Assembly: GCA_966112795.1 (NCBI GenBank)
Contig: CBHWED010000001.1
Location: 1-45,377, forward strand
DNA: 45,377 nt
Origin: an uncultured bacterium
Lineage (GTDB): Bacteria > Pseudomonadota > Alphaproteobacteria > Sphingomonadales > Sphingomonadaceae
Reading direction: 5' to 3'
Shown: piece by piece, positions 1-45,377 of the stretch
How positions within the stretch are numbered: the stretch's first letter is position 1
Layout: each line of letters opens with the position of its first letter
Made by a program: the position numbers and the translations under genes
The notes under the pieces: generated by a model
What the model saw: the letters and a program-made list of their open reading frames with translations, nothing else
The model's database searches: none
What the model was told of the DNA's origin: nothing

Positions 1-13
1 GGCGCGCGGGCCG

Positions 14-379
14 GTGACGATCGAGGCCGAGGCGTTGCAGAAGGCTTACGCGGATGACCCGGACGCGGCCGCCGCGCGCTTCGACGGGCGTGAGATGGTG
101 GTCAGCGGGGAATTCCTCCGGATCGTGCCCGACGGCTACGGCAGTCTCGACTTGCGCTTGAAGACCTCCAACCCGGACACCGAGCTCGGCATCGACGTCA
201 CGCAGCTGGCGATCGAGGATGCCAAGCAGCTGCGGCCGGGACAGCGGGTGACGGTCAGTTGCCAGGGCATGGGCGGAGGCGGCGACGAGCTGTGGGTGCG
301 CGATTGCGCGATCCAGCTTGGAGCCCCTGCCGCCCCGCTGCCTGCCGACCCCTCCCCGCCCGCCGAAGGACAGGAATAA
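14..379 (+). CDS. tRNA_anti-like OB-fold protein, probably 5'-truncated by the window edge
   Basis: Pattern 'I.A..L..AY.....AA...F.G....VSG ... L.PGQ.VTV.C' is typical of the tRNA_anti-like OB-fold family. The frame is open back to the window start. Confidence 0.65.
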   Translation: MTIEAEALQKAYADDPDAAAARFDGREMVVSGEFLRIVPDGYGSLDLRLKTSNPDTELGIDVTQLAIEDAKQLRPGQRVTVSCQGMGGGGDELWVRDCAIQLGAPAAPLPADPSPPAEGQE

Positions 380-445
380 GCGCACGGGCGCCTCGTCCGT
401 TTCGGTTTGGCTGGCGACTGGGCGCGAAGTGAGGGAACTTCGAGA

Positions 446-508
446 GTGCCCCTCCACCACCGGCCTGCAGCCGGTGGGCCCCCTCCCCGAGCACCGCTCG
501 GGGATGAT
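446..508. repeat. REP-like palindromic intergenic element (half unit)
   Basis: GTGCCCCTCCACCACCGGC-ctgca-GCCGGTGGGCCCCCTCCCCGAGC-acc-GCTCGGGGATGAT forms two hairpins and closely matches the right arm of 34154-34282. It lies between convergent genes. Confidence 0.75.
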
Positions 509-1078
509 TTACTGGAGCACGCCGAAGTTCATCACCGGGTAGGCGAGCAGGAACCCGAGCGTGCCGACCGCCAGCGCCGCATGGAACCGCAGGTTGCGCG
601 TGCGGATCGCCACGGCGAACAGGACCGCCAGCGCGATCATCGCGATCGGGTACTGTGGGCCGAGCTCGCGGAAGTGGGCGAGGCCCTTGAGCAGGCTGTC
701 GATCATGTCGACCACGATGCTGGCCAGCGCGACGCCGAAGAACCACGCGCGGCGCGAGAGGAAGTAGTCCTCGAAGCCGGCGTAGTCGGCGAGGTCGCGC
801 GGGAACAGCAGCGCGCACGAGAGGTAGATCAGCACCGCGTAGACGAGCACGAAGCAGTAGAGGCCGAACGACCACTGGCCGGTCTCCGAGAGCTGGAACT
901 CGGTCCACCACCAGAACACCGTCCTCAGGAAGATCGCCGCGACCCAGGTCAGGTGGAGCCACGAGGGCTTGTCGCGGTGCGGGTGCTGGACCACGCCGGC
1001 GACGCCCTGGAGCAGATGGGTGATCCCGAGGCCGATGATCACCGAGGCCAGGACCATGACGTAGTTGAAGATTTCCAC
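509..1078 (-). CDS. Hypothetical integral membrane protein (about 6 TM)
   Basis: GTG start at 1078 after an AGGGGGG RBS (VEIFNYVMVLASVIIGLGITHLL...). Several hydrophobic segments. The track ORF start at 1177 is probably too long. Confidence 0.8.
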   Translation of the reverse strand: MEIFNYVMVLASVIIGLGITHLLQGVAGVVQHPHRDKPSWLHLTWVAAIFLRTVFWWWTEFQLSETGQWSFGLYCFVLVYAVLIYLSCALLFPRDLADYAGFEDYFLSRRAWFFGVALASIVVDMIDSLLKGLAHFRELGPQYPIAMIALAVLFAVAIRTRNLRFHAALAVGTLGFLLAYPVMNFGVLQ

Positions 1079-1295
1079 GACGGCGCCCCCCTGCGTGCGA
1101 CCGGGAATTGCTACAGGATCGGGGGGTGGCTGCAATGGGCCCGGCGCTTTTGCGCGGACGAGGAAGCGATAGCGCACGAGGAAGCGGCGTCGCCCGAGCG
1201 CAAGCGCGCGGGCTCAGCGGTGAATGCGAAATTGGTTGCATTTTTACCAGACTTGTGCCATATAGGTTTCTTCCGAGTCGAGGGAGGGACCTGTC

Positions 1296-1946
1296 ATGAA
1301 GGCGCGCACGTCGTACATGGCCCGGGCCTGCGGGGAGGTGGTGGCGGACGACGATCCGCTGCTCGATTTCGCGCCTGCGCCGCACACGCATCCGCGGGCA
1401 AACTCGATCACCGCCGAGCGGCAGCGGGCGTTCGTGGCGCAGCTCCTGGCGACCGGGATGGTCAAGGACGCCGCCGTGCATATCGGAGCGTCGACCGAGG
1501 CGCTCTATGCGCTGCGGCACAAGCCCGGGGCCGAGGGATTCGCCGCGGCGTGGGACGAGGCGGTCGAGCGCGCGATACTCCAGGTCGAGCACGCGGCGAT
1601 GCAGCGGGCGATCCACGGGGTCGAGCGGCCGATCGTCTCGGGGGGCAAGCTGCTCGGCTGGTACCCGGTGCACAACGAGGCGCTGGTCATGTTCCTGCTG
1701 CGCCAGCGGCGGCCCGACAAGTACGGCGCCGAGCTCGCGCTGCGACTCAAGCCAGGCGACAAGCTCTACGAGCAGATCAAGCGGGAGGTGATCGACGCCG
1801 AGCGCAACGATCCGGCGTATTCGGTCGAGGCGCTCGACAAGTTCCTCCAGGGCATGGTCCAGCGGCGGAAGGCCAATACGGCGCTCCTCGAGGAGTTCGA
1901 GGCCGAGGATCGGCGCGAGCGCGGCGAGGATGATGGCGAGGATTGA
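1296..1946 (+). CDS. Hypothetical protein resembling phage terminase small subunit / HTH
   Basis: GGAGGG RBS. Motif 'ERQRAF...L..TG.V..AA...G.S....Y.LR....AEGFAAAWDEA ... A..RAI.GV..P ... L.MFLLR..RPDKYG'. Confidence 0.7.
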   Translation: MKARTSYMARACGEVVADDDPLLDFAPAPHTHPRANSITAERQRAFVAQLLATGMVKDAAVHIGASTEALYALRHKPGAEGFAAAWDEAVERAILQVEHAAMQRAIHGVERPIVSGGKLLGWYPVHNEALVMFLLRQRRPDKYGAELALRLKPGDKLYEQIKREVIDAERNDPAYSVEALDKFLQGMVQRRKANTALLEEFEAEDRRERGEDDGED

Positions 1947-1965
1947 GGCGTGAACCCCGCCAACA

Positions 1966-2003
1966 CCCCTTCCCATCCCCGCCGACGCGGGGACGGGGAG
2001 GAT
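1966..2003. terminator. GC-rich hairpin between convergent genes (REP-like, probable bidirectional terminator)
   Basis: CTTCCCATCCCCGC-cgac-GCGGGGACGGGGAG stem-loop, ending in GGGGAGGAT like the other repeats. Confidence 0.55.
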
Positions 2004-2007
2004 CGGA

Positions 2008-4845
2008 TCAGGGGGCGGCGGCCGGCTGGGTGATCGCGGCGGCGGGGACGACTTCGACCGGCAGGCCGAGCGCGTCGAGCTGGGGGCGGACGACCGAGGC
2101 GTCGCCGACGACGACCCAGACGAACTTGTCGGGATCGAGCGCGGCGCGCATCGCGCTGTCGAGCTGGGCGGCGGTCATCGCGCGGTATTTCCCGGCGACC
2201 GTGTCGTAGAAGTCGTCGGGGCGGTGCCAGGTGTCGTTCTGCAGCATCGCGCTGAGCACCGCGGCCGAGGTCTCGAAGCGGCCGGCGAGCTCGCGGGTCG
2301 TGCCGTTGACCTCGCGCGCGAGCTCGGCCTCGGTGACGCCCTTCGTCGTGAGGAACTCGCTGACCTGCTGGCGGATCGCCTCGATCGAATCGCCGGTGCG
2401 GTCGGCCTGGACCGGGGCGCTGATCACGTAGGGCACCGCGTGCTCGAGCCAGTTGAAGCCGCCGCTGGCGCCGTAGGACCAGTGCTTGTTCTCGCGCAGC
2501 TCCATGTTGATGCGCGAGAGGAAATTCGAGCCGAGCACCTGGTTGCCGGTCATCTGCACGAGCAGCTCGTCGGTCGGGCGAAGCGGGGTCATCTGCCCGG
2601 CGAGGATCACCGATTGCGGCGAGTTCGGGCGGTCGAGCAGGAGGATCCTGGGCGCCGATTGCGCGGGGGCGACGGCGAACGACTTGGTCCCGGCCGCGCC
2701 CTCGCCGCGCCACGAGCCGAAGCGGGCCTCGAGCGCGGCCTGGACTTCGGCCAGCGGCAGGTCGCTGACGACGAAGATCTCGGCCTTGTCGGGACGGATC
2801 CACGCGCGGTGGAAGGCGACGAGGTCGTCGCGGGTCAGCCGGGCGACCGCGGCCGCGTCGCCCGAGCCGGCGGCGAGCTTGGCGTAAGGGCTGCCGGGGC
2901 CGTAGAGCAGGGTCGGCATCGCGCGGCCGGCGATGCCGGCGGGGCTCGACAGCTCGATGCCGATCGAGGTCAGCAGCGTCGCGCGCAGGCGCTCGACCTC
3001 GTCCGGGGCGAAGGCCGGGTTGCGGACGACGTCGGCGAACAGGTCGAGCGTGGCGCCGAGGTTGGGGCTCGGGGCGGCGGCGATCAGGTAGGTGCGGTCG
3101 GGCGAGGCGCCGGTGCCGATCGTAGCGCCGAGGCGCTCGCGCGCTTCGGCGATCTGCGCGGACGTGAGGCTGGTGGTGCCTTCGGGGAGCAGCGAGAGCG
3201 CCAGGCTCTGCGTGCCGAGCTTGCCCGCGGGATCGGCCGAAACGCCGGCATCGAAGCTCATCAGCACGCGCGTCACTGGAACCGCGTCGCGGTGGGCGTA
3301 GACGAGGCCGATGCCGTTCGACAGCGTGCTGCGGGTGACCTCGGGGAAGTCGAGATCGGTGATCGCGGCGACTTCGGGCAGCGCGCCGCGCGTGCCCGGG
3401 GCAGGCGGGGTCGCCGCAGCGGGGGCCGCGGGGGCGACCGCAGCAACCGACTGCGATTCCTGGTAGGCTTCGCGCTCGCCGGGGGAGATGGTGATCGTCA
3501 GCGGGGGGCGGGTGAGCCACTTTTGGCCGGCGGCCTGGATCTGCTGCGGGGTCAGCTGGGCCATCGACGCGAGGTAGCGCTTGAAGAAGCCGGGATCGCC
3601 GGAGAACAGCTCGCCTTGCGCGAGCGTGACCGCCTTGCCGCCGCCACCGCCGACCGACTCCAGGCCGAAGATGCGGCCCGAGACCTGGGTCGTGACCACG
3701 CGCTGGACCTCGTCGGCGGTCGGGCCTTCGGTGATGAGCTGGCCGACGATCTCGTCGAGGCGCTTCGATACCGCGGCCGGGTCGACGCCGGGGCGGACCA
3801 CGGCCTGGACGAGGAACATGCCGAGCTGCTCCATCGACTGGACGCCCGAGCTCACCTGCACCGCGAGCTTCTCGTCGCGCACCAGCGCGTTGTCGAGCCG
3901 CGAGCTGGCGAGGCCGCCGAGCACCGAGGCGAGCGCATCGAGCGGGACCGCGTCGGGGTCGTTGACCCCGGGCACCGTCCAGCCGCGCACGATCAGCGTC
4001 GCGGCGACGCGGTCGTGCATGGCGATGTCCTGCGGCGCGGGCAGCGTCGGCACGGCGACCGCCGGCAGCGGGGTCGGCGGACCGGCGGGGATCGCGCCGA
4101 AGTACTTCTCGACCAGCGGGCGCGCCTCGCGCGCGTCGATGTCCCCGGCGAGGACCAGCACGGCGTTGTTGGGGCCGTAGTGCTGGCGGAACCAGGTCTT
4201 GACGTCGTCGAGGCTGGCCGCGTCGAGGTCGGCCATCGAGCCGATCACGTTGTGGCTGTAGGGTGTGCCGGCGAGCAGGTTCTCGACCAGCTCGTAGAAC
4301 AGCAGGCCGTAGGGCTGGTTGTCGTTCTGCCGCTTCTCGTTCTGGACCACTCCGCGCTGCTCATCGAGCACGACCTGGTCGATCGCGCCGAGCAGGTGGC
4401 CCATGCGGTCGCTCTCGAGGAACAGGGCGCGGTCGAGCGCGGGGCGCGGGACGGTCTCGTAGTAGTTGGTGCGGTCGAAGTTGGTCGTGCCGTTCATGTC
4501 GGTCGCGCCGACCTCGCGCAGCGGCGCGAAGAAGTCGCCCGGGGCATTCTCGGTGCCCTGGAACATCAGGTGCTCGAACAAGTGGGCGAAGCCGGTCTTG
4601 CCCTCGGGCTCGTCCTTCGAACCGACCCCGTACCAGGTCGCCACCGCGACGACCGGGGCCTTGCGGTCGGTGTGGACGATCACCCGCAGCCCGTTCGCCA
4701 GGGTGAAGCTGTCGTAGGGGATGCTGACCCGCTCGACGAGCTGCTCGACCGGGACCGGGTCGGCGGCATGAACAGCGATCGGCTGCGCCAGTAACGCGGC
4801 GGCAACGAGCACGGGCAACGGATGAAACAGGCGGCGCATCATCAT
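2008..4845 (-). CDS. Secreted M16 family (pitrilysin/PqqL-like) zinc peptidase, two-module
   Basis: Signal peptide MMMRRLFHPLPVLVAAALLAQPIAVHA; inverted zincin motif HLFEH; NGTTNFDRTNY; second module with 'LRENKHWSYG'. Start is one of three ATGs at 4839-4845. Confidence 0.92.
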   Translation of the reverse strand: MMMRRLFHPLPVLVAAALLAQPIAVHAADPVPVEQLVERVSIPYDSFTLANGLRVIVHTDRKAPVVAVATWYGVGSKDEPEGKTGFAHLFEHLMFQGTENAPGDFFAPLREVGATDMNGTTNFDRTNYYETVPRPALDRALFLESDRMGHLLGAIDQVVLDEQRGVVQNEKRQNDNQPYGLLFYELVENLLAGTPYSHNVIGSMADLDAASLDDVKTWFRQHYGPNNAVLVLAGDIDAREARPLVEKYFGAIPAGPPTPLPAVAVPTLPAPQDIAMHDRVAATLIVRGWTVPGVNDPDAVPLDALASVLGGLASSRLDNALVRDEKLAVQVSSGVQSMEQLGMFLVQAVVRPGVDPAAVSKRLDEIVGQLITEGPTADEVQRVVTTQVSGRIFGLESVGGGGGKAVTLAQGELFSGDPGFFKRYLASMAQLTPQQIQAAGQKWLTRPPLTITISPGEREAYQESQSVAAVAPAAPAAATPPAPGTRGALPEVAAITDLDFPEVTRSTLSNGIGLVYAHRDAVPVTRVLMSFDAGVSADPAGKLGTQSLALSLLPEGTTSLTSAQIAEARERLGATIGTGASPDRTYLIAAAPSPNLGATLDLFADVVRNPAFAPDEVERLRATLLTSIGIELSSPAGIAGRAMPTLLYGPGSPYAKLAAGSGDAAAVARLTRDDLVAFHRAWIRPDKAEIFVVSDLPLAEVQAALEARFGSWRGEGAAGTKSFAVAPAQSAPRILLLDRPNSPQSVILAGQMTPLRPTDELLVQMTGNQVLGSNFLSRINMELRENKHWSYGASGGFNWLEHAVPYVISAPVQADRTGDSIEAIRQQVSEFLTTKGVTEAELAREVNGTTRELAGRFETSAAVLSAMLQNDTWHRPDDFYDTVAGKYRAMTAAQLDSAMRAALDPDKFVWVVVGDASVVRPQLDALGLPVEVVPAAAITQPAAAP

Positions 4846-4921
4846 CCCTTTCTCGACGATGCCCGCACTATAGAGGCCGGTATTACTGCGACAATACACT
4901 AATGCGCGTGCCGCACGCCGG

Positions 4922-5587
4922 TCAGCGGCGCGGCGACGACGCCTGGCGCAGCTCCTCCTCGGTGACCCACGCGTCGTGATTGGCGTCGACTTCCTCGAAG
5001 TGCTTGCCCTCGAGCGCGGCGACCTCGGCGAGCGAGGCGCCGCCGTCATGGTCGGTGTTGGCGGCGACCAGCATGGTTGCGTTGAGCGGCACCACCAGGC
5101 GGGCGAGAACCAGACCGCCTGGGCCGCGCTGGGGCTCGGGGCGGAGGTCCTCGGAGACCTGCGTGTTGCTCGCCGCGGCCGCGCCTTCGTCGGACAGCAC
5201 GACCGAGCCGAGGCTGCGTTGCCACTGGTTGAACTCGGCGAAACTGACCGACTGGTTGCGGTCGGCATCGATGCTGGCGAAGCGGCTGTGGATCGCCGCG
5301 TCCTTGCGCGTCTCGATCACCGCACGCAGCTCGGCGAGGGTGAGCAGGCCGTTGCGATCGCTATCGGCCGAGGCGAACATCTTCTCGACCGCTTCGTCGA
5401 ACCGGTCGCGGCGGACCGCCTCGCCCGGAGTGCGACGCCGCTCGCCGGCGGTGACGTGCTCCATGCCTTCGACCGGGGTGCCCATGCCTTGCTGGCCGTC
5501 CTGGCCGTTCGAGTTGTCCTGCGCCCACGCCGGCAACGGTGCGAGCAGCATGAGGGCGAACCCTGCCGCGACAACAACACTCTTCAT
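4922..5587 (-). CDS. Exported EF-hand domain protein
   Basis: Signal peptide MKSVVVAAGFALMLLAPLPAWA; four EF-loop-like motifs: DSDRNGLLTLAE, DADRNQSVSFAE, NTDHDGGASLAE, DANHDAWVTEEE. Confidence 0.8.
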   Translation of the reverse strand: MKSVVVAAGFALMLLAPLPAWAQDNSNGQDGQQGMGTPVEGMEHVTAGERRRTPGEAVRRDRFDEAVEKMFASADSDRNGLLTLAELRAVIETRKDAAIHSRFASIDADRNQSVSFAEFNQWQRSLGSVVLSDEGAAAASNTQVSEDLRPEPQRGPGGLVLARLVVPLNATMLVAANTDHDGGASLAEVAALEGKHFEEVDANHDAWVTEEELRQASSPRR

Positions 5588-5764
5588 CTCGCCGTCCCTT
5601 TCCGCGCGATCCCGGACCGAGGCCGTATGCCCACACCCCTGCCGGTGGCAACCGAGCTTTTGCGTTCCCGGCGCTCGGTTCGCCGCAATTCGGCTTTCGG
5701 CAGGATGAACGGGACTCGGGGAGAGCTGCGGTTCTCCGACCGAAGCTCCGTGCGGGCTGCGAAA

Positions 5765-5792
5765 TGGGTCCTGAAACAAGTTCAGGATGACG
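5765..5792. repeat. REP-like hairpin of the 'GTCATCCTGAACTTGTTTCAGGA' type
   Basis: TGGGTCCTGAAACAAGTTCAGGATGACG with inverted repeat TCCTGAA/TTCAGGA. A degenerate ...CAGGATGA unit also occurs near 5690-5710. Confidence 0.6.
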
Positions 5793-5816
5793 AGATGAGT
5801 TGGCGCGTGCGACGCG

Positions 5817-7205
5817 TCAGGCGCCGGCGCCCCGCTTCGCGCGCCGGTTGCGCAGGATGCCCCAGGCGATGAAGGCCACGGTGATCACCGCCGAGGCCGC
5901 GCCGAAGGCCAGCGAGCCGACCGCGAGGATCAGCGGGACGCTGAGCGCGGTGAGCACGCCGCCGCCGAGGAAGGGTTCGTAGAACAGCTGCTTGTAGCCA
6001 TAGCCCATCGCCGCCCCGGTCGTGTGCGAGGGGTCGGCCATCTCGGCGAGGATGAACCCGGTGGCGACATTGCCTTGCGACTGGCCGTAGTCGGCGATGC
6101 CGCGCTCGAACCAATGCGTGCGGAAGAACAGCGGAGCAAGCCACAGCAGGCCGAGGACGCTCCACGCCAGCGAGAGTACGGTGAGGATCGCGATGCTCGG
6201 AACGTTGGCGCCGAGCGCGGCCAGCGACAGCGTGCCGATTGCGGCGGCGATCAGCATGTCGAGCGAAAGGCCGGTGATGTCGTTGACCGTGCGCCGCTCG
6301 ACGAGACCCTCGTTGCCGCTGCGCGACAACGCGAGCTGGACCGCGAAGCCGCCGATGATCGTAAACGGGAACAGCGGGAAGCGGTCGAACAGATCCGAGC
6401 CGAACGCCCCGGCGATCGCGCGCAGCCCGGTGAGCACGAGGAAGCCGAGGAAGATCGCGACCGCGATCGCGCCGAAGCTGCGGCTGATCGAGCCAAGCTC
6501 GACGTCGCTCGCGATGTCGCCTTCGTTGGGCGGGACCTCGCTGAGGCGGCACGCGGTGAACCGCGCCGAAGTGCATTCGCGGGCGATCGTCAGGCGCGGC
6601 GAGCGCGCCGCCCAGTTGACCAGCACGGTGCCGCCGATCACGCCGGTGAGCATCGACAGCGTGGCGAGGCCGAGGCCGATATCGATCAGCTCGCCGGCGC
6701 CGGCATCCTCGAGCAGCCCGCCCATCCCGGCGATCGTGCCGTGGCCGCCGGCGAACGACATCTCGATGATCGAGCCGGCCGCGTCGGGCAGGCCGAACAG
6801 CGGGGTCAGCAGCAGGCTCACGGCGAGGCCGCCGATGGCGAACTGGCCGAACGAGAACACGCTGCCGAGGAGCGCGTGCGGCGCCGCGTGGTCCCAGATC
6901 CGCTTCACCGAGGGCAGCTTCTTGCCGACCATGATGCCGCCGAAGACGATGTTGATCAGCAGTCCCGGCAGCGTCGCGAGCACCGCAACGACTTGCGGCG
7001 GGATCAGGCTCCACCCGCCGGTCGCCTCGCCGAGCACTTGCGGCCCGGCGAGCAGGACGAGGAAGCCGGCGACCACGCTCGTCGGGATATAGACCGCGGC
7101 GAGCCACGGGATCGCCCGGCGCACGAGCATGCCGCCGATGAGCGCCATCCCGAGCAGCACGAGCGCGAAGGCGACCCATTGCGCGTCGGTGAGGGAGTCG
7201 AGCAC
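5817..7205 (-). CDS. gltS: Sodium/glutamate symporter (GltS/ESS family)
   Basis: Multi-TM protein with 'IP.SVVAG', 'SFAGGHGT' and 'YGQSQGNVATG' motifs. Start is GTG 7205 or ATG 7244. Confidence 0.8.
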   Translation of the reverse strand: MLDSLTDAQWVAFALVLLGMALIGGMLVRRAIPWLAAVYIPTSVVAGFLVLLAGPQVLGEATGGWSLIPPQVVAVLATLPGLLINIVFGGIMVGKKLPSVKRIWDHAAPHALLGSVFSFGQFAIGGLAVSLLLTPLFGLPDAAGSIIEMSFAGGHGTIAGMGGLLEDAGAGELIDIGLGLATLSMLTGVIGGTVLVNWAARSPRLTIARECTSARFTACRLSEVPPNEGDIASDVELGSISRSFGAIAVAIFLGFLVLTGLRAIAGAFGSDLFDRFPLFPFTIIGGFAVQLALSRSGNEGLVERRTVNDITGLSLDMLIAAAIGTLSLAALGANVPSIAILTVLSLAWSVLGLLWLAPLFFRTHWFERGIADYGQSQGNVATGFILAEMADPSHTTGAAMGYGYKQLFYEPFLGGGVLTALSVPLILAVGSLAFGAASAVITVAFIAWGILRNRRAKRGAGA

Positions 7206-7256
7206 CGAGGGTGTGTAGCAGACGGAGGGCGATTGCGAAGGCATGCGGCGTGCGCT

Positions 7257-7303
7257 CCCCCTCCGGCCGCTGCGCGGCCACCTCCCCCGTGAACGGGGGA
7301 GGA
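7257..7303. repeat. REP-like palindromic element (half unit)
   Basis: CCCCTCC-GGCCGC-tgc-GCGGCC-ACCTCCCCCGT-ga-ACGGGGGAGGA has the same two-hairpin layout as 446-508 and 34227-34282. Confidence 0.7.
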
Positions 7304-7439
7304 CTGGGGTTAGCCTCCGACGGGCGAGGACTGGGTTGGAAACCTCGCGTTAGGGATAGGGGTCAACCCTTTTGCCGCTTCCTGCCGCTAGCGGTGGCAC
7401 GATAGCCGCATTGGTCGCGGGCTTGGGGGGAATACCGTC

Positions 7440-8141
7440 ATGAATTATCGTCACGCTGCCCTTCTCGGGCTTCTCATCGCAGCGCAGCCGCTGGCCGCGC
7501 AGGAAACCGCGCCCGTCGCGGCGCCGGTCACGGTGGCCCCGTCGGTCACCACGCTGCGAGTCGGCACCGAGCTGTCGCTGCGGCTGGTCGAGGAGCTGAC
7601 CACCGAGGGCAAGCACCTGCATGTCGGCGATCGCTTCCGCATGGCCACCGTCGACCCGATCATGGTCAACGGCTGGACCGTGATCCCGGCCGGGACGCCG
7701 GCGATGGGCGAGGTTACCGAAGTGCGCAACAAGGGCATGTGGGGCAAGTCGGGCAAGCTCAACGCGCGCCTGCTCTACCTGAGCCTCAACGGCCGCCAGA
7801 TCCGCCTCAACGGCGCGTTCGACGACCGCGGGAACTCGGGCGTCGCCGGCGCGGTGGCGATGTCGGCGCTGGTGTTCGCGCCGGCGGGCTTCTTCATGAC
7901 CGGCACGAGCGCGCGGGTGCCCGCGGGCACCATGGTGCGCGGCTACATCGACGAGGAAGTGGCGCTGAACCTGCCTGGCGCGGCGCCGCAGCCTATGCCG
8001 ATGGCGGTTGCCCCGGCTCCGGCGATGGCGATGGCAGCGCCGCAAGTGGCGCCGGCAATCGCCGAGGCGGAGCCCGCCGAGGCGGCGCCGACGACGGCGT
8101 TCGTCAATCCGCCGCACCGCCGGCCGCCGTCCGCGCGCTGA
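7440..8141 (+). CDS. Exported hypothetical protein (beta-rich domain, Pro/Ala-rich tail)
   Basis: Signal peptide MNYRHAALLGLLIAAQPLAA; 'GT.L.LRL...L......VGD.F......I...G..VIPAGT...GEV' resembles TrbI/VirB10-like beta domains. Confidence 0.75.
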   Translation: MNYRHAALLGLLIAAQPLAAQETAPVAAPVTVAPSVTTLRVGTELSLRLVEELTTEGKHLHVGDRFRMATVDPIMVNGWTVIPAGTPAMGEVTEVRNKGMWGKSGKLNARLLYLSLNGRQIRLNGAFDDRGNSGVAGAVAMSALVFAPAGFFMTGTSARVPAGTMVRGYIDEEVALNLPGAAPQPMPMAVAPAPAMAMAAPQVAPAIAEAEPAEAAPTTAFVNPPHRRPPSAR

Positions 8142-8174
8142 CGCGCGGCGGCTTACGGCCTGCCTTCGGCGGCG

Positions 8175-9872
8175 CTAGGCGCCGACGACCGGCAGGCCGT
8201 CGTAAGTCGCCAGCCAGTTGTACAGCGGATAAGCCTGGCCTGCGCGCGGCCCCTGGGCGAACCGGTACAGTGAGACGGCATCGTCGCTGTCGCGCACGTT
8301 GGTCGCCGGCTGGGCGCGGTCGACCGAAAGCCGCTCGCCGACGGTGAACGTGCCGGGGCGGTAGATCTCGGCGGTCGCGCCGAGCAGCGTCGTGCGGCCG
8401 CCCGCGAGCTCGTAGCGGCGAATGACGACGCTGGTCCCGGACTGGCCGATCGCGGATACCGGTCCGTCGCGCAGCGCCTTGTCGAGCGCAGCCGAATGAT
8501 CGCCCTGGAGGGTGATGGCCACGGCCGGATTGCCGTTCACCGTCGCGTTGCCGACAGCGACGATCGGCTGCCCGGCAAGCGCCTCGAACCGGCCCGAAGC
8601 GCCGATACGCAGCTTGGCGCCGGCGGGGATCGCCGGAAACTGCAGCCGGATGGTCGTGGCATCGACGATCGCCAGCGAGGTCGGCAGCGTCCGCGCCCAG
8701 CCGCCGACAGGGCCGGTGTAGAGCCCGAAGCCCCAGCCTTCGATGGTCGGCCAGCTCTCGGTGTCGAGGACGATCGAGCCGCGCGGCACATGCAGCAGGA
8801 CGTCGACCTCGGTCGCCGAGACGCGCGTCGCGCGCAACGCGCGCATCGGCTGCCAGGCCTCGCCGCCCATGACCCGGGCGCCGACCTTGGCGACCATCTC
8901 GCCGATCCAGCGCTGTCCATCGGCGCAATAATGGATCGCGGAATCCGGGTGGACGGTCGCGAGCCAGGCCGAGGGCATCTGGTAGCGGGGGCCGACCACG
9001 ACGGCGAGCGGTGAGGCGTCGCTGGCATCGAGCCAGGCGGTGGGAGTGAGCGTGTTGAAGCACGCCGGGGTGACGAGGCACGGCGTCGGCGCTGCCTTGC
9101 CGAGGCGCGTGCGCATCTCGCGATCGAAGGTCTCGACCATGGTCACCGCGCGCGCCGCATAGTCGGCGACGAGCTGCGCGGCCGGCACGGCCGGGCGATT
9201 GCGGTACACGTTCATCGTGCCACGCTCGGCCTCGCCCTGGTCGTAGTTCCAGAACGGCACCTGGAAGTTGGCGTTGCGCGCTGTGGCGCCGGCCCTGGCG
9301 CGCTCGATGTCGTCGAGCATGGTCGGCCAGAAGCCGCCCGGCGCGAGCGCGCCCGCCTCGCCGCTCGCCGCGTGGTTCTCGGGGCCGAGCTCGGTGAGCA
9401 GGCGCGAGCCTTCGGCAACGTCCGAGACGAGCACCTGGTGGCGGTCCAACACCGGCGTGCGCGTGGCGAGGACCTCGCTCTTGAGCCGGTCGGCGAGCCC
9501 GGTCGCGCGGGTCTCGTTGCCGATCGCGACGAGGCCGACCAGGGCGAAGTCGGTCGCCGGGCGCGAGGCCGGAGCCTGCGGGTTCTTGAGCCGGTCCCAG
9601 GTCTGCACGCCCTGCGAGAACATCAGGTTGCCCCACGGGCTCGCCGCGCCCGAGAGCACCGGCTTGGCATCGGCGCCGGCGGCGTTCGACTGGCCCATCA
9701 CCGGGACGTGGTAGATCGTCGAGGGCGGCGGAGTCGGCGTGGGCGTCGGAGGCGGCGTGGGAGCCGGCGAAGGCGTCGGGGACGACCCGCCGCCGCCGCA
9801 CGCGCTGAGGCCCAGCCCCGCGAAGAGGGCAAGGCTCGCGCGCCGCGTCAGCGGCACATTTCGACCCGTCAT
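8175..9872 (-). CDS. Tat lipoprotein with SGNH/SASA (sialate O-acetylesterase-like) domain
   Basis: TRR twin-arginine plus LSAC lipobox, Pro/Thr linker, then GQSN (block I), QGEAE (block III) and DSAIHY (catalytic His). Confidence 0.75.
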   Translation of the reverse strand: MTGRNVPLTRRASLALFAGLGLSACGGGGSSPTPSPAPTPPPTPTPTPPPSTIYHVPVMGQSNAAGADAKPVLSGAASPWGNLMFSQGVQTWDRLKNPQAPASRPATDFALVGLVAIGNETRATGLADRLKSEVLATRTPVLDRHQVLVSDVAEGSRLLTELGPENHAASGEAGALAPGGFWPTMLDDIERARAGATARNANFQVPFWNYDQGEAERGTMNVYRNRPAVPAAQLVADYAARAVTMVETFDREMRTRLGKAAPTPCLVTPACFNTLTPTAWLDASDASPLAVVVGPRYQMPSAWLATVHPDSAIHYCADGQRWIGEMVAKVGARVMGGEAWQPMRALRATRVSATEVDVLLHVPRGSIVLDTESWPTIEGWGFGLYTGPVGGWARTLPTSLAIVDATTIRLQFPAIPAGAKLRIGASGRFEALAGQPIVAVGNATVNGNPAVAITLQGDHSAALDKALRDGPVSAIGQSGTSVVIRRYELAGGRTTLLGATAEIYRPGTFTVGERLSVDRAQPATNVRDSDDAVSLYRFAQGPRAGQAYPLYNWLATYDGLPVVGA

Positions 9873-10017
9873 TATTACCCCCGTCACAGGCGCGGCGAAG
9901 CCGTCTCCCCTCGGGAACTTCATGAGCCGGGCGGCAATGCCAGTCAACACGCCGCGAGGGCGATCGCGACGAAATCGGAGTCAACGAGGATGCTTAAGCG
10001 AAAACAAGGTCTAACGG

Positions 10018-11832
10018 TCAGAACCGCCAGTACAGCGGGACGACCGCGACGGTGACGATCAGCGCCCAGGCCATGACGATCAGGCCGAGCTTCCAGAAGT
10101 CGCCGAAGCGGTAGCCTCCGGGGCCGTAGACCATCATGCTGACGCCGTTGGCGAACGGGGTCAGGAACGAGGCGCTCGCGCCCATCGCGACGGCGAGCAT
10201 CATCGGCAGCGCGTTGACCTCGAGCTCGGACGCGGTGGCGAGGCCGATCGGCATCATGACCAGCGCCGAGGAGGTGTTGGAGATGAACTGCGAGACCGTC
10301 GCCGAAACCACGAACAGCCCCGCGAGCACCGCGAGCGGGCCGAACTCGCCGAGCGCGCTGACCACCTGATCGCCGATCAGCGCGGCCGCGCCGGTGTTGG
10401 TCATCGCGGTCGCCGGGGGGATCATCGCGCCGATCAGGAGGCAGGTGTTCCAGTCGATCCCGCGATAGACTTGCGGCAGGCGAACCACGCCGGCGACGAC
10501 CATCAGCGTGGCGCACAACACCGCGGCGATCGGCGCGGGGACGAGTTCGAAGGCCAGCAGGACGATCAGCAGCAGCAGGATCGCCAGCGCCGGGCGCGCG
10601 CCGGGGCCGAGCGCGACCGCTTGCTTCTTGACCACTTCGGGCGAGTCGACGACGAGCAGGTTGGGATCGGCCAGATGCTGGTCGAGCGCTTTCCAGGTGC
10701 CCTGCAGCAGCAGGTGATCGCCGGCCTGGAGCACGCGCGCTTCCTGGCGCATCGGGCCCTCGCCGCGTTGAACGGCGAGGACCATGAGCTCGCCGTCCTC
10801 GGTGGCCATGCCGGGGAACGCGGTCCGGCCGATCATCTTCGAGCGCATCGGGATGACCACTTCGGCGAGACCCGAGGTGCGGCTGAACAGCACGTCGGCG
10901 ACCGGGGCCTGCTCGTCGCGCGCGCGGATCGCGAGGTGGCTCTCGGTGGCGAGGCGGCCGGCGGCGTCGGCCTCGCCGCGGACCAGCACGAGATCGCCGG
11001 GCTCGATGGTCTCACGCTGGAGCGGCGTGCTGCCATCACCTTCGAGCACGGCGACGAGGCTGAGACCCGGATAGGCGGCGAGGTCGATGCCGGTGCGCGG
11101 CTGGCCGGCGTAAGGCGAGCTGTCGCGCACGCGCAAGTAGTGGAGGCCGTCGTCGAGCCGGTACTGCTCGACGAGCGTGTGCGCGTGGGCGCTGAAGTCG
11201 GCGGGGATCGACTGGCTGCGGCGCTCGGGGAGGAGCCTGGGACCGAAGAGGATCGTGATCGCGATCGTCCCCGCGAGCAGCGGTACGCCGAGCACCGCCC
11301 ATTCGAAGAACGCGATGTGGCCGACGCCGGCCTCCTCGGCCTGGGTGGCGGCGATCACGTTGACCGGCGTACCGAGCAGGGTCAGCTTCGAGCCGGTCAG
11401 GCAGGCGAAGGCGAGCGGGATCATCAGCTTGGACGGGGCGACCTGGCTCCGGACGGCGACCACCACGGCGACCGGCAGCATCGCCGCGACCGCGCCGTTC
11501 ATGCCGATCATGCCGCTGAAAAGCGCGGCGACGACCATGATCGCGACCATCCGCCAGGTCTCGTTGCTGCCGGTGTGGCGCATCAGCAGCTGCCCGGCCC
11601 AGGCGCCGACGCCGGCGGTCTCGAGCCCGAGCGCGATCGTGAGCAGCGCGGCGATCAGGATCACCACCGGGTCGCCGAACCCGCCGATGGTCTCGCCCGG
11701 CGTGAGGATGCCGGCGAAGAACAACACCAGCGAGGCGCCGATCGCGACCACCACCGCAGGCACCCGGTTCCACGCGAACATCACCAGCGCGGCGAGGATG
11801 ACCGCGAGCGTGATGGCGATCGGGGTGGTCAA
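10018..11832 (-). CDS. SLC13/CitMHS-type permease with two TrkA-C domains
   Basis: TTG start 9 nt after the upstream stop. TM blocks flank two RCK_C domains. Motifs 'LTLLGTPVNVI', 'ISNTSSALVMMPI', 'ASASFLTP..N.MVYGPGGYRFGDF'. Confidence 0.88.
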   Translation of the reverse strand: MTTPIAITLAVILAALVMFAWNRVPAVVVAIGASLVLFFAGILTPGETIGGFGDPVVILIAALLTIALGLETAGVGAWAGQLLMRHTGSNETWRMVAIMVVAALFSGMIGMNGAVAAMLPVAVVVAVRSQVAPSKLMIPLAFACLTGSKLTLLGTPVNVIAATQAEEAGVGHIAFFEWAVLGVPLLAGTIAITILFGPRLLPERRSQSIPADFSAHAHTLVEQYRLDDGLHYLRVRDSSPYAGQPRTGIDLAAYPGLSLVAVLEGDGSTPLQRETIEPGDLVLVRGEADAAGRLATESHLAIRARDEQAPVADVLFSRTSGLAEVVIPMRSKMIGRTAFPGMATEDGELMVLAVQRGEGPMRQEARVLQAGDHLLLQGTWKALDQHLADPNLLVVDSPEVVKKQAVALGPGARPALAILLLLIVLLAFELVPAPIAAVLCATLMVVAGVVRLPQVYRGIDWNTCLLIGAMIPPATAMTNTGAAALIGDQVVSALGEFGPLAVLAGLFVVSATVSQFISNTSSALVMMPIGLATASELEVNALPMMLAVAMGASASFLTPFANGVSMMVYGPGGYRFGDFWKLGLIVMAWALIVTVAVVPLYWRF

Positions 11833-11840
11833 GGCCGCGC

Positions 11841-13499
11841 TCAGTAGCCGAGCGCGGCGCCGTCGCCGCGCGGGTCCGCCCCGCCTTCGTAGAACCCTTG
11901 CGCGCGGTTGACGCGGATTGCCTGGGCGTGGCCGAGGTTGTCGTTCCAGTCGGGGACCATCTGGATCGGCTGCCCGCGCCGCTTGAGCTCGCGCGCGACT
12001 TCGTCGGAAATGCGGCCCTCGAGCGAGAGGTTGCGCGTGCGGGTGCCCCAGGTGCGGCCCATGAGCCAGCGCGGCGCCTCGATCGCCTGCTGCACGTCGT
12101 AGCCGAAATCGACCATGCGCGTGACCAGCGCGGCCTGGGTCTGCGGCTGCCCTTCCCCGCCCATCGAGCCGTAGGCGAGGTACGGCTGGCCGTCGCGCAG
12201 GAGCATCGCCGGAATCAGCGTATGGAACGTGCGCTTGCCGGGCTGCAGGTGATTGGGATGCGCCTCGTCGAGCGAGAAGAATGCGCCGCGGTTCTGCAGG
12301 ATCACCCCGGTGTCGCCGCAGACCACGCCGGTGCCGAAGTCGTGGTAGATCGACTGGATCAGCGAGACGACCATGCCGTCGCGATCGGCGGCGCAGAAAT
12401 AGCAGGTATCGCCGCCGGGCGCGCGGCGCTCGTGCTGGCCCCCGTAAGCCACGCCCGGCTGCACCTGGGCGATGTCGAGCGCGCGCTCGGGGTCGATCAG
12501 CCGGCGGCGCTCGTCGATGTATGACTGGCTGATGAGCTTCTGCAGCGGGATCTCGACGAACCGCGGGTCGGTCAGCCATTCCTCGCGGTCGGCGAAGGCG
12601 ATCTTCACCGCCTCGGCCATGTGGTGGTAGTAGTCGGCCGTGCCCTCGCCCCACGCGGTCACGTCGTAGCCGCCGAGCAGGTGGAGGATCTGTAGCGCGG
12701 TGAAGCCCTGGGTGCTCGGCGGGAGCTGGTAGACGTCGTAGCCGCGGTAGGAGCCGGTGATCGGCTCGACCCATTCGGCGTGGAACGCGGCGAAGTCGCC
12801 GGCCTCGAGCGGCGAGCCGCCGGGCATCAGCGCCGCGCACATGCGCTCGGCGATGCCGCCTTCGTAGAACCCGCGCGCGCCTTCGTTGCCGATCTGGTCG
12901 AGCGTGTTCGCGAGGTCGCGCTGCACCAGCCGCTCGCCATCGCGCGGCACGCGACCGCCGGGGAGAAACACGGCCGCGGTGGCCGGATAGGCGGAGAGGA
13001 TCGGCTCGTCCTGCGCGGTCCAGTCGGCGAGCGAGCGGGTCACCGGCATGCCTTCGCGCGCATAGCCGATCGCGGGCTCGAACAGCGCGCGCCACGGCAT
13101 GCGGCCGAATCGCTCGTGGGCGAGGCGCCAGCCGTCGATCGCACCGGGAACGGTCAGCGCACCGAGCGGTCCGCGCGCAGGGATTTCGCCGTCCTTGGCC
13201 CGCGGCCGGTAATAGTCGAGCGTCGCCTTGGCGGCGGCCGGCCCGCTGGCGTTGAGGCCGTGGACCTTGCCGCTGCCGGGCTCGGCGATCAGCCAGAACC
13301 CGTCGCCGCCGAGCCCGGCCATGTGCGGATAGACCACACACAGCACGGCATTGGCCGCGATTGCCGCGTCGACCGCGCTACCGCCTTGCCGCAAGATGCC
13401 GAGCCCGGCCGCGCTGGCGAGGTAGTGCGGGGTCGAAACCACGCCGTTCGGAGCATAAGTCGGCGGGCGTCCCGTGCGGGGACCGTTGGGATGACTCAT
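11841..13499 (-). CDS. Gamma-glutamyltransferase family Ntn-hydrolase, HpxW (oxamate amidohydrolase)-like
   Basis: GGSAVDAAIA, GLGGDGFW, catalytic 'GD/TCYF', IQSIYHDFG, QNRG, PGKRTFHTL, GSMGGEGQPQ, PRWLMGRTWG, ADPRGDG. No signal peptide. Confidence 0.9.
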   Translation of the reverse strand: MSHPNGPRTGRPPTYAPNGVVSTPHYLASAAGLGILRQGGSAVDAAIAANAVLCVVYPHMAGLGGDGFWLIAEPGSGKVHGLNASGPAAAKATLDYYRPRAKDGEIPARGPLGALTVPGAIDGWRLAHERFGRMPWRALFEPAIGYAREGMPVTRSLADWTAQDEPILSAYPATAAVFLPGGRVPRDGERLVQRDLANTLDQIGNEGARGFYEGGIAERMCAALMPGGSPLEAGDFAAFHAEWVEPITGSYRGYDVYQLPPSTQGFTALQILHLLGGYDVTAWGEGTADYYHHMAEAVKIAFADREEWLTDPRFVEIPLQKLISQSYIDERRRLIDPERALDIAQVQPGVAYGGQHERRAPGGDTCYFCAADRDGMVVSLIQSIYHDFGTGVVCGDTGVILQNRGAFFSLDEAHPNHLQPGKRTFHTLIPAMLLRDGQPYLAYGSMGGEGQPQTQAALVTRMVDFGYDVQQAIEAPRWLMGRTWGTRTRNLSLEGRISDEVARELKRRGQPIQMVPDWNDNLGHAQAIRVNRAQGFYEGGADPRGDGAALGY

Positions 13500-13572
13500 C
13501 ACGCCTCCTCGCCCCCCGCACGATGGCGGGGCAGGCATCGATCATTCCCTCCCGAACTTCGCAGGCGCCGCG

Positions 13573-13794
13573 CTACGACGCGCGATCGTCGAATTCCAAG
13601 CCGACGTCCCGGATCGTATCGCCCGAGTGGTCCATGTAGCGGGTCAGCACCGGCAGCAACCCGCCGATCACCAGGCTGCTGAGCCCGGTCCACCAGACGA
13701 AGTTGCCGCCGCCGGTCGTGCCCGCGCTGATGATCGGGAACGCCGCGAACAGCAGCACCAGCGCCAAGGTTTCGGTGACCAGTTTCTTGTCCAC
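13573..13794 (-). CDS. Small two-TM membrane protein
   Basis: 73 aa with two hydrophobic segments and a GGAGG RBS; starts 10 nt after the permease stop. Confidence 0.75.
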   Translation of the reverse strand: MDKKLVTETLALVLLFAAFPIISAGTTGGGNFVWWTGLSSLVIGGLLPVLTRYMDHSGDTIRDVGLEFDDRAS

Positions 13795-13804
13795 GCGAGC
13801 CTCC

Positions 13805-15430
13805 TCAGCCGAGCACGATCATCGCCACCGTGGCCACGCCGGTGAGCACGGCGACGACCACGGTCCAAGGCATCGTCAGGCGCAGGACCGAGCCTTCCTG
13901 GCCCTTGATCCCGGCGATGCTGGTGCCGAGCACGATGTTGGCAGGCGCGATCGCGTTGCCGTAGGCGCTGCCGGCGGCCTGCGCGGCGATCACGGTCTCG
14001 ACCGGCAAGCCGTGCAGTTCGGCGACGCCGCTCTGCACGCCGCCGAACAACACGTTCGAGGCGGTACTGCTCGAGGTCATGAACGCGCCGAGCGCGCCGA
14101 TCACGCTGGCGAGGCCGGCATAGACCAGCGGCGGCGCGACCGCGGCGAGGCCGAAGGCGATGGTCAGCGACTGGCCGCTATGGTCGAGGATGCGGCTGGT
14201 CACGAGGAAAGCGATGATCGGCACCGAGGCCGGCACCGCATCGATCAGCAGCGCGCGCCAGAGCCGCTCGGGCGCCTCGCGCTGGGCCCAGGCGCGGTAG
14301 TAGCCGCCGGCGCGATAGATGAACCAGACGAGGATCGCGGTGACCAGCAGCATCATCCCCGGATGCGTGAACGGCGCGATCGGAGCGTAGCGCGCAACCG
14401 CAGCGTTATGGATGCCAAAGCCGGTGCTCACTTCGGGAAACGGCAGCCCGATGCGTACCTCGCGCAGCAGCGCGTTGAGCGGCGGGATCAGCAGGACGCT
14501 CAGTGTGACCGCGGTGAGGATGGCGTAGGGTACGAACGACATTGCCAGGGTCATCACCGGCGCAGCCTCGCTTTGCCTGTCGAGCGCGCGCTCGGCCATC
14601 GCCGGGCGCTCGGGGATGCCGGTGACCGGTTCGCCGTAGCGGCGCCAGCGCGACAGCGGATAGAGCGCGAGCAGCGCGACCGCCGCGGCGAGGAAGGTCG
14701 ACAGCTCGGGGCTGAACAGCGCGACGAGCAACTGGCCGACGCCGAGGATCGTGCCGAGGATCAGCACCAGCGGCCAGGCATGGCGGATCGCCGCCCAGCG
14801 GCCGTAGAGCCACACGACGAGGAGCCCGCCGAGGTAGTTCGAGATGCAGATCAGCAGGGCGGATTCGAACGCCGCGCGGGTGATATCGGTTACGTCGGCG
14901 ACCTGCAGCGTGGCCAGCCAGCCGACGCCGAGCGTGCCGAAGAACCGCGCCCAGGCGTGCGCGAGGACGCCCATCGCCACCGCGTAGACCGGCCTGACCC
15001 CGATCGCGATCAGCAGCGGCACGACCACCGCGACCGGCGCGCCGAACCCGGCGATGCCCTGCAGGAACGAGGCGAAGACCCAGCACAGCGCGAGGATGAT
15101 GAACAGCTCGTTGCGGCTGAACTTCGAGATCCCTTGCCTCAGCGCATCGTAGGCGCCGGCCTGCTTGGTCACCTGGTAGAGCAGCAGCGCGGGCCAGATC
15201 ACGTAGAGGATGAAGATCGCGTCCCACACCCCCTTGCCGCCGGCGACAGCGAGCGTTTCCCACGGCGTGCGGAAAGCGACGAGCGCGACGATGCCGGCGA
15301 CGAACATCGCCATCGGCCCGGCCTCGGGCGCACGCCAGCGCAAGGGCACGAGAAAGACCAGCAGCGCGACGATAGAGAGTATCGCCAGCAGCCAATGCAG
15401 AACGTCGACCGGTACCTGGACCGTCTCCAT
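13805..15430 (-). CDS. L-lactate permease family (LctP) transporter
   Basis: 'FASFLQGIAGFGAPVAV..PLL..IG..P', 'GAFMTSSST.SN.LFG..Q', 'AAQ..G.A.GN.IAP.NI'. ATG at 15430 with GGAGG RBS. Confidence 0.88.
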   Translation of the reverse strand: METVQVPVDVLHWLLAILSIVALLVFLVPLRWRAPEAGPMAMFVAGIVALVAFRTPWETLAVAGGKGVWDAIFILYVIWPALLLYQVTKQAGAYDALRQGISKFSRNELFIILALCWVFASFLQGIAGFGAPVAVVVPLLIAIGVRPVYAVAMGVLAHAWARFFGTLGVGWLATLQVADVTDITRAAFESALLICISNYLGGLLVVWLYGRWAAIRHAWPLVLILGTILGVGQLLVALFSPELSTFLAAAVALLALYPLSRWRRYGEPVTGIPERPAMAERALDRQSEAAPVMTLAMSFVPYAILTAVTLSVLLIPPLNALLREVRIGLPFPEVSTGFGIHNAAVARYAPIAPFTHPGMMLLVTAILVWFIYRAGGYYRAWAQREAPERLWRALLIDAVPASVPIIAFLVTSRILDHSGQSLTIAFGLAAVAPPLVYAGLASVIGALGAFMTSSSTASNVLFGGVQSGVAELHGLPVETVIAAQAAGSAYGNAIAPANIVLGTSIAGIKGQEGSVLRLTMPWTVVVAVLTGVATVAMIVLG

Positions 15431-15680
15431 ACGTTCCTCCGCCGATCGTCTGTCGCCAAATGCCGCGGGTTTAAGAACCGGTGCGGACGCAAACGGGAAA
15501 ACCGGGCGACACTGCGGGGCGGGATACTTTTGCCGCAATGGCCAATGACTTGCAACCACCGGCGCGCGAACATGCGTTATGCCGCGGGCGCGACGGTCCG
15601 GGCCGTTGTCGTTGCCTGACGCGTGCCCGCTTCGCTGCTATGTCGGGCCCTGGTGTCGCGACACGGCGGAGGCTGCCGCG

Positions 15681-16376
15681 ATGCCGGACGATCATCCCGG
15701 GTTCGACCACTGGAATCCCCGCGACCCAGACCACCCGTTCCCGGTCGGCGATTTCGAGCTCAAATGGGGCACGGAGGACGGCGCCAAGGGCGAAGTCGAT
15801 CTCACCCTGCCCCAGAAGCAGCCCGCCCGCGCGACGGTGGCCGAGAGCTACATCGGCGTGATCAGGTCGGCGCAGCTATGGTGCGCGATCGAGTGCGTGA
15901 ATGACCTTGCGGGCAATCTCGTGTGCCAGGCGGTGCTGCGTGGGCGGCACGTGCACTGGTACCCGGGCCACGGCGAGAGCGAAGGCGGGCCGGTGCAGGA
16001 GATCCGCCTGTCGATGGCCGACATGCGCAACTGGGGCGGCCGCGAGGCGCTCGCCGCGCACGGGCCGCACTGCGACCTGTTCTGCGTCGATTGGACGGTG
16101 CGCGAGTCCAAGGTCCACTTCGAGATCATGGTCATGCACTTCGGCATGACCGTGCAGGGGTTCCTCGACATGCGCGAGCGCAACAATCGCGAGGCCGAGC
16201 GGCTGCCGCTGCGGCCGCCGGAGTTCGTGCCGCTGCCGCATCCGGGAACGCCGACGCCGAAGCCCAAGCCGCCCGACCCCGGGCCCGACGGGGCCATGGT
16301 GCCCGAGCGGCCCGGCGGGCTGTTCGGAGGCCTGGTGGCGCTGGTGAAGCGACTCGTGCGGGCTGTGTTCGGATAA
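15681..16376 (+). CDS. Hypothetical protein with Pro-rich linker and C-terminal amphipathic helix
   Basis: GGAGG RBS, host-like codon usage, followed by a terminator hairpin. Confidence 0.75.
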   Translation: MPDDHPGFDHWNPRDPDHPFPVGDFELKWGTEDGAKGEVDLTLPQKQPARATVAESYIGVIRSAQLWCAIECVNDLAGNLVCQAVLRGRHVHWYPGHGESEGGPVQEIRLSMADMRNWGGREALAAHGPHCDLFCVDWTVRESKVHFEIMVMHFGMTVQGFLDMRERNNREAERLPLRPPEFVPLPHPGTPTPKPKPPDPGPDGAMVPERPGGLFGGLVALVKRLVRAVFG

Positions 16377-16389
16377 GGCGCGGATGCAA

Positions 16390-16417
16390 GAAGGCCCCGG
16401 CTCACGCCGGGGCCTTC
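16390..16417. terminator. Intrinsic terminator hairpin between convergent genes
   Basis: GAAGGCCCCGGC-tcac-GCCGGGGCCTTC, a perfect 12-bp stem. Confidence 0.8.
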
Positions 16418-16445
16418 GTGTTCGAGTAACTCGCCGCGCGCGGCG

Positions 16446-18584
16446 CTAGAGCACGAGGTTGGCGACGGTCAGCACCGGGTCGTAGATCGACGAGACGATC
16501 CGGATCTGCAGGTCGGCCACGGCGTCGCCGTTGACGTCGCCGAGCAGGAATCCGTCGTTGCCACCGGTGAAGCGAAGCTCCCCGGCAACGCCGTTGAAGG
16601 CCGCGCCGCCGATGAAGGTGAACGCGTCGTTCGCGCCGGTGCCCGAGTTGGCGTCGATCGCCGAGAGGTCCACGTAGTCGAGCGCGCCGCCCTTGGTCGA
16701 GAAGAAGGTGACCGTGTCGTAGTTGCCGGCGCCCGCCGCGCTGTCGGAGACCGATCGATAGACGACGCGGTCGCCCGTGAAGCTCGTCAAGGTGATGCTG
16801 TCGGCTCCGCTGCCGCCCTCGACCGTCTGCGCCTGGAATGCCGAGGGCCCGATGATGGTGTCGGCGAAGGCCGAGCCGACGATGACCTCGACCGAATTCA
16901 GCTGGGTGAGATTGACGCTGGTGCCCGAGCTCGCGCCGGCGAACGACACGGTGTCGGTCCCGGTGCCGCCGAAGAGCGTCTCGCCCTCGTTGACCAGCAA
17001 GACGAAGGTGTCGTCGCCGCCGTCGCCGAACAGCTGATCGCCGCCGGGCCCGCCGGTGATCGCGTCGTTGCCGTCGTTGCCGTGGATGAGGTCGGCGTTC
17101 TGGCTGCCGACCAGCGTGTCGTTGCCGGTTCCGCCCTGGAGCTCGAACGAGCCGTTGGTCTCGGCCGAGCCGTCGATCACGACGGACTGGCCCGGGGCGA
17201 ACGAACCCGTGAAGAAGCTCGCGCGCTGTCCGGCGGCGACGAGCCCGTCGCCGGGTGCCACCACGAACGAGCCGACGAGCTGGAACGCCTCGATCCCGGT
17301 GGAATTCGCGAACGTGAGCGTGCCGGCGGCGGTGTAGTCGCCGCGCAGGACGACCACGTCCCAGGTGCCGGCGCCGCCGATGATCGTGTCGGCGTTGGTA
17401 TAAGTGTCGGCGAAATAGAACGTGTCGTCGCCGCTGCCGCCGGTGGCCGTGTCATTGCCGCCGTAGCGCAAGTCGAAGTAGTCGGCGGCGGCCCCGCCAA
17501 TGAGCACGTCGGCGCCCGCGCCGCCGATCAGGCGGAACTTCTGGGCGGTTTCGGCGCTGCCGTCGAACTCGAGGTGGTAGGCCGCCCCGAGCACGCCGGC
17601 GTCGACGGTGAACTCGGTGCCGGCGATCGCGTCGGTGACCGCGTCCGCGGTGGCCATGCGGTAGTCGTAGCCGTTGCGCAGCACCACGGCCTCGACGCCC
17701 TGCAGGATGGTCGAGGTGAGGGCGAACAGCGCGCCACCGTTGAGGCCGGTGATGTTGAGCGTGTCGGTACCCAGGCCGCCGGAGATGCGGTCGGTCGCCT
17801 CGAGCGAGGTGCCCATCGTGATGTAGTCGTTGCCCGCGCCGCCGCTGAGCAGGTCGCTGCCGCCGAGCGAGGCGTTGTAGGAGTCGTTGCCGCTCCCGCC
17901 GTAAAGCTGGTCGTTGCCGGCACCGCCGGTGAACGCGAACGAGCCGGCCGAGGCGGTTCCGTCGAAATACATGATGTTGGCGACGCCGAGGTCCTGCGCG
18001 ATGACCTGCATCGTCGCCCCTGCGGCGAGCGTGGTCGCGGCGGTGCGCAGCGCGTAGTTGCTGCCGGCGCCGGCACGGATCGCCTCGATCTCGCGCAAGG
18101 TGTCGTCCTCGCAGGTCACCGAGGTGCTGCCCTGGAGCATGAGCGTGTCGAAGCCCGCCCCGCCGGTGAGCCGGTCGGCGCGGGTGAAGCTCGCGCCGGC
18201 GATGATCGTGTCGTCGCCGAGCCCGCCGAACACCTTGTCGATGCCGCCGGCGGAGATCGTGATCGTGTCGTTGCCGCCGAGCGCCTCGATGTAGTCGCCG
18301 GCGCTGGTGCCGGCGATCGCCTCGCCCGCGGCGGTGCCGAAGACCACCACGCTGCTGCTGCCGAGCGGATTGGTGAAAAAGCTGAAGTTGGCCGTGCGAA
18401 GCTGGTCGTAAGTGACCCCGAGCAGCACGACGAGCTGCGCGCCGTAGCTGATGTGGACGCTCTGATCGTATTCGACGATCGTCAGCGCGCCGGCGGAATA
18501 GCCGGCCGGGAAGGTGATCGTATCGGTTGCCGGGTTGAACGCGAGTTCGAGACCGACGATCTCGGCGAATGAATAGCTAGGCAT
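16446..18584 (-). CDS. RTX/hemolysin-type Ca2+-binding protein with serralysin-like C-terminal domain (type I secretion substrate)
   Basis: Many GGxGxD nonapeptides; C-terminus 'DLSAIDAN...NDAFTFIG..AF.G.AGELRF...GDVNGD.VAD'; GGAGAGG RBS; no HExxH. Confidence 0.88.
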   Translation of the reverse strand: MPSYSFAEIVGLELAFNPATDTITFPAGYSAGALTIVEYDQSVHISYGAQLVVLLGVTYDQLRTANFSFFTNPLGSSSVVVFGTAAGEAIAGTSAGDYIEALGGNDTITISAGGIDKVFGGLGDDTIIAGASFTRADRLTGGAGFDTLMLQGSTSVTCEDDTLREIEAIRAGAGSNYALRTAATTLAAGATMQVIAQDLGVANIMYFDGTASAGSFAFTGGAGNDQLYGGSGNDSYNASLGGSDLLSGGAGNDYITMGTSLEATDRISGGLGTDTLNITGLNGGALFALTSTILQGVEAVVLRNGYDYRMATADAVTDAIAGTEFTVDAGVLGAAYHLEFDGSAETAQKFRLIGGAGADVLIGGAAADYFDLRYGGNDTATGGSGDDTFYFADTYTNADTIIGGAGTWDVVVLRGDYTAAGTLTFANSTGIEAFQLVGSFVVAPGDGLVAAGQRASFFTGSFAPGQSVVIDGSAETNGSFELQGGTGNDTLVGSQNADLIHGNDGNDAITGGPGGDQLFGDGGDDTFVLLVNEGETLFGGTGTDTVSFAGASSGTSVNLTQLNSVEVIVGSAFADTIIGPSAFQAQTVEGGSGADSITLTSFTGDRVVYRSVSDSAAGAGNYDTVTFFSTKGGALDYVDLSAIDANSGTGANDAFTFIGGAAFNGVAGELRFTGGNDGFLLGDVNGDAVADLQIRIVSSIYDPVLTVANLVL

Positions 18585-18795
18585 GGGTCGTCCTCTCCAA
18601 CGAGACCAATGGCTTGGCACATGCAGGAAAAGGCCGGACAGGTCACGCGCGATGTTCGCGAGGGGGTCGCCGAGACCCGCGATCCGCAGTCTTGCGCGAG
18701 CCGGGCGAGGGTTGTTTCCGATGGACTTGCAGCGCGCCGGCGAGGAATGTCCGGCGGGTGACAGCCCGCGGGCTGTGTCGGGAGGGAACGTGCGA

Positions 18796-20523
18796 ATGGC
18801 CGAAGCCGAGGCCTCGAGCGGCTGGCTGCCGGGACTGCGGACGCTGCAGGGCTACGAGGTGGCCTGGCTGCGCAGCGACGTGCTCGCGGGGCTGGTGCTC
18901 GCGGCATTCATCGTGCCGGTCGGGATGGCTTACGCGGTGGCCTCCGGCGTGCCGCCGATCTTCGGCCTCTACGCGACGATTGCGGGGCTGCTCGCATACG
19001 CGGTGTTCGGGCCGAGCCGGATCCTCGTCTACGGGCCGGACTCGGCGCTCGCGGCGATCATCCTCGGGACGATCGCACCGCTCGCGGGCGGCGACCCGGC
19101 CCGCGCGGTCATGCTGGCGGCGGCGATGGCGCTGGTTTCGGGCGTGATATGCGTGTTCGGCGGGCTCGTGCGCCTCGGTTTCCTGACCGAGCTGCTGTCG
19201 AAGCCGATCCGCTACGGCTATCTCAACGGCATCGCGCTGACGGTGCTGATCAGCCAGCTGCCCAAGCTGTTCCAGATCGAGATCGAGAACTCGGGCCCGC
19301 TGCGTGAGATCTGGGCGATCGGGCGCGCGCTGCTGGCCGGCGAGGCCAACATGATGGCCACCGCGCTCGGCGCGGGGACGCTCGCGGTGCTGCTGGTGTT
19401 CGGGCGGTTCAAGCGCATCCCGGTGGTGCTGATCGCGGTCGCCGGGGCGACCGCGATCTCGGGCTGGCTCGGGCTCGCCGCGAGCGAAGGGGTCAAGGTG
19501 CTCGGGGAGATTCCGCAAGGGCTGCCCGCGCTGGCACTGCCGCTGATCGGGCCCGGCGACCTCGCCCCGGTGGTGATCGGCGGGGCTGCCTGCGCGATGG
19601 TCGCTTTCGCCGATACCAGCGTGCTCTCACGCAGCTATGCCGCGCGGCTCGGGCAAAAGGTCGACCCGAACCAGGAGCTGGTCGCGCTCGGCGCGGTCAA
19701 CCTCGCCGCGGGCCTGTTCCAAGGCTTCCCGCTGTCGAGCAGCGCCTCGCGCACCCCGGTGGCGGAGACCGCCGGCGCGAAGACCCAGCTCACCGGCGTG
19801 GTCGCGGCAGCCGTGGTCGCGCTGCTGCTGGTCGCTGCGCCGACGCTGCTCGAGGACTTGCCCAACGCCGCGCTGGCAGCGGTGGTGATCGCGGCGGTGA
19901 TTGGGCTGTTCGAGTTCGCCGACCTTGGCCGGATCTGGCGCATCCAGCGCTGGGAATTCTGGCTCTCGGTCGCCTGCACCGCGGGCGTGGTGGTGTTCGG
20001 GGCGATCCCGGGGATCGGCATCGCGCTCGCGATCGCCGTCGCCGAGTACTTGTGGGATGGCTGGCGGCCGGACGCGGCCGTGCTCGGCCGCGTCGACGGG
20101 CTGCACGGGTTCCACGACGTGCGCCGCTACCCGCAGGCGCGGCTGGTGCCGGGGCTGGTGCTGTTCCGCTGGTCGGCGCCGCTGTTCTTCGCCAACGCCG
20201 AGCTGTTCAACGTCGAGGTGCAGAAAGCCGTCGACGCGGCGCCCAAGCCGGTCAGGCGCGTGATTGTAACCGCCGAGCCGGTGACCAGCGTCGACGTGAC
20301 CGCCAACGACGCGCTGGTCGAGCTTCGCCAGAAGCTCGCCGACCAGGGAATCGAGCTGTGTTTCGCCGAGCTCAAGGACCGGGTGAAGGACAAGCTCGCC
20401 CGGTTCGGCTCGCTGCCGGTGATCGGCGAGGCGAACTTCTTCGAGACCATCGGCGTCGCGGTCGACGCCTATCTAGACGCTCATGACGTCGCGTGGGTCA
20501 AGGACCCGCCGGCGGCGGGCTAG
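18796..20523 (+). CDS. SulP/SLC26 anion transporter with STAS domain
   Basis: 'D..AGL......P.GMAYA..SG.PP..GLY', 'NQELVALG..N', 'SSSASRT', 'PLFFANA' and a C-terminal STAS domain. Confidence 0.92.
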   Translation: MAEAEASSGWLPGLRTLQGYEVAWLRSDVLAGLVLAAFIVPVGMAYAVASGVPPIFGLYATIAGLLAYAVFGPSRILVYGPDSALAAIILGTIAPLAGGDPARAVMLAAAMALVSGVICVFGGLVRLGFLTELLSKPIRYGYLNGIALTVLISQLPKLFQIEIENSGPLREIWAIGRALLAGEANMMATALGAGTLAVLLVFGRFKRIPVVLIAVAGATAISGWLGLAASEGVKVLGEIPQGLPALALPLIGPGDLAPVVIGGAACAMVAFADTSVLSRSYAARLGQKVDPNQELVALGAVNLAAGLFQGFPLSSSASRTPVAETAGAKTQLTGVVAAAVVALLLVAAPTLLEDLPNAALAAVVIAAVIGLFEFADLGRIWRIQRWEFWLSVACTAGVVVFGAIPGIGIALAIAVAEYLWDGWRPDAAVLGRVDGLHGFHDVRRYPQARLVPGLVLFRWSAPLFFANAELFNVEVQKAVDAAPKPVRRVIVTAEPVTSVDVTANDALVELRQKLADQGIELCFAELKDRVKDKLARFGSLPVIGEANFFETIGVAVDAYLDAHDVAWVKDPPAAG

Positions 20524-21689
20524 TCCGCGCTCTGCTCGGCGACCAGCTCGACATCCCCGGTCGCGCCCGCCGGCGCCGACACGCGGATGCGCACCTTGTC
20601 CCACAAGCCGGCGGCGTCGCCCGCGCCGAACCGCGCCGGATCGAGCGTGATCCGCGAGTTGAGGCTGTCGGCGTCGTCGTTCGACAGCAGCGTGGCGAAA
20701 CCGAGCGGGGTGTCGAGACCCACCTCTAGGTAGGGATCGAGTCCGTCGGCGGTCGCGCGGATGACGATCGCCTGGCCGCGCCCGGCCATGGCCTGCGGCG
20801 ACGGCGTGGCGGGCAGGCGGTACAGCGCATAGGGCACCAACCGGCGCGCGTTGTCGCCGGTCACGAACGGCGATTCCGGCGTGAAGTGGACGGTCTCGGG
20901 CGCGCCGTAGCCGAGGTTGCCGACCGGCGCCGCCTGCTGCGACATCTTCGCCACCCCGAGCCGCGCGCGGCCCTTGCTGGCAAGGTTCGAGGTGCGGATC
21001 GTGTAAGTGCCGTCGGCGGGCAGCTCGGCGACGAGCCGCGAGTTGAGCCCGCCGCCCGAATCGTCGTCGGACTGCAGCGAGGCGTTGGCCGTGCCTTCGC
21101 CCGAGAACAGCTCGAGCATCGGGTCCGCGGCGTCGTCGCTGTCGCTGTCCTCGGCGGTGAGCGTAATCGAGTAAGCTTCGCCACGGCGCCCGGAAAACGA
21201 GAACAGCGCGTCGTCGTCGTCGGGGAAGTTGATTGTGCGCTCGGCCCGGCCGCCGCTGAGCGCAAGCGGGGTGACGACCTCGGGCTCGACCACGCTCTCG
21301 CGCGCGAGCAGGGTGAACTTGCCGCCCTCGCCGAGCGCGTCGACCTCGACCCGGTAGACCCCGCCGGCCTCGCTGGTCAGCGTCAACCGCGGGCTGAGCG
21401 AGCCGCCCCCGTCATCGTCCTCGCCCACGAGCGTGTCGGAGGAATCGTAGACCTTGAGCGTCAAGTCGAGCCCTTCGGTCGTGCGCGGGGCGGGAATGGC
21501 GTCGAGCTGGATGGTCTGCCCGGGCGCGGCGCGCAGCGAAACCTCGGCCGGCATGCCCGCGCCGGCAACCTCGCCATCGACCAGGCCTCCGACCTGCAGC
21601 GTCGCGCCTTGCGCGAGCGCCGGCGCAGAGGCCAGCGCCAACCCGAATACGGCGCCGGCGGCGCCCCAGCGAACGATCGATTGCGACAT
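20520..21689 (-). CDS. Exported protein with three PPC (pre-peptidase C-terminal)-like domains
   Basis: Signal peptide; three repeats DDDGGGSLSPRL, DDDSGGGLNSRL, NDDADSLNSRI, each preceded by a D-P/L-x-L motif. Confidence 0.8.
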   Translation of the reverse strand: MSQSIVRWGAAGAVFGLALASAPALAQGATLQVGGLVDGEVAGAGMPAEVSLRAAPGQTIQLDAIPAPRTTEGLDLTLKVYDSSDTLVGEDDDGGGSLSPRLTLTSEAGGVYRVEVDALGEGGKFTLLARESVVEPEVVTPLALSGGRAERTINFPDDDDALFSFSGRRGEAYSITLTAEDSDSDDAADPMLELFSGEGTANASLQSDDDSGGGLNSRLVAELPADGTYTIRTSNLASKGRARLGVAKMSQQAAPVGNLGYGAPETVHFTPESPFVTGDNARRLVPYALYRLPATPSPQAMAGRGQAIVIRATADGLDPYLEVGLDTPLGFATLLSNDDADSLNSRITLDPARFGAGDAAGLWDKVRIRVSAPAGATGDVELVAEQSAD

Positions 21690-21725
21690 GTCCCCCTCCT
21701 TCGTCAGCCGCGCGACGGCTTGCGT

Positions 21726-22523
21726 TTACCCCCGGGCGAGGTGTTCGACCAGCGCCTTGACCTTCTTCTGCCGCCACTGCGGGCGCGGGGCGACGAGCCA
21801 GTAAGCGCGGCGGCCGTCCTCGGGCCCGGCCAGCGCCACGAGCCGGCCGTCGGCGAGCGCTTCCTCGACCAGCGGCAGCGGCAGCATCGCCTTGCCGAGA
21901 CCGGCGAGCGCCGAGCTCAGCGCCTGGCCGGCGTTGCCGACCTGGAGCAGCACGTCTTCGCCGACGCCCTCGGAGCCCGCGTAGCCCGGCCACGAAATCC
22001 ATCCTTCGGCCGCGCCTGGCGCGGCGACGAGCACGCGGCTCGCCGGTGCAAGCTCGACGCCCTCGAGATCGCCCGGCCCTTCGACGAGGCGCACCGCGAC
22101 GTCGAGATTGGCTTCGGTGAAGTCCGCGTCCTCGTCGGCGATCAGCTGGAAGCGGACTTCCGGGTTCTCGGCGCGGAACGCGGCGAGGCGCGGGGCGAGC
22201 CACTGCGCGTAGAACTCGCGCGGGACAGCGATCGTGTAGCTGTGGCTCGACTGCCCGGCCTGCATGGCCTGGACCGCTTCCTCGAAGCGCAGGAAGCCTT
22301 CGCGCAACGGATCGAGCCCGGCTTCGGCCTCGTCGGTCAGCTCGAGCCCCTTGCTGGTGCGGCGGAACAGCACGACGCCGAGCACGTCCTCGAGCGCGCG
22401 GATCTGCTGGCCGACCGCGGCCGGGGTCACCGCGAGCTCGTCCGCCGCGCGGGTGAAGCTGAGGTGCCGCGCGGCGGCGTCGAACACGCGCAAGGCGTTG
22501 AGGGGCAGGTGCGTGCGCTTCAT
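21726..22523 (-). CDS. LysR family regulator (GcvA-like)
   Basis: LPLNALRVFDAAARHLSFTRAADELAVTPAAVGQQIRALE HTH. Confidence 0.92.
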   Translation of the reverse strand: MKRTHLPLNALRVFDAAARHLSFTRAADELAVTPAAVGQQIRALEDVLGVVLFRRTSKGLELTDEAEAGLDPLREGFLRFEEAVQAMQAGQSSHSYTIAVPREFYAQWLAPRLAAFRAENPEVRFQLIADEDADFTEANLDVAVRLVEGPGDLEGVELAPASRVLVAAPGAAEGWISWPGYAGSEGVGEDVLLQVGNAGQALSSALAGLGKAMLPLPLVEEALADGRLVALAGPEDGRRAYWLVAPRPQWRQKKVKALVEHLARG

Positions 22524-22648
22524 GGCGGTGAGCGCTCTATTGCGCGGCGGGGCAACCGGCAAGCGCAAGGCGCGGCGAATCGGCCTTGCCGGGCCGCCGA
22601 TTGCCCGTAAGTAACGGCCGCTACGGACTTGGAAGGGGGCACGAGCAC

Positions 22649-24505
22649 ATGCGATGGCCCGAGGGGCTGCCGGAACTCAGGGGGCGCTGGCTCACGGCGT
22701 ACAAGCTCGTGTGGTGGGCGATGCTGGTCGTGAGCCTGGTCGCGATGACGGCCGGCCAGTGGCATGTGATGCAGCAATCGACGCGCACCGACCTGCAGGT
22801 CTTCGCCGCGGGGCTGCAAGCCAACGAGGACGACGTGCTGACCTTTGGCCCGCTGAGCCCGGCCGCGGCCGCGGCGGGCGTCGCCCCCGACAGCACGCTG
22901 CTGGCGGTCGACGGCCGCGCGATCCCCGAGGAAGCCGAGCTCGCCGAGATCGGACAGGCGCTCGACGGACCCGCCGGACGGCCCGTCACATTGCGCCTGC
23001 GCGCGCCCGATGGGACGGTGAACGAGGCGCGCGTGGTGCGCGGGCCCGAACATCTCGCCGCGGCCGATGCCGAAGCGCCGGTCAGCTACGCGCAGCTCGA
23101 CATGGTCTACCTCGTCTCGCGGACGGTCGATGCACTGATCGTGCTCGGCGGCGCGATCCTGCTGTTCAGGCGTCGCGCGAGCGACCCGGTCGCGGCGCTG
23201 CTCTCGCTCGGCCTGCTCGCGGTGCCCGCCAACGACATCTCCGCGCTCGTTGCGCACCCGGGTCTGCGGCACGTGATCGACAACGGCCTCGACGTCGTGC
23301 CGATGGCCTGCATCCTGCTCGGCCTGGCGACGTTCCCGGCCGGCCGCTTTACCCCCACCTGGACCTGGCTGGTGGTCCCCGCGATCGTCAACTGGGCGGT
23401 GGTCCTGATGGTCGGCGGAGAGGCCGCCCCCGTGTGGCTCCAGTTCGCGGTGGCGCTGCCCGCGCTGCTGCTTACCGTGCTCAGCCTGGCCTTGCGCTTC
23501 GCCTGGATGGAGCCCGGGCCGCCCAAGCAGCAGGTCAAGTGGGTCATGCTCGGGTTCGCCGGGTTCATCGCCTGCGGACTGCTGCAGTTCAGCCTCGTGT
23601 TCCTCGACGCGGCGATCTCGGACAACGGGGTCCACCTCGCGATCCTCGTCGCGATCAACGTGCTCGTCGCGCTGGAGGGCCTGTTCATCGTCGGCGGGCT
23701 GCTCGTTTCGCTGCTGCGCCACCGGCTCTACGACGCCGATGCCGCGATCAGCCGCTCGGCCGCCTATGCCGGGCTCACGGTGACGCTGATCGCGGTGTTC
23801 GCCGCGAGCGAGACGCTGATCCAGAACCTCGGCCAGCAATGGTTCGGCGCCAGTGCCGGCGTCGCGGGCGGAGCGATCGCCGCGGGCCTCGCTGCGCTGC
23901 TGCTGGTGCCGCTGCACCACCGGTTGAGCCACTGGGCCGAAAAGCGCTTCCAGCGCGACCTCGCCCGCCTGCACACCGAGTTCCCGGTGCTGCTGGCCGA
24001 AGTGCGCAACAGCAACGATCCGCGCGAGTTCGCCGACAATGCCTTGCGGCTCGTCATGCGCGGCGTGCGGGCGAGCCATGGCGTGGTCCTGCTCGCCGAC
24101 GGCGACCGGCTCGCGCTCGCGCATGCCGAAGGAATCGCGCCCGGGGGACTCGTCGAACGCCTGGCCGACGAGTTGCCGCTCGACCCTTCGCCCGGTGCCC
24201 TGCAGGCCGACGACCCGGTGCTGCCGCTGCGCCTGCCGCTGGTCACCCGCAGCGGCGCGAACGCGGGCTGGCTCGTGCTCGGGCCGCACCCCGATGGCAG
24301 CACGTATGGCAAGGACGATCGCGCTGCGCTCGAGGAGCTGGCTCCGCCGCTCGCCCGCGCGGTCGAGCTCGCCGTCGAGCGCGCGCGGCGCGAGGCCGCG
24401 CACGAGGCCGAGCGCCGCACGCTGACCGACCGTTTGGCGCAGCTCGAGCAGCAACTCGCGCAAGTGGTCAACCTCGGCCCGCCACGGCGACCCGGCACCG
24501 CCTAG
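22649..24505 (+). CDS. Membrane protein: PDZ-like domain + multi-TM + GAF-like domain, no output domain
   Basis: 'SPAAAAAGV...S.LLAVDG' (PDZ-like), 'KQQVKWV..G', 'LLRHRLYD.D..I.RS', then GAF-like 'LPL......G.L.LGP..DG..Y...D...L..LA' and a short coiled coil. Confidence 0.78.
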   Translation: MRWPEGLPELRGRWLTAYKLVWWAMLVVSLVAMTAGQWHVMQQSTRTDLQVFAAGLQANEDDVLTFGPLSPAAAAAGVAPDSTLLAVDGRAIPEEAELAEIGQALDGPAGRPVTLRLRAPDGTVNEARVVRGPEHLAAADAEAPVSYAQLDMVYLVSRTVDALIVLGGAILLFRRRASDPVAALLSLGLLAVPANDISALVAHPGLRHVIDNGLDVVPMACILLGLATFPAGRFTPTWTWLVVPAIVNWAVVLMVGGEAAPVWLQFAVALPALLLTVLSLALRFAWMEPGPPKQQVKWVMLGFAGFIACGLLQFSLVFLDAAISDNGVHLAILVAINVLVALEGLFIVGGLLVSLLRHRLYDADAAISRSAAYAGLTVTLIAVFAASETLIQNLGQQWFGASAGVAGGAIAAGLAALLLVPLHHRLSHWAEKRFQRDLARLHTEFPVLLAEVRNSNDPREFADNALRLVMRGVRASHGVVLLADGDRLALAHAEGIAPGGLVERLADELPLDPSPGALQADDPVLPLRLPLVTRSGANAGWLVLGPHPDGSTYGKDDRAALEELAPPLARAVELAVERARREAAHEAERRTLTDRLAQLEQQLAQVVNLGPPRRPGTA

Positions 24506-24695
24506 CGATCGGCCGTCAGGCACCGCGCGTGTAGTCCCTTTGGCCGGTATAGTGCGACGGGGCGACTTGTGCGACGATCGGCGGCGCGTTGCGCATGGCC
24601 GCGCAACCCCGAGGCGCGCGTGTTTGCCGCGTCATGCAGAATCCGAAGTGCGGGTCGTCCTTCCGAGTGCCTGAGCGAAGCAAGGAGACACAGCC

Positions 24696-24923
24696 ATGGC
24701 CCGATTGAACCGCATGCTTGCCGCGCTTGCCTGTGCGAGCATGGTGCTCGCGCCGCCCGCCGCGGCCGCCGCGCGAACCGGTTCGCCGGTAGGCGAAAGC
24801 GAGGCCGTGACCGAAGGACCGGGTGGCGAGCTGGTCATGTTCCTGCTCGGCCTGCTCGCGGTGGTGTTCGTGATCATGGCGATCACCGACGACGACGGAA
24901 GCAACTCGCCGAGCAGTCCCTGA
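24696..24923 (+). CDS. Small exported/membrane protein (75 aa)
   Basis: AAGGAGA RBS; signal peptide, acidic linker, one TM, acidic tail ending DDDGSNSPSSP. Confidence 0.75.
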   Translation: MARLNRMLAALACASMVLAPPAAAAARTGSPVGESEAVTEGPGGELVMFLLGLLAVVFVIMAITDDDGSNSPSSP

Positions 24924-24926
24924 CGA

Positions 24927-26231
24927 TCAGCGGGCGCTGACGCGCCACACCGTGTTGCCGACATCGTCCGCGACGAGCAGCGCGCCGTCGCGGGCCATCT
25001 CGACTCCGACCGGGCGGCCCATCGCCTTGTCGCCGGCGAGGAAGCCGGTCAGCACGTCGACTGGCTGGCCGGAGGGATGCCCGCCAACGAACGGCACGAA
25101 GACCACCTTGTAGCCGCTGAACGGCTGGCGGTTCCACGAGCCGTGCTCGCCGATAAACGCGCCGCCGGCATAGCCGGGGCCGAGCAGCCGCGCGCCGTCG
25201 GCGAAGACGAGCCCGAGCGGGGCGACGTGCGAGCCGAGCGCGAAGTCGGGGGCGATCGCGCGCGCGACCATGTCGGGCCGCGGCGGCTCGACGCGGGTGT
25301 CCACATGGTCGCCGTAATAGCTCCACGGCCAACCGTAGAACGCGCCGTCCTGCACGCGTGTCAGGTAATCGGGCACGAGGTCGCTGCCGAGCTCGTCGCG
25401 CTCGTTGACCACCGCGTAGAGCTCGTTGGTGCCGGGACGGAAATCGAGCCCCACGGGATTGCGCAGCCCGGTGGCGAACTGGCGCGAGGCGCCGGTCGCC
25501 GGGTCGATCTGCCATACCGCCGCCCGGCCCTCCTCCTCGGCGAGCCCGTGCTCGGCGACGTTCGAGTTCGAGCCGACCCCGACATAGAGCTTGCCGTCGG
25601 GGCCGACGGCGAGGCTCTTGGTCCAGTGGTGGTTGCGCTCGGCCGGCAGGCGCGCGACCACGCGCGGCGCGGCGGCGATCGCGGTGGCGGCCGGATCGTA
25701 GGGATAGGCGACCAGCGCGTCGGCGTTGGCGACATAGAGTGTAGTGCCGACGAGGGCCATGCCGAACGGCGAGCTCAGCCCGGTCAGGTAAGGCCGGCGG
25801 ACTTCGGCGAGCCCGTCGCCGTCCGCGTCGCGCAGCAGGGTCACGCGGTTCGCGCTGGGCACGGCCGAGCCGGCCTTCTTCATAAAGGCCTTCATAAACG
25901 CGGCCTTGACGCCCTTGTCCTCGTATTGCTCGGGCTGCGGCGGGGCGGCAGTCTCGGCAACGAGCACGTCACCGTTCGGCAGCGCCAACAACCAGCGCGG
26001 ATGCTCGAGCCCGGTGGCGAAAGGCTGGACTTTGAGACCGGCGGCCGCGACCGGCGCAGCGCCCACGGGCCAGCCGACGGCCTCCGCCACGTGCACGGTC
26101 GGGATCGGCGAGGTCACCGGCGGCGGCAGCTCGGGCGCCGGACCGACGCCTTGCGCGAGCGGCAGCTTGGCGGTGTCGCCGCACCCGGCCAGTGCCGCGG
26201 CGAGCGTGAGCAGGAGGACGGGGCGACGCAT
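24927..26231 (-). CDS. Sorbosone dehydrogenase family (PQQ-dependent sugar dehydrogenase) lipoprotein
   Basis: LAGC lipobox; GLEHPRW, LPNGDVLVAE, NHHWTK, VGSNSN, GLRNPVG, VNERDELG, HVAPLGL, HGSWNR, GRPVGV. Confidence 0.9.
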   Translation of the reverse strand: MRRPVLLLTLAAALAGCGDTAKLPLAQGVGPAPELPPPVTSPIPTVHVAEAVGWPVGAAPVAAAGLKVQPFATGLEHPRWLLALPNGDVLVAETAAPPQPEQYEDKGVKAAFMKAFMKKAGSAVPSANRVTLLRDADGDGLAEVRRPYLTGLSSPFGMALVGTTLYVANADALVAYPYDPAATAIAAAPRVVARLPAERNHHWTKSLAVGPDGKLYVGVGSNSNVAEHGLAEEEGRAAVWQIDPATGASRQFATGLRNPVGLDFRPGTNELYAVVNERDELGSDLVPDYLTRVQDGAFYGWPWSYYGDHVDTRVEPPRPDMVARAIAPDFALGSHVAPLGLVFADGARLLGPGYAGGAFIGEHGSWNRQPFSGYKVVFVPFVGGHPSGQPVDVLTGFLAGDKAMGRPVGVEMARDGALLVADDVGNTVWRVSAR

Positions 26232-26404
26232 GCGGCTCCTTTCCCCGTCCTGTTGCGCAATGGGTGCGACCCGCGCGCCGATCGGTTCGATCGTGCAAGG
26301 TAACGCGCCGCAACGACGGGCCGTTCCGCTGGAGGGCGGCTACAGGACAGACCCGATTGAAAGGAGTATGCGACTCGCTCCAGCTTGGCGCCGAGGAGCG
26401 GCCA

Positions 26405-27436
26405 ATGCAGCAGATGAGGGCTGTGACCCTTTCGGGTTATGTCGAAGTGGCGCAGTCCGTCGGTCTCGATGGCGTGCGGCTGCTGCGCCAGGCGGGCATT
26501 GCGCTCGAGATGCTCGAGGATCCCGAGAACCGGCTTCCCGCCGGTGCGGTGGTCCGGCTGCTCGAGCGCTCGGCCGAGGATTCGGGTTGCGAGAGCTTCG
26601 CCCTGCTGATGGCCGAGCGGCGGACGTTCGCCAGCCTCGGCCCGGTCAGCCTGCTGCTCGAGCGGCTGCCCAACTTGCGCGCGGTGGTCCGCGCGAGCAT
26701 CGTGTTCCAGCGCCACCTCAACGACGTGGTCACGATCGCGCTCGAGGACGATGACGAGACTTGCCTGGTCAAGCTCGACCTGTGGCCCGAGTACTGGGGC
26801 GCGCAGATGCTCGACCTGCTGGTGGGCATTGCCTACCAGGTCCTCACCGGGGCCTCGGGCGGGCGGTGGAAGCCGGCCTGCGTGCACACGATGCGCAAGC
26901 CGCCCAACGATCTCAGCGTGTGGCGGCGGATGTTCCCCGGATCGATCGAGTTCGAGGCCAACTTCAGTGGCTTCTCGTGCTCGAGCCAGTCGATGCTGAT
27001 CCCCAATGCGCTGGCCGACGAGGAGATGGCGCGCAACGCTCACCACTTGCTGCGCCTGCTGCCGCTGATGAGCGGGCCCGAGCCGATCGGCGACAAGGTC
27101 CGCCGGACGATCACGCTGCTGCTGCCGAGCGGGCGTGCGACCGTCGACCAGGTCGCGGCGCAGCTCGGGCTCAGCGCGCGCAGCCTGCAGCGTCGGCTCG
27201 ACGAGGAAGGGCTGCATTTCGCGGAGCTGCTCAGCGGGGTGCGGCAGGATCTCGCCACCGCCTACCTCGCCAACTCGGCGCGGCCCGTGACCTCGGTCGC
27301 TGCGCTGCTCGGCTATTCCTCGCCGAGCTCGTTCACGCGCTGGTTTGCCGGATCGTTCGGCGTGGCCCCGCAAGTCTGGCGGGCCAACCACCGTGACCGC
27401 GACAGGACCGGGCCGCCGCCGGTGTGGCGGCGCTAG
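26405..27436 (+). CDS. AraC family regulator (OruR-like N-terminal domain)
   Basis: C-terminal 'VAAQLGLSARSLQRRL..EG..F ... VA.LLGYS.PSSF.RWF...FG..P..WR'; GAGGAG RBS. Confidence 0.9.
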   Translation: MQQMRAVTLSGYVEVAQSVGLDGVRLLRQAGIALEMLEDPENRLPAGAVVRLLERSAEDSGCESFALLMAERRTFASLGPVSLLLERLPNLRAVVRASIVFQRHLNDVVTIALEDDDETCLVKLDLWPEYWGAQMLDLLVGIAYQVLTGASGGRWKPACVHTMRKPPNDLSVWRRMFPGSIEFEANFSGFSCSSQSMLIPNALADEEMARNAHHLLRLLPLMSGPEPIGDKVRRTITLLLPSGRATVDQVAAQLGLSARSLQRRLDEEGLHFAELLSGVRQDLATAYLANSARPVTSVAALLGYSSPSSFTRWFAGSFGVAPQVWRANHRDRDRTGPPPVWRR

Positions 27437-27846
27437 CCGTCGGTGCGCGCCGGCGCGGCGAGCGGGAAGAACGGGATCGCCACCTCGAACAGCGTGCCGT
27501 CGGCGCGGGCGAAGCTGTAGTGGCCTTCCATCGACCCGCGGTTGGTCATCAGCTCGCAGCCGGAGACATAGTCGTAGGTCTGGCCGGGGGCGAGCAGCGG
27601 GGTCTCGCCGACCACGCCTTCGCCATCGACGATGTTCACCATCCCGCGCGAATCGGTGATGCGCCAGTGGCGCGTACGCAGGCGGATCGCATCATCGCGG
27701 TGGTTCTCGATGCGGATATGATAGACCCAGAACCAGCGCCGCGCCTCGCTGCGGGACTCATCGGGCATGAAGTTGACGGCCACGCGCACGGTGACCCCGG
27801 CGGTCATCGCCGCATGCTGGAACAGACCGGCAAGCACGTCCTGCAT
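27433..27846 (-). CDS. apaG: ApaG protein
   Basis: 'Y.IRIEN......L..RHW.ITD..G....V.GEGVVGE.P.L.PG..Y.Y.SG..L....GSM.G.Y'. Confidence 0.93.
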   Translation of the reverse strand: MQDVLAGLFQHAAMTAGVTVRVAVNFMPDESRSEARRWFWVYHIRIENHRDDAIRLRTRHWRITDSRGMVNIVDGEGVVGETPLLAPGQTYDYVSGCELMTNRGSMEGHYSFARADGTLFEVAIPFFPLAAPARTDG

Positions 27847-27958
27847 GCGCTCAGCGTAACCGCATTGAAGCGAGCGGGCAAAGGAGATGCGGCAGATTGC
27901 AGGGGAATCTCTGCACGAGGCCGCGCGGCGCAGGGGGATACATAGTGCAAAGTCCTTC

Positions 27959-27991
27959 TTGCGAGTGATTATCACTCGCGATAGTCTCGCA
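27959..27991. promoter_or_regulatory. Perfect 9-1-9 palindrome, putative Fur-type operator
   Basis: GCGAGTGAT-T-ATCACTCGC at 27961-27979, about 40 nt upstream of the ATG at 28019, followed by a partial unit GATAGTCTCGCA. Confidence 0.6.
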
Positions 27992-28018
27992 CAGTTACCG
28001 GCGAGAAGGAGAGACTCG

Positions 28019-28441
28019 ATGACCATGCCCGGCGGCGCCTGCCTGCTTCCGCTGCCCCTCCCCGACGGGCGGATCGAACGCTCGGTGCTGTTCGCAGTAC
28101 GCCGCATGGCCGCCCACGGCGTGCGCGACGTGAGCGCGGCCTGGCTGATCCTCGACGTGTTCAGCACCGGTTTCAGGCGCCCGCTGGTGCTGCTGCGCGC
28201 GTTCATGCTCGAGCTCGCGCACGCCGCGACCGGCCCGATCCGAATGGCCCCGTGCTGCGCGCCGCGGATGACCGAGCACGAGGGGCTGATTCTGCTCGCG
28301 CTGTTCGGCGCGGCGGGCGATCTCGCCGCGGCCGAGGACGCGCTGGCGGAGCTGACCGGCCGCGTAGAAGTGTTCGAGCCACTCTCCGCCGCGGCGGTGT
28401 TCGGGCGGGCGATCGGCGAGCAAGCTCGAGTGGCAGGTTAG
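28019..28441 (+). CDS. Hypothetical protein (possibly DUF6628-like)
   Basis: AAGGAGA RBS; 'RRMAAHG..D..AA ... F.RPLVLLRAFM.E.A......I..APCC.PRMT..E'. Confidence 0.75.
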   Translation: MTMPGGACLLPLPLPDGRIERSVLFAVRRMAAHGVRDVSAAWLILDVFSTGFRRPLVLLRAFMLELAHAATGPIRMAPCCAPRMTEHEGLILLALFGAAGDLAAAEDALAELTGRVEVFEPLSAAAVFGRAIGEQARVAG

Positions 28442-28448
28442 CGACGCC

Positions 28449-28721
28449 TCAAGGCCGCCGCGTCGGCGTATCGCTCAGTTGCCAGTCTTCGCCGGCGAGC
28501 GCGAGGTGACCTTGCCAGTCCTGCCACTCGCGCCCGTCGCGCTGGCGCCAGCGGCAGGCGACTTCGTCTCCGTCCGACGGTTCGCAGGCGATGTGGGTGA
28601 TGTCGGTCGACGCCGCGGGGGCGCGGCCGCCGAGCGCGCGGGCGAGCTCGTCGCGGGTCGGCGTCGGGGTGGCGGCGCAGGCGCCGGTCAGCAGGACCAG
28701 CAGGAGCGCCGCCCGCCTCAC
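28449..28721 (-). CDS. Small lipoprotein
   Basis: GTG start overlaps the metZ stop (GTGA); VRRAALLLVLLTGAC lipobox; a further Cys pair. Confidence 0.7.
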   Translation of the reverse strand: MRRAALLLVLLTGACAATPTPTRDELARALGGRAPAASTDITHIACEPSDGDEVACRWRQRDGREWQDWQGHLALAGEDWQLSDTPTRRP

Positions 28722-29923
28722 AGCCCGGCCGTCCTGAGCGCCTGATCGAGGTCGTCGATCACGTCGTCGGGATCCTCGAGGCCGACATTGAGCCGCAGCA
28801 TGCCTTCGCTCACGCCCATCTCCTCGCGCGCTTCGGCGCTCACCGAATAATGCGTGGTCGAGGCATTGTGGCACATCAGCGAGCGCGAATCCCCGATGTT
28901 GTTCGAGATGTCGATCAGCTCGAGCGCGTTGAGCACCGCGAACGCCTGGTCGCGGCCGTCGACCTCGAACGAGAAGATCGGACCGCAGGCGTCCATCTGC
29001 TGCATCGCCAGGTTGTGCTGCGGGTGGCTCGGCAGCGCCGGGAAATTGATCCGCGGCACGCGCCCTTCGAGGAAGCGGCCGACCTTGAGCGCGTTCTCGC
29101 TCTGCCGGTGCGCGCGCAAGTCGAGCGTCTCGAGGCCCTTGAGCACGACCCAGGCGTTGAACGGCGACAGGTTCGGCCCGGTGTGGCGCTGCATCGCCAG
29201 CAGCTTGTCGTTGATGAACTCCGCCGACCCGCAGACCGCGCCGGCGAGCACCCGGCCCTGCCCGTCCATCAGCTTGGTCGCCGAGTAGGCGACGACGTCG
29301 GCCCCGAACTCGAGCGGGCGCTGCAGCGCCGCGGTGGCGAAGGCGTTGTCGACCACGCTCACGATCCCGTGCTCGCGCGCGAGCCCGCACACGAACTTGA
29401 GGTCGACCACGTCCATCGTCGGGTTGGCCGGGGTCTCGAAGAAGAACACCTTGGTGTTCGGCCGGATCGCGTCGACCCACGCCTGGTTGTCGCGCGCGTC
29501 GATCGTGGTCGAGGTGATCCCGAAGCGCGGCAGCAGCTGGTCGACGAGCCAGCGGCACGAGCCGAACGCGGCGCGGCCGGCGACGACGTGATCGCCCTGG
29601 CTGAGCTGGCACAGCAGCGCCATGGTCATCGCCGCCATCCCGGTCGACTGGACGCGGCAGGCTTCGGCCCCTTCCATCGCCGCGATGCGCTCCTCGAGCA
29701 TCGCCACGGTCGGGTTCTGCAGCCGCGAGTAGGTCATGCCCGGGTCTTCGCCGCGGAACCGCGCGGCGGCGGTCTCGGCGTCGTCGTAGGCATAGCCCGA
29801 GGTCAGGAACAGCGCCTCGCTGGTCTCGCCGAAGTCGGAGCGCCGGGTGCCGGCACGGATCGCGCGGGTTTGCGGGCGCCACCTGGAGGTGATCGATCGG
29901 TCGGTTCCGGTGGTCTTCTTCAT
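28718..29923 (-). CDS. metZ: O-succinylhomoserine sulfhydrylase (trans-sulfuration PLP enzyme)
   Basis: RS.FGETSEALFLTSG, YSRLQNPT, FETPANP, VVDNAFA, PLP-Lys motif YSATK.MDGQGR, ISNN.GD.RS, RL.VGLED. Confidence 0.9.
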   Translation of the reverse strand: MKKTTGTDRSITSRWRPQTRAIRAGTRRSDFGETSEALFLTSGYAYDDAETAAARFRGEDPGMTYSRLQNPTVAMLEERIAAMEGAEACRVQSTGMAAMTMALLCQLSQGDHVVAGRAAFGSCRWLVDQLLPRFGITSTTIDARDNQAWVDAIRPNTKVFFFETPANPTMDVVDLKFVCGLAREHGIVSVVDNAFATAALQRPLEFGADVVAYSATKLMDGQGRVLAGAVCGSAEFINDKLLAMQRHTGPNLSPFNAWVVLKGLETLDLRAHRQSENALKVGRFLEGRVPRINFPALPSHPQHNLAMQQMDACGPIFSFEVDGRDQAFAVLNALELIDISNNIGDSRSLMCHNASTTHYSVSAEAREEMGVSEGMLRLNVGLEDPDDVIDDLDQALRTAGL

Positions 29924-30072
29924 CGTGCCGAGCCTCTAGGTCCGCAGAGCGGGCCCGCGCAACGAAAAAGCGGGACGGCAAGGGCTCACCGCGCCTCGGC
30001 GTCCGTGCCATGCAACGGGTTCGACCACTGACGCTTGCCTCGCCCGCCGCGGCTCCGTAAGGGCCCGCCGCG

Positions 30073-31368
30073 ATGAGCCCGACGGCAGTGCACCCCCCGT
30101 ACCATTCGCGTGATCCGATCGGCTGGACCGTGGCGGTGACGCTCGGCTTCTCCCTGCTGTGCCTCGTGCGGCTGACCATTCCGACCACGCCGTTCTTCGA
30201 CGAGATCCACTACCTGCCCGCCGCGCGCGCCGTGCTCGAGCTGTCGAAGCCGCTCAACCCCGAGCATCCGCCGCTCGGCAAGGAAATCCTCGCGCTCGGC
30301 ATCGCGCTGTTCGGCGACAAGGCGCTCGGCTGGCGGATCATGCCGGTGCTGTTCGGCACGCTCGGGTTGTTCGCGGCGATGCGGGCGATGTGGTTCGCCA
30401 GCGCCTCGCGCTTCGCCGCGATCGTGCTCGGCGTGTTGCTGGTGACCGCGTTCCCGCTGCTCGTGCAGTCGCGCATTGCCATGCTCGACATTTTCATGAC
30501 CAGCTTTGCCCTCGTCGCGATGTGGCAATGCGCCGGAGCCGTGCGCGAACCCGAGACGGCGCGCCGGCGGCTGGCGATCGCCGGTGTCGCGCTCGGGCTG
30601 TCGATGGCCTCGAAGTGGAACGCGATCCCCGTCGCCGTGCTGCCCGGCCTCGCCTTCCTCGTCGTGCGGGTCCGCACCGCCGGGTGGCAGGCGCTGACTT
30701 CGCGGCGCGGCGCGCCGGTGCCGGGCATGACGCTGATCGAGGCCGGGCTGTGGCTCGGGCTGGTGCCGATCCTGACTTACGCCGCGAGCTACTGGCCGAA
30801 CTTCTTTTACGCCGAGCGCTCGATCTCGCCGCTCGGGCTGATCGAATGGCACCGCCACATGTTCGACCTGCAGGAACAGGTGGTGAAGCCGCACACCTAC
30901 ATGAGCGTGTGGTACGAATGGGTCAGCAACTGGCGCGCGATCTGGTACCTCTACGAGGTGATCGACGGTGCGCAGCGCGGCGTGCTGATGATCGGCAATC
31001 CGCTGACCACGCTGATCGGCGTGCCGGCGATGGCCTGGTGCGCCTGGGCCGGCGTGCGGCACCGGCGGTGGGACGCGCTGGCGGTCGTCGTGCTCTACGC
31101 GGCGAGCTTCGGGATGTGGATCGTCGCGCCCAAGCCGGTGCAGTTCTACTACCACTACTTCCTGCCCGGCTGCTTCCTGATGGCCGGCCTCGCGCTGGCG
31201 CTCGACGAGCTGTGGCGGCGTGGGGGACGCTGGGGGAAACGCGCGGTGGTGCTGGTGCTGCTCGTCGCCTGTGGGCTGTTCGCCTACTTCTGGCCGATCC
31301 TGACCGCTGCCCCGCTCGACGACGGGCGGGCGTTCCTCGACTACGCGTGGCTCAACAGCTGGCGCTGA
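30073..31368 (+). CDS. GT39/PMT-family polyprenol-phosphate-sugar:protein glycosyltransferase
   Basis: FFDEIHY (DE loop), EHPPLGK, GWR, SRIAMLDIF, ASKW, HTYMS.W.EW, IGNP, QFYYHY; many TM segments. Confidence 0.85.
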   Translation: MSPTAVHPPYHSRDPIGWTVAVTLGFSLLCLVRLTIPTTPFFDEIHYLPAARAVLELSKPLNPEHPPLGKEILALGIALFGDKALGWRIMPVLFGTLGLFAAMRAMWFASASRFAAIVLGVLLVTAFPLLVQSRIAMLDIFMTSFALVAMWQCAGAVREPETARRRLAIAGVALGLSMASKWNAIPVAVLPGLAFLVVRVRTAGWQALTSRRGAPVPGMTLIEAGLWLGLVPILTYAASYWPNFFYAERSISPLGLIEWHRHMFDLQEQVVKPHTYMSVWYEWVSNWRAIWYLYEVIDGAQRGVLMIGNPLTTLIGVPAMAWCAWAGVRHRRWDALAVVVLYAASFGMWIVAPKPVQFYYHYFLPGCFLMAGLALALDELWRRGGRWGKRAVVLVLLVACGLFAYFWPILTAAPLDDGRAFLDYAWLNSWR

Positions 31369-32502
31369 TCAGCCGAAGCGGCCCCAGACGAAGCGGCTCG
31401 ACAGCGCGTAGTTCCACACCGAGCCGATGACGATCCCGCTGAGCGCGGCCGGATAAGTGTGAACTCCGAAGCGCACCAGCGCCGCGGCCACGCCGATGTT
31501 GGCGAGCAGGCCGACCGAGCAGGTCAGCGCGAACTTGAGCCAGCCGCGCAGCAGCGCCGCCGGGCCGCTCAGGCGCTGGTCGGCATAAGTCAGCACGTTG
31601 TTGAGCGTGAAGTTGAAGGTCATGGCCACGAGCGCGGCGAGCGTCTGGCCGACCTCGAAATCGGTGATCAGGTGCTCCTTGAAGCTTCCGCCGAACACCG
31701 TGAGGAACGCCGAGAGCACGGCCATGTGCACGACCACGCCGGCCGCGCCGATCGTGCCGAACAGCGCGAAGCGGGTCGGGATGATCCGGCCGAGCCACTT
31801 GTCGTAGAGGCCGACGAGGAATTCGAACACCACGGTATGGTCCAGTTTGCTTTCGCCTTCGGCGCGGGCCGCGAAGTGCAGCGGGAATTCCTTGACCCGC
31901 AACGGCGCGTCGACGGTGGCGAGGATGTCGAGCAGGATCTTGAAGCCGATGCCCGAGAGGCGCGGCGCGTCGCGCCGTAGCGTCTCGGTGCGCAGCATGA
32001 AGTAGCCGCTCATCGGATCGGTCAGCGCGACGCCAGTGACCTTGCGGGCGAGCTTGTTGGCCAGAGCCGAGGCCTTCTCGCGGTCGGGCCGGTTCCACGC
32101 GTCCATGCTCGCGCCCTCGGCGAAGCGCGAGGCGACTGCGATGTCGTAGTCGCCCGACTGAACCGCCGCGAGCATCTGCGGCAGCAGCGCCGGGTCGTGC
32201 TGGTGGTCGGCGTCCATCACCGCGACGACCGGCGCCGCGGTGGCGCACATGCCCTCTATCGCCGCGCTGGCGAGACCCCGCCGGCCGAAGCGCTGGAGCA
32301 CGCGGATGCGCGGATCGGCGGCGGCGATGCGGCGTGCCTCGTCGGCGGTGCCGTCCTTGCTGTCGTCGTCGACGAAGATCGCTTCCCAGCCCGACGTGCC
32401 GAGCGCGGCCTCGAGCTTGTCGACCATCGGCGCGATATTGGCGCGCTCGTTGTAAGTCGGCAGGACGACCGCAAGTTGCAGGCCGGGCTCAGAGCCGCTC
32501 AA
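31369..32502 (-). CDS. GT2 polyprenol-phosphate mannose synthase-like (DPM1) fused to GtrA-like domain
   Basis: [50 protein letters not shown]; C-terminal GtrA pattern 'RFAL.G..G ... NF.LNN..T ... WNY.LS..FVW'. Confidence 0.9.
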
Positions 32503-33547
32503 GGACCGCCTCGCCGATCGCGCGGGTGCCGGCGTTGCCGCCGAGATCCGCGCCCTTGATCCCGTCGGCCAGCGCCTGGGCCACCGCCGCCTCGACCCGT
32601 GCCGCCTCGGCCTCGCGCCCGAACGAGTGGCGCAGCATCATCGCCAGGCTCAGGATCATCGCCATCGGGTTGGCCTTGCCCTGCCCGGCGATGTCGGGCG
32701 CCGAGCCGTGGATCGGCTCGTAGAGGCCCTTGGTGCCCCACTGCGTCTGCTGCTCGCCGAGCGAGGCACTGGCGAGCAGGCCGATCGAGCCGACGCACAT
32801 CGAAGCCTGGTCCGAGAGGATGTCGCCGAACAGGTTGCCGGTAACGACGACGTCGAACTGCCCGGGATTGCGCACGAGCTGCATCGCGGCGTTGTCGACG
32901 TACATGTGGCTGAGCTCGACGTCGGGGTATTCGGCGGAAACCTCGATCACCACGTCGCGCCACAGCTGGCTGGTCTCGAGCACGTTGGCCTTGTCGACGC
33001 TGCACAGCCGCTTCTGCCGGCCCTGCGCGGCCTTGAAGCCGACGTGGGCGATGCGCCGGACCTCGTCCTCGGCGTAGGACATGAAGTCGAACCCCTGGCG
33101 GCGGCCGTCGTCGAGCGTGCGGATCGCCTTCTCGCCGAAATAGACGTCGCCGTTGAGCTCGCGGACGATGAGCAGGTCGATCGCGCGGGCGACTTCGGGG
33201 CGCAGGGCCGACAGGTCCTCGAGACCGGGGAACATCGTCGCCGGGCGCAAGTTGGCGAACAGGCCGAGCGCCTGGCGCAAGCCGAGAATCGCCTGCTCGG
33301 GACGCAGATGACGCTCGAGCGCGTCGCACGACGGATCGCCGACCGCGCCGAACAGCACCGCATCGGCAGCTTTGGCCAGCTCGAGCGTCTCGGGCGGGAG
33401 CGGGTGGCCGTGGCGGTGATAGCCCACACCGCCGACGTCGGCATCCCACACCTCGACCCCGGGCAGCTCGAGCGCGTCGAGCACCCGGCGCGCCTCGGCC
33501 ATGATCTCGGGGCCGATCCCGTCACCGGCGAGGCATGCGATCTTCAT
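32489..33547 (-). CDS. leuB: 3-isopropylmalate dehydrogenase
   Basis: [67 protein letters not shown]. Confidence 0.96.
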
Positions 33548-34137
33548 ATCCGTCCCAATAGTTCCCTGAGGCGCGAGCGCGCGGCCATAACATCGCCGCG
33601 CCGGTCGGCAAGCAGGTAGTGATCGAGATGCACCGCGAGCCGGTCCATCGCGGCGAGGCTCTGGGCGAAGTCGGCTTGCGACGGCGGGCTGCCGCCGTAG
33701 CCGAGTTCGCGCAGCAGCAGCGTCTCGTAGCCGACCAGCGCCGCCGCCCAGCCGCGCGCCGAAGGGGCGTGGCAGATCGCCGTGAGCAGGCCGGACAAGG
33801 CCTGATAGAGCGTCGGATAGCGCTGGCGCTCGGGCAAGGCGGTGGCGGTGAGCGCCGCGGCCCAGCCGATCGCCGCGGCCGGCAGCGGCTCGCCGAGCCA
33901 GGGGCCGCGGCTTTCGAGCAGCTCGAGCTTGGCGAACGGAAGCTGGCTGTCCGAGCGGGCGCTGAGCTGCAGCTCGACGAGGTTGCCGGGGATCACCACC
34001 GGGCGGAGCTGGCGCCCGCGGCCGCCGGCGACGTAGCCGGCGACGACGCCGTGCTCCTCGGTCAGCAGGCGCGCGACGACCGCGGTCTCGCCGTGGGCGC
34101 GGGCGGCGAGCAGGATCGCGGGGGCGCGCAAGTGCAT
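33544..34137 (-). CDS. recO: DNA repair protein RecO
   Basis: 'AILLAAR.HGE...V..LLTEEHG...GYV.GG', 'LPER..YP.LY', 'E..LL.ELGYG'; overlaps the leuB start by 4 nt (ATGA). Confidence 0.9.
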
Positions 34138-34153
34138 CGGTGCGGTCTACGCG

Positions 34154-34282
34154 ATCCTACCCCGACGAGGGAGGGGGACCCTGCGAAGCATGGTGGAGGG
34201 GCACCCTCGACAGACACTACGCCCACCGAGGGTGCCGCTCCACCACCCTGCGGGTGGTCCCCCTCCCCGCTTCGGGGAGGAT
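34154..34282. repeat. Complete ~129-bp palindromic REP-doublet/MITE-like element
   Basis: Ends ATCCT...AGGAT. Inner arms GGTGGAGGGGCACCCTCG (34192-34209) and CGAGGGTGCCGCTCCACC (34227-34244) are inverted with one mismatch. GGGAGGGGGACC pairs with GGTCCCCCTCCC. Confidence 0.82.
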
Positions 34283-34286
34283 GACC

Positions 34287-34799
34287 TCAGAGCTGCTCGG
34301 GCATCCCGAGGTGCTGGAGGTAGTCGGGCTTGCCCAGCGAAATCCCCTGCGCGCGCAGGATCGCGTAGGCCGTGGTGGCGTGGAAATAGAAGTTCGGCAG
34401 CGCGAAGCGGCGCAAGTAGTCGCCGCCGGCGAAGCGATATCCCATCCCGCTCGGGAACTTGATCTGCACCTCGCGCTCCTCGCTCCCCGCGAGCGCCGAC
34501 GGATCGACGCCCTCGATGAAGGCGATGGTCTTGTCGCAGCGGGCCTGCAGCTCGGCGAAAGTGGTTTCGGTGTCGGGCATCACCGGGGCGTCGATGCCGG
34601 CCAGCCGGGCGATCGCGTTCTTCGCCGAGTCCGAGGCGAACTGGTACTGCGCGGTGAGCGGCTTCATGTCCTCGGCCAGACGCGCCTCGACCAGCGCCGC
34701 CGGGTCGCCTTCGCTCGCCGCCTTATCGAGCCAGGCGCGCATGTTCTTGAGCGTGCTGACGAAGACCGGGGCGGAAGCGTCGTAGATGGTGAAGCTCAT
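34287..34799 (-). CDS. DUF1993 family protein
   Basis: 'ARLA.DM.PL..Q...A.D.A', 'D.E.TF.EL..R...T', 'LPNFYFH.TTAY.ILR..G..LGK.DYL'. Confidence 0.9.
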   Translation of the reverse strand: MSFTIYDASAPVFVSTLKNMRAWLDKAASEGDPAALVEARLAEDMKPLTAQYQFASDSAKNAIARLAGIDAPVMPDTETTFAELQARCDKTIAFIEGVDPSALAGSEEREVQIKFPSGMGYRFAGGDYLRRFALPNFYFHATTAYAILRAQGISLGKPDYLQHLGMPEQL

Positions 34800-34871
34800 T
34801 CGGGTCCTCCGATGGATCGGTCGAGCGCAGGCCGCGGGACGCGGCTGCCGGCGGCGTTTGGTGGTGCAGGG

Positions 34872-35120
34872 TTACTTGGGAAGCTTGGCCTCGAGCGCGG
34901 CGATGCGCGCCTCGAGCCTGGCGCTATCCTCGCGCGCGCGGCTCGCCATGTCCTTGACCGCGTCGAACTCCTCGCGGCTGACGAAGTCGAGCCCGCCGAG
35001 GGCCTCCTTCATCCGCTCGCGCGCGCCTTCGCGTGCCTCGCGGGTCATCCCGGCGAGCGTGCCGGCGGCGCTGTTGGCGAGCTTGACGAAGTCGGCGATG
35101 ATCGGGTTGTCGCTTTGCAT
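34872..35120 (-). CDS. ubiK: Accessory factor UbiK/BMFP family protein
   Basis: 'LDFVSREEFDAVK.MA..AR.....L.ARI.ALEA'. Confidence 0.82.
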   Translation of the reverse strand: MQSDNPIIADFVKLANSAAGTLAGMTREAREGARERMKEALGGLDFVSREEFDAVKDMASRAREDSARLEARIAALEAKLPK

Positions 35121-35157
35121 GGCGGCCTCTCTGGTCCGAGCCTCGGGCGAGCGCAAG

Positions 35158-35715
35158 CTAAAGCTCGATCCGCTGCACCGCGTTCGACACGCCCCGCGCG
35201 CCGTCGGCATCGGGGTTGAGCTGAAGGAACTGCCAGTTGAGCAGCGTCGCGAACAGGATCCAGGCGACGTAGGGCAGCAGTAGCAGCCCGGCCACGCGGC
35301 GGACCTTCCAGAACAACACCAGCGTGAGGATTACCGCGAGGTCGAGCGCAACGAGGATCCACAGCGCCAGCGTGATTTGATGCTCGCCGAAGAACACCGG
35401 CGACCAGGCGAGGTTGAGCGCTAACTGGAGCACGAACGCGAGGATTGCCGGCAGCCGGTAGCGCGCGCGCCAGGCGGCGCAGACCAGCGCCAGCGCAAAA
35501 CCCATGAGCGCGTAGAGCACGGGCCAGACTATTGCGAAGGTGACCGGCGGCGGGAACGTCGCCGGCTTGTCGAGCGCCGCGAACCACGGGTTGTCCGCCG
35601 TGCTGCCTGCGTATTGGCCGGACAGGAACCCGAGCAGCATCACTGCCGGGACCAGGAACAGCGCCCAGCGCAAGACGCTGGCGCGAAGTTGGGCAGGCGA
35701 GGCGAGGCGGTTCAA
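35158..35715 (-). CDS. tspO: TspO/MBR family membrane protein
   Basis: 'WF..L.KP..FPP...F..VW..LY..MG', 'QLALNLAWSPVFFG', 'LLLPY..W..FA..LN'. Confidence 0.92.
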   Translation of the reverse strand: MNRLASPAQLRASVLRWALFLVPAVMLLGFLSGQYAGSTADNPWFAALDKPATFPPPVTFAIVWPVLYALMGFALALVCAAWRARYRLPAILAFVLQLALNLAWSPVFFGEHQITLALWILVALDLAVILTLVLFWKVRRVAGLLLLPYVAWILFATLLNWQFLQLNPDADGARGVSNAVQRIEL

Positions 35716-35805
35716 GGACGGCTCCCTTCGACGAATCGGCAGCGGTATGGCGGCGCGGACCGCACGACGCAACGTGGCGCGCGTGTCGGTCTCGTTTCGG
35801 GAGCG

Positions 35806-36543
35806 CTATCCGCGCTGCGCCGCGATCAGGAACTCGACGTTGCCCTCGGTGCCCTTGATCGGGCTTTCGGCGATGCCGAGCACGCGCCAGCCGTCACCCT
35901 CGAGCCAGCCGCGCACTTCGTCGCACACCCGGGCATGAAGCGCGGGATCGCGGACGATGCCGCCCTTGCCGACCTCGTCGCGGCCGACCTCGAACTGCGG
36001 CTTGATCAGCGCGACCAGGGTGCAGCGCGGCTCTGCCAGGATCAGCGGGACCTCGAGCACTTTGGCGAGGCCGATGAACGAGGCGTCGCAGACCACCCAG
36101 TCGCACGGACGATCGATCTGCTGCGCGGTCAGCGCGCGGGCGTTGGTCTGCTCGAGCACGGTGACGCGCGGGTCCTGGCGCAGCTTCCAGGCGAGTTGGT
36201 TGGTGCCGACGTCGACCGCGAAGACATGCGCCGCACCGTGGGCGAGCAGGACTTCGGTGAAGCCGCCGGTCGAGCTGCCGATGTCCATCGCCACGGCGCC
36301 TTTGGGATCGAGGCCGAAGTGGTCGATCGCGCCGTCGAGCTTGACCCCGCCGCGGCCGACCCAGGGGTGGTCGCGGCCGCGCACCTCGAGCGCTGCGTCG
36401 GCGCGGACCTGCTGGCCCGGCTTGTCGACACGCGCTTCCCCGGCGAAGACCAGCCCGGCCATCACCAGCGCTTGCGCGCGAGCGCGGCTTTCCGCTAGCC
36501 CGCGCTCCACGAGCAGCTGGTCGATCCGTCTTTTCTCCGCCAT
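35806..36543 (-). CDS. tlyA: TlyA family rRNA methyltransferase
   Basis: S4 domain 'RIDQLLV.RGL.ESR..AQAL..AG.V', RGG.KL, DIGSSTGGFT, VDVG.NQL, DASFI.L, LIKPQFE, SPI.G.EGN.EFL. Confidence 0.94.
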   Translation of the reverse strand: MAEKRRIDQLLVERGLAESRARAQALVMAGLVFAGEARVDKPGQQVRADAALEVRGRDHPWVGRGGVKLDGAIDHFGLDPKGAVAMDIGSSTGGFTEVLLAHGAAHVFAVDVGTNQLAWKLRQDPRVTVLEQTNARALTAQQIDRPCDWVVCDASFIGLAKVLEVPLILAEPRCTLVALIKPQFEVGRDEVGKGGIVRDPALHARVCDEVRGWLEGDGWRVLGIAESPIKGTEGNVEFLIAAQRG

Positions 36544-36628
36544 CCCGGACCGATACGGCGGGGGAACGGGGCAGGCCAGCGCTTGTTGCTTGCCCGACGG
36601 TCCTTTCCCGCAACAGGAGCCTTGTCCG

Positions 36629-37132
36629 ATGCGTCTTCGCCTTGCCCTGCCGCTTCTTCCCGTTGCGCTCGCGGCCTGCTCGCAACAGTCGGACGAGGCC
36701 ACGCCGAGTCCTTCGCCGACGCTGACCACGCAGGCGTTGCCGACGCAGGCGCCCGACGGAACCCCGCTCGCCGCGGGCGAATGGCTGGTCGGCGAGACCG
36801 GCGGCGGTGCGAGCGCTACGTTCCACGAGCAGGGCGGCGCCGACGCGCTCGTGCTCGCCTGCGATCGCGCCAACCGCGCGCTGAGCCTCAGCCGTGCCGG
36901 CACCACGGCCCAGCCGGCACGCTTCCGCATCACCATCGGCGCACAGAAGGCCGACGTGATGATGTCGCCCGGCGGCGCGCTCGGGCTGACCGCCCAGGTC
37001 GACGGGACGCAGCCGATCTTCGCCGCGTTCGCCGATCCCGCCGCGGTGATCGAGCTGACCGGTGCCGGCGCGGCGCCGCTGCGCGTGCCCGGCCATCCGG
37101 GCATCAGCCGGGTGTTCGCCGCATGCAGCTGA
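36629..37132 (+). CDS. Lipoprotein of unknown function
   Basis: AGGAG RBS; LAAC lipobox; Pro/Ser/Thr linker; G.W...L.C... domain ending RVFAACS. Confidence 0.8.
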   Translation: MRLRLALPLLPVALAACSQQSDEATPSPSPTLTTQALPTQAPDGTPLAAGEWLVGETGGGASATFHEQGGADALVLACDRANRALSLSRAGTTAQPARFRITIGAQKADVMMSPGGALGLTAQVDGTQPIFAAFADPAAVIELTGAGAAPLRVPGHPGISRVFAACS

Positions 37133-37653
37133 CCGTGCGAGCCTTGCTGACGGGCGCGGGCTTCCTCGCGCTTGCGGCGTGCGTACCCACGCCTGCCCCC
37201 ACCCCGACGCCGACGCCGGCCCCGGCTCCGGCGCCTGCGCCGAGGCCCGCGCCGGCTCCCGCGCCCGCACCGCCGCCGTTCGCCGGCAACTGGATCGATG
37301 CGCCGGTCACGCCGGGCGACTGGAGCTATGCTTCGGGGACGGCGACGTTCGCCGGGCCGGACGGCGGCGTGCTGCTGACCTTGCGCTGCGCCGCGGGCAC
37401 GATCGCGCTCACGCGTGCCGGCGTCGGCAACGAGTTCGCGCCGACTCTGGTCGTCCGCAGCGAATTCGGAGCGCGCTCGCTGAGTCTGACCGCGACCCCC
37501 GGATCGACCGCGGCATCGCTGGCGGCGAGCGATCCGCTGCTCGACGCGATCGCGTTCTCTAAGGGGCGTTTCGCGGTGGAAAGCGCGGGCCTGCCGACAC
37601 TTTACGTGCCCCCCTACCCCGAGCTCACCCGGGTGATCGAAGACTGCCGCTGA
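37123..37653 (+). CDS. Lipoprotein of unknown function, paralogue of upstream gene
   Basis: LAAC lipobox, (PT)n(PA)n linker, 'TPGDW.Y ... L.LRC ... D.LLDAIAFS.GRF.V ... P.PEL.RVIEDCR'. Confidence 0.82.
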   Translation: MQLTVRALLTGAGFLALAACVPTPAPTPTPTPAPAPAPAPRPAPAPAPAPPPFAGNWIDAPVTPGDWSYASGTATFAGPDGGVLLTLRCAAGTIALTRAGVGNEFAPTLVVRSEFGARSLSLTATPGSTAASLAASDPLLDAIAFSKGRFAVESAGLPTLYVPPYPELTRVIEDCR

Positions 37654-37717
37654 CGGAGACCCGCGCGACGCGGGGCGAAGTGTGGGATTCTGACGGGGAA
37701 AAACAGAAATTCAAGTC

Positions 37718-37746
37718 TTGCGTTAACGACTCGCGTGACTCACATT
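37718..37746 (+). promoter_or_regulatory. Putative sigma70-type promoter
   Basis: TTGCGT (37718-37723), 17-nt spacer, CACATT (37741-37746), preceded by an A-rich tract (GAAAAACAGAAATT). Confidence 0.55.
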
Positions 37747-37828
37747 CCAGGCAGGCCAGCGGTCCACGCCGGCTCGGCTTCGGGTGAAACCGAAGCATGG
37801 CTTCCAAAGCGCGAAAGGAGGTGATCCG

Positions 37829-37885
37829 ATGTCTCATGGTTCAGCAGGGAGGTCGGTGACGACCCTCGCGGAGCATTATCGGTAA
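37829..37885 (+). CDS. Putative 18-aa peptide MSHGSAGRSVTTLAEHYR
   Basis: ATG directly after an extremely long Shine-Dalgarno (37813-37827); TAA at 37883-37885. Confidence 0.5.
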   Translation: MSHGSAGRSVTTLAEHYR

Positions 37886-37941
37886 TCACTTCTATCGCCG
37901 ATAGAGGCTTCGTGGGCGGCTGTACCGGCCGCTGACCATGC

Positions 37942-37982
37942 GGAGGGCGGTTCTCGGGATACCGGGGCCGCCCTTCTCATTT
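37942..37982 (+). terminator. Intrinsic terminator
   Basis: GGAGGGCGGTTCTCGG-gata-CCGGGGCCGCCCTTC stem (with G-U pairs) followed by TCATTT. Confidence 0.65.
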
Positions 37983-38131
37983 GGACAATCCCGGTCTAGG
38001 GCGACGCCAGCCAGTTGAGCGTTGGTTTTGAAAGAGACCGTTTCAACGCTTACCAAATATTACAATTTCTCTTGCGATACTGTAATTTTCTAACTTACAC
38101 CGATATCGCACGAGATAAGGACCAGGATTCG

Positions 38132-39212
<1,081 letters not shown>

Positions 39213-39229
<17 letters not shown>

Positions 39230-39428
39230 TCATCCAGTAATCGGGACCGTCGTCGCCGACACGGCGGATCGTGCAGATCTGCTCGCCGTCCTTCCACAGC
39301 TCGGCCGGGCGATCGTCGGATTCTTGATGTGCAAGAAGCAGGGCACGACCCGGGTCTTCGCCGTGAAACTCGATGCGCTTGTCGGGATCGAGGCCCGCAG
39401 CGCGGTAGATGAGACTATAGTGCGCCAT
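39213..39428 (-). CDS. Small hypothetical protein (71 aa)
   Basis: MAHYSLIY...IEF.GED...AL..A......AELW..G..IC.I; convergent 17-nt overlap with ilvE. Confidence 0.65.
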
Positions 39429-39664
39429 TGAGTGATCCTGGCAGCCGTGATGACGGCAGAATGTGTCGGGATCGCGGTCGGACGCCCCAACATGGATCAC
39501 CCTCGGCCGAGAGCGCGACGAAGCGAGCGGATGACGCGACGAGTTGCAGCCCCGCTCATCGGTTCACCGACCGACATTGGTCTTCCGCAGATCATCGGCC
39601 GCCGAGGATTTGCAGCGCGTGGCGGGCGTGCGATGACGAGTCGCAGACGATGAGGGGTTTCTCG

Positions 39665-41425
39665 ATGCTCAAGCCGATCGCCGCGCTGATATGCGCATTC
39701 GCCGTCTACGCCGCCGCCCCGGCAGCCGCGCAGGAGCAGGCGCCGAGCCAGCCGTGGGTCGAGCGCAGCAATGCGCTGACCCAGCAAGTCATCCAGATGC
39801 AGGCCGAGTTCCAGCCCGAGGGTGCCTCGCAGAGCGGGCTCGAGCAGTACGACGGCAAGGCGATCGATCTCGGGCCGAACCTGTCCGAGCGATTCATCGC
39901 CGCCGAGCAGGCCAAGCTCGCCGAGCTGCGCGTAGCGCTCGGCACGGAGAGCGATCCGAACGTCAAGCAGGACATCGAGATCCTGATCGATTCGCTCGAG
40001 CGCGACATCGAGGGCACCCGGCTCAGCGACCGGCTGATGCTCGACTGGTATGACGTGCCGCAACTGGTGTTCGGCAACCTCAACGCGCTGCTCGACGACC
40101 AGATCGCGCCGGCGCGGCGCGCCAAGGCGGTCGAGCTGCTGCAGCGCTATACCGGGCGCTATCAGGGCACCGTGGCGCTGACGCAGCTCGCGCGCGACCG
40201 CTACGCGGACAGCCGCGGGGCGGGCAAGGTCGGGCCCTACAAGGGCGACGTCGAGGACGCGCTGTCGAAGGTCGACACTTATGTCGCGGGCATCCGCGAG
40301 CTGTTCGCCAAGTACCACGTCGAAGGCGCCGAGCCGGCGCTTGCGGCGATGGAGCGGCAGTTCGCCGACTACTCGGCGTGGACCCGAAGCGAGATCCTGC
40401 CAGTGGCGCGCGACGACTTCCGCCAGCCGCCCGAGATCTACGCGTTCCAGCTCAAGCAGTATGGCATCGACCTGCCGCCCGAGGAGCTCGTCGCGCGGGC
40501 GCGGCGGGCATTCTACGAGACGCGCGCGCAGATGCAGGCGCTGGCGCCGCAGGTCGCAGCCAAGTTCGGGTTCGCCGCGACCGACTATCCGTCGGTGCTC
40601 GCCGAGCTCAAGAAGCGCACGATCCCGAACGAGCAGATGGAAGCGCACTACGCCGAGGTGCTCGGACAGATCCAGCAGATCGCCGCGCGCGAGCGGATCG
40701 TCACGCTGCCCGACTATCCGGTGCTGATGCGGCTCGGCAGCGACGCGGAGAACGCGGCGAGCCCGGCGCCGCACATGAACCCGCCGCGGTTGATCGGCAA
40801 CACCGGCGAGCGCGGCACATTCGTGCTGACCACCGGGGTCTATCCGGGCGCCACCGTGACCGCCAACGACTTCAACTTCGACGCCGCGGCGTGGACGCTG
40901 AGCGTGCACGAAGGGCGGCCCGGGCACGAGCTGCAGTTCGCGCAGATGGTCGAGAACGGCGTCAGCCAGGCGCGCGCGCTCTATGCGTTCAACAGCGTCA
41001 ACGTCGAAGGCTGGGCGCTCTACGCCGAGGCCGAGATGCTGCCTTACGAGCCGGTCGAAGGCCAGCTCATCGCCCTTCAGCACCGGCTGCTGCGGCAGAG
41101 CCGGGCGATGCTCGATCCGATGCTCAACCTCGGCCTGACCGACGTCGCCACCGCGCAGCGCATCCTCGAGGAGGACGGGTTCTCGCCGGCGATGGTCAAG
41201 CAGGAGATCGACCGGTACACCTTCCGCGCGCCGGGACAGGCGGGCAGCTACTTCTACGGCTACACCCAGCTCGCCGACTTGCGCGTGGCGACCGAGCTCG
41301 CGCTCGGCGACAAGTTCGACCGGATGGCGTTCAACGACTTCATCGTCGGCCAGGGGCTGCTGCCGGTGAGCCTGCTCGGCGAGGCGGTGAGGGAGAAGTT
41401 CGTGCCGGCGATGCGGGCGAAGTGA
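39665..41425 (+). CDS. DUF885 family exported protein (putative metallopeptidase)
   Basis: Signal peptide; HEGRPGHELQ, EGWALYAE, EIDRY...PGQA.SY..G. Confidence 0.9.
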   Translation: MLKPIAALICAFAVYAAAPAAAQEQAPSQPWVERSNALTQQVIQMQAEFQPEGASQSGLEQYDGKAIDLGPNLSERFIAAEQAKLAELRVALGTESDPNVKQDIEILIDSLERDIEGTRLSDRLMLDWYDVPQLVFGNLNALLDDQIAPARRAKAVELLQRYTGRYQGTVALTQLARDRYADSRGAGKVGPYKGDVEDALSKVDTYVAGIRELFAKYHVEGAEPALAAMERQFADYSAWTRSEILPVARDDFRQPPEIYAFQLKQYGIDLPPEELVARARRAFYETRAQMQALAPQVAAKFGFAATDYPSVLAELKKRTIPNEQMEAHYAEVLGQIQQIAARERIVTLPDYPVLMRLGSDAENAASPAPHMNPPRLIGNTGERGTFVLTTGVYPGATVTANDFNFDAAAWTLSVHEGRPGHELQFAQMVENGVSQARALYAFNSVNVEGWALYAEAEMLPYEPVEGQLIALQHRLLRQSRAMLDPMLNLGLTDVATAQRILEEDGFSPAMVKQEIDRYTFRAPGQAGSYFYGYTQLADLRVATELALGDKFDRMAFNDFIVGQGLLPVSLLGEAVREKFVPAMRAK

Positions 41426-41429
41426 AGCG

Positions 41430-43334
41430 CTAGTCGGAGTTGCCCGCGGGCCCCTTCCCTTTTTCCGCATACCACCGCGCCAGCACCGCGAATGCCAGCT
41501 TTTCCTCGCCGAGCTCGCTGATCAGGCCCTTGCGGTTCCAGCCGTCCTGCACGCCGCCGAGCTGGCGGCGGGGGGAGCGGAAGTCCTTGAGGATCCACGG
41601 CGACATTCCGTCGAGCGTGGGAATGCGCGCAGCCATCGCCAGCGTGTGGCGGTAATATTCGGCCTGGTATTCCTCGGAGAACTTGTGCGGCTCGGTGCCA
41701 GTCTCGTGGAGACCGTATTTGGCGTCGGCGCCGAGCTCGGACAGGATCAGCGGACGATCGGCGGGAAGGCGCCATTCGAAGCGGGCGAGATCGGCCGGCC
41801 GATCGGGACCGTACCAGCCGTTGTAGGTGTTGACCGCGAGGACATCGACCGCTTCGGCCAGCGGGTCGGCGAGACGCAGCACCGGATGCCCCTCGCTGTC
41901 GTCGCGCTCGGTGAGCAGTGCCGCGGTCACCAGCCGATCGGGATCGAGCGCGCGGACGTCGGCCGCGAGCCGGGCCATGAAGACATTGCGCGCATCGGTT
42001 ACCGGAGTTTCGTTGCCGACGCTCCACAGCGCGATCGCGGCGCGGTTGCGATCGCGCAGGATGTTCTCGGCGAGCATGCGACGCGCGGCGGCGAGCGTGT
42101 CGGGATCGTCCCACGCGATGCGCCAGTAAACCGGCACCTCGCTCCACACGAGCAGGCCGAGCTCGTCGGCCATGCGCACCATGGTTTCGTCGTGCGGATA
42201 GTGGGCGAGGCGGACGAGGTTGCCATGGAGGCCGTTCTTGACCCGCGCGAGCAACGCGCGCGCGGCCTCGGGAGTGATATGGCGCGTGGGATCGGCGCCG
42301 ATCTCCTCCTCGTGCAGGCTGACCCCGCGCAGGAACACGGGCTCGCCATTGAGCAGGATTTGCGATCCCCTGACCGCGACGGTGCGGAAGCCGACACGAT
42401 CGCGCCAGGCGTCCGCACCGGCCGTGGCGGTCACCTCGTAGAGCATGGGATCGTCGGGCGACCAGCGCCTGAGGCTCTCGGGTGGCGGGACTTCGAAATG
42501 CACCCGGCCCGTGCTGTCGGCCGCGGCCCGGGTACGAATGCCGAGCCCGGCGATCGCCAGCTCGACCTCGCGACCGGCGGCTTGCGGCCCGTTGAGCGCG
42601 ACGTCGACGCGAATGTGCCCGGCGGCGTCGAGGCGTGCCCAGGCATCGTCGACATAGGTCTCGGGCACCGCGATCAGGCGGACCGAGCGGGTGATCCCGC
42701 CGTAAGGCTCCCAGTCGGTCACCGGCGGCGGGACGGTGCGGTCGGTGTGGGTCGAGTCCACACTGACCACCAGCCGGTTGCCGCTTTCGCGCAGCAGGCC
42801 GGTGACCTCGAACGCGAACGGCGTGAAGCCGCCCTCGTGCGCGCCGAGGCGATGGCCGTTGAGCCAGGCCTCGGCTGCGTAGTTGGCCGCACCGAAGCGG
42901 ACGAAGTAGCGCATGCCCGGCTGCGGCGCGGCGTCGAACCGGCGCTGGTACCAGACGAGCCCTTGGTAGTGGCGCATCTCGGGCGCGTGGGTCAGCCAGC
43001 TCGCGGGCAACTCGGCCTGAGGGGCAGTGTCCATGTCGTATTCGAACAGCGCCAGCGGATCGGCCGCGCGCGCCCGCCCCACGTCGACATCGTCCCAGCG
43101 CCGGTGTCCGGTTCCGGCCGGATCGCCATGGAAGCCGGCAGCCCCGTCGCGGTAAGGATCGATCGAATAAGTCCAGGTGCCGTCGAGCGGCTGGCCCTCG
43201 CGCAAGTCGGCGGCGGCGAGGATCGGACCTTCGGGGAGGACTTGCGCATGCGCGCCGGCCATGCCGAGAACCGCGAGCGCCAGCGCCAGCAAGGCCTTCG
43301 CAACGACCGTCGCGGCGCCCGCCGGCCGCTTCAC
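41430..43334 (-). CDS. Glycoside hydrolase family 2, beta-glucuronidase-like, exported
   Basis: F.AANY, HEGGFTPF, YGGI.R.V, RLAHYPH, WSVGNE (acid/base), SELGA (nucleophile), WNRKGL (N-x-K glucuronidase motif). GTG start overlaps the upstream stop. Confidence 0.9.
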   Translation of the reverse strand: MKRPAGAATVVAKALLALALAVLGMAGAHAQVLPEGPILAAADLREGQPLDGTWTYSIDPYRDGAAGFHGDPAGTGHRRWDDVDVGRARAADPLALFEYDMDTAPQAELPASWLTHAPEMRHYQGLVWYQRRFDAAPQPGMRYFVRFGAANYAAEAWLNGHRLGAHEGGFTPFAFEVTGLLRESGNRLVVSVDSTHTDRTVPPPVTDWEPYGGITRSVRLIAVPETYVDDAWARLDAAGHIRVDVALNGPQAAGREVELAIAGLGIRTRAAADSTGRVHFEVPPPESLRRWSPDDPMLYEVTATAGADAWRDRVGFRTVAVRGSQILLNGEPVFLRGVSLHEEEIGADPTRHITPEAARALLARVKNGLHGNLVRLAHYPHDETMVRMADELGLLVWSEVPVYWRIAWDDPDTLAAARRMLAENILRDRNRAAIALWSVGNETPVTDARNVFMARLAADVRALDPDRLVTAALLTERDDSEGHPVLRLADPLAEAVDVLAVNTYNGWYGPDRPADLARFEWRLPADRPLILSELGADAKYGLHETGTEPHKFSEEYQAEYYRHTLAMAARIPTLDGMSPWILKDFRSPRRQLGGVQDGWNRKGLISELGEEKLAFAVLARWYAEKGKGPAGNSD

Positions 43335-43753
43335 TCGGGCGGCGCCCTGCGGCCGAGGGTCGTCGCCTCGCGCACGTAGGCGAACTCGCCTGCGCCCGAC
43401 CACGCCTGGCCATCGGGATAGCGCAACTCGATGCCGGCGAGATCGCTCTCGTCGGCCAGCCGCATGTTGACGCCCATCAGCGTGTTGCCGAACTTGGCCG
43501 CCGCGGCCGGCGTCAGCGTGAAGTGGGTGGTCGAGCCGCAGGTGGCGCAGAAGTGGATCTCCGCGTTCGGCTCGTCCTTGTCCTGGCGGCAATAGCGCGT
43601 CGCAGTGCCTTCGACGGCCGCTTCCGATGGATCGAAGTAGGCCCAGCGCGCGCCGGTGGCGCTGCACAGCGAGCAATTGCACTCGTGGACGTACTCGGGC
43701 TGCTTGGAGATGGTGACGCGGATCTGGCCGCAATGGCAGGAGAGGGTCAGCAT
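43331..43753 (-). CDS. GFA/CENP-V family Zn-binding protein
   Basis: CHCG, CNCSLC and FCATCG Cys motifs. Confidence 0.9.
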   Translation of the reverse strand: MLTLSCHCGQIRVTISKQPEYVHECNCSLCSATGARWAYFDPSEAAVEGTATRYCRQDKDEPNAEIHFCATCGSTTHFTLTPAAAAKFGNTLMGVNMRLADESDLAGIELRYPDGQAWSGAGEFAYVREATTLGRRAPPE

Positions 43754-43760
43754 GGGCGCC

Positions 43761-45377
43761 TCATATCGCGGAAGCGCCCCGCCCGACAGCCGCCAGCACG
43801 AGATCGCTGGCGCGCTCGCCGATCATGATCGCGGTGGCGTTGGTGTTGCCCTGCGGGATCGTCGGCATGATCGAGGCGTCGGCGACCCACAGGCTGTCGA
43901 CCCCGCGCAAGCGGCAATCGGGGGCGACGACGGCCAGCGGATCGTCGGGCGCACCCATCCTGGCGGTGCCGACCGGGTGGAACATCGGGATCGTCGCCGC
44001 GCCGACGTAACCGCGCAGCGCCTCGCGGCTGTCGGCCGCGGCGCCGGGGCGGATCTCGGCAGTGACCTCGCCGGCGATCGCCGGCTGGGCCATGATCCGG
44101 CGCGCGATCTCGAGCCCTTCGACGAGTTGCTGCGCGTCGTCCTCGTGACCGAGGAGCTGATGCTCGATCAGCGGCGCGGCGTCGGGATCGCTCGAGCGCA
44201 GCGCAATCCGCCCGCGCGACTGCGGCCGCATTAGCGCGACGAACGTGCTGACCGCGCTGCTCTTGGCCAACGCAAGGTTGCCCTTGGGCGTGATCTCGAA
44301 CGCGAACGCGCTGAAGGCGAGCTGGAGGTTGGGCGCCGGCAGGCCCTCGCGGCTCTTCACGAAGGCCTGGGCATGGCCGATCCCGGTGGTCAGCGCGCCG
44401 CTCCGGGCGAAGGCAAGCGCGAACAGCTGGCGCAGGCCGGCGAGGCCGCGCGCGTCGTCGTTGAGCGTGTGCGCCGAGACCGCGTTGACCAGGTGGCAGC
44501 CCGGGTGCTCCTGCAGGTTCTGCCCGACGCCGGGAAGGTCGCGGATCACCGCAATGCCGTGCTCCTGGAGCTGGCCCGCGGGTCCGATTCCCGAAAGCAT
44601 CAGCAAGCGCGGGGTGTTGAGCGCGCCGGCGCTGAGCACGACACCGGCCCTGGCCGACAGCGTCAGCACCTCGCCGCCGCGACGCAAGGTGACCCCGGTC
44701 GCGCGGCCATCCGCGACCTCGAGCCGCAGCACCTGCGCTTCGGTCAGCACCTCGAGCGTCGCGGGCTTGCGGCGCAAGTAGCCGGCCGCGGTCGAGCAGC
44801 GCAGGCCCGCCCGCTGAGAGAGCTGGATCAGGTCGACGCCTTCGGCGTGCTCGCCGTTGAGGTCGGGCGAGCGCGGGATGCCGGCCTCCTCGGCCGCCGC
44901 GATCCACTCGTCGGTGATCGCATAGCGTGAGCGGACCTCGGACACGTGGATCGGGCCGCCCTCGCCGCGCCAGTCATCGGCGCCGCGCTCGTTGTGCTCG
45001 AGCCGGCGGAAGTACGGGAGAACGCTCGCGTAGTCCCAGCCGGTGGCGCCGAGCGTGGCCCAGTGATCGTAGTCCCACTTGTGGCCGCGGATGAACATCA
45101 TGCCGTTGATCGAGCTGCCGCCGCCGAGCCGCCGGCCCGCGGGCCAGACGTCGGGCCGCCCGCCGACCGACGGGTCGGGCTCGGCGGTGTAGCACCAGTC
45201 GAACCCGGGCTTGTGCACCAGCGCGCTCATCAGCGCCGGAACCGCGAGACGCGGGTCGTGGTGGTCCTTGCCCGCCTCGACCAGCAGCACGCGCAGCCCG
45301 CCTTCAGCGAGCCGCGCGGCACAGGCGAGCCCGGCGGAGCCGCCGCCGACGACAATCAGATCGGGCTCGCCCTTCAC
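43761..45377 (-). CDS. GMC family oxidoreductase (choline dehydrogenase-like)
   Basis: VVGGGSAG (FAD), LGGGSSINGM, SAGAL.TP.LL.LSGIG, GVG.NLQEH, HPVGT.RMG, DAS.MP....GNTNA..I.IGE. GTG start at the window edge. Confidence 0.93.
   Translation of the reverse strand: MKGEPDLIVVGGGSAGLACAARLAEGGLRVLLVEAGKDHHDPRLAVPALMSALVHKPGFDWCYTAEPDPSVGGRPDVWPAGRRLGGGSSINGMMFIRGHKWDYDHWATLGATGWDYASVLPYFRRLEHNERGADDWRGEGGPIHVSEVRSRYAITDEWIAAAEEAGIPRSPDLNGEHAEGVDLIQLSQRAGLRCSTAAGYLRRKPATLEVLTEAQVLRLEVADGRATGVTLRRGGEVLTLSARAGVVLSAGALNTPRLLMLSGIGPAGQLQEHGIAVIRDLPGVGQNLQEHPGCHLVNAVSAHTLNDDARGLAGLRQLFALAFARSGALTTGIGHAQAFVKSREGLPAPNLQLAFSAFAFEITPKGNLALAKSSAVSTFVALMRPQSRGRIALRSSDPDAAPLIEHQLLGHEDDAQQLVEGLEIARRIMAQPAIAGEVTAEIRPGAAADSREALRGYVGAATIPMFHPVGTARMGAPDDPLAVVAPDCRLRGVDSLWVADASIMPTIPQGNTNATAIMIGERASDLVLAAVGRGASAI

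What the first reader, a model, noticed from the sequence alone, without database searches (positions are those of the whole stretch)
37718..37982. Unannotated small transcription unit with a 15-nt perfect anti-16S-tail site and an 18-codon ORF
Seen: between a lipoprotein pair and ilvE there is a promoter-like TTGCGT-N17-CACATT, a hairpin (37777-37796), then GAAAGGAGGTGATCC (37813-37827), ATG at 37829 opening MSHGSAGRSVTTLAEHYR*, two more hairpins and a terminator (37942-37982). Known: GGAUCACCUCCUUU(C) is the 16S rRNA 3' tail, so this site could pair over 14-15 nt, far longer than the 4-7 nt SDs of other genes here. Inference: this is a self-contained RNA that may trap or position 30S subunits, encode a regulatory micropeptide, or act as a decoy. 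It is missed by the ORF track. I could not assign it to a known family.
Basis: partly seen in the sequence, partly recalled or inferred. Interest (0 to 1): 0.85.

Follow-up and report, generated by a model that had tools for sequence, protein, structure and literature searches.

The report
Ribosome-docking mini-mRNA of rre type
This is a conserved, single-copy mini-gene whose RNA can pair with the whole 3' tail of 16S ribosomal RNA just before an 18-codon reading frame; it is a new sphingomonad variant of the known but still unexplained rre small mRNAs, and it likely works as a folded RNA that grips the small ribosomal subunit rather than as a peptide gene.

Summary
The element matches Rfam CC2171 over the full model (60.4 bits, E 2e-11, below the cut-off of 75). 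It has the architecture of the rreB/rreR small mRNAs (Hahn et al., PMC5711450), where 30S binding, weak translation and start-codon-dependent decay were shown.

It is conserved in 20/20 same-genus and 32/36 same-family genomes. It forms 15 Watson-Crick pairs plus one G·U with the genus's 16S tail.

Selection acts on frame and RNA, not peptide. The stop stays at codon 19 while swapping among TAA/TGA/TAG, and pN/pS is about 1.2. A helix from ORF +7 to the terminator foot covaries across lineages, and modelling predicts that it closes once the SD is bound.

Not found in the papers I searched: the sphingomonad form (ATG start, 60-nt leader, conserved promoter GANTC), and the links CC2171 = rre and rre ~ Ms_IGR-5, with relatives in Acidobacteria, Planctomycetes and Ms_IGR-5 loci. 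The scan noted similar elements on other DNA (e1-8497728, e1-9779079). Physiological output remains inferred.

The parts
37712..37723 (+). -35-like element TTGCGT, overlapped by a conserved CAAG-N-CTTG palindrome (37712-37720)
   Evidence: CTTG invariant and CAAG nearly invariant in 35 family loci; promoter function inferred; not found by the consensus scan
37737..37741 (.). GANTC (CcrM-type methylation) site abutting the -10-like hexamer; a second GANTC at 37728-37732
   Evidence: GANTC at the same offset in 32 of 35 loci, with the middle base C, T or A; background 1.3 per kb; GcrA/CcrM control is inferred
37741..37746 (+). -10-like hexamer CACATT; predicted start of transcription near 37753
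   Evidence: sequence, conservation; start not mapped
37753..37812 (+). lineage-restricted 5' leader with hairpin 37777-37796 (GUGAAA loop)
   Evidence: present in the genus and close relatives, absent in L011, L027 and L030; hairpin pairs covary, but leader helices are only 59-86% paired on the alignment
37813..37828 (+). extended Shine-Dalgarno: 15 Watson-Crick pairs + 1 G·U with the 16S 3' tail; the last two pairs reach into the base of the terminal 16S hairpin
   Evidence: intact in 26 of 27 orthologous loci, 1-nt spacer deletion in L025
37829..37885 (+). 18-codon ORF MSHGSAGRSVTTLAEHYR*
   Evidence: 18 codons in 48 of 54 orthologues; stop TAA 19 / TGA 13 / TAG 5 among 37 distinct ORFs; pN/pS 1.23
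37835..37845 (+). 5' strand of P1 (ORF +7 onward), pairing with 37931-37940
   Evidence: invariant within the family; compensated across lineages; part of the Rfam CC2171 consensus
37852..37856 (+). invariant GUCGG, able to pair either with CCGAU over the start codon (37826-37830) or with the 3' CCGGC
   Evidence: invariant in 35 of 35; cross-lineage swap test weak
37866..37915 (+). stem-loop P2/P3 carrying the stop codon at the start of its variable loop
   Evidence: 6 of 17 pairs with compensatory changes, 93% of cells paired
37916..37932 (+). hairpin P4, overlapping the 3' strand of P1
   Evidence: 1 of 5 pairs compensatory (C-G 30, U-A 4), 99% paired
37938..37982 (+). terminator-like hairpin (37942-37976) whose AUG/CAU foot competes with P1
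   Evidence: 4 of 9 pairs compensatory; constrained folding; short U-tract, not found by the scan
37805..37973 (+). full-length match to Rfam RF01867 CC2171 (model 1-159)
   Evidence: 60.4 bits, cut-off 75, E 2.4e-11
36629..37653 (+). two upstream paralogous putative lipoprotein genes (36629-37132, 37123-37653); context only
   Evidence: lipobox-like LAAC in both; no Pfam hit; second gene upstream in 25 of 27 loci
38132..39229 (+). ilvE, branched-chain amino acid aminotransferase; context only
   Evidence: NCBIfam PRK13357 520 bits and TIGR01123 above cut-off; within 1.5 kb downstream in 21 of 27 loci

Best explanation
This is a stand-alone small RNA of the rre class whose extended Shine-Dalgarno can pair with the entire 16S 3' tail and likely holds a 30S subunit at the start of an 18-codon frame, where a conserved helix beginning at ORF +7 is predicted to gate initiation so that translation would be rare and would mainly serve to unfold and turn over the RNA. 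Steps: (1) transcription from its own promoter, possibly under CcrM/GcrA control (inferred); (2) 30S docking through a 16-pair duplex (pairing shown in silico here; binding shown for rreB); (3) once the SD is held, the ORF folds into a long rod closed by P1 (predicted; P1 is supported by covariation); (4) only ribosomes that unwind P1 initiate and run to a fixed stop, which releases the 3' strand to extend the terminator foot (predicted); (5) translation-coupled cleavage sets the RNA's lifetime (shown for rreB, inferred here). The RNA's level or its fragments would then report the supply of initiation-competent 30S subunits. The peptide is most likely a by-product.
For: Full-length CC2171 match. 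An rreB homologue from Afipia broomeae ATCC 49717, a strain in Hahn's alignment, scores similarly on the same model (L148, 54.6 bits), and an rreR-type locus also hits (L042, 37.3 bits). rreB data: 30S co-sedimentation, weak translation, and half-life 10 to 37 min when the start codon is removed (PMC5711450). Conservation: 20/20 genus and 32/36 family genomes; one exact match in each of 77 of 148 same-class genomes and 0 of 253 in other classes of the phylum (my count from its table). Frame selected, peptide not: the stop stays at codon 19 with TAA 19 / TGA 13 / TAG 5; third positions of codons 2-5 and 9 are nearly invariant; pN/pS 1.23. P1: 54 of 88 loci with a terminator-like hairpin (88 of 118 distinct loci) form 5 or more Watson-Crick pairs between ORF +6..+17 and the terminator foot, against 11% in cross-subtype pairings; 21/21 and 18/19 in the two largest subtypes, with compensated sequences. 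Folding with the SD held open gives P1 probability 0.98 here and above 0.5 in 46 of 55 relatives, against 15 of 55 when free. The terminator foot forms in 40 of 55 under an initiation footprint, against 5 of 55 with only the SD bound.
Against: No transcript end, strand, ribosome binding or translation was measured for this locus. The physiological output is unknown even for rreB, whose overproduction had no growth effect. P1 is invariant within the family, so the support is cross-lineage only, and kin are not independent. P1 is weak in the Rhodobacter-type subtype (0 of 5 reach five pairs), and an unanchored duplex test gave z<-2 in only 25 of 118 loci. The terminator-foot switch appears in only 9 of 27 CC2171-type sequences. 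Within the genus pN/pS is 0.56 (11 distinct ORFs), so weak peptide selection is not excluded, and RNA structure depresses pS. The single-sequence minimum-energy fold differs from the comparative model.
Confidence: 0.55

Rival explanations
1. The RNA is a dedicated 30S parking or inspection factor: it binds subunits with a mature, accessible 16S 3' end (reaching into the terminal hairpin) to store them or check their maturation, and translation only resets it.
For: The duplex covers the whole single-stranded tail plus two pairs of the terminal hairpin. It is single-copy across many families. rreB is found in the 30S fraction.
Against: rreB is far outnumbered by ribosomes, and its overproduction did not slow growth. 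The exact motif was not found in 71 of 148 same-class genomes searched.
Confidence: 0.2
2. The 18-residue peptide is the functional product, and the extended SD and helix just keep its synthesis low.
For: ORF length and stop position are conserved. Genus-level pN/pS is 0.56. Hahn et al. found RreB and RreR conserved within their clades.
Against: Family-wide pN/pS is 1.23, and the invariant residues coincide with nucleotides that are invariant at third positions and form helices. Peptides of other lineages are unrelated beyond the first residues. Synthetic RreB and RreR are unstructured.
Confidence: 0.13
3. It is a leader-peptide attenuator controlling read-through into ilvE.
For: ilvE lies downstream in 21 of 27 loci. 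The U-tract is short, and the terminator foot switches with ribosome position in models.
Against: There is no run of Ile/Val/Leu codons. Other genes lie downstream in L011, L018, L023, L027 and L030, and ORFs intervene in L003 and L019. The main terminator stem stays at probability 1.0 in every modelled state, so no antiterminator forms. Context is not conserved across alphaproteobacteria.
Confidence: 0.06
4. It acts as a conventional trans base-pairing sRNA, as its Rfam label suggests, and the SD/ORF is secondary.
For: CC2171 RNAs are catalogued as sRNAs and were detected by Northern in Methylorubrum (bioRxiv 10.1101/2022.01.24.477521, passages). rreB yields a free 60-nt fragment.
Against: The best-conserved single-stranded stretch is complementary to 16S rRNA, and 118 of 121 sampled loci keep an 11-27 codon ORF at SD distance.
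Confidence: 0.05
5. Chance match or remnant of an antisense rRNA fragment.
For: The motif is the reverse complement of the 16S end.
Against: It is unique in the genome, orthologous in 20/20 genus genomes and embedded in a covarying structure; complementarity stops at the start codon.
Confidence: 0.01

Closest known systems
rreB / rreR small mRNAs with extended Shine-Dalgarno (Hahn et al., RNA Biol 14:1353, PMC5711450; main text parts 1-4 of 6 and supplement part 1 of 2 read)
   Same: Same extended SD register (7-nt spacer after AGGAGG), short ORF (18 codons, as in rreR), own promoter and terminator, structured RNA; Ser as second residue.
   Different: ATG start, not GTG (the paper notes ATG only for Azospirillum); 15 perfect pairs + G·U instead of 16-17 perfect; different peptide; about 60-nt structured 5' leader (rreB has 8 nt before the complementary region). 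Sphingomonadales are not among the orders named, and a search of the supplement text for them gave 0 hits (alignments held as pictures could not be read).
Rfam RF01867 CC2171 (Caulobacter sRNA)
   Same: Full-length model match; shared 5' motif, P1 helix and terminator.
   Different: Below the gathering score (60.4 vs 75); the P1 pair is G-C where the consensus has U-A; central helices differ. Rfam lists it as a non-coding sRNA, although named Caulobacteraceae loci carry a 21-codon ORF (L066, L113, L135).
Rfam RF02471 Ms_IGR-5 (Actinobacteria sRNA)
   Same: Its consensus also opens with an extended SD. All 15 of the 16 metagenomic loci that pass its cut-off carry a 12-codon ORF (the pattern demanded an ATG). 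Acidobacterial loci found with my motif pass its cut-off (L080 51.6, L065 47.7 bits).
   Different: The window itself does not match RF02471 (where no control rang either). Those RNAs have a second SD just before the stop, which is not general in the alphaproteobacterial forms. Homology versus convergence is untested.
Leader-peptide transcription attenuators (recalled)
   Same: Short ORF, alternative helices, terminator.
   Different: No amino-acid-specific codon run, no antiterminator, no fixed downstream gene.

Membership tests
rre class (Hahn et al.) | At least 16 nt of perfect complementarity to the 16S 3' end | tested here: not met
   15 Watson-Crick pairs plus one G·U: 16 contiguous pairs but only 15 perfect
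rre class (Hahn et al.) | Short ORF starting at canonical distance, directly after the complementary region | tested here: met
   ATG 7 nt after AGGAGG, 18 codons, conserved
rre class (Hahn et al.) | Stand-alone small gene with own promoter and terminator | tested here: inconclusive
   conserved promoter-like and covarying terminator-like elements; consensus scans negative; RNA ends not mapped
rre class (Hahn et al.) | Tight 30S binding, weak translation, start-codon-dependent decay | not testable with these tools
   shown only for rreB
rreB proper (Bradyrhizobiaceae) | 17-nt complement, GTG start, conserved 14-aa peptide | tested here: not met
   ATG, 18 codons, different peptide
rreR proper (Rhodobacter/Roseobacter) | GTG start and conserved 18-aa RreR peptide | tested here: not met
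   same length but ATG; unlike the 18-codon peptides of the Rhodobacterales loci (the paper's own alignment is a picture and was not seen)
Rfam RF01867 CC2171 | Score at or above the gathering cut-off of 75 bits | tested here: not met
   60.4 bits; 1 of 61 relatives over the cut-off
Rfam RF01867 CC2171 | Full-length sequence-structure homology incl. closing helix and terminator | tested here: met
   model 1-159, E 2.4e-11; helix compensated
Rfam RF02471 Ms_IGR-5 | Match to the covariance model | tested here: not met
   no match in G000 (controls did not ring either); not listed in the all-family scan of the region
BCAA leader-peptide attenuator | Ile/Val/Leu-rich leader and antiterminator ahead of a fixed biosynthetic gene | tested here: not met

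The most novel reading that the evidence does not exclude
rre, CC2171 and Ms_IGR-5 are branches of one unrecognised, multi-phylum class of single-copy housekeeping RNA (Alphaproteobacteria, Acidobacteria, Planctomycetes, Gemmatimonadota, Actinobacteria). It reads the whole 16S 3' end and uses a helix-gated dummy ORF to sense or inspect free 30S subunits, a counterpart on the initiation side to tmRNA and 6S RNA; in this sphingomonad lineage it is tied to the cell cycle by a conserved promoter GANTC site.
Probability: 0.2. Interest if true: 0.85.

Novelty: new variant of a known kind. Interest (0 to 1): 0.47.

Why it matters
The class was described once in the library I could search and left without a function, yet its exact motif is present once per genome in about half of the sampled genomes of this class and recurs in other phyla. 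This locus set shows that reading frame and RNA helices, not the peptide, are what is conserved. That turns an open question into specific mutational tests (P1 and compensatory repair, stop relocation, recoding). It also suggests that two Rfam 'non-coding' families carry hidden ORFs.

Tried and rejected
Promoter and terminator consensus scans found nothing.

The single-sequence fold, in which the SD pairs with the pyrimidine-rich stretch after the stop, was not adopted: that loop is variable in the alignment.

The test for covariation of the start-occluding hairpin by swapping the two spacer purines was weak: native beat swapped 29 vs 15 of 46 and 33 vs 26 of 60. The script crashed after printing these lines.

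An unanchored P1 duplex test was weak (z<-2 in 25 of 118). A second internal SD is not general (13 of 115 at z<-2; median z -0.1 in this subtype). GANTC enrichment outside the family is modest (15-16 of 108 per bin near the element, against 2-9 further upstream).

Metatranscriptome contigs from 4 of 23 listed runs (4 studies) hold 130-156-nt pieces with 0-1 mismatch inside 37809-37983 and almost nothing on the leader or upstream flank. The runs were found with this stretch, come from relatives and cannot show strand or ends, so this is not counted as evidence of transcription.

The second CC2171 hit in G000 (C116, E 0.002) is an ordinary gene end plus terminator. The RF02471 search of G000 was uninformative.

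Literature: searches found no paper joining CC2171, rre and Ms_IGR-5, or naming a sphingomonad rre. One search listed 40 of 110 papers; by title they are unrelated, and the motif is a common 16S primer (recalled). The Caulobacter ribosome-profiling supplements (PMC4117421) gave only a locus row and a probe. Two S. meliloti papers do not mention rre (passages only). Most subscription papers, including the original Caulobacter sRNA screen, are outside the library.

An ilvE pN/pS control was not run.

Full report
Observation. The 15-mer is unique in the 3.23-Mb assembly. The assembly lacks 16S rRNA, so I read the tail from the 2 of 21 genomes searched in the genus that have it. It gives 15 Watson-Crick pairs plus one G·U, the last two reaching into the base of the terminal 16S hairpin. 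The duplex (-29.9 kcal/mol) is stronger than at any of 5327 long-ORF starts in the genome (median -7.9, best -23.7). Flanks: two paralogous ORFs with lipobox-like LAAC and no Pfam hit upstream, and ilvE downstream. Promoter and terminator fail simple consensus scans but are conserved.

What it is. Rfam gives a full-length CC2171 match, 37805-37973, 60.4 bits against a cut-off of 75, E 2.4e-11. Hahn et al. (PMC5711450; main text parts 1-4 of 6 read; supplement part 1 of 2) described rreB: a 165-nt mRNA with a 17-nt complement to the 16S tail and a 14-codon GTG ORF. It co-sediments with 30S, is weakly translated, and is stabilised from 10 to 37 min when the start codon is removed. Overproduction had no growth effect and the function stayed elusive. 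They list Caulobacterales, Rhizobiales, Rhodobacterales and Rhodospirillales, found with a 16-17-nt perfect match. The 15-nt sphingomonad form would fall under that threshold (inference). The two names describe one family: the Afipia broomeae ATCC 49717 locus, a strain in Hahn's rreB alignment, scores 54.6 bits on CC2171, and an rreR-type locus scores 37.3. CC2171 was detected by Northern in Methylorubrum (bioRxiv 10.1101/2022.01.24.477521, passages).

Distribution. RF01867 matches 34 of 61 genomes searched: 20 of 20 in the genus, 32 of 36 in the family, and one weak hit among 24 genomes of other families. Of the 30 loci fetched, 27 are orthologues with the MSHG-type ORF and 3 are a second MSHC/VSHC type. 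An exact degenerate motif matched 77 of 401 genomes of the phylum, once each. By my count from the table, that is 77 of 148 in the window's class and 0 of 253 in other classes. The class is inferred to be Alphaproteobacteria from named loci with nearly the same peptide, such as a Porphyrobacter locus (L037). A scan of one 64th of the genome collection returned 121 loci, about 7,900 stretches estimated in all. Of these, 118 have an 11-27-codon ORF (GTG 66, ATG 55 over all 121). By record title, 6 are Acidobacteriota, 7 Planctomycetota, 1 Gemmatimonadota, 1 Ca. Rubrimentiphilum, 2 Burkholderiales, 1 Gammaproteobacteria and 1 Bdellovibrionota (the last with a long ORF); most are MAG labels. Acidobacterial loci hit Rfam Ms_IGR-5 above its cut-off. 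The consensus of that family also begins with an extended SD, and 15 of 16 metagenomic loci found with a pattern derived from it pass its cut-off and carry a 12-codon ORF (the pattern required ATG). I reached the Ms_IGR-5 link, before reading an earlier scan note with a similar reading.

What selection acts on. Among 54 orthologues the ORF has 18 codons in 48, 19 in 3, and 20, 16 and 15 once each. Among 37 distinct 18-codon ORFs the stop is TAA 19, TGA 13 and TAG 5 times, so the position of termination is kept. pN/pS is 1.23 overall (0.49 for codons 2-6, 1.24 for 7-18; 0.56 within the genus on 11 distinct ORFs), and invariant residues are invariant at third positions too. These are pairwise, non-independent estimates without a control gene. 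On a 35-sequence alignment, 22 of 59 modelled pairs change on both sides (13.2 in shuffles). P2/P3 and the terminator carry most of the reliable signal, the leader is poorly aligned, and P1 and the start-occluding hairpin are invariant. Across lineages P1 is compensated: CAUGG/CCAUG here, CAUUG/CAAUG in CC2171 types, GUGGGAU/AUCUCAC in another subtype. Of 88 loci with a terminator-like hairpin, 54 reach five Watson-Crick pairs, against 11% of cross-subtype pairings; Rhodobacter types reach only four. A looser test was weak, as was the swap test for the start-occluding hairpin.

How it likely works. With the SD held single-stranded, as when paired to 16S, the window RNA folds into a rod closed by P1 from ORF +7 (probability 0.98). 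With a full initiation footprint P1 cannot form, and its 3' AUG pairs at the terminator foot (0.91), while the main terminator stem persists in all states. The same shift holds for 46 of 55 and 40 of 55 family sequences (the 55 include one outlier with a long ORF, L125), but the foot switch holds for only 9 of 27 CC2171-type sequences. Together with the rreB experiments, this suggests a 30S-docking RNA with helix-gated, infrequent initiation and translation-coupled turnover, whose abundance or fragments report initiation capacity (confidence 0.55). Docking, gating and decay are inferred for this locus, and the downstream effect is unknown. The promoter carries GANTC at one fixed offset in 32 of 35 loci, with a variable middle base. 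GcrA activates some methylated GANTC promoters (PMC7987155, passages), so cell-cycle control is plausible but untested. An ilvE attenuator is unlikely: ilvE follows in 21 of 27 loci, but other genes follow or intervene in several, there is no BCAA codon run, and no antiterminator forms.

Verdict. A real, highly conserved element, homologous to a published class but failing the strict criteria of rreB, rreR and the Rfam cut-off: a new variant of a known kind. The added value is the sphingomonad form, the evidence that frame and structure rather than peptide are conserved, and the link among three separately catalogued families. I did not find that link in searches; the library lacks most subscription papers, and figure alignments in the rre paper could not be read. 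Interest 0.47.

Noticed in passing
L001, L004, L006 (genomes G034, G015, G023): A second, CC2171-like type (MSHC/VSHC ORF, GGTGGTC spacer) occurs in some family members, away from the lipoprotein/ilvE context; G015 and G034 hold both types, and L063/L064 lie 4 kb apart on one Sphingomicrobium contig.
   Followed up: partly
L025:1481-1771 (-): One-base deletion in the SD-start spacer with the rest of the element intact: a natural test of spacing.
   Followed up: no
window 37712-37720: Conserved CAAG-N-CTTG palindrome over the -35 region; possible operator.
   Followed up: no
window 37753-37812: Lineage-restricted structured 5' leader with a GUGAAA-loop hairpin; absent in other sphingomonads, where the promoter abuts the SD.
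   Followed up: partly
L154-L168; L049, L054, L065, L070, L076, L080, L082: Ms_IGR-5-type RNAs carry a short ORF with a second SD a few bases before the stop, spaced to hold a terminating ribosome.
   Followed up: partly
L038, L090, L091, L099, L104, L144, L146: Planctomycete loci with the extended SD and 11-14-codon ORFs; the two scanned (L090, L091) matched only CC2171, weakly.
   Followed up: partly
window 36629-37653: Two tandem paralogous putative lipoproteins of no Pfam family, the second with a Pro-Ala/Pro-Thr repeat linker; the second stays upstream of the RNA in 25 of 27 loci, more tightly than ilvE.
   Followed up: partly
L043, L048, L058, L062, L083, L105, L106, L108, L151: Sphingomonas, Sphingobium and one unassigned Sphingomonadaceae orthologue carry 40-80-nt insertions after the stop codon while P1 and the terminator are kept.
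   Followed up: no
L125, L089: Two loci where the extended-SD start opens a longer ORF (59 and 48 codons) that looks signal-peptide-like; possible capture of the site by a real gene.
   Followed up: no
window 35806-36558 (-) and 35158-35772 (-): Neighbouring TlyA-family rRNA 2'-O-methyltransferase gene and a TspO/MBR gene; no link to the RNA tested.
   Followed up: no
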